Shown: positions 1-64,000 of the stretch, one piece after another
Layout of the letters: each line of letters begins with the position of its first letter
Numbering within the stretch: the first letter of the stretch is position 1
Assembly: GCA_010356995.1 (NCBI GenBank)
Contig: ML996694.1
Span: 185,224 to 249,223 of the forward strand
Source: Trichodelitschia bisporula
Taxonomy: Eukaryota
Direction of reading: 5' to 3'
DNA: 64,000 bases
Program-made: the position numbers and the translations under genes
The notes under the pieces: model-generated
What the model was told of the DNA's origin: nothing
Seen by the model: only the letters and a program-made list of their open reading frames with translations
Database searches by the model: none

Positions 1-490
1 GCTCGGGGTCGCCGTTGGCGTCGAGCGGGGGATTCTGGATCCAGGATCGCTGGCCGGAATTGCCGACGCCGGCGCTTGGGATTAGGATGTCGAGGGTGTG
101 GTTGGGGGAGAAGGCGAGGCTGGCTTTGAAGGCGGCGATGAGGGAGGGCCAGGAGGTTACGTCGGTTTTGATGAATTGCGCGCTGGAGAGGTTAGCTGGG
201 TGGGTAGAGTTATGGGAGGAGGAGGTACTGTAGCCCCTGGTCGGTGAGTTGCCCGGCTGTATCGTTGCCGTCGGTTTCGTTGATGTCGGCGATTGTCACG
301 TAGGCGCTGGGACGTCAGTTGAGTTCATCGGATTGGCTTGGGAGAATTACCCCGCTTCAGCGAGCGCGATGGCGCAGCCTTGCCCGATGCCCGTGGCGCC
401 GCCGGTGATGAGCACGGTTTTGCCCTTTAGGCTGGCTGTGTCGAGGGACGACGACAGGTCGATCTTGGGGCTCCACTTGTCGGTCTCCAT
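1..490 (-). CDS. Short-chain dehydrogenase/reductase, 5' part (runs off the window start)
   Basis: ATG at 490; translation METDKWSPKIDLSSSLDTASLKGKTVLITGGATGIGQGCAIALAEAG / AYVTIADINE... / AQFIKTDVTSWPSL...LDILIPSAGV has the TGxxxGIG, DVT and xAG SDR motifs; two short GT-AG introns (~349-307, ~228-185). Confidence 0.88.
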
Positions 491-1428
491 GGCTGAAAGA
501 TCACAATAGCAAATGAGGGGAAAGAGCAGAGGTGTCTAGCCTTATATTTCTCCGCCCTGTTCCCCCGGATGAGCTTATGTACGTAGCGGCGCCCACGCGA
601 ATTAGTCTACCCCGCGGAATACGCCTGAACTAGGGGTTCCTTGCGGGTGCGAGATCTGCCGAGGAGAGACGCCAGTAAGTGAGATAGATTAATGAGATAT
701 GGGATAGGCACAAAAGAGGGGCTTAGTTGTATCGGTATAGGTGCTTTTCGCCGATCTAAGGGCCTGTGAACGACTGGAGGAACAGAATCGTGATAGATGA
801 ACGGCGGATTGTCCGGGATAGGTCGGCCAGTAAGGCTGCTTGGATCGGTTGCTTATCCGAAGACGAGGCATGGGGCAAGCTACAGTTGTCATTGGACTAC
901 GATATATCACCTTTAAAGGAAAGAGGGGAAGGCTGAGGGGAAAGGCTGAGAGAGTGGGGTGAGCGGATGAGGTGAGGTGTCCGGGTGGACAAAATTAATG
1001 CCTCAGGCTCTACCGTTGAAGACCGTTGATCTCCAGGCAGCGACAAGCGTCAGTGGCATCATCCTCTTCCATTCTTCCCCACACCACCAATACACCCCGG
1101 CATTGTTGAGACGCACGGCAGGACAGACTCGATAACCAACGCCTTTACCATCCGAGGTGGGTGCCCGTCCTGCGACCAACTTTCCATCCCCCATCTCGGC
1201 TATGCTGACGTCCCGGTCAACCGGCAGAGCTTCTTCCCCTCCATGATGCCCAGAGCTTCACAACCGACTCAACGGCTCTCGGCCTTCTAAGATCATCCAT
1301 CCCATTTCATATCTGCATCCATATTTATCACATCCTTGTCTCCGAACACACCCGCATCGTCCGCAGCCTTAAAACTGCCATATCCATAGCTCAGAGCTCC
1401 CGGACAGAGTTCCGACCAAACCCCCACA

Positions 1429-3768
1429 ATGAACAACTTCGTCTACGACCTCTTCCTCTGGACCTTCTCGGTCCTGGTCGACCTCTTCTTCCGTGAAGTC
1501 CACCCCCGCGGCTCATGGAAGGTCCCGCGTAAAGGGCCGGTGATTTTCGTTGCCGCGCCTCATGCAAACCAAGTACGCGCCGCGTCCCACCGCACGCCGC
1601 ACTGCTAACCGTCGTAGTTCGTCGACTCCCTCATCCTTATGCGCCTCGTGCGAATTGAGGCCCGCCGCCGCATCGTCTTCCTCATCGCCGAAAAGTCCAT
1701 GCGTCGCCGCTTTATCGGCTTTGCCGCCCGACTCATTGGCGCTATACCCGTTGGCCGCGCCCTAGACAGCACTAAGGCTGCGCCCGGGCGCATATACCTC
1801 CCGGATCCCGAGAACGAACCGCTGCTGGTGCGCGGCGTGGGCACGAATTTTGAGGACAAGGAATTCCAGGTTGGCGGATTGCTTGTGCTTCCGAATGTCA
1901 ACCACGCAGCGGCCAATGCCGAGATTCTGGAGATTGTGGGGCCAGAGGAGATTCGACTTAAGAAACCCTTCAAGGGAGCTGGTTTGGACCTTGTGACGGG
2001 CAAGCAGCTCGTTGTGCCGGATGGCGAGGATAGAGAGGAGCTGGAGCGGGTCTGGAAGGAACATGGCTTTCAGGGATCGCGGTTTAGGATCGCGCCCAAG
2101 GTCGACCAGACACATGTTTACGACTCGGTTTTTGAGTGTCTTCACGATGGGGGGTGCATTGGCATATTCCCCGAGGGGGGTAGCCATGATCGGACGGAGC
2201 TGCTGCCGTTGAAACGTATGTGCTCCCCAATATTCTCATTGCCTAAGCTTGCTAACTTGTAAAGCTGGTGTCGCTATCATGGCGCTAGGAGCCCTCGCTG
2301 CGGACCCCAATTGCGGACTGAAGATTGTCCCTTGCGGCATGAATTACTTCCATGCACATAAGTTCCGCTCGCGGGCGGTTGTCGAGTTTGGTACACCTGT
2401 GGAGCCGTCGCGCGAGCTAGTGGAACTGTATAAGAAGGGCGAGCGGCGAGAGGCTGTTGGCCAGTTGTTGGACACTGTGTACAACTCACTGGTGTCGGTT
2501 ACGGTGACGACGCCCGATTACGATACGCTGATGGTGAGTCCTCTTTCGGGTCTGCGGGAGCCACGCTAATCGTGCAGCTCATTCAAGCTGTCCGTCGTTT
2601 ATACAACCCCAAGGGCAAGAAACTGCCACTGCCCATGGTCATCGAGCTGAACCGCCGACTGGTCAAGGGCTACGCGCGCTACAAGGACGACCCGCGCATC
2701 GTCGACCTTAAGAAGGCCGTGCTGAGATACAATCACCGCCTGCTGTCGCTCAACATCCGTGATCACCAGGTCGATTACGCTAAGCTGCCTATTTTGAAGG
2801 TGCTCTTTCTCTTCGTATACAGACTGGTCAAGATTGTGCTGCTCTCGGTGGGCGTGCTCCCTGGGCTCATTCTCTTTGCACCCGTCTTCATCGCCGGCAA
2901 GATCATTTCCATCAAGAAGTCACGTGAAGCACTCGCCGCCTCAACCGTCAAGATCACCGGCAGCGATGTTATCGCCACGTGGAAGCTGCTCGTCTCACTC
3001 GCACTTGCACCGGCGCTGTACAACTTCTACACCTTGCTCCTGGCGTACTGGACCTACAAGAACCGCGTATGGGGAATTGTGCCCGAGTGGGTCCCCCTGT
3101 GGGCCATCTTCATCTTCGGCTACATCTTTTTCCCAACCATCACGTACGCCGCGCTCCGCTTCGGCGAAATCGGCATGGACATTGCGAAGTCGCTCTGGCC
3201 GCTCCTCGTCTCCCTGAGCCCCGCGCACGGCAACCAGCTCGTAAAGCTGCGCGAGCGGCGCGCGACGCTCGCGGCTCAGGTCACGGATCTGATTAACGAA
3301 CTTGGGCCGGAAATGTTTCCGGACTTTGACTCGTCGCGCATTATTGCAGATCCGTATCACGAGACGCAGTTGCTGCACAAGCACGACTCGTATGGGCGCT
3401 CGCGACGCGACTCCGAGCTCGACGGATGGAGCGAGCCGACGACGCCGACGCAGCCTGCGAGCACGCATATCCATTTCGCGACGGAGACGGGGAGTGCACA
3501 GGGCCATTTGCCGCGGAATGAGTCGTTTAAGAATATTGGTGATATTGGGCTTTTCAGTTCGCGGCCGAGCACGCCGCATCATCATCGGAGTAGGAGCAGG
3601 ACGAGTAGTGGGGGGTTCCCGATTCAGGGGTTTAGTGCGCTGGATGGGAGGGAGGGGTTTGATGAGGTTAGTAAAAAGATTCGCGGGGCGATGAGGGAGA
3701 GGGGGATTAGGAGGAGGACGAGTGAGACGGAGAGGGCTTGGGAGGTGGGGAGTGGGGGGGGGGAGTGA
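1429..3768 (+). CDS. SCT1: Glycerol-3-phosphate/DHAP O-acyltransferase (Sct1/Gpt2 family)
   Basis: MNNFVYDLFLW...APHANQ|FVD (HxxxxD), IFPEGGSHD motif, C-terminal TM segments; introns ~1573-1617, ~2216-2264, ~2534-2577. The poly-G run near 3754-3763 may hide a 1-nt error (alternative end ...ENGDANGKKHL* near 3802). Confidence 0.93.
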
Positions 3769-5371
3769 GAATGGGGATGCGAATGGGAAGAAGCATCTGT
3801 GAGGTGCTTGGGTGTGCTAGGACGGATTGTGTTACTGTGATACCCATGTGTAGATGACGGTGGGAGGGTGGTGGATGGCTGGGTTGGAGGTTTGTTCTCG
3901 GATCAGAGCTTTTGATGGTATTCTTGTACTTGTGTTGATCGTTGGGTGGGCTGGAGACGAAATTACGAGGCACGAGTGCTACTTGTAGAGGCAATTTATC
4001 ATTTCGATGTTGATATGCATTTGTAGATGATGCTATTTCTGGGATTGAGGAAGCGAGTCATGCTTGCTGCTGTTGCCTTGAACCATTCCCCCATGCCCGC
4101 CCTACCCGCCGCATCCTCAGGCAGACATGCGCGATAAGGCGGGGATGTGCGTACGGTAGGGGACGACATGCCGCGATCCTGGGCGATGATCGAGGATTGT
4201 CCCATCGCTTCAACACCTTCCCTTCCTTCTTGGGCCGACAGGTAGAAGTTGTAGTTAAGCTAGGATAAAGCGTTTGAGATACACAAAGTTCCGAGATGAG
4301 CACGCCGCATCCTTCTGGAATCGCGCAGTGGAAGAAGCCGTTTTCCCCTCCCGCAGAGATATTCCCGGATCCCACTATGCGTGGGCGGAAGCGGTTTATC
4401 AGCATGCATGATTGGCTGCATCAGCCCGCGCCTGCTGCACGACCTTGGATGATGCAGCTGGACCAAGAGGGGTGGGATGGGTGGGCGAATGGGTGGAGAG
4501 GTGGGCGAATGGGTGGAGAGGTGGGCGGGCGTGTGTGCGATGGGTGAGAGATGGAGGTGATGGGGGCCAGATGTTGGGGGAGGATTTGGTGGGAAAGTTG
4601 GTGATAGGATGGGAGGCTGTCTAGGGATGTCTTTTTTTGCTGTGATTTCTCGCCTGGGACTTGGGATGAAGGTAAGCGGTGTAAATTTGTCCTCTTCGTC
4701 CTTTCTCCTTCTTCTCTTCTTGTGCTGTTCTTCTTGACTTGCACGATTCTTCTCTTCAATCTTCTTATGACATTCAGCCTCATCCACCGCAATTCCATCT
4801 CCGCACGGACAAAAAGGCCCAATTGCTGCCTCGTCGTCGCCTGCTTGATCGGCGCCAGGAGCCAAGGCCTCAAGGCCCCCCCTCGAGCTGCGGCGATGAC
4901 CCTGGGCTGAACCTCCTTCTCCGATCCGTCACCACTACTACATCTCCTCGTCGTTCGCGCAAACACTTACATCGTCGTTTAATTTCACCGATCGCTGCGT
5001 AGAGCATTTGTTGGTCTGCATCGTTGCGCTCCCACCCTTGTCTTTGTTCGTGTCGGTTTATCATTGTTCGCTCGGGATCGAGAGCATTTTGCGCACCGCA
5101 CCGGAGACGTCGGCTTGATTGCAGCCTTGCTGGGAACTGGATCGACACTGCGATTGAGGTGCTGGGATGCGCGTAGGAGCTTGGGGACAACGCGACATCG
5201 ACTGCGCGGCTGAAGCAGTTGCGGCTGGTGGTGGAGTGAGCGAAGCACTGCAGTGAAGCCGACGACGGCTAGGTGCGTCAACACCGACGCACTCGATGCG
5301 CATTACTGACATCCGCGGCAGATAGTCCTCCTTAATCCTCATAATACCTACCGAGACCATCCCGATTCACA

Positions 5372-8300
5372 ATGTTCGCTAAGTTACGCCCCCACCACAA
5401 GCGCGCCGGCTCAACACCCACCTCTCCCACACCACCCGGTCTCCCAGCACTCGTCCTCCCTCCGAACTCAAGCCATGCGACCGGAAGCACGCCGAGCGGT
5501 CTCTACACGAGTCCTCAACCCCCGCCGGGACATTTCGCACAATCGAGCGGCCCGCAGGCGCAATCCGCGCAGCAGCCTCGCGACGCTAGACCCGACACCG
5601 ACTCGCCCAACAGCTTCTTCTACTTTGCGCGCGTGCCCGAGCCCGAGACGCCCAGTTTGCAACCCACGAGCTCGATCGAATCGCCGATCAGCCCTTTCCC
5701 GCCTACGCTCCCGCCGATACCGCGTATCGCGAGCGTCGTCTACGATAAGCAACAGGCGGCCCAGGCGCTCCAGCCGCAGCAGCAAGAAGACACGTCCGTT
5801 CCAGACCGCCAACATTCATTCGACTTCCCGTTCGACCGCCCGCGCCGCGCCACCGAGTCCAGCATCGAACGGCACAATGCCCCGCTGCCGCAACCACCGG
5901 AACCAAGTCCGGGACTACCACCGCCGCCACTGCCTCCGAAGCAGGCTCTCGAGCCCGGGTATGGACGAGAGGCACCCTACCAGTCGTATACGCCGGAGCC
6001 GCAGTATGCGTCCCCGCCAGAGGGCCGCATGATGCTCCATGCGAACGAGCCGCTGCGGATGCCGTCGAATCATTCTAGCCATTCGGCTGAGTGGAAGGCG
6101 CTGCCTGACCCGGGGAGGGTGGAGAATCGGCCGCCACTCGGGGAGAACCGCGAGAACCGGCTGATGCCGACGGTGTCGAACGAGTACCGCCAACCGCCGT
6201 TTCACTCCTCGGAACCGCGCCCGCAGCCCACTTTCTCCGAGCCGCCGCGCGCACCGCCTCCGCGCGCTGCCCCCGGTCCGCGCTATCCTGTCGCTCCTGT
6301 TCCGCGTACCGGCAAAACTAAGCTTAACTTGCTGAATCCGATGTCACTCCTGCTGCGCCGCCGCTCAGCGCACCCTCTCGAGCCGCTCGCCAACGACGCC
6401 CTGGCCACAAGCAAAGGCCGCACCCCGCCCATGCGCGATAACTTTGAAGTCTCGATCCGCGGCACAGGCATACATGATTTCAGCGCCCCGCGCACGCGGC
6501 GGAATTTCAGCGCGCCGGTGGAGGGCTTGGAACTTGAGCGCGAGCGGGAGCGAGAAAGGTCGATGCTCAGGCCAGTGAAAGAGACCGGATCGCGAACGCC
6601 GGTTTTCAAGGAGAATTTTGAGGAGGATGGGGAGGGGGCCCGCGCGGAGATGCTTGAGAATCGAGACTTTGTGGCGAGGAATTCGAGGTTGTTGGGGGAT
6701 GAGAGGAGGGATGAGAGGGGGGATAAGGCACTGCCGGTGGTGGGGGAGGGGTTGGAGGGTTTGCCGCTGCCGGTGCCACCGGTGCCGCCGTTTGTGGTTA
6801 GTGAGCCGCCGCCGATGATGGAGAGGATGCAGGCGCAGATGCTTGAGGCGCCTGCACAGGTGACACGCGGTCCATTATCGCCGCTGATGGAGGACGGGCC
6901 CGTGTCGTCGCTCTCCGACGATGCCGCCCCCGATACATCTCCACAGGATTCAAAGCGCAAATCCACCCGCGAACCACCCCAGTCCCGCGCCTCGCGCATC
7001 AGCCACGTCTCCTCGCACGCATCGCGCACGTCCCGCGTATCGCAGATATCCCGGCGCAGCACCGCGAGCGGCGAATTCCAGTCCGCGGGCCTGCCGGCGC
7101 ATATGTTTTCCCGCAGTTCACGGTTTAGCTTTCAGTATGCGGGGGTGGAGGCTGCAGCGCAGGAAAGGGCACTGGAGGAGGCGCATACGAAGAAGGAACG
7201 AGAGAGGAGGAGGAGGTATGGGGATGGGGATGGCGATGGGGATGGGCATTCAGGGGTTGCCGATGCAGATGCCCATGGGTGTGGGGATGGCGATGCCCAT
7301 GGGTGTTGAGGGGGGCCAGATGGGGCAGATGCCGATGGGGATGGGTTTGCCGGCTGGAATGGGTCTGCCGCCGGGCATGACTCTCCCTCCGGGTATGGCT
7401 TTTCCTCAAGGCTTCGCCTTCCCCCAGGGCATGTCCATCCCGCCGTTCAACGGCAGCCTTCCGATGAGCCCTGTATCACCGATGTCTGGGCTCGGCATCC
7501 TACCAACCATCTCGCCCGATACCACCGACCCGCAATCATCCATCTCTCCTCCGCAACCATCTACCTCGACGGACGCTAACTCTCTCCCTCTTCCGCAACC
7601 CCCACCGGCAGATGAATCCCCCGTCCTGCCGCACCTCGTCTCCCCAGATGCAGGCTCGACGGCCACCTTCCCGCAACCAGCGCCTACTGCCGCACCGGCC
7701 CCTGAACCCGAAGCGAAGGCAAAAGACGACGACTTCTACTTTGACGACGGAATGATGTCAGACGCAGACTTCCACATCCCGGATGGCGAAGAAGGCTTCG
7801 ACGAGGAACTCTTTGACGAGATGGAGCGGCCCGCACCTGTCGCCATGTCCTCCCCTCCACCTCCACCGGCACCGGCCCCTGTACCCCCAACCACCGCTGC
7901 CCCCGACCCCGCCCCCGGAAGCGCAGTAAAGCAACCCGACCACGCCATGGCAGCGTACTACTCCGCTCTCGCCCAAGCCGCCAACCAAGCCGCCGCCGAG
8001 GGGCGCTTCAGTCGGCATGATAGTTTTAGCTTGCACTCGCCGCGGACTGGCGACTCCGCCCACGACCCCGACCCACCCTCCGCCCCCTACAGCTCCTCCC
8101 GCCCCAGCCTCATCCCCGACGACTCCCGGGTGAGCCAAGCGCCCTCGCTGTCCCCGCCGCCGGTGCCCGAACCGTCGCACCTGAGTTCTACGTCTGGCAC
8201 GTTGAGTACGCCGGCGAAGGGGGGGTTTTATGGGTATGGAGATCCGTACGGGGATGATGAGTTTGGGTTCGATTACAGCGACTACGATTCCGCGCTCGAG

Positions 8301-9535
8301 GATGATGGGGTTATTGCCGCTGCGAACGCGGAGGCGCTAGCACAAGACGAAGAGGGCGTCTACGGGCGGGAATTCGGCTTCTACGCCCGCGCCCCGGCGT
8401 CCGGCGAGGCTAGTCCCGCTGATGAAACGGGTCTTGGTGGGTATTTCGGCCCGAAGACGTGGGGCGAGGTACGCCGGAATCGCAGTACGCGGGAGCCGAA
8501 TTTGACGCCAATTACGGAGCGGAGTGAGTATAGTACGCGGAATAGTTTCCTGGCTGGTGGGGAGACGGGGGAGAGGGGGAGGGGCGCGAGTCCGCCGCTG
8601 CTGCTGNNNNNNNNNNNNNNNNNNNNNNNNNNNNNNNNNNNNNNNNNNNNNNNNNNNNNNNNNNNNNNNNNNNNNNNNNNNNNNNNNNNNNNNNNNNNNN
8701 NNNNNNNNNNNNNNNNNNNNNNNNNNNNNNNNNNNNNNNNNNNNNNNNNNNNNNNNNNNNNNNNNNNNNNNNNNNNNNNNNNNNNNNNNNNNNNNNNNNN
8801 NNNNNNNNNNNNNNNNNNNNNNNNNNNNNNNNNNNNNNNNNGGGGGGGAGTCAGACGAGTTTGGGGAGTTTGGGGAGTGGGGGGGTGGGTGGGAGTCCGG
8901 GGGGGGCGCCAAGTACGTCGACGCCGGCGATGGGGGAGAGGTGGAGGGGTTTTGGGGGGTTGGGGGTTGATTTTGACCCCGAGGGGGGTGGGGAGGGGGA
9001 TGGGGTGGAGTATGCGGGTGGTGATGAGGAGGAGTATGATGATGAGCCGTTCGATCCGGATATGCTGGATGAAGCGAACGCGCTGGCGGATCAGCCCGGC
9101 AGTGAGGAGAGTAGTGTGTATGGGGACGGGGAGGGGAGGCACCCGGTGCTTGATAGTCCGACAATACGGGCTGCGGGTGTCGGGAGCTTGGGCTTACTGG
9201 TCCCGGAGGGGATGGGCACGGGTGTGCCGAAGTTGGCGCTCACGAGTCCGACGCTTAATTCGATGCCTAGGATGTTGGAGCCTGTGTCACCGGTGCCGAG
9301 AGAGGAGGGGATGGTGGGGAATGCTGGTTCGCAGGCGTCGTCGATGCTCGCGCAGCTGCCGCCGCAGCGTGCGCAGGGCCATGCTAGGAGCGGGAGTGAC
9401 AGCGTTGCGTACGTGCGGGAGAGGGTTGGGGAGGGGGAGGAGGAGTTTAGATGGGTGCTTGAGCGGAGGAGGACGGGGAGTGATGGGGTTGAGAGTGTAG
9501 TTGGGAGGGTTGTTGTTGAGGGGGGGAGGATTTGA
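5372..9535 (+). CDS. Large Pro/Ser-rich conserved fungal protein of unknown function (disrupted by a frame break near 7215 and an N gap)
   Basis: Three consecutive ORFs (5372-7309, 6921-8606, ~8850-9535) with non-random blocks LNLLNPMSLLLRRRS, IRGTGIHDFSAPR, SRFSFQ, IAAANAEALA, EPNLTPITERSEYS, HARSGSDSVAYVRE...WVLERRRT, read as one gene. Confidence 0.72.
8607..8841. other. Assembly gap (235 N)
   Basis: Run of N inside the coding region, bordered by G-rich sequence. Confidence 0.99.
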
Positions 9536-9711
9536 GGTTCCGATGGGATTGGGCGGGGGTTGGGAGTACAGGAAGTGGTGTTCTGGGATGGAAAAGCTAT
9601 TGTTTGGGTGGGGGGGTATTGATGACTGTAGATGGAGTGATGGGCCTGTATATGGCCTGTAGATTTGTAGATGCTGCGGGAGCTGTGTCTAATGAAGCGA
9701 TGTTTAAAGAA

Positions 9712-11208
9712 TCATCGCCATTTAGCGTACTCTGCTTCCTCCGCCATCCGTTCCTTGACTAGGTTTACTACGCCCGCGCTGTACACCTCCTCCACCCCCT
9801 TCCCTCCCTTCAACACCTCCCGCTCATGCCTCACCCCCTCCTCCTTCGTCATACACACCACCTCCCCCATCCTCACCGTACTCCCCTTCTGCCCCTCAAC
9901 ACTCCCATCAACAACCCTCCCCCTCGGCCTCTCCCACCTCACCAGCACCAGCCTCGTCCCCAACCCACTCACACAGCTCCGTCCCCGCCACACCTCTTCA
10001 ATCAAATACCCAGCATCATCAACATCCAACGGGACCCTAACACCCTCATCCGCCTCCCCCGCCGCGCGCGCCAATCTCTCCTCACTCCCCTGCAGCGCAT
10101 TCAGCGCCGCGTCGTACGTCTTCGGCCTCGCCTTCGCCGCAAAATACTCCCGCGGATAATCCGCCAGGGCCAGGAGAACATGATTCGCAGCCGCGAGGCC
10201 GAAGACCGCGGGGAGTGTGCCTAGGACGGGCAGGATGCGGATGCGGAAGTCCTTCAATACCGATAACTCATCTATGCTTCCTTCCTGGAACTGGGCTTCA
10301 GGGAGGGGGAGAAGTTGCGCCTTGCCGGTGCCCGGCTTTTCGGTTGAGAAGATGGTGGGGATACCGCTGGTTATGCCGAGGGCGCGGAGACGACGCCGTG
10401 TGTGCCGCGAGAGAGGGTCGTCGGTCGTGCTGCTGATGTCCCCGACGAAGACGCGCGTCGGGTCGGATTTACACCCTGCGCCCATGGCGCTGACCACCTT
10501 GATCCCGTTCGTCGCACAATAATGCAGCAAGGCGACCTTACTATCCACATTATCAATCGCATCGACCACCCAATCCGGTTTCCGCCCCTCCCACTCCCCA
10601 AGCAACGCGCCCGCACTCCCCGCACTGAATAATTCAGCCCGGCAATCGAATTTCACCCACGGCGCAACGTGCTCCAACCGCCGCCGCAGCGCATGCACCT
10701 TCGGCGTCCCGACGTCCGCGAGCGTGGCTACCGCGTGTCGGTTCAGGCTGCTCAGGGTAACTTGGTCGAAATCCACGAGCCGGATGGAGCCGATCCCGGA
10801 GCGCACGAGCGCGGCCGCGGCGTGGGAGCCTACGCCGCCGCACCCGACTACGACCACAAAAGACTCGCGAACAGCGGCGAGCCCGGCGGGCGTGAGGAAG
10901 ACAGACGTCCGCGCAAGCTGTTCGTTGATAAGTTCCTGATCATAATCGCCATGCCTCGCGCGAGCCGCAAGGGCAGCCCCACGCGCATCTTCCTTGCTCA
11001 GCGCGGCAGCGCCGTAGGGCGTGAGATGCGTTGCATTACCGTCGATGGGCGGGATGGCGGATTTGATTTCGCGCAGGCGCTGCTCGCGGCTTAGACGCTG
11101 GTAGCTGAGGAGCAGACCGAGGGCGAGGGTGGAGGACGCGACGGCGGTGAGGGCTAACTGTGTGCGTTGCGTGAGAGATGTGGGGGAGGGGATGGATGGC
11201 CAGGGCAT
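9712..11208 (-). CDS. TCD1: tRNA threonylcarbamoyladenosine dehydratase (ThiF/E1-like, Tcd1/Tcd2 family)
   Basis: 498 aa intronless ORF; N-terminal TM anchor, VVVVGCGGVGS, DFDQVTLSSLNRH, DAIDN, AMGAGCKSDPT, RILPVLGTLPAVFG. Confidence 0.92.
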   Translation of the reverse strand: MPWPSIPSPTSLTQRTQLALTAVASSTLALGLLLSYQRLSREQRLREIKSAIPPIDGNATHLTPYGAAALSKEDARGAALAARARHGDYDQELINEQLARTSVFLTPAGLAAVRESFVVVVGCGGVGSHAAAALVRSGIGSIRLVDFDQVTLSSLNRHAVATLADVGTPKVHALRRRLEHVAPWVKFDCRAELFSAGSAGALLGEWEGRKPDWVVDAIDNVDSKVALLHYCATNGIKVVSAMGAGCKSDPTRVFVGDISSTTDDPLSRHTRRRLRALGITSGIPTIFSTEKPGTGKAQLLPLPEAQFQEGSIDELSVLKDFRIRILPVLGTLPAVFGLAAANHVLLALADYPREYFAAKARPKTYDAALNALQGSEERLARAAGEADEGVRVPLDVDDAGYLIEEVWRGRSCVSGLGTRLVLVRWERPRGRVVDGSVEGQKGSTVRMGEVVCMTKEEGVRHEREVLKGGKGVEEVYSAGVVNLVKERMAEEAEYAKWR

Positions 11209-11552
11209 TGTGGGGGGCGTGTGGACATGGAGGTGAGGTTTTGGGGGGCGTCAGCTGATGATGAGGCTCTGCTTTTTGAGGTTTGGTGTGGGACGTTGGG
11301 ATCCTGGTCGCGTGTGCCACTGTCCGGGGCCTGCGTGTGGCGGTGCGCCCCACAGCGTGCAACGTCAGGCGAACGGGCCACTTGCTGCCTGTTGCGCGCG
11401 CGCCCGGGCCGGTGGTTCGGAGCCGGGGTTGTTTTAGCACGCGCGACGTCTGCGAACCTTTCTTCGACGTCAACAACACCAGGTGAGTTCGCTTCTGCCC
11501 CGTCGCCCTGCTGCTCATACCATTTAATGTGGGCGAAAGCTAACAGACTAGA

Positions 11553-11646
11553 TCCCAGTGAAGAAACCCTCACAGAGCACCGAAGCAGTGCCGCTGCGCC
11601 TAGCGCGCGCTCTGCAATGCCGGTTTCTGAACAGAGATCTGAGGGA
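11553..11646 (+). ncRNA. Putative box C/D RNA domain 1
   Basis: C box GTGAAGA 11558-11564; CTGA at 11627-11630 (extended stem AGAAACC/GGTTTCT) and at 11639-11642 (terminal stem TCCC/GGGA); starts right after an intron 11483-11551. Confidence 0.55.
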
Positions 11647-11680
11647 GCGGGCTCGAACCCTTTCCCCGCCACTCACATAA

Positions 11681-11769
11681 CGCGCGCGTGACGACAGCCA
11701 TACTTCGAAGCTCCGCGTGCTCGCGTGATGCTGCTGAGAGGGAAAATGTAGTTTTCAATCGGATGCGTG
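11681..11769 (+). ncRNA. Putative box C/D RNA domain 2 (candidate U4 A65-equivalent 2'-O-methyl guide)
   Basis: C box GTGACGA 11688-11694 and D box CGGA 11760-11763 (compensatory C-G at the usual U-U position); terminal stem CGCGCG/TGCGTG; TAGTTTTCAAT directly before D is antisense to conserved U4 UUGAAAACU. Confidence 0.6.
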
Positions 11770-11814
11770 GAGGGGTTGGTTGGGGTTGTGGGTTCGGGTG
11801 CGGCGGGTTGTTCG

Positions 11815-11930
11815 AGTCCTGTGATGAAAGCTGTGTCAAAGCCAAATTTGCAGGCAGCCTGTCCCCTTGCTTACTGCGTGGGCGGGGATGTGGTTGTCGG
11901 TGAGAACAGGTGAGAGCTGATCTGAGGACT
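11815..11930 (+). ncRNA. Box C/D RNA domain 3 (candidate U2 guide)
   Basis: Canonical C box GTGATGA 11821-11827, D box CTGA 11922-11925, terminal stem AGTCC/GGACT, long internal G.U-rich hairpin; AAGCCAAA and AGAACAGGTG are antisense to conserved U2 segments. Confidence 0.72.
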
Positions 11931-12197
11931 ATAACGGGGTGGTGCTGGTGCTAGGATGGCGGATAGCGGGGGATGGGTTGGTTGCGGAGGATCAGCCGGT
12001 GCAGCTTCAATTCAAACGCGTTTTGCCTTCCTGCCGCCTGCTCGTTATATACTTGCTCCTTTTACGACAGCGTTCGCTGACAATATGATGCGAGGCAACT
12101 ACATCGGTAAGGAACTATAGTGGGCAAAACTGCGCTGCGACCCTGAACCGGCACCGTCATCCATATACTCCCTCCTATATTATAACTTTTCCATCCC

Positions 12198-12353
12198 GGG
12201 GGAGGTGGTATACATGACCAAGGAGGAGGGGGTGGGGCATGGGCGGCAGGTGTTGAAGGGGGGGAGTGGGTGGAGGAGGTTTATAGCACTGAGGTGGTGG
12301 GGTTGGTGAGGGAACGGATGGCGGAGGAGGCGGAGTATGCGAAGTGGCGGTGA
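12198..12353 (+). pseudogene. Inverted relic copy of the TCD 3' end (last ~52 codons)
   Basis: Reads GEVVYMTKEEGVGHGRQVLKGG-(1 nt deletion)-VEEVYSTEVVGLVRERMAEEAEYAKWR*, versus GEVVCMTKEEGVRHEREVLKGGKGVEEVYSAGVVNLVKERMAEEAEYAKWR* at 9868-9712 (-). Confidence 0.9.
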
Positions 12354-12543
12354 TGATGGAAGTATATGCTTATCATGGGCAATGGCTACGGCACGAAGTG
12401 AAAGTTTGATGAAAGAGAGAAGAGAGGTGCATACCACACGGTGCACTGGTAGCGTACCGTACGGTAATGAGTGAACGGGTGGACCCAGGCACGTGACAGC
12501 ACTACCGGGCCGCAACAATCTCACGTGATCCTCTCCATGCTTT

Positions 12544-12640
12544 AGGTTGCCGCTTAATCCGGCCTCACGAAGTAATCTCAGATTGAGAAAATGATTGTGG
12601 CCTCAGGTTGCCGCTTGATTAAGCCTCACCAAGTGATCTC
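12544..12640. repeat. Imperfect direct repeat, ~36 bp unit, 61 bp period
   Basis: AGGTTGCCGCTTAATCCGGCCTCACGAAGTAATCTC vs AGGTTGCCGCTTGATTAAGCCTCACCAAGTGATCTC. Confidence 0.75.
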
Positions 12641-13046
12641 CCACGAGCTAATTTTTTTTTAAAAGAGCAATAATGTTCCACGCCAAACCGGATGGGGGTA
12701 AGCGGACGCACCTGCATGCGCACGGTCGGAGGGGTGCGTTTGGTTGCAGCATGATTGGCCTAGCATGCTCGTTGGCCAGAAGCATTCGTGAGAAGCATTC
12801 GCTAAAGCGAGGGGTATTTATGTTCACCTTCGACCTTTCTCTTAACAACTTTCTCTCATCAGATCCCTAAAAATTTACAGTATTCTTCGAGGTCTCCTTC
12901 CCAGATTCCATCTGACGTTTTCCAGATCGTGATTAACTACGCATTTGCCATTCCTGTTCTTCAGCCTTGGATAAAAAATTGATCGAAACTTCCTTATTCA
13001 CGCCGCTCAACTTCCTCCCTGTCGAACAATAGTCTCAGCCTGCACG

Positions 13047-13426
13047 ATGACCCAGTCCAACCCTCAATCAAGGTATAACAACTCACTCCGTTCTCCTCAC
13101 ACAGATGACTTACTTTGCTCAGCTCGCCAACCTCCAACGCCCTGACCGCAGCCAACCTCGCCCTCCTAGCCGCCAATCCACCCTCCACCGTCCCCAGCGC
13201 CGCCCGCAAGGCCGCATTGCTGGCCGCCCTAGCCGAGCGTGGTGAGCCGCGCGCCAGCGAGACACAACACCTCGCGGACGAAGTCCGGGCGTTTTGTGTA
13301 GAGGTGGATGCCACACTTCCACAGGGGATGGTTGAGCAGAATGGCTCTAAGACCGAGGGCGATGGAGGCTTCTTCAAGGCGCCAATCCTCTCGCGCGCTA
13401 CAGAGGCACAAGTCGAGGGCGATTGA
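13047..13426 (+). CDS. Small hypothetical protein (~110 aa)
   Basis: ATG 13047, putative intron ~13072-13122 (GTATAA...CAG) joins in frame to ORF 13115-13426; C-rich start and G-richer end like real genes here. No recognisable domain. Confidence 0.4.
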
Positions 13427-13877
13427 GGCACTTCAAATGCGGCGACCCTTTCGCGCGTCACAGAGGGACAGGGCGAAGGTATGGAGCCGACGGTGCGGTG
13501 GTTTCATTCATAGCTTCTGTTAGTCTGGACTGGTTGTGGGGATGCCATTGCGTTTATCTGTACGGCCTGAAGATCGCCTCCGAAATTGCAGTTTTAGTTG
13601 TTCGGTGGTAGTTACAGCTGTTAGCAGCCTTTACGTTATCGGGCCGTGAACTCAATACGCACCCTGTGACCTTTCAGAATAGTGTGCGTCCCAGCCTGTT
13701 CCACTTGCGCGACACCACACACTGTCAAGGTGTAAGGCCGAAACGGCCTGAAGGGATAGGTCTGCGGGTGGTCGAGGTCTGCTAAGTCAGACGAATAGCA
13801 ACCTGCGAACCAGTCATAGAAAATCTCCGTTGCTTGTACTGTGATAAGTAATGCCCAAGTCGGCATCAGCGAGGGAG

Positions 13878-14006
13878 GAGACTCGCAAAGCGACTGAGGA
13901 GGATGCGCGCCGTGCCGGCATTCCCGCCGACTACTCCTACAAGAACTGGGACCCGAGCGAAGAGCCCATTACGTTGCTTGGCAACGTCTTCGATGTCAAC
14001 TCTCTC
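13878..14006 (+). pseudogene. Isolated fragment of a conserved fungal protein family (often annotated 'vegetative cell wall protein gp1'-like)
   Basis: Translates ETRKATEEDARRAGIPADYSYKNWDPSEEPITLLGNVFDVNSL, matching the remembered family motif KATE.DA....IP.GYS.KNWDP.EEPI.LLGSVFDANSL; no start, stop 4 codons later. Confidence 0.65.
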
Positions 14007-14499
14007 TGCGCCTACTAGCCGTGACATGAATACTGTGTGTAAGCCGGTCTTGCCCTGATTGTCATGATGTTGATGGGCTTGGTTGTAGGATCGGTGGCCC
14101 GGTGGAATCTGCCAAATAGAGTATTATTCCTCAACTAATGCCCAAGAGGGTTCGACGTTAGCGACAGTAAGCAGATCAAACTCCAAGTCTACCTCAACAC
14201 GTGTACGGATTTTGGGAGTGTTCGAGAGCTGGGCCCAAGAACGGCCAATCCCTTAGAGCGGCTGAGGCAAAGCGACCCTCGAGCCTCTCCGATGATTTGC
14301 GAAATCCTGTGTGCTTTGTCCTCGCCAGTGGTACTACAAGAGACCTCCTCTGTCAGCGCGAAGAATGGAAGGTGGAATTAACGAACGGCGAAGTGGAAGC
14401 GAGGCGGTAGCAGGTGCCCTTGATCCAAGCCTGGGTCTTCCGATTACACCTGGGGCTCTGTGGAACGACCTGGTAGTACTTCCTGAACTGGCGGTCAAG

Positions 14500-14810
14500 A
14501 TTCCTTTGGCTTGCGAGGGCCAGGGTTGGGACAAAGTGGTAGTTCCAGTAAAGAAGTCGTGCGGCCTCAGTCGTGAGTCCAGAACGCCCCTTGGTGGTTG
14601 TTGCCCAGCCTCGCAGGGGTGGCTGCACCGGATTGGCAATTCAGCATCAGCGGGTCCTCGCCCTGGGTCGAGATTCATGCCATGCATTACCGTCACCGCC
14701 ATTAATGCGACGCCCTGTCCGCGGCGTCAAACCAGGTGCCGATATGGTCCCGAGCTGCGCCACATCTGTTTCTGTGTATTGCTAGCCAGCGAAGGCTGAC
14801 AGGGGAACCA
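14500..14810. repeat. Dispersed repeat family B, copy 1
   Basis: Aligns by eye in direct orientation with 61689-61965; core GTCCAGAACGCC...GTGGTTGTTGCCCAGCCTCGCAGGG.TGGCTGCACCGGATTGGCAATTCAGCATCAGCGG...GCCAGCGAAGG. Confidence 0.88.
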
Positions 14811-15740
14811 CTTAAGCCCGTGGGGCCTCCCCAGAGTCACCGGAGTGACCAGGAAGTAGCAGAAACTAGGTACACCGAGCCCGGACTTCTGCGGTAGAAA
14901 TGGCCAGGGTTGGTTCGGAATTATCACTCGCTATCGTCCAGGAACGCAGGACAAAGGTGCGAGAGAGACTGGAAGTGCTGCAAACTGACGCCCGATATGA
15001 CACTGGTTACTGAAAGGCGCAAGACCAGACGCCCTCGAGGCATCATCAATGCTGAATGTCGGCCATTCGATCGGGGTCGATGTTTTGCTAGATACGCGGA
15101 CACGCCTGAGTGAGTCTCTTAAGCAACCAACTGGCCGGCGGCGACATCGTATCCTCGAATACCACAATCTTCTCAAGCCCATCACCCTTGGAGGGGAGAT
15201 CTCTGGACACAGGGCGGCATTTCTCACTAAAAGATGACTTTGCTGTAGCGTCGAAGGATAAGGTGTCAGAGTAAGGAAGGTGTTGGGGGCAGTTACCACG
15301 TGTGGTTTGGAAGGGTCCTTGGACCACGCGATAAAGTCATGGCCGCTGGCCCCGATAATATGTGCTTGACACTGGGCAGGAGCCTTAGCGGAAGGCAGTG
15401 ACAATCTTTGGGGAGGCGTGCAAGAACTTTTGTACGGCGTTTGTCTCCGGCAGCCCGGCTCTCGGTCTAACATTTCACCAGGTGAATCTTGACAGCTCGG
15501 GCTTGGCGTTCAGTTTTGCCTTGCACCCTTCAACGCCGCCAAACGCCTCGCGTCGAGCTCCACCCTGTCACCAGTACTTCACCACTTCCTGACATCCTTT
15601 TTTCTTCACTGTTGCACTGCGAGTGTCACCGTGTTCACTTCACCGACTAGTTACCATCTCCGCGGTCTCCCCCAAGGAAATGCTCTAGCTTTGCGCATCC
15701 TTTCTACTCCACCTGTCGCGTGCTTGCCTTACTCTCCAGC

Positions 15741-18700
15741 ATGGCGAACGCGCCGCTCACACCGAGCACCATGGAGCTCGCGAAGTCGGTCTCTGTCCCG
15801 TGCGCGAAGAACTCTGCTAACTCCAGCTAGCTCTTTGACGCAGGAGGATATTCCGATCAAGCTGCGATGCGCCAGCTGCAACCGGTTGGCGCTGAATGCC
15901 TTCCGCCTTCCATGCTGCGAGCAGAACATCTGCGAAACTTGTAAGTGGTTCGGTAACTTGTCGATGAAGCGTTATTAACCGTGCGCAGGCCAGTCTACCC
16001 TTCCCGAAGCTTGTCCCGTCTGCTCTCACAGCCCGCTTCACGCCAAAGACACCAAACCGCTCAAGACGTTACGCCTCACGGTGATGGCATTCCTGCGCAA
16101 CATCGAGAAGAGACGCGAGAAGGAACGCGCGGGAAACCAAACCGAGACCCCTGCGCTGGCGACTCCCGCGACAGCTGCCACACCGGCTGCAGTCCTAGCG
16201 ACGAAGCAAGAATCCCCGAAGGAGAGTGCTCAGGCGAGTGGCCCTACAGAACCAGCGCAAGAATCCAACACCGCTTCTGAGGACGCCGCTGGCAAGCCCA
16301 CCACTGCCGAGACGGCCGCCGGAAAAGCCGCTCCCGAGGACAACGTAAGAGACACCATCTTGCGGTCTGACGTAACTAACATCGGGCAGTCCGGAAACAC
16401 CGAGCCTCAGCTGGATGACCAAGAAAAGCCCGCAGAGGCTGGCCAAGAGCTCGCAGTCGAGGAGGAAAAGGTGCAAGACGTGAACGCATCAGGCACTGCA
16501 CCGAGTGCAAACGAGCAGGCCGGCTGGATGCAGCCAAAGGGCCAGATGGCTGCGGGATTCAATAATCAGGACTTTACCGGGATGAACTGGAACGATGGTT
16601 TCAACCCTATGATGCAGATGCCGCAAAACTGGAACGGCTACGGCATGATGGGTAAGCACCCCATTACTTTGACGGAATTCGCTAACGCGCGCAGGATTTC
16701 CGGGAATGATAGACCCGACCGGGATGTTTGGAGGCCTTGGGATGGGGATGGGAGGTATGAATCCCGGCATGATGAACATGAATGATATGAGCGGCATGAT
16801 GGGAATGGATTACTCGTCTGGGTACAATTCGTGGAATGGCGCTCAGATGAATGGTGACTTTGGGCCGTCGGGCTTTTACCCAAACGGTGGTTTTAATCAA
16901 TCGCACGCAGGGTCTTACCGTCAAATGCACCAGCAGTACCCTAAGAATAATTCCGTCAACCAGAATCATTTTCCAGGCCGAAATGGCGTTTCCCACAGGG
17001 GACGAGGGCGCGGTCATGGAAACTTTGGCCATGGGTATGGCCACTCCTTTTCGCAAACAGGCGGCATGCATTCGCAGGGGCCGACGACTCAGGCCGAAGC
17101 GTCAGAGACGCAGGACGCAGCATTCCACCACCAGCTGCCGGCGGCCGTTCCAGGAAAGCAGGCATCATCCGAGAAGGGCGCAGACCGGCCCGAGACTGCG
17201 GAATCCACTGGGTCGAAAGAAAAGGCCGAAGAGAACGCCACGCATGATGGCCAAGGTAAGACCAAGGATGCGGACCCTGACGCAGGGAAAGCAGAAGATG
17301 CTGTGCCAACCCAGAACGAGGACGGCACGGTCGATCAGCACCCGGTTTCGAGTGGAGATCCCCTAAACGCCGCCAATATCGCCCAGCATAACAACGAGAT
17401 GGGCGCTGCCGGCGAGCTGCCTGCGAACGCTCCCATTCCTTACGAAGAGTATCCGGATCAAGCTTACACGCAGGACTATATGCATCATGGCCGGGGGTAT
17501 CGTGGTGATGGATATGGCCGGAACCATGACTTCCAGGGCGGGTTCCACGGTCGAGGCGGTTGGCGGGGGCGTGGTCGGGGTTTCCGCGATGATATGATGG
17601 GTCACCAGCCCATTGAGCCGCGGGTCCCAGGCCCAGGTGTGGAAGGCGCCCCAACAGGACCTAGGGCTATGCGTGAGGGTAATGTGCACCGAGGTCGGGG
17701 TGGCCACTTCGGACGTGGAGGTGTCGCTGCTTCAATCGGGTCGGCGCCGCGCTCGGACGGGGGTTACGCGCGGGACGCGCAGTAAGTTTCTAACCTCAAT
17801 TTGCCCGGTAACCGTGCTGATAACCTTAAGCGGTGATGCCAACGACCGTCGGTCCCGTTCTCGCTCCCGTCACCGCTCTAGAAGCCCAAAGGAGAATCCG
17901 TACCGCCGCCAGCGCTCCACATCCGCTGACTCGTACGACCGTAAGCACGAGAAGCGCAGTCGTCGCAAATACGACGATGATGAGAAGGACCGTGAGTACT
18001 ACGACCGCAAAGAACGCGATGAACCCCGCTCGCGGGACCATTCTCGCGAATCTGCTCACCGCAGCCGTCGTGATAAAGAAAAGGAGAAGCACCGCTCCCG
18101 CCACCGCGAGACCAGCCGTGAACGTCATCAGGACACCAGCCGCCACCGTCACCGGCATCGGTCCCGGGAGCACTCACCTGAGAAACAGCCCAACAACGAA
18201 GTAATCGCTGCTCCGAAGGACCACAACGACGAAACAGCAGACGCCAAGCGCAAGTCCAAAGATAAATACCGCGACCGCTCCTACGACCGTTCTTACGACC
18301 GCGACCGCCGCGACCGCACCAAGGACAAGGACCGCGAGCGCGACAGAGACCGGGGCCGTGACCACCGCGATCGCGAGCGCGACCGTGATCGCGACCGCAA
18401 ACGCCGCCCCGAATCATCACGCCCCCGGGACCCATCGCCTCGCGACCCGGACCGACACCACCGCTCCCGCCGCCGCGAAAAGGACCGCTCCCACGAGCGC
18501 TGCGACGAGAACGACGAGCGCTCAGATCGCGAAGGACGGGACGCCGGCGACGTCGAGCGCCCCCACGACCACGTTCCCTCGACTTCCAAGTCGCGCCGTG
18601 CGAGCCGCGACCGCGCCGATGCCTTTCCGCAGATGCAGCCGCCTGCGGGCCCGAAATCGCAAATCAAAATCAAGCCGCTGGTCGCGCCGTCAGGTATCGC

Positions 18701-19015
18701 CGCGTGCGACGACACCGCGCCGCCGACGCCCGCATCTGCGTCTGCATCCGCTACGCCCGTTGATCCGTACCAGCTGGAGCGGGAAGCGCGGCATCGGGAG
18801 CGGATGTTGAAGGAGGAGCAGCGGAGGGCTAGTCTTCACGGGGGGGAGAGGGGGGGGAGTTGGAGTGCGGTGGGGGGGGGGGGGGGGGGGGGGGGGGTGG
18901 GGAGGGGAGGAGGAAGGTGAGGAAGATTAGTGCGAAGTATGAGGATGAGGAGGGGAGTGAGGAGAGGGCGAGGAGGGTGGAGAGGGAGAGGGAGGCGGCG
19001 AGGTGGAGGGACTAG
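15741..19015 (+). CDS. N-terminal RING-finger protein with RGG and Arg/Asp/Ser-rich regions (likely RNA-processing factor)
   Basis: LRCASCNRLALNAFRLPCCEQNIC..C...CPVCSH RING; several short introns; RGRGRG and RDRDR tracts; C-terminus KYEDEE...ERERE AARWRD* after a poly-G run (18871-18897) that shifts the frame. Confidence 0.8.
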
Positions 19016-19207
19016 CGGGGTTGTTGATGCATGGGCGGCGTTTTCGGGTGGGTTTGGGAGGGAGTTCATGGGTGTATTGCATTTTTCTGAGAGGCTCTCG
19101 CGTATGAAGCGATTAGGGCCGAGTCTCCGAGGGACGTCACAAAATGAAGATAATTGCGTGGAAGACTGTTTATGAACTTTGCAATACGTGGATTCTAGGC
19201 CATAAGG

Positions 19208-19450
19208 CATACATGGCACCCAGACACCATGCTTACCGTTAGAAGGAGCATATCAGTCTTAGGAAGGGACATCCCAATGGAAGGGACACATAATGTAATG
19301 TGCGGCAGATGGGAGGAAGGAGCATCGGAGGATACTCGGCACCCACAATGGTATTTAGTCTCGAGAGTCTCCGACTCTGCTCTTTCGTCTTTTCACACCC
19401 TTTCGCTGCATATCATAGCCGTTGCACGTTCACAGTCTATGCTTCCTTTA
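19208..19450 (+). mobile_element. Solo LTR family A, degenerate copy
   Basis: Shares GAAGGAGCA repeats, ACAT.ATGTAATGTGC and GTTGCAC...TATGCTTCC with 32616-32841; flanked by TAAGG/TAAGG. Confidence 0.7.
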
Positions 19451-20686
19451 TAAGGCACGAAGCCATGACCGGCCGACTGATAGAGACGCATGAGCGTTGG
19501 GCGGATGGGATACGCGAAGCTTAGCTGCGCCTTTCTTCGCCTCTGAGGCGGGTTTATGCTGGACCGGTTACCCGGCATTTCCCTCTGAATTGTAATTGGG
19601 TACCGTGCGCGCCCCTTGATTGCATTCAGGGGATGCTGCGAGCTCCGCGAGGTCGTAACTGAATGCCGCATGGATCTGGATAAGGTCGCGCGTTGATTCT
19701 TTTTGTCAAGCACAGCTAACGCATGCAGTACTTTGGAGAAACCCATAAACGATCGACGACGAAATCCGATGAAGAGATCGAAGTTACACAGCAACGGCGA
19801 GGTTGTCCGGCTGGCTTTCCGGAGGGGCGCCACAACCCACGGTACGTTGCGTAATACAGTCAGCCACAACGCCATACTCGCCAGCCACAGATAATCGGCT
19901 ACGCCGAGCATCCAGTCGAATATGCAGCTAGGCAAGGCTGCTTCGGCCCGGTGCACTAGTTCGGGGTATCTTACTCCAGACATCGGAGCTTATGGCGGGG
20001 CCCCACAAAGTACATGCCCCTTTATGCCGTATTGGGAGGAGTGCGGGTCATCGTCGTGTCTTCTCGATAAGTTGACATTGTGTAAAGGACTGCTGTTGCG
20101 AAGGGAAACATCGCAGCTGTGCTAAACCACATGGTTTACAGCGGTACGTGTCGAACTTGTTCTAGGTCTCTGCACCTGCAGCTTTCAGCTTCCCTCCGCC
20201 GTACGCATCCTCCTGCAGCAGGCCAAATAATCCGGACTACCTACCCCATGTCGCCTCTCAGCCTTGTGCCACTCGATCCCCACCATCGTTCAGTGGCGCA
20301 CTTTACCCGGAGGGATCGCATCACCCCGCCAAACCTCCTGAACAATGAGTGGGTCCGGCTATGGTCGTACAGCCGGGGTAAATATACCTACCCTCGCGGT
20401 CCCCACGATGGGGTACTTAATCCGGACACTCGGATTCTCCGCATCGCCAGCAAGTCGTCCTCGCCGCAAGAAGCTGCACCATACCACTTTGTGCTACCAC
20501 ACCAGGCTGCCCCGCTCGCGTCGTCCCGCACCGCTGCCACTATCGCTATCGTTGCGCCCCCGGAATAACCGGGTGCTGGGAAAGGAGCAAACGACTAGCC
20601 CGCGGACCCCGCGATGCCTATCGGCTATATCTCCACCAGACCTTGGTTCTCGCCGCGTCTAAGATAGCCATTGAATCTCGTCCGCC

Positions 20687-22331
20687 ATGAGTATCACCTC
20701 AATTGCTCTCGCTGCCTTCGTCGGCGTGTTGACACTGCGTTACCTCTTCCAGACTATCGTCCAGTACCGCAAGCTGCGTCAGGTGCCCGGCCCGTGGGGC
20801 AGCGGCTGGAGTCAGTGGTGCATCGTGAAGAGCACGTTTACGAACTCGATTTATCTGGATATTGCTGCTCATTGCAGGAAATATGGTACGTGTGGCGAGG
20901 ATTGGGTTAATGAAGCTAATTGGAAGGTCCCCTGGTGCGCATTGTGCCGAATATGCTCGTCACTAATGATCCGGATATCATCCGCCGCATGAGTGGTGTG
21001 AGATCGCTCTATACCAAGGGCGATGTATGTGTGCCCTTTCTTTCGTGGCGCCGGCTGACGACCGTAGTGGTATGCGATGACCAACATCGCCGTCGACCGG
21101 CACCACCTCTTCGCCGAAACAGACGAAGACGCGCACTCCAGCCTGCGCTCCAAAATGGCCCAAGGCTTCACAGCCCGTGACCTCGGGAGCACCTACATCG
21201 AAGCGTCAATCGACACGCAACTCACCACCCTCTTCGCCCTCATCGACACCAAATATATCTCCAGCCCCAACCACCGCCGCACCGTCGACATAGCGCGCCT
21301 ACTGCACTATTTCGTCATCGACGTAATCACAGACATCGCCTTCCGCTCACCCTTCGCCTTCCTCCAGCACGACCGGGATGTACACCACTACATAGGCGCG
21401 CAAGAAAGCCTCCTCCCCATCTTCGAGTGGCTGGCCGCGCTGCCCACGCTCGGATGGCTTGCTCATCGGCCGTGGCTGGCGAAGTGGATACTCCCGCAGC
21501 CGACGGATAAGACGGGGATGGGGTATCTGATGGGGATTGCGCAACGCACCGTGGCGGAAAGATTTGGACCTAAGGCGAGAGTGCAGGCGGATATGCTGGG
21601 GAGTTTTATCAAGCATGGGCTTGATCAGCGGCAGTGCGAGCTTGAGGCTGCGGTCCAGGTCATTGTCGGGAGTGACAGTACGGTCACCTCGCTGCGGGCG
21701 ATTCTGCTCTTCGTCCTCACCTGCCCGCGCGTCTATGCGCGGCTGCAGGCCGAGCTCGACACGGTCCCGCGCGGGGAGTCGGGCGGCGTGATAACCGACG
21801 CGCAGGCAAAGTCGCTGCCGTACCTCCAGGCCGTGCTGAAGGAGGGCATGCGGCTTTTCCCGCCCGTAACCGGGCACTTCAGCAAGAAAGTCCCAGAGGG
21901 CGGGGACACGCTGCACGGGATGTCCATCCCCGCGGGCACGGAGATCGCATACGCGGCGTGGGAGTTCTATCGCAACCCCGACGTGTGGGGGGAAGATGCG
22001 GATGTGTTCCGCCCCGAGAGGTGGGAGGAGGCGGGGCCGGAGAGACTGGCGCAGATGCAGAAGACGTGGGAGCTGGTGTTTGGGTATGGGAAGTATTCGT
22101 GTTTGGGGAAGCCGGTTGCTATGATGGAGTTGGGGAAGACGTTGGGGGAGGTAAGTGTGATGAGTGTAGTGTGGAAGGGTGAGACTGACTGACGTGCTGC
22201 AGATGTTTCGCCGGTATGACATCGCGCTGGCGAATCCGCTGAAGCCGTGGAAGCACTTCAACCGCAATGGCTTCTTCTTCATTACCGATATGATGGTGCG
22301 GATTGAGAAGAGGGAGGGGAGGGGGAGTTGA
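20687..22331 (+). CDS. Cytochrome P450 monooxygenase
   Basis: N-terminal TM plus VPGP hinge, VGSDST (I-helix), KEGMR (ExxR), FRPERW, FGYGKYSCLG heme motif; introns ~20887-20926, ~21025-21068, ~22151-22202. Confidence 0.95.
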
Positions 22332-23095
22332 ATCTTACACTGACGCATCCATCGCGAGCATACATTCTTTGACGACGCCATATCGCACATTACCCTCCTA
22401 GGCGAACATTCCATTCCATTTCCGTTTTGGGCAGAGGGGCGGTCTTCCCCACCCGCGGTCTCTTTATCGTGTCGTCAATGAAACTAGGAGTCGCGGTGTT
22501 AGAGTCAAGGCGTCAGCATACTCGCGAAACGTGCCGACACATGACGCACATTAGGTACATTAGAACTAACCTCGCATATTCCATTGACAGCCAAAACGTG
22601 GCCCGCGTGCAACACATAAGTGTCCCACGTAAGCAGTAGACGAGGTCGGGAACTTCCAGAAATGTCACCCATAAATAGACCCTCTGCACCTGGCCTCCTC
22701 GTGGCTTCTCGCGGCCTCCAAACTGCATCGCATGAGTGGTGCTTGCTTATGCAACCCGCGTGCAGACGCCGCGCTACCCCAGCCCAACCCCGCACTCCGC
22801 CGCGGCGCTATCAACCCACGACCTTCCCCCTTCCCGCAGGGCTGCACATCTCCACCCCCAACTCTCCAGCCGCACTCTTATCAACCGCATCGTGTACTTG
22901 AAACCCGCACGCGACGGGTCAAAATTTGACGACCTTGCCACGCACACCCAAATCCTTCTTTCATTCCTACAGTTTACTACACCTTCCGCATCCAGGCTAG
23001 CCAGGCGTGTAGTTCTAATCCTTGTTGTCGCAAGTGGAGGAATAAATCCACACCACACCCTCACCGCATCGCGTCCTCCACCACAGAGAAGCGCG

Positions 23096-23773
23096 ATGTT
23101 CTCACTACCCCACGCCTCTTCTCCTCCTCGACCCACGCCTGCACCCTCCCTCGAACCCGCTTTCACCCATGCCCCGGCGACGCCGCCCGCAGAGCGCATA
23201 TTCCCCACCGCATCACCACCCGCGCGGCCCCGTCGACATGCACTCACAACTCCTCCACCATCAGCGCCAGCTGCGCCTCTAACGCCCATGCCGACCGCGC
23301 GCACCGCGCATGTATCTCCGATCGGCAACGCGGCGTGGAGCACACACGCGCGGTTGATCAACGAGATGCCGACGGCGCGGGCTGACTTTGGGTCGAGGAT
23401 TGGAGAGGGGCAGCCGCGTGCGAAGAGGGGGAGGGGCTTGAGGGTTATTACGCCGCCGATGACACCGACGCCGGGCGGAGATTTTATTGGGGGGGTGGAG
23501 ATGGAGATGGGGATGGGGATGGAGGTTGACGAGCCACCTGCGGTAGTTGAGGAGGTCGAGCGCGCGGCGAAGAGGAGGAGGGGTCATGGGTGGAGTAGTG
23601 ACGAGAGGAGGGAAGAAAGCGGCGATGCGGACGCCGGGAAGTGGTGGCGCGTATATGCCTTCGGCGAAGAGGGGTTCGAAGGCGGCTGGGCTGGGGGCGG
23701 GCAGATGGATCTTACGGTCGAGAATCAGCGAGGCTGGGAAGGCAGCGGTGGCGTCAGTCCGCGGAGTTTTTGA
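23096..23773 (+). CDS. Hypothetical disordered protein (225 aa)
   Basis: ORF MFSLPHASSPP... with C-rich 5' and G-rich 3' polarity, NLS-like AKRRRG; no known domain. Confidence 0.5.
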   Translation: MFSLPHASSPPRPTPAPSLEPAFTHAPATPPAERIFPTASPPARPRRHALTTPPPSAPAAPLTPMPTARTAHVSPIGNAAWSTHARLINEMPTARADFGSRIGEGQPRAKRGRGLRVITPPMTPTPGGDFIGGVEMEMGMGMEVDEPPAVVEEVERAAKRRRGHGWSSDERREESGDADAGKWWRVYAFGEEGFEGGWAGGGQMDLTVENQRGWEGSGGVSPRSF

Positions 23774-23802
23774 GCTGCATTCTTGCTACGATCTACGACT
23801 CG

Positions 23803-25438
23803 CTATGACACCAGAGCGCGCTCACTCTCCAGCGCCCCCCTCACACCCCGCACCACATACACCACCCCACCAACCGCCAGCACCACGACCACGACAGCAG
23901 CCTGCACTGGGGCAAATAGCGCGCCACGCACGACCACCGCACCGCTGACGATGCAGAACACGAGCGGCACGACGACGGGCACGCGGTACGGGCGCTGCAG
24001 GCGCGGTTCGCGCACGCGCAGGACGAGATCTGCGAGGACGGTGAGGAAGAAGAAGGCATACTCTGTCAACCCGTCCAGCGTGACGAGGGTGCGGAACGTG
24101 CCGAGCAGGATATACCCAGACGATAGGAGGGTGGTCAGGAGGAGCGCGTTGATAGGCGCGTCGTGCGCCGGCGTCACGGCGGGATCGGAAGGCTGGGTGC
24201 CGAAGATACTCCCGATGCGGCCCAGCGCTTGCGGGAACCAGTTGCGCCCCGCGGCGGCGACGGTGATACGGCCTGCGACGAAGAGGTTCCCGGATAGGGA
24301 GCCAAGGATGACGATGACGATTAGGCAGGCGGTAATCAGGGCGGGGATCGGGCCGAGGAGGGATTTGATTGCGTTCTGCGGGTATTAGGCTAGATTGAGT
24401 TGGTGGTTGGGGGGCGGGGGAGACGCACCACGGCAATAGCGTCCGTCATCCCGACCTCCGCCCATGGCAGCAGCACATAGTACGCTGCGTTAACAGCGAC
24501 ATAGCACGCCGCCACAGCCGGCAGCGCCGTGTTCAGCGCGAGGGGCAATTGCCGTGCTGGGTCGCGGAGCTCGCCCGCGACGTAGTTAGCCTACGCATAT
24601 CAGTTTCAGTTCTTCCCCCATCGCAGTGTCGTGAACGCACCTTATCCCACCCCGCATAAGCCCACAGCGCGCCATACACCCCCGCCGAGTACCTTCCCAA
24701 CCCCTCCCACCACCCGATCTTCGCCCAGTCGATCGTGCCGCCGGGCGTGATGCTCGGCCTTTTTGCGAACCAGTTACGCCGGTACCAGTCGTCGCCGCCG
24801 ATGCCGCCCCGGCCCGGGTGCACTATGTGGGCGAACACGACGCCCAGCCCGGCGAGGACGAGCAGGGTTATAGTTAGGGCTTTGGCGGCGAGGAAGAAGG
24901 TGCTTAGGCGATTGCTTAGGCTCGTGCTCACGGCGTTTGCCCCCGCGACGAGCAGCACCACGCCGATGGCGGCGAGTTTCTCAGCCCAGAGGGGCGCGCC
25001 GCCGAGGGCCTGGGCCACACTCTCTGCGAACACGAGCGCGAGGATCGCAGCCGTGGCGGGCATGACGATCGTCGTGAACGCCCATGCCGCCGCGAAGCCG
25101 ACGGCGTCGCCGTACGCGTGCCGCAGGATGGGTTGGATGCCGCCTGCGGACGGGAAGGTGGTGCCTAGGCTGGCCATGGTGGCGGCGCCGGTCCAGGCTA
25201 GGAGGCCGCCTAGGAGCCAGACGGAGAGGGCGAGGGCGGGGGAGGGGACGTTGGTGTCTATTGCGGCGGGGGAGGCGAAAATGCCGCTACCGATTATGAT
25301 GCTGATTAGGAGGGCGAAGGCGTTGAGGGTTGTTAGGGTTGGTTTGAAGATGCTGGGGGGAGAGGGGGGGCGCGGGGGTGGGAGGAGGGGGCTAGATTCG
25401 GAGAGAGAGGGTATTGTTGATGGGAGATGGGATGCCAT
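23803..25438 (-). CDS. L-type amino acid transporter (APC/LAT, Mup1/Mup3-like)
   Basis: IIIGSGIFASP TM1 motif, LWAYAGWD, many TM helices, C-terminal LRVREPRLQRPYRVP; introns near 24590-24640 and 24380-24430. Confidence 0.92.
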
Positions 25439-26501
25439 TATTGGAATTCTGAAGCTTTTGGCGGTGGAAGACTTGAGGTTGGGGATGAAGTTGATATGGG
25501 TTCGCGGTCCGATATCGCGATATATTCCTTGTATGGCGTCAACTGGGGTTCTCTTGAAGAGGAGACAAACAGCTAGACTTCAGATTTTGATAGAAGATTA
25601 TCGAGATGATACTATAACGCGGTAAAGAAGGCAATTGAACGATAGAGATGCTGTTGATGTCAGAAGAGAAGTTGGCGATAAGGTGGCTCGGCTAAGCTTT
25701 GGTGGCGAGTTTGATGTGTCGCATGGTATCGGCCAGGAAATTTTCCGGTGTCGCGTGCTCCGCTCAGCCTTAAATGATGCATTATGAGTACATACTACGG
25801 TACAAGTAAAAGATGCTGAAGCTCGGGATCTATGTCGAGCCGATGAGATGGAGATGGAGTTGCACAGAAGCCGTTGAACCTCGTCAAAATGATGATGTCG
25901 ACTACCGATACTCGGCAATTGAAGACAGCCGGCAAACCACGTCGACACTGATCATCCAGCTCCATCCCCTTCACCATCTACCTCCCATCTTCGGAACCAC
26001 CTCTGATAATACTACCTAGCCGAGTCAACTTCCATCTCGAGCATTCCCCTTCCCTCAGAGGCGCACCGATAACTCGCGGCCCTTGCAAAGTTGTGGTACC
26101 TTCAGGGTGAGGCTGGATTAACACCAGCTGGTCGTCATCAGGCGATATGAGTTAGGTCTATGTTTCTAAACCAACGTCGATATAAAGACAAATGCCAGTG
26201 GTTCAATTCCAAATTCGATAACGACGTTGACTGCTCAATGATCTCGACGTTGAAATCCCGTGATCAGTAATGCCTAAGGCATCATTAGCTTTTACCCCTG
26301 CGCAAGTCCAACGCCGAAGCCAAGAGCCCAGGTGTCCTCTCCTCTCTCCATCAACCTCGCGACACCTCCACGACTCCAACTTCACCACACGATCACACTT
26401 CCATCACGAATTGTCCCCGTCACCTCCGGCATTGAACGCCAATCCTATCCCATCTCACCCTCCAAATACACACCTCCAAAAGCACCCCCCTAACCGCAGC
26501 C

Positions 26502-26541
26502 ATGGTCAGTCCTCACCCCCCCCCCCCCCCCCCCCCCCCCC

Positions 26542-26640
<99 letters not shown>

Positions 26641-26997
26641 TGGCGTCCAAACCCCCTCCAGCAGCACCAGCCGGACCCTCTCCCCCAAGCCCCCCGGCGG
26701 TCCCGCCACCGCCCTCCGCCGCCGCGCCGCCGCCGACCTCAAAGACCGGGCTGCAAATGCGCGGCCGGCGAGCACGCGCGCGGCCGGCGCGGGCGGCAGC
26801 AGCAGCACCATGTTGAAGCTGTACACCGATGAGAGCCCCGGGCTCAAGGTCGATCCTGTGGTTGTGTTGGTGCTGAGTGTCGGGTTTATTATCTCTGTTG
26901 TTGCGCTGCATGGTGAGTGGTCTTTGAGAATGTCGGGAGGGGTGGGGCTAACTGGGAGCTAGTGATGGCAAAGGTTTCGAAGAGGTTCTTTGCGTAG
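26502..26997 (+). CDS. SBH1: Sec61 translocon beta subunit
   Basis: [40 protein letters not shown] then GTCAGT intron obscured by a ~125 nt poly-C; second intron ~26913-26962. Confidence 0.93.
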
Positions 26998-27185
26998 AGG
27001 GGGGGTGTGGGAAGATGTGGAGGGCAAGGTGTGAGGGGAGGATGTGAGGGGAAGATGTGGGCGTTTGCCTGGAAAAGCTGAGGAGTGGTTACGTGTACAT
27101 TATGGGCTGCGCAGTGTGCATCGTTGGGCGCGTTCTAGTGTCTGCTAAAGGAGTTCCGTTACGCTGTCGTCTAAACGCATCGTGT

Positions 27186-30015
27186 CTACGCCCGCCACCC
27201 CTGGACAAAGCCATGCAACCGATCAATCACAACCGGCATCACCGCACTCACACTATCCGCAATCAGCGCCTCGAACCCGCGAATCGCCTCCTCCTCGCTC
27301 AAATCGAGATGAAACCGCTCCTGCACCTTGAGCACCACCTTATCCGGCTCGATCCTGATATCCGGGATATTGGCCTCGCTCATCAGAGCGAACAGATTGA
27401 GAATCAGGTTCGCGCTCTTCCGCAACGATGCGTACGCTGTGTAACAATGCTGCTTGAACAGCGCATAGTACGCGTGTCCCGCGCCCCCCATCCCCTCCAC
27501 CATCTCCCTCGCAAGCTTCATAAGCGGCGCGAAGGGCTTCGGGTCCCGACCCAGAATGTACCCGAAATCAGCGTGGAAGAAATGCCCACTCGGCGCCAGG
27601 AGCAGGTTGTCCAAATGTCGGTCTCCGACGCCGAGGAGATATGTGATGACGCAGTAGCCGGCGCAGGACTTGACGTACGTCTCCATGACCTCCTTCCTTA
27701 CGCCGAGCGGGGCCGATTCATCCGGATTGTGGTGCTTGAGGTATGCGAGGAGGGTTTTGTGCTTGGTGAGTGCGGCGGAGAGGGAGGCGCTGGGCACGAA
27801 TTGCATAGCGCCCGCATGGGGCGCGGTGGCGAGGACGCGGAAGGGCGTGAGCTTTAGATCCAGATTCTCTTTGCGCAGGAGCCGGTCCATCAGCGTTATG
27901 ATCTGGATCACGAGCTGGTCCTGCCGTAAGTCGTCGCCGGTTTTGAATATCACGGGGTATGTGCGCCCCGTGCTGGTTTTGAAGTTTAGAAGAAGGGGCA
28001 GGAGGGAGGATTTGAAGACGTTGGCTTCGTCGGGGGTTATGCCCGTGATTTGGACGCTGGGGTCGAGGGGGAGGGGGAGGGGGTCGAAGGAGAGGAGTTC
28101 GTTTTTGGGCTCAGCGATGAAGCGCTTCAAACGCTCGATTTTGCGGGGTCGGTCTTCGCGTGAGGTTGCGATGTCGCGGGATAGCTTGGTTAGCACGGCG
28201 ACGAGCTCGCCCTGGCGCAGGAGGGTTTTGCGGTACTCCGGCCCGCCGGGTTGGCGCTCTAGCTCAGCCATGAAGTCGAATTCCACCTTCGCGAAGAGCT
28301 TGCGCGACGCCGGGTCCTGCTGCGGCGTGCGGTCGTCGCATTCCACCATCAGATACCAGTGCAGATAGTTCCCGAGGGTGAAGTTAGCGGCCGCCCTTTT
28401 GATGAGGAAGGTGGCGAGCGAGGAGTCCGTCGCAGCGGGGTCTTCATCCGGCGGACGTTCGAATTTGAGTGCTTGTACTAGTTGTAATAGGTAGAGCAGC
28501 AACTCGTCGTCATCCGACTTGTGCAAGCGCTGGACGGCGAAGGCCCGCACGGCGGGGTTGTTAAACGTGGGGCCGAGGAGCTCGAGGGCATCGTCGACGT
28601 CGATTTCGGTCCATTTGGCGAGGACTTGCACGGCCTGTCGGGCTTCGCTCTGGTCGGACCAGGAGACGGATCGGACGAACTTGGTGAGGGCGTGTTTGTC
28701 GCGGGTGAGGTAGTGGCGGAATTTCCAGATGAGGTCTTTCTCTTCTGGATTGAGTTCGTGGAGGGGGCCGTACGAGACGAGGAGCTGAAGACATTAGATA
28801 CGAATGGCCAAAAATGAGATGCACAGCTAGCTTACGTTTAATTCATCGCGGATCTTCGCGTTGGGCTTCAGGTCTCGGTCCAGCACGCCGGTACGGTGGC
28901 TGCGGACAAGCCGGCGGTGCTTGTTCTCGGCGGGGTTGTCCCGCATGCCGACTTCGGGGTCGTAGATGCGGACCAATCGACCGATGCTGGCGTCCCCGTA
29001 GCCTTCGCCTATTCCGGGACCAAAGGAAACTTCTGGCGGCGGCTTTAATCGCACATCAGACGACGACGCTGTAGCGACGGATGAGAGGGGAGGTGCCGGG
29101 TATTCATGGTCAGTGAAGACGATGGGATGGTCGAAGCGCGGGAATTCAATATATAGGTAGAAAATACCATCGTCCGCCTCATTGTTGGTTGCCTCGTTGT
29201 CCCCACCACCGTTTGCCCCGTTCTCGGCTGGGAACAGCACCTTGTTCTTGAAACTTCCGCGCTGAAGCTTCTCGATTTGGCGGAACACCAGCTGGTCGAG
29301 CCACTTGTTCTCCGGGATTTCGCCCATCTCATGCTTCTTCATTAACGTCTCAAGCCGCTCCATCTCAGCAGCGCGCGCATCGAGCTGCTCGGTGATCGAC
29401 TTGCTACCGCGCTGCTTCTTGGCAGAGATAACGTGAGGCGTCGTGGAAGAAGACAGCCCATCGGCGGCGCGATGGCGATGCAGCCGACATCTCTGTCTAC
29501 CTTTGTGGAGGGTGTTGTCTTTGTCAAACAGTGGGATGGTAGTGCCGCCAAACGGGACGGCATGGAAGTGAGAACCCTCGCCGCCGGCGGGTGACAGGTC
29601 CCACACGGTAAGCGCGAGCAGTGAGTCGAGCGGGACATTTGCGTAGTTGATGGGCAGAGTCAGCCACTCGCCCCACGTACGCGAGTTTTTGAAGACCTTG
29701 TAGGCCGTTTGGACGGGTACGGTCAAGGGCTTGCTGTCTGCCCAGAGGCGTGCCGTGACATAGAGCTCCGAGTGCGGACTACATGGTTAGAATAGACATC
29801 GAATGATTTCTGGGCGGTACCTTTGGTTGGAGCCCTTGTATCGCAATTCAGGATGCTCTATTAAGGTTGAGAAAGGGATGGGCTTTTGGAAGCCGTCAAG
29901 AGAGTTGCTTTATAGTCAGCCGAGCTACGCATGACAAAGCTGAGGGATGGACAAACATCTTGACACTCACGGGGATTTTGAGGGCCGAGGAGCTGGCAAA
30001 CGAGAAGGATTCCAT
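27186..30015 (-). CDS. VPS34: Phosphatidylinositol 3-kinase class III
   Basis: MESFSFASS start, C2 domain, PIK helical domain (LLYLLQLVQALKFE), kinase KTGDDLRQDQL, GVGDRHLDN, HADFG; three short introns. Confidence 0.97.
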
Positions 30016-30610
30016 CTTATTTGCTATCTAGACATGACAAAAGACCAACAACGGTGAGAAACAGAGAGGAGTCGAGACATATATGAGTTGAGATTGAGGT
30101 TGACTTGGCCTTGTGATGTCTCGTGCTGCCTCAGGCCGTCCCAGCCGTTTAGAGCTGACGGCTTGGAACATTCTTGGCAGGTAGGTGAGTCAGCAAACGC
30201 GACAGCACGTGACAGACGCGAGAACTTGGCGAAGCTGACTCCTTGACCTTGTCTTCTCGCAAAGCATGAGCCACGGCTCCGCCTCTATCGTGCTTGCTTC
30301 GTCTCATTCTCGCCGTCGCTGCCTTTTTCACTGCCCACGACGTCACAGCCAGTCGCTCCTACCGCTTTATCCTGAGCTAGATGCGACTTCCTTTAACTCC
30401 CATTGACCCTTCCCACTTTGCCCACCTCCTCATTCGTCCCTTCCTTTGTCTGGCCCTCCCCTTTCCGCTTACATCATCGGCCCAAGAACGTCGTTTCCCT
30501 CCGGAGCTTCACACACCTTCCGTCTCGTCTCCCCACCCCCCTCCCTCGCGCCTTCCCGTCCCAACAACAAGGACCCCGTTTACATCTCATCTCATCAGAG
30601 ATAAGCCATC

Positions 30611-32072
30611 ATGGCTCGGGCAAACGTCGGGGCACCTGCCTCGCGAAGCACCACTGGTGAACTGTACCGCGACCGCACCCCGACTTCGTCACCTGGCGCG
30701 CCGTTTTCGTCCGACAAGGAAAATAGACCCCACTCGCGCCCGCGCACTAGCAAAGCTATGGGCAAGCAGCGCAAACTCGCGACCCCGAGCTCGAACGAGT
30801 CGGGCTCGCCGCACGGTGCTAAGCGGCGTCGCACCAGCAACTCCAACGCGAAGGGCACCGAGGAAATGGATGATCTAGGGAAAAAATACTACGATCCTGA
30901 GCAAGATCCGGAGGTGCGGCGCAAGCTACGCCTTGCTCTGCGCCAGAATGACCGCGAGATTACTGGTATGTGTTTCTCGGGCCTAAAAGGACGCGACTGA
31001 CGAGCAGATACCCGCGATGATCTTATCAACGGCGACAGCCGTAACCTCGTCAGCCTCATCAAAAAGCAAAATCACTTGATGAACGAGGTGCGGCAGACGT
31101 CCGATGCAACGATAGACTCTCGCTTCCTCGTGCGTGCATCCGACATCGCGCTCAAGCGGGCCGAGCGCCTGGCATATGGTGACGGGTCCATCGGGATTGA
31201 CGTTGACGAATTCGTCTCCAAGTGCATTACGTTCATGCGGCATGGGAACTCGGGGCACGGAAACTCAGATGCAGCCCCAACCCAGTCCACGCAGTCCCGC
31301 CGTCGCCGCACTCAAGCCGCTGACGAGGATGACGAGGATGCCGGTGATGCGTTGGCGTGGGACGTACTCGGTGCTAGCGCCTGCTTCCCGAACAACAAGC
31401 GTCCTGGCCTGCCCGCTTTCCTGCTCGGCCCTATGTCGGTGCAGAAGCGCGTGCGCGCCGCCACGCAGCGCACGCAGCGCTCCCAGGCCGCCGCTGTCAC
31501 AAAACCGCAGGAGTTGAAGGCTGCTGATCTGGAGAAAAGCGAGACTACGAATCTAACGGTCCAATGCAAGAAGATCCGGTCACTCCTGGGGAATGTGATT
31601 GAAAAGGGCATGGCTGGCGTCGAGCAGGAAGCCAGCGAAGACATGGACGAGGAAGAGGCACGGTCTGTTTTCCGCCGCAATCACCTCGCTATGAATTACG
31701 AAGTGTCGCTCTTCGAATTTGCCGTGAACCCGCGCAGCTTCGGGCAGACGGTTGAGAATCTGTTTTATATCAGTTTCTTGATCAAGGACGGGTATTTCAA
31801 GCTGAGCATGGACGACGACGGGCTGCCCACGCTTCGTAAGTCTTTTCAATATTTTTACGGAGACTAGGCTGACAGGACTAGGGCCTAGCGAACCGCGCAA
31901 GGCAGGCGATGGAGGTGAAGGAGGCGACGGGGCCGCGAAACACCAAGCAATCTTCAGCGTCAACTACGGAACCTGGCAGAAACTGATACGCGCGCTCGAC
32001 ATCCAGGTATCTCTGATCCCGCATCGGGCGTCCGAGGGAACCGCAATGAACAGCCACGGATGGTACGGTTAG
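30611..32072 (+). CDS. NSE4: Smc5/6 kleisin subunit Nse4
   Basis: YYDPEQDPEVRR, VRQTSDATIDSR, FAVNPRSFGQTVENLFYISFLIKDG; introns ~30966-31007 and ~31836-31881. Confidence 0.93.
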
Positions 32073-32445
32073 GCGTAGGAATCGTGACGAACGGGGATGC
32101 TGTGCCCGAGGCGAAGAAGGTGTGGGAGATAGCGTCCTGGCATTTGTGTTAGATGTTTGAGCATGTCAACGGTGTAATGGCGGCGTTTTGCGTTCCGGGG
32201 CGTTATGGTCCGGTGTACGAGGCGCGATTCTCGCTCTAGCGGTGTTGTTATTGTACGGAATGTTAGATTTCTGCGGTAGTGCTGGTGGTCGGGATACCGG
32301 CTATTTCTATTCCTATTCCAACCCTTGGTGCATATTTTCAACTGAGCGGCTTTGCAGGACCGAAGGACATGTGCGTATGGTGAAGCGAACACGACGTCTA
32401 ACCGGCTAAGCAAATACGAGTTTCAGCGCTAACAAGCATCGAATA

Positions 32446-32554
32446 GGCAACGTGGCGGAGTGGTTAACGCGCTGCCCTGCTATATCCGATCCCTTCCCGT
32501 TCGGCTTGTAAGGCAGTTCCTTCGGGAGCGTAGGTTCGAATCCTGCCGTTGTCG
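32446..32554 (+). tRNA. tRNA-Ser(GCT) with 28 nt intron
   Basis: Acceptor stem GGCAACG/CGTTGTC, D arm TGGCGGAGTGGTTAACGC, anticodon stem CTGCC/GGCAG with GCT at 32479-32481, intron 32483-32510, long variable arm TTCC-TTCG-GGAG, GGTTCGAATCC, downstream T-run terminator. Confidence 0.96.
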
Positions 32555-32615
32555 ATACTTCTTTTTGTCTTTTTGACCGGAGTATGAGTGCCGGGGGTAG
32601 GTGTACAGGGGTTTG

Positions 32616-32841
32616 TGATGTAGACACGCACGGCATGGAAGGAGCATTGCTATGTCAGGAAGGGGCATACTTATCTAAGGAAGGCACATGATGTAATGTG
32701 CTCATGGCTAAGGCAAGGAGCATTGAAGGGCACCGTGTATATATTCCGAGACTCTCTGACTCTCTGACTCTCTTTGGCTTCTACTTCAGTCTTCACTTTG
32801 CACAGTTGCCGTTGCACATGATAGAGCATTTGCTCCCGTCA
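32616..32841 (+). mobile_element. Solo LTR family A, best-preserved copy
   Basis: 226 bp, TG...CA termini (TGATG...CGTCA), perfect 5-bp target-site duplication GTTTG on both sides, internal TATATA; four further copies in the window. Confidence 0.88.
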
Positions 32842-33044
32842 GTTTGGGCCTCACATTTTTTGTAGGTACTTTTCACATTGCATGCAGACGAAAGCAGACA
32901 GCCTCTTTCGAAGACGATGAATTGCTGTGATGTTGTTTTAGGATTAGTGTGAGTCCGCTGGGTTAGCATCTCCTATTATGTGCATCCCCTCTACCGCATC
33001 GTTACTACAACCGGTGGTCCGTCGGTCGCCGAGAAAATGGGAAC

Positions 33045-33812
33045 TTAGATCAGCACCCAGTCCTTTGTAAGGTCCCAACGACTGGAACTAATAGTAGTAG
33101 TTTTAGGGAATATATCCCTTTCCCAGACCAACCCACCTCCTTTTACCCCAGAGCACCGCGTGAACAGCACCACCTCCTGCACTGGGCACTTACACTTGCA
33201 CCTGCACCACCTACCAAAATGGTCGGACGCGCAAGTAAATGGACCATCCTTAGTCCATATACTCGAGCAGTGCATGCACCACCAGCCCCTGATGCGGTAC
33301 CACTCGCGGCTAGCGAGTTTATTGGCATGCATGTAGTAGGGGTGGAACATGCGCTGCCGCGCGTGCCTCGCGCACACTACTCCGCCCGGAATCTCGACCA
33401 TCGCGCCCGCCTCTTCGTTGACGAAGAAGGGCAGCAACAGGGGCGCGCCCGGGAGGAGCGGGGCCAGCAAAGGCCGGTGCATTTGGCACAGAAAGCACCA
33501 CCGCGTTGTGCGGGGTGTCCGGCCGAAGGCGCCCCAGATGGTTTCATAGATTTTCATGCCGCACCACGTGAATAGGCGGAGAGCGGGGGTGGGGGAGATC
33601 CGGATGTATAGCGTCTGGGAGGAGAGGGCGAGGACTAGGCGGTTGTGGTCCGCCAGCTGGGAGAGGATCAGGTTCATGATCTCTCCTGGGACCCGGAGGA
33701 TCCCTGGGACGTCCGGGTCCCTGGCCGTAATGGGCCGATAGGTATAGCGGCCATCCGTGGGCTCGGGACCCGTGGGCGTTGTTGAGCCATCTGAACTGCC
33801 GTCGTACGACAT
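33045..33812 (-). CDS. F-box-like protein with Cys-rich C-terminus
   Basis: Intronless 255 aa ORF; ILRVPGEIMNLILSQLADHNRLVLALSSQTLY resembles an F-box; CxxC pairs and CRCKCKC at the C-terminus. Confidence 0.6.
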   Translation of the reverse strand: MSYDGSSDGSTTPTGPEPTDGRYTYRPITARDPDVPGILRVPGEIMNLILSQLADHNRLVLALSSQTLYIRISPTPALRLFTWCGMKIYETIWGAFGRTPRTTRWCFLCQMHRPLLAPLLPGAPLLLPFFVNEEAGAMVEIPGGVVCARHARQRMFHPYYMHANKLASREWYRIRGWWCMHCSSIWTKDGPFTCASDHFGRWCRCKCKCPVQEVVLFTRCSGVKGGGLVWERDIFPKTTTISSSRWDLTKDWVLI

Positions 33813-34879
33813 GCTGCTCGCTCTGCTCTTGAATATGTATCAGCTCTGTAAGTTATAAGTTGAACTCAAGAACCGGAGAATCTGAATATCAGGGACTGAG
33901 AACCCGGAATTGGAAGCTCAGTGCTAGAAGTTCAGATCTCGAGGTGTGGGCGACGAACTGAAGAGACGCGGGGCGCATGGCATTTAAGGCCTTTGGACAG
34001 CGCCATGAGTGAGGGGATTTCATAGACAGTGAGCCCATCTGTCCTCAGACTGCGAGGTCGTGATGCCCATCTCCAGCCAGCGAGTGAGCCCGGGAGTGAG
34101 GCCGTGAACCGCATCTCACACCGATGTGAGTCCTGGGTGGGTGGATGTGAGCAGCCAGCATTATACATAGCCATTACTCTCAGCGGCCCAACCGTGAGCG
34201 TCTAGCCATCCTACGATGCAAACCTAGGTCAGCCATTGATCTACGGTATGATACGTGAGAGTTGCTTACCTGAGCCCAGTTGACTGTGGACGCTCCACAT
34301 TAACCACCAAAAGCCGAAGAACGCCTCGTCCTATATTTCCCACCCACAGGCCGTACATGAACGGCGTTTGTACAGAAGCGTAATACGAGTATAGAGTTCC
34401 TTGCGGCAGTCTGCACGTTCGGTTGGTCGCTTGATGACCTTAGTATATAAGTTCGATCTGCCGGTGTCTTACCGATCTTTAAGCTCAGTCAAGAAGTCGG
34501 AGAGCATTGCCGTATGAATACTTCATCAGCCGCGAGCTTAAGACAGTGTCAGGCAGGAGGCCCTCTGAGGTTGTCTAGCATCTGACAGTTGAGTGTTTCA
34601 AGCTTTCCTGGTCAGACAAGGTTAGTCACGATAGGATAGAATAATGAATATCCACAAAGGACCGCCCCGGGGGGGGTTTCTACTGCGAGCTAGATCTGAC
34701 ATCAAGGTTGCTTTTTTCTAGCAGGGTGTCTTTGGCGAGATCTCCTAGAACGGTTCGAGGTCGTCAAGCTGGGTTGAAAGTGGCAGCGACATCAAGACTG
34801 CGCTGAGTGAAGTGTAACGACGAAAATTAAACGCGGAGGTGCGGTTGTGCGTCGGGTGTCTTGAGGCTCAGCTGCAGGG

Positions 34880-34993
34880 TGACGTTGACATGGAAGGAGC
34901 ATGGTTGTGCCAGGAAGGAGCAAAGGAGGATACTTGGCATCGCGTATTTGACTCTCTTCCTCTCTTCCTCGCTTCGTCTTTACTTCAATCATC
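34880..34993 (+). mobile_element. Solo LTR family A, internally deleted/truncated copy
   Basis: TGACGTTGACATGGAAGGAGCA...GGAAGGAGCAAAGGAGGATACTTGGCAT; the latter block is identical to the reverse complement of part of 55148-55359. Confidence 0.72.
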
Positions 34994-37549
34994 AGGAATA
35001 CAGTTGGGTTTCGGGGCTTTGTGTGCGATGAGGGTGACAGGAGGGATTGGTCTGCGATGTGGACGGCGATTTTGGGTTGGGGTTGTGATGGCGGAGCGAG
35101 GGAAGGTGGTGGAGTTGAGGTGAGTGAGAGCTATGCCGGGAAGTCGAGGTCGGCCCGGTTAACGCGGCTGCGGCTGCGGCTATTTGGTACCCACCGTACC
35201 ATACCCGAAATGTCGTCATGGCCGGCAGGGTCGGCAGGGTCATCGCCCCTCTCTGCCCCTTCATTCCCGTCGGGCTCTCCATAGCCACATGCTCGACATG
35301 CGGCTGATGGCTCAGTTCGGCTGGCCGACATACGTTATGGTAACCGACCCCCACCTATCCATCCCCTAACCCAAGCCAGCCATGCCGAATGGCACCACAG
35401 TTGCCAAGCCAACGCGCTGCGTAGTCGGAGCGAGCCCATCTTCGCCATGGAAAACGCGCCGCATCCGCTGATAACCGGGTATTTACTTGTCGACAGTGCC
35501 GCATTAACAAGGGCTCATATATGCTGAGTATCTGGGCGGCGCATGTGATGCTGTCCCCTCGTCTGCCCCGCGCTGCACGTGGGGAGTGCAGGTGCGCGGG
35601 GTTACAGCGCCGCGCTCCATCGCTCGGACGGAGGGATGCGGGGCGGGACGGGGTGTGAGCAGACTTGGGTGCCGAAGGGGGGGGGCTGCTTTCATATGCG
35701 CCGTTTCTAAGTGGGGGAGAGAGCCGGGGTGCGGTGCAGGACGCGGGAACGTCCGCGGGCGCCGCGCTCTGCGGTGGATTGCAGCGTGAAGAAAGGAGAG
35801 CCGCAATGCTTAATGGGGGTGTTATAGGCGGGGATTTGGAGTGGGGGATTGTTGCTGCTGCTGCTACTGTGGGTTGCTTGGAGGTTGAGTTGCTTGATGA
35901 GAGTGATAACTGCAGACAAGCGGGGCAACGTGTCGGGTTCGCAGCAAAAAGTAAATTTGGTGCTATGGCGCCAATGGTGTTGACGGTGGGGGGCAAAGCG
36001 GGGCATTGACGGTGTGGGTGGTGGGTGGTGATAGGGAGGGGATGCGAGAGAGAGGGGAGAATGAGGTGATAGTTGAGGGGACGAGTGAGGGGATGCATTG
36101 ACGATGATGAGGGGGTTATGGTCAGCGGTAATGGATGGACGGTGAGCGCAGATTGATGGAGGGATGGATGGAAATGATGCTGTCGTTGTTGTTTCTGCTG
36201 CCAGCTGATTTCTCCCATTCCTTTCCCGCTTCTTTTCGTTGTGCTTGTCGGTGATCTCTGTCTGTGATCTCTATCAGTGATCTTAATCGACACAGTTGCT
36301 TACAACCCGCGATAAAACCCCCATTCTAAGTGATCCTATCCATCAATATCCTCGTCCATTAGAGTATCCAAGGAAGTGGTTTACGTCCCAGCATCCACAT
36401 CTGCATCCACGTCCGTCATCCATCATCCCCCGTCCAAGAGGTGGTTTACATCCCAGCATCCGGCCGGAGATTGCCTCGACACTAAAAAGAGAGAGTGCAA
36501 AGCGTACATTGGTGAATTGAAGACAAAGGAGCAAGCAAGAGAGAAAAGGCAGGCAAGACAGGACACTTCTTACGCGAAGTGGCCAAGTACTACGTAAAGA
36601 CATAGGCCAAGTGTTCCGTCAAGAAGAGGTTGAGCGACAGCGTGAATGAGGACATCGGTCCGTGCGCTTCGTGTGGTGTCGGGAGTGACAGACGAGCCTT
36701 TTTTTTCTTCTTTCTTCTCTTTTTCTTCCTCACCTCTCTCTCACTTCCGTCCTCTTTTCTCTCTTCTCCTTCTTCCGCATCGTCTTCTTCAATCTCGGCC
36801 ACTCCCGACTCCGTCCACTAAACTCTACCCTCTCCTCAACTTCGCCGTCGTTTACCCGTCCCGTCCCATCCCGTTCTCCCTCCCCTCCCTCCTCCCTCTT
36901 CTTCCTCCTACGTATCCTCATCAACAACACGCCCTCACATTTGGCCTGGAGTCTTCTCAATCTCCAGCGAATCCTCTCAACCGCCTTCTCAACAACCCTC
37001 GTCAACCCCCAACCCCTTCCCCTCTACATCCACACCCGCGGCCGTTGCCATCATCTCTCAATCCTGTAAACAAACTTTCCCTCCCCTTCACCTCTCACCT
37101 CCTGCAACAACCTCGCAATCAATTCGCACTCCCATCTCATCTCTGCACATAACCCAACATCTCCCATACTCAATATCTTCAATCACTGCAACTCTATCCG
37201 GGCCGCAGCGTCCCGGTCTTCATCGTCCCCTGTGCAACCCGCTCCCTCGGTAAGTTGTTTCTGGAACCCTCGCCGCGCCCGCACTCCACCCCAATCCCTC
37301 CCCTCTCATCATCTCCCCCCCAGACAAGACAACCCCCGACCCGCCAAAAATATTTTCACCTTTCCTCCTTCCCCCCTCCCTCCTCCCACCCCCCACCTTC
37401 AGCATTCCCGCATCGCCGCCATCGAGGCGGCTATTCGTTTATTTCTTTTGCGTCTCTGCATCGTCGATTCGTCAGCTAATCAGTCGGGACAAAAGTTGCC
37501 CCACCCGCTCCTTTCATCGTCAACCGGCTTCGTGTCCGCGACCTCGACA

Positions 37550-39083
37550 ATGTCATACTATGGAAGCAACTTCATATCATCCACTCCCGGACGTCAGGCG
37601 TCTTGGGAACAGCCGCCCCCGGGCTCTCAGTCGCAACACCAGCAACAGGCGCAGCACCAGCATCAGCAGCAGTTGCAGCACCAACAGCAGCAGCAGCACC
37701 AACAGCCGCCGCCTTCGCGGTCCGGTACGTACACTGCCAGAGTATCCTATCACAATTAAGCTAACACTCCGCGAGGCACTTCCTCGGTTGTGAACAATGC
37801 CGTTGGGAACAATGATGAACCCAACTCCTTCGCTTACCAGTTTGCGGGTACGTGCATAACAATTCCCCATGTGCCTTCCAACATGGTCATCTGCTAACAG
37901 CAACACCAGAGGTCGACCGTGCCATTGATAACCTCGTCAAGAGCGGCAAGATGCCCTTTGGCGTCTCCGGCGGCCCGCGTCGTGAGTCGATGCCACTGGT
38001 ACCTCGTCAGTTCCCAGAATACGGTACGTTCACGTTGTCCCCCAGTCCCAATCGCTGCTTACCCTGACCTCAGATGCAGGTCCCTCGCGCCACCACTCGG
38101 TGAGCGACTTTGACGGCATGCGTCCGCCGTCGGCCTCCAACCTGCAGAGCTACTACGCCTCGCAGCGTTTCGCCCCGCGCCCCACGGACGCCGACCAGGC
38201 GCTCCAGGCCAAGCGCCGCCTCGCCGCCCAGCGCGAGCGCGACCTACGCAACTACCATCAGGAACAGCAATACCAGAAGCGTAAGCCCGCCACCGCCGCT
38301 ACTCCCACCGACTCGGAATATCCTTCCGCTCACCGGTATATGCTTGCAGACATCTCGGCCGCCAAGTCGGACCGTTCTATGAGCCCGAGCACGGGCATGA
38401 ACGAGGACGAGCGCCGTGAGCTCATTGCTCGCCAGCACCGTGCCCTCTACGGGCAGGAATCTAGCCTCTACGCCGAGGCCGGCCGCCAAGGACCTGGAGG
38501 CCACGGCGGCAACAATGTCAGCCAGGACGCGCGCGTTGCGGGCCTGCGCGGCCCGTCGCCTCTCGCATTTGATCCCTTCGGTCAGAACAATGCTGGTGAG
38601 CCGGCGGTGCAGATGCCGCCGCGCGATCACGGCCACGGCAAGGACGCCCAGGGCGGTGCCCAGCGCTCCCGCGCGAACAGCACCTCGTCGCCTTCGTCGA
38701 ACCCTCCTGCGTCGTTCAGCCTGTTCGATAATGCGCAGCAGTCGAGCCGTACCTCGACGTCATCGCCTGGCGGATCGCCGCCGCGGCAAGGCGGACAGGG
38801 CTCCGTGGCCCCGATTGGCACGCGGCCTGGAGGCCAGGCTGGGCAAGGCCAGGTTGGCCAGGGGCTGCAGAAGCGGTCGACGACGCCGCTGCCGTCGCCG
38901 CTCAGCTATGGTTTCTCCGCTGCCGACCATCAGGGGAATGAGCGGTCCACGTCCGCGTCGTCGAATCCCGGTACCGTTGGCGGTGGGGAGAAGGCCGGCG
39001 TGGGCCTGGGCTGGGGAAGCAACAGCGGTGTTTGGGGAAGTGGCAAGAGTGGTCTGGGCGTGCAGGCGTCTGTGTGGGGTTGA
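37550..39083 (+). CDS. Conserved hypothetical fungal protein (Gln/Ser/Gly-rich)
   Basis: Spliced: MSYYGSN...RQASWEQPPP...PSRS|G...YQFA|EVDRAIDNLVKSGK...|...AKRRLAAQRERDLRNYHQEQQY...ERRELIARQHRALYG...VQASVWG*; canonical GTACGT/GTAAGC donors with branch sites. Confidence 0.82.
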
Positions 39084-40180
39084 TTTTATCCTCGGTGTTC
39101 ATTGATTGATGGGAGGGGTTTTGGGGATCAGAGGTTTTAAGGTGGTGTCTGCGCTTTTGAGATTGTTGCTTTTTTCTTTCATTCGGGTTTCTGGGGTCGG
39201 AGGGTTCGGAGGGGCACGGTTTCTGGCGCTCGTAAGTGTGTCGTTGTTTTGAGTGGCTATTGCTTGCTATTCCTTTGTCTCCTTTTCTTATCAAGGGTGT
39301 GAATCGGGGAGTGTAAGTCGGATCAAAAATACGTGTGTCGGTGGGAAATGGGAAGGGGGGTGGTGTTGTCTTCGGTGCTTACTGCCGGCTGCTTACTGCC
39401 GGTGGGTATGGTTGGGGACGGCGATGACGGTGGCGGACGGGTTGTGGATTGGGGGGAAATACTGGGAATACCGGGCCTCTCTTATTCGGAGTTTGAGTGT
39501 CTTCCCTCGATTCACTGGTATGGGGATTGGGGTCTCGGGGGTAGGGGTAGTGGAGTGTGGTAACTGTCGGTGCTGGCTTGGCTGGGTGCATCCTTTCGTT
39601 TTTGCGAGTGGTTAGGGAAATAATGCGATGGTTTTCGGGCGCGTGTTGCTGTTTGGTTTTGCGATTTCGATATCCGGAAAAAGAGGGGGACTGCATATCG
39701 GGCACTCGGGCACGGGGGTTGGGTGGGGGGTTCTTTCTACCTTTTTTCTACGGGTTTTGGGGTTTTTGGGGGGGGGGGGGGATGTAATGGGAGTTTGGGG
39801 AGGTAGATAGTAATGAAGGTTGTGTTTGGCGGTACTGGGAGATGTGATGTTGTAAGTGACGAATCACTCATGATCTGAGGGCTCGGTAACGGTCCACGGT
39901 CCGAGACGGGTAGCCATCGGGTCTTCGGGAGGGAGTTCAAGGCTAATCTGTGTATGGTGGCTCATGGTGACGGGTTGGGATTTGAACGATCGGATGGTTG
40001 GATGGTCTGTCATTAGGCTACGCTATGCTATGCCGTGGTGCTCGTGAATGAATGCTCCAAAGGATGGTGGGTATTTCCAACGCCGAAATGCAACCTCAAT
40101 GCCCCTCTCCGTCTCCCCTTCGTAAATCCCGCAGACTTCCAAACCTTGCCGCGACGACCGAATCGGACCCGTCATCGTCG

Positions 40181-40685
40181 CTATATCCCGCCCTTCTCCC
40201 CGAACCGAACTTTCACCTCTTGTTCTCTCCCTTCAACATCCCATCTGTGCTCCCTCCTCCCTCCGCGCATGCACCGCGCGTCCTCCCACGCCGCCCGCGC
40301 AGCGCACGCCTCGACAGCAGACCACGCCAACAGCGCGCACGCGGTCATTCGACACGACTCATGGCCCGTGGGTGACGGGGCAGGGACGACGAGGAGGAGG
40401 AGACGCAGAGGCAGCGTAAGAGCAACATGCGACCCCAATGCCAGGGCGAAAGTCGCCAGTAGTGTCGGATGGGCGAAAAGTACGCCGACGAGCCCGGTGA
40501 CGCCGGTTAGATTAAGGGCGGCCGCGTAAAGAGACAAGATGGGAGACACCCGAGGGAGGTAGAGGAAAATGGCGAGCGCGGGGAGTAGGAGCGCGAGCGA
40601 TGTGCTCGCGATGAGGAAGCTGTGCGGGTTAGAGTTGGTCGCGTGCCCGAGGGTGTACATACGAGCTGGCTCGTGGGAGGGGCAT
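40181..40685 (-). CDS. Small multi-pass membrane protein (~154 aa)
   Basis: ATG 40685, intron 40662-40620 (GTATGT...CTAAC...CAG) joins MPLPRASS in frame to a hydrophobic ORF with about four TM segments. Confidence 0.62.
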
Positions 40686-43600
40686 TATGGGTCTGTCTCA
40701 CGGCGCAGGAGATAATTGATGCTTGACGGGCGTTGAGATGGGCGCCGCGGCGCGGATGGGTAGGCAGGCGGATATGGTGGTGATGTTTTGTTGTTGTTGC
40801 AGGTGCGGTGGGGTCGAAGTCCCTTCACCCCCCGCCCGCCCCGCCGGATGCCCCGGATGCAAGGCTTGCTCGGCGCCCGGCGGGGAGGGGGGTTTGGGAA
40901 GAGTGACGTCGGAAGGCCGCGGAGGTTGGGCGGGGCCGATGCGGCGGTTGCGGCTCCAGGCGCGCGGTCGTCGCGATGCGGGTACTGCATGCGCTTGTTG
41001 ACGGTTGGTGGTGGTGGCTTGGTGGCGTTTGGTGGGGATTTTGATGGGTGGGATTGTTCGGCTTCGACTCCGACGACCGTGGGTTTGGGCTGAGCTTGAG
41101 CCCGCGACACAGAGTGCTGCTGAGGAGCTATTGAAGGGCTATCTACGCGCGCGTCAGTTTATCCTCCCACGCGTCAAGCTCCAGCTTCACCGCTACAGAT
41201 CGCCCAACCTCCCGGCCACGATGCACGATGCACGATGCACGATGCACGCGACCACCTGCCGCTATCGTGTGGACTCGGCGGCACAGCGGGGAGCCGACGG
41301 CTAGCGCTCGGGTAGCTGCTTCGGGCCTCGAGAGTCGCGTCGGCATCATGCACCCGGCGTACGGCCGAACAATCGACTCGCCAATTGTCGGCTCATATCT
41401 CGTCTAGCGTCATGCCTACTCGCATGCTGCCAGCTACCGAATCACTGATTGTCAATTCATATCTCCTGTGGAGTTACGCATGCTCGCGTGCTGATAGACA
41501 CCACTTCCCTAACTGCCGGAAAATCCAGCGCTCGGCTGAGCCGTACAGTAGTGGTTCGTGGCGTCGCAGCGAGTAAAGGGGATATATATCGCGTGCTCCT
41601 ATTCTGAGCACCGCTATCGCCGCTATAGCTGGGATACCATCTCCGCGATAGAAGCCAACGCCTCAGCCCTCCATCGGGTAACCGATACGATCTCCGCCAC
41701 CTTCCCGCGGCGCTCCGGGACAATATACACGATCGCCAACGTCAAACTGCGAATCTCGTTCCTGTCGCAGACACAGCGTTCTTCACCATCCACCATCTCC
41801 TCAGGTACAGAACCAAGCCGTCGTGGGACTCGTGCTTTCCCATCTCTAGTTTCCCCTTTCCCCGCAACAGCGAGATCGGGCACGCGATTCGAGGCTTGGA
41901 ACACCGAGCCTAGGGACGGACATGCGGCTTTCCCGTATCCGCGGATTTTCGAACCCTCGGCTGACTCCGCACACTGCGGCTGCGGGTGCGGGTGCCCTAC
42001 CGTGATGCCTAGGGACGACGCACTGCTTGGCTGGGGAACTCGCTTCTCGAAGACTCGCTTCGGCCGGGGGTTCGCTAGGGGTACGTTCCACGCATCCTTC
42101 GCTGCATCCATACCCCCGCCTCCACCACCTCCGCAGCTCGCCACCCGCCCGCTCCAGGCACCGACTATCAAAGGCGGGGAACGTGAAGATCACCTCCAGG
42201 CCATACGTCCAGAATCTCACCGCCCGTATCCAGCCACGCTGGTCCGCGGGCCTCGTGATAAGCGGGTTGGAATCGGCAATCCATACTCGCTGTCCGCGAG
42301 CATCCGCAGGATCCTGCGCAACTGGCTGACGGGCTTTGTGGCCATTCATCTGCCCCCGGTGGAGCGCGTACCAGGCTTCGCATGTTGCGCGCCATATTGC
42401 GCGGATATTCTTCGCCCCGCCCATGCCGGTCACGGGCGGGATGCCGGGGCAACCCATATCGCGGGCAATATGGCGGGGTGCGTGGACGGGCTGTGGGAGG
42501 GGACTGAGTGGTCACATGTGATTCATCCGAGGATTTGGCGCCCAGGCGCCGGGCTGCGGATCAGTTGCGGCGGATGGATCTGGATGGGGGTGCCACCGGT
42601 GACATGATGGCTGGGAGGCGAACTCGAGAAGAAGAGGATCGTTGCTCCGGATACCTGCATCAGGTACCCGCGGAGAATATCGCCTTGCGCCTCTGCCTGC
42701 CCCCCCCCCACGACCCCCAGCGAAGCCATATGAGTAGGATTGGATAATCTTACGCCATCACACGCGAGCGATGTGTGAAGCCCCGTGGAAGGACTTCCCG
42801 GGCGCACATCATCCCCCGCATTCTCTGCCTCTTGGCCGTCAAGGCCGAGTGTCCGAGTGTAGTGTGCCCACAGGCGCTCCCTCTCGGCGCCGCCTATCCT
42901 TCGTTCCCCGCTACGGTACGAGCAAAAGTATCAAGTGAACGAAACCGCAAAGCTTAACTCCCGCATCACGACCGCTTTTACGCCGGCCCACGCCCGCCCT
43001 CCCACTACAGTCATCAATCCGCCGGCGCCGCCGCGCCCACACCCGCGGATACCCAGTCGCCCACCCAGCGCTGGTGACGCTGGTCGGGTCGCGTGTTAAC
43101 GGGCAGGGAAAAGCTAAGCACAGCGCAGGGGTTCGCTGGTAGCCCTGCCCGCCGCCGAATCACCTGGAGTTACGGTGTTTGCGAAGTTTCAGCTTGAGGC
43201 GCCTTGGTCGGCGAGGCTGGAAGCGGGACCGCGCTAGGCCGGATTGGGACCGCGAGGCTAATATATCGTCTATGACGGTGAAGGCAAATAGATTGCGCGA
43301 GGGTGTGAGAGGATGGTGAGAGCGATATGGGCAATCACGATGCTGACCGGCCTTCCTGGCTTCCGACCCGATGAGACCCCGCTGTAATGTCCGGCGCTCG
43401 CGTGGGCGGGCGCTGGAGCGAGTGTGTTTATTTGGGCCCGGGGGAGGGAGCGTGGATTCGATCTAGCGCAGCTGGTGACGAGATTCTTTGCTCTCTGCAC
43501 GGTTCGCCACGGGCTCGTTTCGGTTGGTTGGGTTTGTGAGGGCGTGTGTGTTAAAACGCTCGAGCGTCCGTGTTCTTTGCTTTGCTTTGCTGAGCCGGGC

Positions 43601-43688
43601 CCCGATCCTCACCTCCCTCCACCCACTTGCAACACACATTCGGACCAACCCCGCCACTCACTTACCAATTGCGAAGACATCGTGAGCA

Positions 43689-44823
43689 ATGGAGAACGCC
43701 AGCTTCGGCGCGCAGATGCGCTGCCTCTCTGGCACTGCAGAGGCGCGCAAGAAGTGCCGCGCTGCCTGCACGGTCGACACATGTCCGCTCATCCTCAGCT
43801 ACTGGGGATACCGGCCTAGTATCCCCATCAACGCCGCTTTTCTGGGTATCTTCGCCGCGTACACCATCCTGCTCGTCATCCAGGCGGTTGTCAGCCGGCG
43901 GTTTAAGAAGTACACCGCTGTTGTGATGATCGGTACGGTGATGGAGGTCATTGGGTACATTGCGCGGATATACGCCTACTCGTATCCGTTCAGCGACGTC
44001 AGTCCCTCGTCCCGTTTTTCGTATCATTGTGGCTAATATCCTGCAGCTCAGCTTCATAACCCAACTCACCTGCCTCACCCTCGCGCCCGCCTTCTTCGCC
44101 GCGGGGATCTACTTCTCCCTCCAACGCATCGTCATGGTCTTCGGCGGGCAGAACAGCCGTATCGCGCCGCGGCTCATCCCGCGCATCTTCATCAGCTGCG
44201 ACGCCGTGTCTCTCGTGCTGCAGGGCGGCGGCGGCGCACTGGCGGCCTGGTACGCGCAACACGAAAAGATGCCTGATAACGGGAATTACACTATGATCGG
44301 CGGGCTCAGCTTCCAAGCCCTCACACTGCTCGCCTTCCTGTGCCTGAGCGGCGACTTCGCCATCCGCACGGTCAAGGCGAAGAAGAAGTACGGCGACCAA
44401 GCCATGAACGAAGACCTGGTCTCTCGCCGTCTACGCCGAAGCAAGCCGTTCCAGTGCCTCCTCGTTTCGCTCGCGACTTCAGCCGTGCTCATTTTCTTCC
44501 GCAGTATTTACCGCGTCGCCGAGCTGAGCGAGGGGTGGAAGGGGCACCTAATGACGACAGAGAAGTTCGTCATTTTCTTCGAGTTCATCCCGATTGCCCT
44601 CGCGGGCTTCCTGCTCTCCATCTTCCACCCCGGGTTCTGCTTCCGCGACGACCCGCTCCCGGTTTCTCTCACTGAAATGCCGCCTACGCCTGAGAACAAG
44701 GCGCCTGTCCGGACCGTCCGTCGCTGGAATGAGAAGGCGGGGAAGTGCGAGGTTGAGCTTGTGTATGAGGAGGATGGGCGGCATGTGCAGCGTGGACCGG
44801 AGCCGGGACGGATGGAGCGGTGA
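43689..44823 (+). CDS. RTA1/Rsb1-family lipid-translocating exporter
   Basis: SYWGYRPS, MEVIGYIAR, LAPAFFAAGIY, FISCDAVSLVLQGGGG, RSIYRVAELSEGW; intron ~43998-44046. Confidence 0.93.
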
Positions 44824-45859
44824 TCGTCACAATGCACGAGAGAAGCAGCATTTTCATGTTTGGAAGGGCAGGAGTCAGTCCCGCTCGGCAACGCGGTCGC
44901 CCTCGCCGGTAGCGTCGAACAAAAACGATGGAGTTTGGCGGAGCAGGGCAGGAGAATGAAGGCAGGGGGAGGGTTGAATCCGGCGCATGGGACACTTTGT
45001 GGGATATATTTTTCTAGACGCTACGGGTGGGGCGGGGCGATACTCATTACCATTAGCACAACCTGCTGTCGAAACTTCGACAGCGGAAGAATTGGAAATA
45101 TCACTTTTCAACCGACAGTGTGGTGAGCTCTGGTGACATCACCACTGCTTTCTTCTTCCATTGCCACTCAGTGCAGCACAGCCCACATACGCGGGTATGT
45201 GGAGAGAGATGTGAAGTGGGAATATCCCTGCATCTTGCTCTCCGCTTAACATACCTCTCACGACCCTCGCGCACCTCGGCGCCTTGCCCTCCCCCGCGTT
45301 GCGGATAGACACGTGCCAAGGAGCCGGGGGGTGGGGGGAAGTGGAGAGAGGGCACGAGACATGGCGGTGGGAGGCTTTAGGCGGTAGGTCTTTTGGATGT
45401 GAGCATGTTATTGCGGGCTGGGAGCATACTTGGGGAGAATAGAGTTGTAGGTTGCGCGGCGATGACGCTCTTACCCACAGCCCCAGAGAGTGAAAGGGCA
45501 CGACTCGCAACCCACGCTACGCTACAACAGGGCCCGCAAAGGGACGACCGCGCCACTCCGCGCCCCAGCACAGAGTGCGGATGTGGGGAACATCGCTGTG
45601 GAAGGAGATGATTAGCGGCGTGGCTAAGATCGGCGGTGGATCGTCTGGAGGGATGCGGATGCGGCTGAAGCGGGGTTGGCGTACTTCTAGAAAGTAGAGA
45701 GGGTGTTGCAGAGAGAGAGCGGGATATCCGGGAGCGAAGTTACGAGGGCAGGCGGAGCTCGAGGCACGGGCTCTAGTTACATGTATGATGACGGTAGCGG
45801 CGTCCGCGGAAATCCCATTACCGTACACAGCACTCCCAAGCCCACCATAAACCCATTCC

Positions 45860-46695
45860 TTAAAACTTCTCCTCCACCTTCCCCTCCGCAGTAATCAGTT
45901 TCCAAAGATCCCCCTGGAAGCTCTGCGCGCTCCCCAAGATCTTCCTACTCCACTCCGTCCCCACAACCAACTTGACCTGCTCCGCCGGCACCTCCGGCTC
46001 GTCGTACTCGTGCAGCGCGAGGTAGGTCCCGTAGCCGTGGCCCGGCGCGCCGGGGGCGCGCTTGTACCGCGTTGAGCGCCGGAAGCCGGTGACTGTGCCG
46101 AGCATGTCGAGGTGCTGCTTGCGGTACCACTGCTGGGGTTAGCGGGATTTGAAAGGAAGGAGGTAGGGAGGGGCCCAGGAACGCACCTCGTCGAATTCGT
46201 CATCCGTGCCCTCCGCCGGCTCGACGAAGACGGTGCGCAGGCCGGTGCCGCGGGGGCCTGGAGGGCCGAGTTAGCATCCGTGTTGAGCGCGCACCCGAGC
46301 CTCGGTCCTAACGGGCCGATCACGTGGGCCTTGAGGCGGAAATACATACCCGCCTTCTCAACCTGGCCCTCGAACGTCTGTATACGCAAAAAGGGCATCA
46401 GGGCAGCGTCCGTGTACTCAGTCCAGAGATTGCCGCCGAAGATCTCATGTGTCAGCGGGATAGAAGCCATGACATCCTTATCCTGGAGCTTGGCGAGGTC
46501 GGGCAGGCGGTAGATGGCGAGATAGCGCCACTTGGGCTCCGGTGCGACGTTGATGTAGCGCAGGGCGAGGTCGGCGAGGCCGCTCTTGACTACGTCTTGG
46601 ATGTGGACAGTGTTGTACCATTTGTTGAAGTCGTCTTCGGAGATTCCGCCGGGCTTGGGCTGGGAGAGGACGAAGAGGAGGCCGGGGGTTGCCAT
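45860..46695 (-). CDS. EthD/Dabb-like dimeric alpha-beta barrel protein (two repeats)
   Basis: FNKWYNTVHIQD and FDE|WYRKQHLDML repeats, YLAIY/YLALHEYD; two introns. Confidence 0.8.
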
Positions 46696-47929
46696 TGTGG
46701 GTTTTCGGTTGAGGAGTTTGCTGAGGGGTACTGGAGATGTAATTACGGCCTGAGTATCGTTGTCTCGAGGTCCCTTATACTTTCTCGGTTCGCCGAACCT
46801 AGGCTTAGCTACCCCTCACGCCGGCGGAGCCGGCGTGGTAGGGGTAAGGTTCTCAGCCGACGACATCTCCGACACGGCGATCCGTAGGGCGCGGGCGCTT
46901 AGAAATGCGGAGTGGGACTCAGTTGTTGGGGGATGACATGCGAAGAGGAGCGGGGGGTGTAGCTTGTGATATGTCAGCAGAGACGAGGGTCAAGGGCCGC
47001 CTCAAGAAGTTGCGGCCACTTTCTCTGAGCGTGTTTGCGATAATGAGTAGCCATGACTTCTTTTAGATGACTTTCGAACTGCTGGGGATGTAATCCGGGC
47101 CGCTCGAGAGGTCGTAGCCGTTCTTTTATGCAGTTTTGCGGACGGGCGCGGCTGCGACTTCTTGGTTGCCTTTTCATGGCAGTGAGCCTCGGCGCAAGGC
47201 ACGATTGGCCAAGGTGTGCACGTAATCGAGTGATCTTTGACGGCGCAAGTGAGATCGCAGATCCACTTTGAAACACGATGTGAAGAGGAAAAAGCTTCAT
47301 CAACTCAATCCCAACCTCATGAAACGCATTGCATACGGACGCACTGGATATCAAACTTTGAAGTCACGTGCTCGTCTCCTGTCCTTCACACGCCAAGCCA
47401 GCATGGAAAGACCCGATTGCGTGCGCCATCCCGATGCCACGCCTCCAGCCACGCCCAGCCCCACGCCTCGTGGGAATTGAGGCTCAACTGCGCGTGGCTC
47501 GTCGCTCAACATGTCGGGGGACGAAGCACGCGAATGACAGACGGAGAAAAGAAGCGATGCATCGCCGTCTTGTAATCTCGCCTCTTTCGACGATCAACAA
47601 CAAGCATTATCTTCCGCCTTTCTTCTCTGTCCTTCCCCTATCGTCAATCCGCAACCCATCCCTCCCCCTTCCCCCAAGTCTCACGCAAAACTAATTAAAG
47701 CAACACCTTGGCAGCCGCGTACCCACCGTCCCAAACCAGCTAGCTCCCCTCCAAGCCTCCCAAGCCCCCCCAAGCCTTCCAAGAAACCCCAAGACCCCAA
47801 GAAAACGTTCCAACTCCAACCTCGCCGCTAGAAACGTCCCTCCGCAATGCCATCAGTCGTCCCAGAATCACCGTCACCACCCCGTCTTCACGCGCCCATC
47901 TCCGCGCCCATCTAACAAACAGCACCCCA

Positions 47930-49494
47930 ATGTCCCCCCGCCGTGCCTCCAGCACCCTCAAAACCGGCGCCAACAGTCCCCTCCACCCCCCACCCTCCCC
48001 CCGCACCTCCTCCCTCGCCTACTCCACCTCCCACCCCATGTCCCCAGGACCGCAGCACAATCGCCCGCTCATCGACTTCGTAACCAACGAGTGGCAATAC
48101 GCGCCCGACGAAGAGCTAGACGACAGCGACCGCGAATACTTCGAGGACAAGAAGGGCAAGGGCAAGCGCGCCGACGCTCCTCCGCTGCCGAAGTGGGTTG
48201 CCCAAGCTGCACGAGTGCAGATACCGCGGAGGGTCCAGCGCTGGGCGGCGGTGTATACGACGCTTGCGGTTGCGCTGTGGCTTGCGTATAGTAGTTTCTT
48301 GAAGCCGGCGTGGGAGGAGGAGAAGAGGCTGGATAGGGGCATGGCGCATGCTCTGCGCGAGGGCGTGCAATTCGGCGCCAATATACGCCCTACGTTTGCG
48401 GGTTTAACGCATCTGAAGAAGTTGGACGATGCGCTCGTCCCTGGTCGGCCTGGCTCGACGAAGCAGCGCCTCGTGTTCGTGGGCGACGTGCACGGGTGCA
48501 AAGATGAGCGTACGTCCCTTCCCTCACCCCTTAATCCAACAAAAAAAACCCATATAGCAGCTCTCACAAGAGCAACAGGCTACCAGAACAGACTTCAGAA
48601 GAACCTGCATAGCTAACCCGACCCCTAGTCCAAGCCCTCCTCGACAAAATCAACTTCAACTCGAATACCGACCACCTCATCCTAACCGGCGACCTCATCG
48701 CCAAAGGCCCCGACTCCACCGGCGCCGTCGACCTCGCGCGCCGCTTGCACGCCAGCTGCGTGCGCGGCAACCACGAAGACCGCGTGCTCCTCGCGCATGC
48801 CAGCTTGCACGCGTCGCTCCAACCCCTCCCCGGGCCGGCCGAAGACCCGAACACCGCCGAGGATGATCTGGATGAGGAGAGTTTCTCGCATGGGGACTAT
48901 AGAGACCGTGCAATCGCGAAGAAGCTCTCCCGCGACCAGGTGCAGTGGCTCACGGCGTGTCCGGTGGTATTGCAAGTAGGGTCCGTGGGAAAGTGGAATG
49001 GCGGCACCGAAGTGCTGGTCGTGCACGCAGGCCTCGTACCGGGCGTGGACGTCGAACGGCAAGACCCGTTCCTGGTCATGAACATGCGGAGCGTGGACCT
49101 GGACACACTTGTCCCGCGCGCAGACCGCAAAGGGGAGGAGTGGGAAAAGGTGCGTGTTACAGGATCATTTGGAGAACTGTTCAGGGCTTATGGGTGGGTG
49201 CAGTTGTGGAATCATCATGAGAAGCATACGCACCCTGCTAGCTCGCGGATTACGGTTGTGTATGGACATGATTCGAAGAGAGGACTGAATTTGAAGAAGT
49301 ATTCTAAGGGGCTGGATACGGGGTGTGTTAATGGGGAACGACTGACGGGGTTGGTGGTGCGCGCGAATGGACATGAGGAGGTTGTTAGTGTGCCGTGTGG
49401 GGATTGGCAGAGTCAGAAGGCGAAGAAGGAGAGGGAGGAGAAGGCGGTGAGGAAGGCGGAGAAGGAGAAGGTTGGTAAGAAGGATGGGGCTTGA
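47930..49494 (+). CDS. Membrane-anchored metallophosphoesterase (Ppn2/ApaH-like)
   Basis: TM helix then VGDVHG, GDLIAKGPDS, VRGNHE, VHAG, YGHD, GLDTGCV motifs; introns ~48510-48627 and ~49150-49203. Start codon could be upstream. Confidence 0.88.
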
Positions 49495-49802
49495 GGTGGG
49501 CTCATTGATGGCGTTTTGGGTGCTTGGGTGCTTTGATGTGAGCATTTTTTTCGGAAGGGGGAGACGTGACTGTAGATATCCGATGCGTCATGCGTAGGGG
49601 TAGTGTGTACTGGTAATGCAGCATGGTTTCGGCTATTCCAACTGTTACGCAGGCAAGCCAGGGATGGTATTCGAGAGCGACCCTTCCTCCTTATTCAAAC
49701 ATATCGCCTCGTTCTCCACCCAACAATGCATGTAAACAGGATACCAGCCCTTGGTACCATATCGTACACACCCATCTAGAACCCTATCACACCAGCAGGG
49801 CT

Positions 49803-50942
49803 CTACTCCCCCCCTTCCCCCGCCTTCTTCGCCTCCTCCGCCGCCCTTTTCCGCGCCAGATACCGTTCCCTCGCACTACCCACCTCTGCTTCCGTCTTCC
49901 GACTCTTAACCGCGCTCTCCAGTTTCTTCTTCTCCTCCGCCTCCGCCTCCACCGCACGCTTAGCCGCCTGCTCCAGTTGCGCCTCCATCATACGCGTCTG
50001 CCGCTCGCGTGCCGCGTTACGATTTGCCGCAGCATGCGCGGGGGCGGACGCAGCCGCCGTGGCCGTGCGCGGTGCGGGAGCCGCGGAGCCAGGCTTCTTG
50101 AGCACGTTCAGCCCTGCGGAGAGCAGTTGTCGCTTATCCACGATTTGGCCTTCGTCGTTCCGCGCAACGTCCTTGCCCTGCGCCGCGAGTTCGGCGGCCA
50201 GTCTCCGCTCAGTTGCTTCAGCGTCATCCATCTCCACGGCCGGCACCGCACCGGTAGCCACTGCCTCTTCGGCCGCTTTGACGGTATCTTGGTACGCGCG
50301 CTCACGGGCGTCCATCGTCATGCGGTAGAAGCCGCGCATGCCTTCTTCATCACGCTTCTTAGCCTCGCGCTCCGCTCGTAGCTTCTCTTCTTCTTCCGCT
50401 TGCCTCGCCTCCTCTTGCGCTTTCAAATACGCATCCGTAACAAACGCCTCCTTATCCGCAAACTCATCCCCCTCCGCCGCGCGCTCGCGCTGGATCAGTT
50501 TATCCTTCGCCCGCAGGAGGTCGCGTTTCCGGGTCTCGGCGGAGGTGATCAGGTTATCCATGTAGCGCGATCGACGCGCGGCGGCGTCGGCGGCTAAGGC
50601 GGCTTTTTTGGCGGTGGAGGCGGCGTGGAGCGCGTCGAAGGCGCGGTCGTAGTCGTAGATTGTGGGGTCGAGGGCGGTGGCTGCGGCGGCGTTTTTGGTA
50701 TAGACGGCGGTGGAGGAGAGGTCGCCGTACTGAGATATAGGATTGGAGGACTTAGGCGGGGCGGTGGGGGGGGCGGTTTTGCTGGAGGGTTTACTGGAGG
50801 GTTTACTGGAGGGTTTGGACGCGGCCTTGGAGGCGGGTGCGCTGGACTGGACTTCATCGTCGGAGTCGTCACCGAAGGCCGCTGGGCGTTTGGCGGGAAT
50901 GGATGGTTTTGCTTTCGTGTTTAGGCCGAATTTAAGGGCCAT
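49803..50942 (-). CDS. CCDC55/NSRP1 (DUF2040) nuclear speckle splicing regulator homolog
   Basis: MALKFGLN, DPTIYDYD, SRYMDNL, EGDEFADKEAFVTDAY, SARERYLARK. Confidence 0.88.
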   Translation of the reverse strand: MALKFGLNTKAKPSIPAKRPAAFGDDSDDEVQSSAPASKAASKPSSKPSSKPSSKTAPPTAPPKSSNPISQYGDLSSTAVYTKNAAAATALDPTIYDYDRAFDALHAASTAKKAALAADAAARRSRYMDNLITSAETRKRDLLRAKDKLIQRERAAEGDEFADKEAFVTDAYLKAQEEARQAEEEEKLRAEREAKKRDEEGMRGFYRMTMDARERAYQDTVKAAEEAVATGAVPAVEMDDAEATERRLAAELAAQGKDVARNDEGQIVDKRQLLSAGLNVLKKPGSAAPAPRTATAAASAPAHAAANRNAARERQTRMMEAQLEQAAKRAVEAEAEEKKKLESAVKSRKTEAEVGSARERYLARKRAAEEAKKAGEGGE

Positions 50943-51137
50943 GGTTGCCGTGCGGTGTGGTGGAAGTGTGGATGTGGTGATGTTGGGGAGAGGCGCGACG
51001 TCGAGGTGCGCGGTGCCAAGGATGGTTGATGATATCAGGCTTGGCGGGGTTGTGCTTGTGGTTGTGCGGCCGGAGCTCGTGTCACCGCACCTTCAACGTC
51101 AACAACATCTACTCCCACCCATCTCACTTCACACATC

Positions 51138-52118
51138 ATGGATGGCCCTCCACCCGAAGAGTCCTCGATGGGCAAGGACGAACACACCCACCGCCCTACC
51201 AAATTCCGCTTCAAATCGAAGAAGCGCCGCTCAGAGCACGACTCCGAACCTTCCTCCAAACGACGCCGCAGCCACCGCTCCCATTCCCACCGCTCCCACC
51301 GGCATCACTCCCCCAAAGAAGACAAAGCTGCGTGCGATTCTCACAATGAAGAAGGAGAAGAAGAAGAACAAATCTTCAACCCCCGCCTCCAAACCTACCA
51401 ATCCCCAACAACCCTCTTCCGCGCCTCCCTCCACGACGCCCTAGCCAACGACGAAGGCGCCCTCTTCTGGGAATCCGTCTACGGCCAACCAATCCACACC
51501 TATCCCAACACAAAACCCGGCCCCGACGGCGAGCTAGAACGCATGTCCGACGCCGAGTACGCAGAGTACGTGCGCACGGCCATGTGGGAGCGCAGTCACG
51601 AGCACATTGTCGAGGAGCGCGCGGCGCGGGAAAGGGATCGCGCGAAGCGGCGCGAGGCGGAGGTGGAGAAGGAGGCGAGGCGGAGGAGGGAGGCCGAGGA
51701 ATTTGCGCGCCGCGTTGAGGCCTCCCGGCTCCGCGCGGGCGAGCGCAGGGCTACGAAGAGGACTTGGGACGAGGCGTGGGATGCCTACGTCGCGGGGTGG
51801 GCGCGGCTGATGTCGCAAGTAAGCGCGGGCGGCGCACGCGGCGGCAAGGCCGCGCGGGGGATCATTCCCTGGCCCGTGGAGAGCGGACGATGGGCGGACG
51901 TGGACCGCGACCGCGTTGCGGCGTTCTTTGCGCATGCGCTGCCCGGGGGCGGGGATGGGGGGCTGGGCTTACTAAAGACGGAGCGCGTGCGCTGGCATCC
52001 GGATAAGATGCAGCAGCGCCTTGGGGTGGAGAGGATGGATGAGGATACGCTGGCGGCTGTGACGGCGGTTTTTCAGGTTGTGGATGAGATGTGGGGTGTG
52101 AGGAGGGGGGGTGATTGA
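51138..52118 (+). CDS. NFKBIL1-like protein
   Basis: FRASLHDALA.DEGA..WESVYGQPIH, MSDAEYAEYVR..MW, IPWP, ERVRWHPDKMQQR. Confidence 0.8.
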   Translation: MDGPPPEESSMGKDEHTHRPTKFRFKSKKRRSEHDSEPSSKRRRSHRSHSHRSHRHHSPKEDKAACDSHNEEGEEEEQIFNPRLQTYQSPTTLFRASLHDALANDEGALFWESVYGQPIHTYPNTKPGPDGELERMSDAEYAEYVRTAMWERSHEHIVEERAARERDRAKRREAEVEKEARRRREAEEFARRVEASRLRAGERRATKRTWDEAWDAYVAGWARLMSQVSAGGARGGKAARGIIPWPVESGRWADVDRDRVAAFFAHALPGGGDGGLGLLKTERVRWHPDKMQQRLGVERMDEDTLAAVTAVFQVVDEMWGVRRGGD

Positions 52119-53175
52119 TGTGTTTGAGTGTTTGATATTGCCGCTTTTGGATCTTGTTCCCTAGTGCGATATTCGCATGTGCGGCAGAGCTACGCCTACG
52201 ATATGCACCCCGCGCGAGACGTCTGCGCTTCCCCACACGAGCAACAGCACTAGTTCGCTAGTTCCCATCCATCGCCCGCGCACCTAGCGACCTGTCATCG
52301 CCTTTCCAGTAACCTGGATGGCTGCCCATACCCTCGGCTGAAGCGACATCCAAACAAGCACCTGCAGCACATCTAGGAAGCGTCGTGGTGGACATCTTCG
52401 TCGACACATGGCGCCTTGGGCGGTTAGCGCTGCCGCGGGCCGCTAGGCAAAGATCGGTAGCTCATCCCGTCGACACCCCGGTTTCTGGCAGACGACGCGC
52501 TAGGAGGAGGATTGGATTCCTGGACTTTGGGCACGGATTGCTGGGCCAGTTGTGCTGGACCTGTTGTGAGGATGGGGAGTCAGGTGTGCACGATCGGCGA
52601 ACGATGAGGATGGCGGATGGATGAGGGCGGGGAGATTGTGGGGGTGGACGGGCCATCTGAGGTTTGTGGTGTTGCAGTGCGGAGTACTGAGGTCGTTGAT
52701 GCTCGCCACAAGGCTTTGCTCCTCTCTCGGGTCTCCCTTCGGAACACTGCCATACCGGTACTTAACCACGTTGTCTTTACCAATATCAGCTCCTTCGCCT
52801 GCAATGCAGACTCCACAGCAATCCTTCATCACAACAACGCCATGCCCGCAATTGGGAGCATTTCCCTTCCCGCTACCCACAACGCCATGCGCCGCCACAA
52901 GTGCAGGAATCGGTCCTATTGGCTCCCCCGTCCATGGGCCTCGCATCAAGCCGTGCCGTGACAACCAACACCATCCTCTAGGCCTGCACTAGAACGGTGC
53001 AGTATCGCAACCGGGGACCGCGCAATGCGGGGGTGGCGCCGCGACGGCTGTCCAAACCTGGGGTCGGGTATCATGGCGCAAGGCTTTAAAAGCTCGCGAT
53101 ACCAGCGTCCTGGAGCGAGGCAGTGGAGTAAGAAGACTCACCTTTGTGCTCCTCCTCCCTTAATTTACCTCAATC

Positions 53176-55127
53176 ATGAATTCCGACATGAAGCCAACAA
53201 CCGAAGTCCTCGAGGGCGATGAGAAGAAGCAGTTCTCGGTTGAGGAGGTGTCCCGCCAGCCTACCTCCTCCATCGACGATGAGCGCGACGGCAAGATGAC
53301 GAAGGAGAAGTGGCTCGCGCTCATCTCGCTCGGCCTGGCGTACATGACGGCCTTCCAGCAGAGCGCGACGCTGGGTGGCATCCTGAAGAGCATCGACAAC
53401 GCGCTTGGTTAGCCCACCCCTCCCCACATATACCCAAACTAACCCCTCCCCCCAGGCCCAACAACCTACTACAACTGGATCCTCTCCGCGCTCACCATCT
53501 CCTCGGCGATCTCGCTCCCCCTCTCCGGCGGGTTGTCCGACATCTTCGGCCGACGCTACTTCATGATCGCCGGCGGGTTCATCAGCCTGGTCTCCGCGAT
53601 CATGGGTCTCGTGGCGAAGAACATCCCCACTATGATCGCCATGTCCGCCGTCGCTGGTCTCGGCTCGGGGAGCCAACAACTCGCTCTCGCCGCCGTCAGC
53701 GAAATCGTGCCGAACCGGTTGCGCGGTCGCGTGCAGGCGTGCATCGACCTCGTCGTCCTGCCCTGGACGGTTTTCGGCGCCATCACGGGCGGGGCGATGG
53801 TGACGCAGCATGGGAAATACGGGTTTAGGATCAACTTCATCGTCGGCTTGATTCTAAACGTGCTTAGCATTGTCACGGCCTACTTTTGGTACTTCCCGGT
53901 TCGTAGGACTGGGGTGTGGATGGGGAGACCGTGCTGACATGAAGTAGCCTTCGGCCGGCCTCCGTCTCGGCAACCAAACCCGGCGCGCCGCCTTCATCGG
54001 TCTCGACTGGATGGGCGTGTTCCTCCTCAACACGGCCGTGATCCTGCTCCTCGTCGGCATCGCCCTGGGGGGCGAAACCTACCCCTGGTCGCACGCCGGC
54101 GTGGTCGCACCTCTCGTCCTCTCTGCCGTTCTCCTCGTCGCGCTGTGGTTCTGGGAAGCCTACTACGCCAAAAACCCGTTCATGGCGCACGAGCTCTTCA
54201 TCGGCAAAACGCGCACCTTCACCATGTTCCTCGTGATTGACTTTGTCGCGGGCATGGGGCTGTACGCTGCACTGGCGTTTTGGGCCCTGCTTGTGCGTGG
54301 TATGTGGGAGGGCACGCCGATGAAGGTTGGCGTACTGGTTATCCCTGGTGGATTCGGCGCAGCGTGTATGTCTTCCCTTCCGCATTCCCTGCCCCCCTGC
54401 CCCTCCTCCCTTCCCGCTCATCCCTTCCCGAAGCTAACACCCCCTAGTTGGCGGCTTCACCGCAGGTATGCTCATCGGGCGCGGTCGCTTCTTCACCACG
54501 CCCCTCATGCTCTTCTACGGGACCTGCTTCAAGTGCATCGCCGACATGTGTACCACCCTCATAATGCCGCACGGTGCACACGCCATCCCCTTCGGTCTGG
54601 GCATCGGGTTCCTCTCTATGATCGGGACGGGGTGGCTCACCGTTACCCTGATCGTATGCGTGCAGCTCGCGTGCGAGGACCAGGATATCGGGCTCGCGAC
54701 GCTGCTCCTCGGCTCGGTCCGCGCAATCGGCGGATCCGTGGCGATAAATATCTACACCGCGCTGCTGAACAACGAAGTCAAGAAGCAGGCCGGCCCCATG
54801 ATGGCGCGTGCCGTCCTGAAACTCGGCGTCCCGGCCAGCACTTTGCCGAAACTCATCGGGCTGTTGATCGTGGAGAAGCACGAGGCGGCGGGGAAACTGC
54901 CGGGGATGACACCGCACAGCACCGAGGTGGCGCGGGAGACGATGAAGCTGATTTGGGCGAAGGGGTTTCATAAGGTGTATTTGTGTGCGGGCGCGTTTGC
55001 GGGCGCGGCGATTATTGCGGCGGTGCTTAGTAAGGATGTTAGTGGGAATATGACGGGGCATGTGGCGGCGCGGCTGGAGAATGAGAAGGAGAGGCCGAAG
55101 GAGGTTGAGGAGGGGAGGTCGTTGTAG
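53176..55127 (+). CDS. MFS transporter, Tri12/fungal trichothecene-efflux-like family
   Basis: LSDIFGRRYF motif A, AVSEIVPNRLRG, many TM helices, C-terminal MTGHVAARLENE; introns ~53408-53454, ~53899-53947, ~54366-54447. Confidence 0.92.
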
Positions 55128-55147
55128 GAGATTTTGCTGGTGTGGGT

Positions 55148-55359
55148 CAATGGAAGCAGGGCTTTAACATGTGCAGAGGCATCTGTGCAAAGTGAAGTTA
55201 TTGAGTTTGAGATTGAAGCTAAAGAGACTCTCGGGGCAAAATATGCAATGCCAAGTATCCTCCTTTGCTCCTTCCTCCTATTATGCGCACATTACATCAT
55301 GTCCCCTAGATAGGTATGCTCCTTGCTGACACAACAGTGCTCCTTCAATGTCTACATCG
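55148..55359 (-). mobile_element. Solo LTR family A, reverse-orientation copy
   Basis: Reverse complement aligns end to end with 32616-32841; flanks TGGGT/TGGGC (4/5 TSD). Confidence 0.82.
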
Positions 55360-56154
55360 TGGGCGAGGGCGGCGGGTGGGTTTCATTGGTGGGTCGGACT
55401 TTGGGTAAGTTATGGGATAATGGAATGGAAGAGCTGTACGGTATCTTTCCCTCTTACCGCAAGCGAGGATCCGTCAGACATCTCCGTCGTCTTCAAGTTG
55501 TCGCCAGAGAGGATTGCACGTGATGGATATTCACTACAGCATCATATGGAGCTGCAAGGCTGAATCGGAAGATCCTTGTTCCGTGCTGGGTTTGGACTTG
55601 GAACTTCACATGGCTTAATCTCGACCGCTGATGAATCATTGTCATGGTTGTCTTGCTTCACTTGAGCAATGGGCCCTCATGCTATGCTCGGGACGTATGG
55701 CTGAAGCCCGTATCTCAAGCCCAAATCCTCGGGCCCCAGAAGATGAAGACCGCGATGAGTATCGAGATGAGAAGCTGTTGAGCCGGAATGCTTACTCTTT
55801 TAGTATTATTGACGACGACCCGATCTGAGCCCATGGAGTAGGCACCGGTGAGCCGAACCCGCAGCGGGCGTTCTGGCTTGTTGATATCGGCGTCCGGAGG
55901 CCGCAAACTCCGTGTTCACTGAAATTCGTACCTTTTTCAACTGTAATCCGTACGGACCACGGGAACCAAAGAACTTGGCAAACGGGAAGTGTACTTCTTT
56001 TTTTCGGCAGACGCGGCATTGCGCCTGTGCCCAGAAATCTGGGGGTACTTAATACAGTAGAACTGGAAAGAGTTTTCTACTTCTCCCACCCCCCTTTCGA
56101 GACCTCTCCAACCCCCCACCCACCACATTTTGCACGTCGAACACCGCTGCTCAC

Positions 56155-57166
56155 AATGGTATACCTGTCCGGGTTTGACTGCGACGAGTCGTTTCAGTAC
56201 ACCCCGGAACATTTTCCCCGGGAGAGGAACGATATCCAAGATATCTTTAGCCATTCGTTGGACCCGGGGCGCCCTGATGGAAGGAAACCGATGCGTACAC
56301 CCGTAAGTGCGGCGCTGGGCCTCCTCCCAATCTGCCATAGGTTATGCCTGAGCTCTCTGTATGGTTCAGGCATGCCTGAAAGCAACATCCTGGACGAAAA
56401 GCGCGGGATTTGGTTCTTCGAAACAGTGTGGAACGAGCTCTTCAGTAATGCGCTTGACGAACCTGCCCCGGAAGACTTTAAGTTGGTGGTTACGATCATC
56501 CGTGCTCTGAAAGCGACTTGTGCAACTTGATTTTTCCGAACTACGACAGGTACGACGCGGTCTTCCGTGATCTCCCGTTGCTCCAGAACGTTATGGACAA
56601 GATGCGTAAACTCTTGACCTCAATGTCTTCAATGTCTTCATAATTACTTACTTGTCATCGCAGACTGTCGACTACATGAACTGGTCATAGACGATTGTGG
56701 AGACTACTTCTTCATCCGCAAGTGGAGAGAATGGTTGACCCTCCGATGCCATCTCGCCTCCGCCGGTTTCGACGATAACTTCGGCCCCGCCGCGCTCGAT
56801 TGCCTAGCATTCGCGCTTGAAAGCGATCATGACCAAGTGGTTAGGAACGGGAATGGAGAAGGGCGTACCCAAATACTCGTAACCTCTATCGGGATGGCGT
56901 CGTTCTTCCTTCATGGAGCCGATGTCACCTGTGGCTTGTGCAAGGATAACCGTGTGGTCCCAAAAGTGGAGAATTCAAAACCTGAAGGCTCGCTGTGGAC
57001 GCAGATTCGTGGTGGTCAGTCTCCGGGGGCTTTCACGCCTGACCGGTGGCAGTTCTGGAAGCAGCGGCTGAGCATGTTGTACGTCAGGAATGAGATGCAA
57101 GACGAGGATGCCATGGAGCATATCAATGATGCCATCAGCGCGTGGAAGAAAGGTGGAAGAAGTTGA
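56155..57166 (+). pseudogene. DUF3632-like gene with an apparent frameshift near 56520
   Basis: VFRDLPLL, AFALE and DRWQFWKQRL blocks typical of DUF3632; first ORF stops at 56530 while the next conserved block continues in another frame; intron ~56606-56662. Confidence 0.5.
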
Positions 57167-57379
57167 AGATGTACGGATCAAGGTGGAAAGGACATAGCGG
57201 AAGCTTGTTGCGATAGCCGACCTTGCATTTCCAGCACCTCAAGAGCACTGCGGTGCCGGATGTACAATGTAACTCACACTTTTTCTTCGAATAGAATTCA
57301 TCACACTCATTCATGAAATTTGGATTTCGTATATATATCGGGGTTGATAGTTGCAAGACTCGCCCAACCCAACTATATA

Positions 57380-57591
57380 TGATGTGGATAAGGCAGCAAC
57401 ATCGATATGGGAGGGAGGAGCATGCTGCTCTTGGGAAGGCACATGATGTAATGTGCTCATGTTGACGAGAAGGAGCATCGGGGGACCTCGTGTATATTCT
57501 TGAGCTCCTCTGTCCTCTCTTCTCTTCGTCTTTTATCAACTCTTCACTTTACACCGCAGCTGTTGCACACGTCAAGGTTATGCTTCCATTA
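57380..57591 (+). mobile_element. Solo LTR family A copy
   Basis: GAAGGCACATGATGTAATGTGCTCATG identical to the 32.6 kb copy; ends TGCTTCCATTA; AACTA near both flanks. Confidence 0.8.
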
Positions 57592-57999
57592 AACTAGCCC
57601 AGCACCTTCCATGAAGTTAACGGTGCTTCGAAACTGAAGTCAAAAGCTGGCGATAAAGCGAGGTTGATACCGAGCTTGGCGGTACGGACAAAGAGGGTGC
57701 ACAGCGCCAACCGTCGCCCACAGGGCTTGGCTGCGGGGAAGTCGCTTCGGCTTGTGACGCGGTCTTATTTCGGGCCGCCCAACGCCTATGGAACTTCAAA
57801 GTACCTCCGACAACCGGATACTGGTCGCCATCCAGCGCCAGCTCTCACGCTGCTAAGAGCCGAATCTCACCGATTGCTTTCTTGCTCTTCTCACTAGCAC
57901 TGCCGGCCTTTGCGACCGGGAAAGACCTAGAATAGGTGTGCGCAAGCTCTATTCCACATCTCCACTGGGTGACAGCTGCTAGACCGACACATCATCGCA

Positions 58000-59636
58000 A
58001 TGGCCTTCCTTGCACGCAGAATCCTCAATCAGGGCGCCTTTGTAGCTCGACCCCTTCGATATCACACCCGTCGTGACTTTGCACCAGGGCTCCGGCCTCA
58101 TGCGACCCCGCGCTGGAGTCAGTTCCTCAATACTCGACAGTACCACCGACCCAGTCACTACGGCTACACGCGCTTCTCGGGACCAGAACGTCCGGCGTCT
58201 CTCCTTCAACGCTGGGCAGCTCGTCCTTCATTCTACTACGAGGTCGGAGGAGCCGGGCTGCTGGTTGGAGTATTCTACATCTCGAACCTGGAACAGGTGC
58301 CCGTTTCAGGGCGGCGGCGGTTCAACATCGTGTCGTCAGAGACCGAGGCATCCTACTCGAAGGAACAATATCGAATAATCCTCCAGCAGCTTGGACCCCT
58401 GGTATTGCCACCGTCAGATCCCAGGAGTCGTCGTGTCAGAAGGGTCTTGGAGAGGTTGATACCCGCGAGTGGTTTGGATGCTGAGAACTGGGAGGTACAC
58501 GTGGTTGAGGGGCAGGAGCCAAATGCCTTTGTGATCCCTGGGTGAGTGAGTCCCTGCACAGATGCTTCCATGTCGCTTGGTGTTGTGGGTCTGGCCCTAG
58601 TCGTACAAGCATGCGCGTGGTATCGTCTCTCTGCACTCCTGCTATTAGAGGACCATTGATCCTTTGAGGACGGATTTACGCACCAAGCGGTCGCCGTGCA
58701 TATCAATAAGCTTCTGAAACGATCTACGGCGAAGGCGTTCATCAACCACGACCTCTGATCAAAGTTACAGCGCTATTGGTGTACTGGCATCTTCCAAAAA
58801 GGCGCAAATCCCACATGGGGCGACGTGCAGAGCTGACCGTTCCTTCGGCTTTTAGGGGCAAAGTGTTCGTGTTTTCGGGTATTCTTCCTATCTGCAAAGA
58901 CGACGACGGCCTAGCCGCGGTCCTGGGGCACGAGATTGCGCATAACGTGGCCCATCACGCCGCGGAGCGCATGAGTGCCGGCTTCGTGCTCTCTGGGCTG
59001 GTGCTAGTCCTCGGCTTCATGTTCGGAATCCCCGACTTTGGCAGCCGGATGATTCTTTCGCTCGCTTTCGATCGCCCGAACAGCCGGAAACAGGAGTCGG
59101 AAGCCGATTACATCGGATTGAGTAAGTGCTCAAAAGTTTCCTTCGCCGTTCCAACGATCGGCAAACTACGTAGTCGTGGCTAAATATTGCGTAGTGATGA
59201 TGGCGCAGAGCTGTTTCAACCCCGAAGGAGCGGTTGCCTTTTGGAGACGCATGGATCGGGCTGCGGAATTTGAGCCTCCTCAGATTCTGTCCACCCATCC
59301 TTCTTCACGTAGCCGATTCGAGCAGCTACAAGGATGGTAGGGCAAATTCCCGATCCTTGAACCGTTGCGCCCCTTGACCGTTAAAGCCGGCCGCCACCTG
59401 CATCACTCCATTGGACTATAGGTAGAGGATTCAGGGCTTACGATTGTGCTGGCAGGCTCCCAGAAGCGCAAGAGAAGCAGGCGCAGTCTGATTGTGGACG
59501 GGTGTTAGACTACGGTATGTTAGCGATGTCCCTTTCCTGCGCGCCAATTTATGACCTACGCGTCGGGTATTGAAGTGCTTACGGTTTCCCCACAGCGGAC
59601 GACTTTCGTCGAGCCTTTCCCCAATTGCGATGGTAG
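58000..59636 (+). CDS. OMA1: Mitochondrial metalloendopeptidase Oma1 (peptidase M48)
   Basis: Arg-rich presequence, VPVSGRRRF, PNAFVIPG|GKVFVFSG, GHEIAH (HExxH), QESEADYIGL, LSTHPS; four introns (58542-58855, ~59122-59194, ~59337-59455, ~59515-59595). Confidence 0.94.
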
Positions 59637-61688
59637 CACAGAAGCGGAGAGTGATTGGGCAGAGTAAGACCATGGTCCCCAGAAACCAACGTGGGCACCG
59701 TTAGATTTGGCAGGCGATCATACCGTCTGAATGGGGTAACTGCCACGAACCCCTGGTGAGGATTACTTCTACTACTAGTATGATTAGCCGCGCGCAAACC
59801 GACGGCAATCCCCGTGGCTAATGCCCAGCAGATCCTTCCACAACCCCGCCTCCCCGCCCTCTTCTTGCTCCCTTGTTCGTATGTTTTGTACTTTGTCAGC
59901 CAATCCACGCCTACATTACCCCATATCGGCGTGCCCGATATTCAAATAGGTTAAAAGTGGGTGTGTGATTGGCGTTGAGGCCCCGTGCAGTCTCCGTGAA
60001 TCTACATCACCAGGCTGCGGATAATTCGATCTGGTTGAAGGAAGACGAGAGCATCGCCGCAACGATCGCGAGTTTGACGCCGCTTAGATGGCAATCGGGC
60101 CAGCCGTTGGGACTGCAATGCAGATGAGATCAGATCGCAGAAAAACCCGCCTGCGTCCGATTATTTCCAGCTCCTGCCCGATTTGAGCCTTGTTGCTATT
60201 GAATGCCTTTGGGCATCAGCAAAAGTGCTTTGGAGAGCCATTTTGCTCCTTCACAATGGTGCCTCCTTTCCCCAGTACGGTTAATGAGCGGAGCGGAGTC
60301 CCCCATACGAGCCATAATTAGTCTCAAACGGGAGCTTTTTACCCCGTACGTACATACACGTGCAGAAAGCAGAAATCTCCGGTCCTCCTTCAACCGGTTT
60401 CGCTGCGTTTGACGAACAATTCTTCTGACCAGCTTCCGACGTGCACGGCCAGGTAATTCTGGTTCATACGAGCCAATCATCAGGCATGGGCCATCGGATT
60501 CCCAGCCGCGCCACTTCTTCTGCGTCCGTCGTCCACTTTGGCTGACATCACCAGGATGCCACCTGTGCTTCCCCGCGGTGTGTCAACCAACGTCTGGGCA
60601 GGTTGGTGTTACGATTGACTACATTCACACACTTGACTGCCTAACCGGTCCCCCACTTGTGATCCATCGCATTTTACCAGCCCCATCCAAACCCCATCTG
60701 CAGGCCGTGTCGAAGTCGTGGAGACGGTAGACGCGGAAGAAGGCCTTGTTCGGCGATGAGCGATAACAGGCCTATCAACCGCGGTAGCACAGAGGATGCC
60801 GTCGACGTCGCACAAGGCGGTAGTGAAGTGCGCCTCGACGCCTTTTTGCATCCCCTCTGCATAACCACATCGTCCGATGTTTTTCACCTAGACCGTTCCA
60901 TGGAGGGATAGAGGAGGATAGGCAGGATTGGCGACCGGAATAAATCTGTTGACCCTGGGGCCGGACGCGAGCGCAGGGGGGTGATCGCGTGTCTCGCGGC
61001 TATGGTCTGGTGGGGTGGGGCGGCGTTGGCGATAGGTGAGGGGGTTGTTTGGAATGATCGGATAGGATGGAGGCTCTCGCTGCGCCAGGTAGCCTTGGGT
61101 TCGGCATACAGATGGGCGAAATATGGAGGCGGGGGATGCGACGGAGGCTTTGAACCAACATCCTTTGGAATGCAACCTTGTATCACCAAACAAGCGCGCC
61201 ACGACAAGTGGTACCGTACTGACGACTGCCTTGTAAGTAGTCCAAGCCTATGGTGAACTGTTAACTCGCTAGGCGACATCCTAATTGACAAGTTTCCCAT
61301 ACCTGCTCGAATGGTAATTCATACACGGCGCTTCCAAGAACTCCGAGAGCTTCGATAAGCTCCGAGGGGTGCATGGTAAATCAGTACCGAATACATGCTC
61401 TCCGCAAAATGCCATACACCGAAATTCTTCTTTGGCAAGGTCATCCCCACAATCTCGCTAAGCAAAAACTTTACTGGCCGATAATTGTACGCGAGACGGC
61501 CACACCCGCATTTAGGCTGGCTCTAACCAACTTGCCGGAAAGTCATACGTTTACTTTTTTTCCAGCCATCCATACAGCTGCGGAAGTGATTATCGCAGTC
61601 TCAGCCGAGGGCTTGCTGCCAATGAGCACCGAAGCTTCCACGTGTGTCGGCTAAAGCTGAGAGGGTAGATTGATGGGGGAAGGAAGTT

Positions 61689-61965
61689 AATCCCTTTGGC
61701 TGGACGAGGCCCAGTGACAAGGCGTCCAGAACGCCACTTTGTGGTTGTTGCCCAGCCTCGCAGGGATGGCTGCACCGGATTGGCAATTCAGCATCAGCGG
61801 CTGCTCGTTCTGGGTCGAGATTGATGCCATGCATTACCACCAGCCACCATTTACGGCGACGCCCTGCCCGCGGCGTCAGACCATTACTGCATGTGCTGAT
61901 ATGGCCCAGCGCGCGCCATACCTGTTGCTGTGTATTGATTGCCAGCGAAGGGCTGCGGGGGTCAC
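61689..61965. repeat. Dispersed repeat family B, copy 2
   Basis: Direct-orientation match to 14500-14810, which carries an extra ~50 bp near its left end. Confidence 0.88.
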
Positions 61966-63210
61966 CGCCAGTCCATCTTCAGTCCCTACGAGCGTACTTC
62001 ACGATTAACTGAGGGTTTTGAATGGTCGGGGATTTTGCTGGACGGTATGAAACCTTGGTGCCCTTATTAGAAAGGCCGGTTTCATACCCACACAGTTGCC
62101 ATCTACCCTCCTCAGCCTAGGCCTGCAACATGACGTTGTGTCTGTCTATGCGACCACGCGGCCAGCAACATCCATGCAACAGACCCACACTACACTTTGA
62201 CAGGTCTTCGTGTATTGTAGGGTTGCCGACCTCCCTCCTCCCTGCAAGCTCCCGCTGCACGCTACGTTGGTTGGGAGTGAACCCCAGGCGGGGGGAGTGG
62301 GGGGGGGGGTGGTTGTGGAGACAGGGTAGGAGAAAGAAAAGTGGATCGGGATGGGGAAGAGGAAGATAGATATTCCAGGCTCTGATGGTCACATCCCTGC
62401 CGGTGGGCGATGAGATCGCTGCGATGAAACTGCAGCATATTCGATCAAGATCCAAAGGGGCGCGGATGGTGGCTGAAACTGGAGACCGAATGTGGTGATC
62501 GGCCAGATAGGTTTTCCCCATGCATTCCTCACTGGGAACTCCATCAGCCGTTTTTTCTCTCTTCCTTTTTTTCCTTACGTTTCGCATGGGGGGGGGGGAG
62601 GGGAGGGGAGAGGCTGGGGCGGCAAATGTGGGCGGAAGCGCGGGAAGGCTGGAGGGGTCGAGCAACAAACGCGCTGCCCACCCCTCAACGACCGTTGCAC
62701 GAAATGAGTCGTCAGAAACCTCCTACTGGAATACGCCGACTGGCTGAGCCCCCGCGCAGGGATTGGGAGTAGGATGGACGACGCGGGATTGCGGGTGGCG
62801 GCATCTGTAGAGCGCGCGTTTACCCTATGAACCCTCGTTCCCGATAACTTTCCTCTAGAAAGCATCAACACCTTGCGGCATCCAGCGGCATGCCTACGTT
62901 GGAGAGGAGACATCTTAAGATATCATATCCTCCCGCGTTTGCCGTTGTCTCATCCCCAACCCCAACCGCCTGTCTCTCGCTCATGAAGCTCTTGTCTGAT
63001 ACTCCAACAGTCTAATTTCCCTTCTCGTCGGTACGCCCGCCCAAGTCGCCATCCCCTATTCGTCCCTCGGACCTCAAGTCTCATTGGCCTTACTTCACCG
63101 ACTTGCTCGCACCACAGCCGGGCGACGCGACTTCCTGCCATATCAGCGCAAGCGCCTTCAAGCTTGCCAGTCCGAACGAGATTCGCCGCCCGCCCATCTT
63201 CCGCTCCACC

Positions 63211-64000
63211 ATGACCACAGACCGCCCCATATCGTCGTGGCATCGCCAAATGACGCCCCCACAGAGCCCATCGGACCAACCGTTCCCGGAGCTGCCTTCA
63301 GCCTTGACCAAAATGTCGCTCGATTTCATTGTGTCGGGCAGCCAGGCCAGCAGCGCCAACCACTTCTCGTCTTCCAGCTTCTCCGGGTCTTTCGAAGCTA
63401 CCGAGCGGCCTGAATTGATGACCCGCCGCGCATCGGACTCGTACCGCTCGCCCCCCTCGTCCATCCGGAGTGACGACTCCGACGGCCCCTCAAGCCCGAT
63501 CACCAACCCACCGTTCACGCTCCCCCCATTCTCCGAGCTCGCTCCAGAGCTGGCGCCAGAGGGGCATGGTCCGCCTCGCCATCCCCGCACCTCAACGCTG
63601 GACCACTACCCACTACGCCTCCATCAACACTCTTCCCCGCCCTCCTCCAAGCACCACCCAACGCCCTTACGCCCAGAGCGGCATCCCTACGACGCCGAGG
63701 AGCTCACAGCCATCATCTACCTCCGCGCGGCCTGCAACCTGCGCTGGCACGAAGTACACCGGTGCTTCCTGCGTATCTTCCCCCCGAACACGCCCCGGCG
63801 CTGCCAGGCCGCGATTGCCAAGGGCCTGCCCAAGTTCTATCTCGAGCGCAACGTGCAAGGCCTGCAGTGCCGGTGGTACCGGCTGCGCGAGGAAGAGGGC
63901 CTGGCGGCGCTGCGGAAAGGAGGCGGTGGGAAGGGGGAGCGGAGTGCGCTGGAGAGGATGAGCCGCAAGGGGGAGATCAGTATGGAGTTCTGGAATAGGC
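63211..64000 (+). CDS. Myb/SANT-like domain protein, 5' part (open to the window end)
   Basis: CCACCATG at 63211, open frame to the end; PYDAEELTAIIYLRAACNLRWHEVHRCFLRIFP...RNVQGLQCRWYRLR resembles a fungal Myb-like HTH. Absent from the ORF track because there is no stop. Confidence 0.68.
   Translation, partial: MTTDRPISSWHRQMTPPQSPSDQPFPELPSALTKMSLDFIVSGSQASSANHFSSSSFSGSFEATERPELMTRRASDSYRSPPSSIRSDDSDGPSSPITNPPFTLPPFSELAPELAPEGHGPPRHPRTSTLDHYPLRLHQHSSPPSSKHHPTPLRPERHPYDAEELTAIIYLRAACNLRWHEVHRCFLRIFPPNTPRRCQAAIAKGLPKFYLERNVQGLQCRWYRLREEEGLAALRKGGGGKGERSALERMSRKGEISMEFWNR

What the first reader, a model, noticed from the sequence alone, without database searches (positions are those of the whole stretch)
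11483..11930. Spliced non-coding locus with three tandem box C/D domains that appear to guide spliceosomal snRNA methylation (scaRNA-like cluster)
SEEN: divergent from the TCD start is a clean intron (GTGAGT 11483, GCTAAC 11539, TAG 11551) with no credible coding exon. Three C/D units with terminal stems follow: GTGAAGA/CTGA, GTGACGA/CGGA and GTGATGA/CTGA. The two non-canonical box pairs give Watson-Crick pairs (A-U, C-G) at the K-turn's U-U position. Unit 2 has TAGTTTTCAAT directly before box D. Unit 3 has AAGCCAAAT (11839-11847) before a degenerate D' and AGAACAGGTG (11903-11912). Unit 1 has CAGAGAT before its last CTGA. KNOWN: C/D RNAs methylate the target base paired 5 nt upstream of D/D'. 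U4 has conserved UUGAAAACU with Am65 (human guide SCARNA5/U87). U2 has UUUUGGCU with Gm19 (SCARNA9) and Cm61 (SCARNA2). INFERENCE: the D+5 rule lands on the U4 A65 equivalent (unit 2), U2 G19 (unit 3, if D'=TTGC) and, more weakly, U2 C61 (unit 1, only 7 bp). I found no rRNA complement by eye. This would be a fungal snRNA-modification guide cluster missed by protein annotation; whether it is already in Rfam is unknown to me.
Basis: partly seen in the sequence, partly recalled or inferred. Interest (0 to 1): 0.85.

Follow-up and report, generated by a model that had tools for sequence, protein, structure and literature searches.

The report
Tandem box C/D snoRNA cluster, fungal
Next to a tRNA-modification gene lies a non-coding stretch carrying three small guide-RNA-like units in a row, one of which may direct methylation of the spliceosome's U4 RNA, though that target could not be checked against this organism's own U4.

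Summary
The three C/D-like units are not a chance cluster. A relaxed C/D scan finds 12 candidates in the window's 128 kb (both strands), and 3 of them are these units. None of 200 Markov simulations gave 3 within 400 nt.

Unit 3 has canonical boxes and a 5-6 bp terminal stem. Units 1 and 2 keep both sheared G.A pairs, but the U.U position is replaced by A-U and C-G. One contig of a public run (kind only guessed to be RNA) spans all three units, 11550-12036. No Rfam family matches and no ORF has Pfam support.

Targets are the weak part. No genome, snRNA or ortholog could be obtained. About 70% of a stand-in fungal rRNA was searched. The only notable hit is the unit 2 guide against 18S (10 Watson-Crick pairs plus 1 G.U), at a site with no methylation known to me. 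The same guide is a perfect 10-11 nt match to the U4 motif as I recall it, and D+5 falls on the A65 equivalent. The proposed U2 pairings are 7-8 bp, which is chance level.

Verdict: probably a real polycistronic C/D snoRNA locus. The U4 guide is plausible but unproven. A whole-cluster scaRNA-like reading is not supported.

The parts
11483..11551 (+). Putative 69-nt intron of the non-coding host transcript (GTGAGT ... GCTAAC ... TAG)
   Evidence: The signals are read directly. The X1 contig starts at 11550, the AG shared by the exon 1 end and the intron end. This is a weak inference; no joint was seen.
11553..11646 (+). Unit 1: C/D-like, C box GTGAAGA (11558-11564), D box CTGA (11639-11642), second CTGA at 11627-11630, 4-bp terminal stem TCCC/GGGA, A-U at the U.U position
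   Evidence: The terminal stem is not in the single-sequence MFE fold. No target was found in the available rRNA (60 of 60 shuffles score at least as high).
11681..11769 (+). Unit 2: C/D-like, C box GTGACGA (11688-11694), D box CGGA (11760-11763), 6-bp terminal stem (2 G.U), C-G at the U.U position, D guide TAGTTTTCAAT (11749-11759)
   Evidence: The terminal stem is present in the MFE and centroid folds. The guide pairs with 18S AUUGAAGACUA (2 of 60 shuffles reach that score). It pairs perfectly with the recalled U4 AUUGAAAACU.
11815..11930 (+). Unit 3: canonical C/D, C box GTGATGA (11821-11827), D box CTGA (11922-11925), terminal stem AGUCC/GGACU, long internal hairpin about 11847-11899, C'-like GTGAGAA (11900-11906)
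   Evidence: The fold shows the terminal stem and internal hairpin, z = -2.27, with 2 of 200 shuffles as stable.
11550..12036 (+). Stretch covered by one 487-nt contig of run X1 (X2: 11664-12033); probable exon 2 / polycistronic precursor
   Evidence: 0 differences and 0 gaps. The run kind 'RNA?' is a guess by the tool.
9712..11208 (-). Divergent neighbour: ThiF-family ORF (TCD-like), 498 aa

Best explanation
This is a non-coding locus that shares a divergent promoter region with a TCD-like gene. It encodes three box C/D snoRNAs in tandem on one precursor, 11550-12036, which is probably exon 2 of a spliced host transcript. The spacers are 35-45 nt long, as in polycistronic snoRNA clusters of yeasts, plants and Neurospora. 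Each unit would fold into a C/D K-turn bound by Snu13, recruit Nop56/Nop58/Nop1, and be trimmed out of the precursor. Unit 3 is canonical. Units 1 and 2 keep the tandem G.A pairs and replace the U.U pair by A-U and C-G. The U4 5' stem-loop K-turn, bound by the same protein, naturally carries G-C or G-U at that position. The unit 2 D-guide most likely directs 2'-O-methylation of the U4 snRNA adenosine equivalent to human Am65. It may have a weaker second pairing to 18S. The targets of units 1 and 3 are unresolved. Shown: the motifs, their clustering, the folds, and contig cover across all units. Inferred: splicing, processing, snoRNP assembly and all targets.
For: The motifs are at the stated coordinates. 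Three of the 12 relaxed C/D candidates in the window lie in tandem within 370 nt on one strand, and 0 of 200 simulations reach a cluster of 3. In all three units, stem II reads G.A, A.G, then a pair at the U.U position, then G-C, then A-U with the base before box D. Terminal stems close the MFE folds of units 2 and 3, and unit 3 folds better than 198 of 200 shuffles. One contig covers 11550-12036 without a difference. No ORF in the locus has a Pfam match, and ORFs that lie wholly inside 11550-12036 are at most 46 aa. A Watson-Crick 3b.3n pair is the natural state of the U4 K-turn and folds on L7Ae binding (PMC4382518, passages read). The unit 2 guide has 11 nt directly abutting box D, with D+5 on the first A after G. 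Human U4 Am65 is a documented site guided by scaRNA5/U87 (PMC7960923, table passage read). Arabidopsis U4 has a single Nm, A67, with no guide assigned (PMC8053127, table 3 read); that A67 is the equivalent position is my assumption. Neurospora has C/D snoRNAs predicted for U2, U5 and U6, an exon-encoded snoRNA, and UHG-like non-coding hosts (PMC2780460, table 1 and passages read).
Against: No ortholog could be fetched, so there is no conservation or covariation evidence. The relaxed box rule was post hoc. The unit 1 terminal stem is only 4 bp, is absent from its MFE fold, and its fold is no better than shuffles (z = -0.67). The unit 2 fold has z = +0.93. No Rfam C/D family matches, even at E up to 10. 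The contigs show a long precursor-like molecule, not mature 80-120 nt RNAs, and the run type is only a guess. The U4 sequence is recalled, not fetched. With the human-like U4 the pairing is 10 bp, about as good as the 18S pairing of 10 WC + 1 G.U. I recall that stem II sequence matters for Nop56/58 assembly (Watkins 2002; the paper could not be opened).
Confidence: 0.55

Rival explanations
1. These are ordinary rRNA-guiding C/D snoRNAs. Their targets lie in the rRNA parts that could not be searched (SSU model positions 1-566, LSU 2330-3006), or unit 2 methylates 18S at the AUUGAAGACUA site.
For: Most fungal C/D snoRNAs guide rRNA (PMC2780460, table 1). The unit 2 guide pairs with 18S over 11 bp with D+5 on an A, and only 2 of 60 shuffled guides score as high. 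About 30% of the rRNA, including much of LSU domain V, was not available.
Against: The 18S pairing has an internal G.U where a C would give a perfect match. It falls about 54 nt upstream of the snR54/CD49 site, at a position with no methylation known to me (recalled lists; CD49 guide read). With 10 guides tested, one hit at about 3% is near expectation. None of the other 9 guide candidates stands out in the 70% searched. The one exception by score (unit 3 D guide, 2 of 60 shuffles) lies on an intron-exon junction of the stand-in rDNA and disappears in the mature rRNA.
Confidence: 0.22
2. Only unit 3 is a functional (orphan) snoRNA. Units 1 and 2 are decayed copies or chance motifs inside a non-coding or upstream transcript.
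For: Only 1 of the 3 units has canonical boxes. Units 1 and 2 do not fold better than shuffles. No target with strong support exists for units 1 and 3. The units are not alignable paralogues (60% mean column identity over a gapped alignment).
Against: Both non-canonical units change the C-box and D-box positions so that a Watson-Crick pair results, and both keep G.A/A.G, G-C and A-U. A tandem cluster of 3 never arose in 200 simulations. Unit 2 has a 6-bp terminal stem in its MFE and centroid folds.
Confidence: 0.15
3. One reading: a scaRNA-like cluster in which all three units guide snRNA methylation (U4 A65, U2 G19, U2 C61).
For: The unit 2 guide fits U4 (recalled motif). AAGCCAAA can pair with the recalled U2 UUUGGCUU, with position 5 on the first G if D' = TTGC. 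CAGAGAT could pair with AUCUCUG if the fungal U2 has it (my recollection of the S. pombe U2 is uncertain). G20 of Arabidopsis U2 is methylated, and human Cm61 is listed (PMC8053127, PMC7960923).
Against: 8 bp next to a D' with two mismatches, where the D' position is chosen freely, and 7 bp, are both chance-level matches against about 700 nt of snRNA. Neither U2 nor U4 of this species or of any fungus could be fetched. No scaRNA signal was tested.
Confidence: 0.08

Closest known systems
Polycistronic / UHG-like box C/D snoRNA clusters of fungi (Neurospora crassa clusters I-VI, Liu et al. 2009, PMC2780460)
   Same: A non-coding host with canonical splice signals, several C/D snoRNAs on one transcript, and only short ORFs. 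One N. crassa snoRNA (CD6) is exon-encoded.
   Different: In N. crassa most units sit one per intron. Here all three lie downstream of the only recognisable intron. By eye, none of the 55 N. crassa sequences (supplement 1) shares the guides of units 1-3.
Fungal C/D snoRNAs predicted to guide snRNA methylation (N. crassa CD29 U2-Am31 = SCARNA9-like, CD11 U6-Am47, CD24 U5-Am62, CD26 U2-Gm183)
   Same: A C/D guide with an antisense element against a conserved snRNA segment. CD11 uses one element for both 18S and U6, which parallels the dual 18S/U4 fit of unit 2.
   Different: No U4 guide is listed for N. crassa, A. fumigatus or T. rubrum in the papers read. Unit 2 has GUGACGA/CGGA boxes.
Human scaRNA5 (U87), guide for U4 Am65 (PMC7960923)
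   Same: The same proposed target nucleotide.
   Different: As I recall, U87 is a composite C/D-H/ACA Cajal-body RNA. Unit 2 is a simple C/D unit. No homology was detected (Rfam).
U4 snRNA 5' stem-loop K-turn
   Same: A Watson-Crick pair (G-C or G-U in U4) at the 3b.3n position following the tandem G.A pairs, bound by 15.5K/Snu13 (PMC4382518).
   Different: That K-turn recruits Prp31, not Nop56/58/fibrillarin. Here the context is a C/D motif with guides.

Membership tests
Box C/D snoRNA | Box C RUGAUGA near the 5' end and box D CUGA near the 3' end | tested here: met
   Unit 3 meets this exactly. Units 1 and 2 each differ from consensus: C-box position 5 (unit 1), and C-box position 5 plus D-box position 2 (unit 2). 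So it is met for 1 of 3 units and met with variants for the other 2.
Box C/D snoRNA | K-turn geometry: tandem sheared G.A pairs plus stem II | tested here: met
   In all 3 units the GA of box C faces the GA of box D, followed by a pair (U.U, A-U or C-G), then G-C and A-U. This is read from sequence only, with no structure probing.
Box C/D snoRNA | Terminal stem of 4-6 bp joining the ends | tested here: met
   Stems are 4, 6 and 5 bp. They are present in the MFE folds of units 2 and 3 but not unit 1.
Box C/D snoRNA | Antisense element of at least 10 nt abutting D/D', with the target site at D+5 | tested here: inconclusive
   Unit 2 pairs with 18S over 11 bp (10 WC + 1 G.U) and with the recalled U4 motif over 10-11 WC. 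Units 1 and 3 have nothing above shuffles in about 70% of a stand-in rRNA. No snRNAs were available.
Box C/D snoRNA | Stable 70-200 nt RNA bound by Snu13, Nop56, Nop58 and Nop1 | not testable with these tools
   Only assembled contigs of two runs of guessed kind were available.
Box C/D snoRNA | Conservation of boxes and guides in related species | not testable with these tools
   No genome is held. The single TCD relative found (L019, 62% identity) has only about 250 nt upstream and no similarity to the locus.
Any Rfam snoRNA/scaRNA family | Covariance-model match | tested here: not met
   No snoRNA family matched at gathering score in the window or at E up to 10 in 11200-12700.
scaRNA (Cajal-body guide) | Localisation element (CAB box, or G.U/U.G wobble stem in C/D scaRNAs) and Cajal-body residence | not tested
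   Not examined. The elements are known to me only from recall. A coilin ortholog in fission yeast appears in a search listing (PMC11347179, abstract only).
snR54 / U59 / Nc CD49 (18S Am974 guide) | Guide complementary to 18S GAACGAAAGUU | tested here: not met
   The CD49 guide, read, is UCAUAACUUUCGUUC. Unit 2 pairs about 54 nt upstream, at AUUGAAGACUA (the distance is counted on recalled yeast sequence).

The most novel reading that the evidence does not exclude
Unit 2 would be the first fungal guide RNA for the conserved U4 snRNA 2'-O-methyladenosine (human Am65, plant A67, for which no guide is assigned in Arabidopsis). It would be carried by a C/D RNA whose K-turn has a compensated C-G pair in place of the near-universal U.U. 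This would show that the C/D snoRNP tolerates a Watson-Crick 3b.3n pair in vivo, and that the 18S-like sequence UUGAAGACU may have been the evolutionary source of the U4 guide.
Probability: 0.35. Interest if true: 0.55.

Novelty: new member of a known kind. Interest (0 to 1): 0.42.

Why it matters
Fungal snoRNA annotation is incomplete, and guides for snRNA methylation in fungi are known only for U2, U5 and U6. A U4 guide would make the function of the conserved U4 Am65-type methylation genetically testable in a filamentous fungus by deleting one 90-nt unit. The two units with compensated Watson-Crick pairs at the U.U position are natural test cases for how much box variation the C/D snoRNP tolerates. 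They also explain why standard snoRNA finders and Rfam miss such genes. If the targets turn out to be rRNA, the locus is an ordinary unannotated snoRNA cluster.

Tried and rejected
1. No whole genome is held for the window, so the species' own rRNAs and snRNAs could not be searched.

2. Sequencing runs: no RNA holder is listed. The two runs laid are contigs of guessed kind. The stretches 11277-11549 and 12037-12800 carry no contig apart from a 35-nt piece, and no joint was reported. These gaps are not used as evidence.

3. Orthologs: the single metagenome scan, run with the TCD protein, gave one locus (L019, 62% identity). It has too little upstream DNA and no similarity to the locus.

4. rRNA stand-ins:
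- Fungal rDNA pieces found as contaminants in bacterial assemblies cover SSU model positions 567-1831, 5.8S and LSU 1-2329, plus LSU 3007-3393 from L015.
- Scans of viral contigs for the missing parts gave nothing or only short fragments.

5. U4 and U2 could not be fetched by any route:
- A viral-contig pattern gave 6 chance hits, none of them U4.
- A U2 pattern gave 0 hits.
- An RF00015 search of 5 genomes and 14 controls gave nothing.
- cmscan of the 35-nt guide region gave no hit.
- Text and supplement searches for the motifs found nothing useful.
- Gu et al. 1996 and Watkins et al. 2002 are not held.

6. Rejected target hits:
- Unit 3 D guide against LSU ATCAGCTCTTA (11 bp) spans an intron-exon junction of L014 and is lost in the mature rRNA.
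- Hits at L014 LSU 2413-2430 lie inside that intron.
- Unit 3 CCAAATTTG against LSU CAAAUUUGG is 9 bp, 10 of 60 shuffles score as high, and D'+5 would miss the recalled Um898.
- GGGCGGGGA against 18S UCCCUGCCC has no adjacent box.

7. I first took the 18S site for the snR54 Am974 site. The CD49 sequence showed that this was wrong.

8. Earlier findings of this scan gave nothing.

9. The three units are not paralogous copies.

10. I looked through my recalled yeast 18S 1-566 and 25S 2330-3006 by eye for complements of the seven guide candidates and found none longer than 8 nt. This carries no weight as a test.

Full report
OBSERVATION

- Intron signals: GTGAGT at 11483-11488, GCTAAC at 11539-11544, TAG at 11549-11551.
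- Unit 1: GTGAAGA at 11558-11564, with CTGA at 11627-11630 and at 11639-11642.
- Unit 2: GTGACGA at 11688-11694 and CGGA at 11760-11763.
- Unit 3: GTGATGA at 11821-11827, with CTGA at 11917-11920 and at 11922-11925.
- Guide pieces: TAGTTTTCAAT at 11749-11759, AAGCCAAAT at 11839-11847, AGAACAGGTG at 11903-11912, CAGAGAT at 11632-11638.

IS IT MORE THAN CHANCE?

I scanned the whole window on both strands with a relaxed rule. The rule asked for RTGANGA, then CNGA 40-160 nt downstream, with the U.U position either U.U or a Watson-Crick pair, and a terminal stem of at least 4 bp.
- The scan gave 12 candidates, 9 on + and 3 on -. Three of them are the tandem units within 370 nt.
- In 200 first-order Markov simulations of the window the mean was 5.7 candidates (sd 2.4). 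The largest same-strand cluster within 400 nt was 0 in 1 simulation, 1 in 175 and 2 in 24. It never reached 3.
- The rule was written after seeing the data. Under the strict rule only unit 3 of the 12 qualifies.
- In each unit the C and D boxes give G.A, A.G, then U.U (unit 3), A-U (unit 1) or C-G (unit 2), then G-C, then A-U with the base preceding box D. The two non-canonical units are therefore compensated, not merely degenerate.
- A Watson-Crick or G-U pair at this 3b.3n position is the natural state of the U4 5' stem-loop K-turn. Such K-turns do not fold in Mg2+ alone but do fold on L7Ae-family protein binding (PMC4382518, abstract and passages read).

STRUCTURE
- Units 2 and 3: the MFE folds close the C/D ends with the terminal stem.
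- Unit 3 also has a long internal hairpin, about 11847-11899, followed by a C'-like GTGAGAA. Its z-score is -2.27, and 2 of 200 shuffles fold as well.
- Unit 1 does not show its 4-bp stem in the MFE fold (z = -0.67). Unit 2 has z = +0.93.
- The units are not alignable copies of each other.

CODING AND KNOWN FAMILIES
- ORFs that overlap the locus have no Pfam match. ORFs lying wholly within 11550-12036 are at most 46 aa.
- Rfam finds only a tRNA in the window at gathering score. It finds nothing relevant at E up to 10 in 11200-12700.

TRANSCRIPT EVIDENCE
- Two public runs of one study hold part of the stretch. The tool only guesses their kind ('RNA?').
- In X1 a 487-nt contig lies on 11550-12036 with no difference. 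It bridges all three units and both spacers. In X2 a contig lies on 11664-12033.
- If these are RNA assemblies, the three units are co-transcribed on a precursor that ends near 12033-12036.
- The X1 contig starts at 11550, two bases before the predicted exon 2. Those two bases (AG) are exactly what the end of exon 1 (..CCAG) and the end of the intron (..CTAG) have in common. A de Bruijn contig would break there if spliced and unspliced forms coexist.
- An alternative is a 5' end protected by the unit 1 snoRNP. Either way this is a weak inference from one study, and no joint was reported.

TARGETS: WHAT COULD BE SEARCHED
- No genome is held.
- As rRNA stand-ins I used fungal rDNA fragments that sit as contaminants in bacterial assemblies, annotated with Rfam. 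They cover SSU model positions 567-1831, 5.8S and LSU 1-2329. A further piece, LSU 3007-3393, came from L015.
- SSU 1-566, LSU 2330-3006 and all snRNAs could not be obtained.

TARGETS: WHAT THE SEARCH GAVE
- I tested ten candidate guide elements against the stand-in rRNA, each with 60 shuffles. Two scored high.
- The unit 2 D guide against 18S AUUGAAGACUA gave 10 WC pairs plus 1 internal G.U, with D+5 on the first A after G. 2 of 60 shuffles reached that score.
- The unit 3 D guide against LSU ATCAGCTCTTA also had 2 of 60 shuffles as high. This hit spans the junction of a group-I-like intron and its 3' exon in L014, and it is lost in the mature sequence. It is an artefact.
- For the other eight guides, 10 to 60 of 60 shuffles did as well.
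- The 18S site is not the snR54/CD49 site. The N. crassa CD49 guide read in supplement 1 targets GAACGAAAGUU, about 54 nt downstream. I know of no methylation at the AUUGAAGACUA site; this rests on recalled lists.

THE U4 READING
- The unit 2 guide 5'-TAGTTTTCAAT-3' abuts CGGA. Its perfect complement is AUUGAAAACUA.
I believe S. pombe continues with A, but I could not verify this.
- With D+5 the methylated base is the first A after G, which is A65.
- Human U4 Am65 is documented and assigned to scaRNA5/U87 (PMC7960923, table passage).
- Arabidopsis U4 has a single Nm, A67, with no guide assigned (PMC8053127, table 3). I take A67 to be the equivalent position, but I did not check an alignment.
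- A rough estimate by reasoning, not by a call: a 10-11 nt perfect match abutting a D box, against about 700-800 nt of snRNA, has a chance of about 1e-3 or less per guide. It is rarer still at a known Nm site.
- This makes U4 the best single target hypothesis. However, with a human-like U4 the duplex (10 WC) is no better than the 18S duplex. N. crassa CD11 shows that one element can serve both an rRNA and an snRNA.

THE U2 READINGS
- Unit 3: AAGCCAAA would pair with the recalled UUUGGCUU over 8 bp. This needs TTGC as D' (two mismatches to CUGA), and position 1 is unpaired.
- Unit 1: CAGAGAT gives 7 bp to AUCUCUG, a sequence I only uncertainly recall for a fungal U2.
- With a freely chosen D' position, or only 7 bp, such matches are expected by chance.

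COMPARISON WITH WHAT IS KNOWN
- Fungal non-coding hosts carrying several C/D snoRNAs, an exon-encoded snoRNA, and C/D guides predicted for U2 (CD26, CD29), U5 (CD24) and U6 (CD11) are described for N. crassa (PMC2780460; abstract, table 1, passages and supplement 1 read).
- A. fumigatus and T. rubrum surveys list guides for U2, or for U1/U2/U5 (PMC2377427 and PMC3890542, passages read).
- None of the passages read lists a U4 guide in a fungus. The supplements of the fungal snoRNAome paper and of the A. fumigatus paper could not be read and may bear on this.
- By eye, none of the 55 N. crassa C/D sequences shares the guides of units 1-3.

VERDICT
- The locus is most likely a genuine, unannotated, polycistronic box C/D snoRNA cluster on a non-coding transcript (about 0.6-0.7 for at least units 2 and 3).
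- Unit 2 as a U4 Am65-type guide is plausible (about 0.35-0.45) but rests on a recalled target sequence.
- The claim that the whole cluster is scaRNA-like and aimed at snRNAs is not supported (about 0.1).
- In kind this is a new member of a known class.
- The compensated box variants and the possible U4 guide give it moderate interest.

Noticed in passing
window 24080-24189 (+): A fourth candidate has the same unusual box pair GTGACGA/CGGA and an 8-bp terminal stem (110 nt). It lies in a GC-rich stretch overlapped by long ORFs (23951-24388 +), so it may be a chance match inside coding sequence.
   Followed up: partly
window 32446-32554 (+): A tRNA gene matches the 71-position Rfam model over 109 nt, so it probably contains an intron.
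   Followed up: no
window about 8600-8850: A run of 235 N interrupts the long ORF 6921-9500 (+). This is an assembly gap.
   Followed up: no
window 11907-11915: CAG|GTGAGA, a good 5' splice-site look-alike, sits inside the D-guide region of unit 3. The contig in X1 runs through it without a joint.
   Followed up: partly
window 11770-11815: The spacer between units 2 and 3 is strongly G/T-rich (GGGGTTGGTTGGGGTTGTGGGTTCGGG). A similar G/U-rich run occurs inside N. crassa CD45, as read in the paper's supplement. Its meaning is unknown.
   Followed up: no
L014 (LSU part, about 2238-2511 in rRNA orientation): The fungal rDNA contaminant in a bacterial MAG carries a group-I-like intron in the LSU, inside ...UAUGACU|CUCUUAAGG. 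It created a false snoRNA target hit.
   Followed up: yes
L002-L014: Thirteen bacterial or archaeal assemblies in the genome collection contain fungal rDNA contigs matching a fungal ITS primer, that is, eukaryotic contamination.
   Followed up: partly
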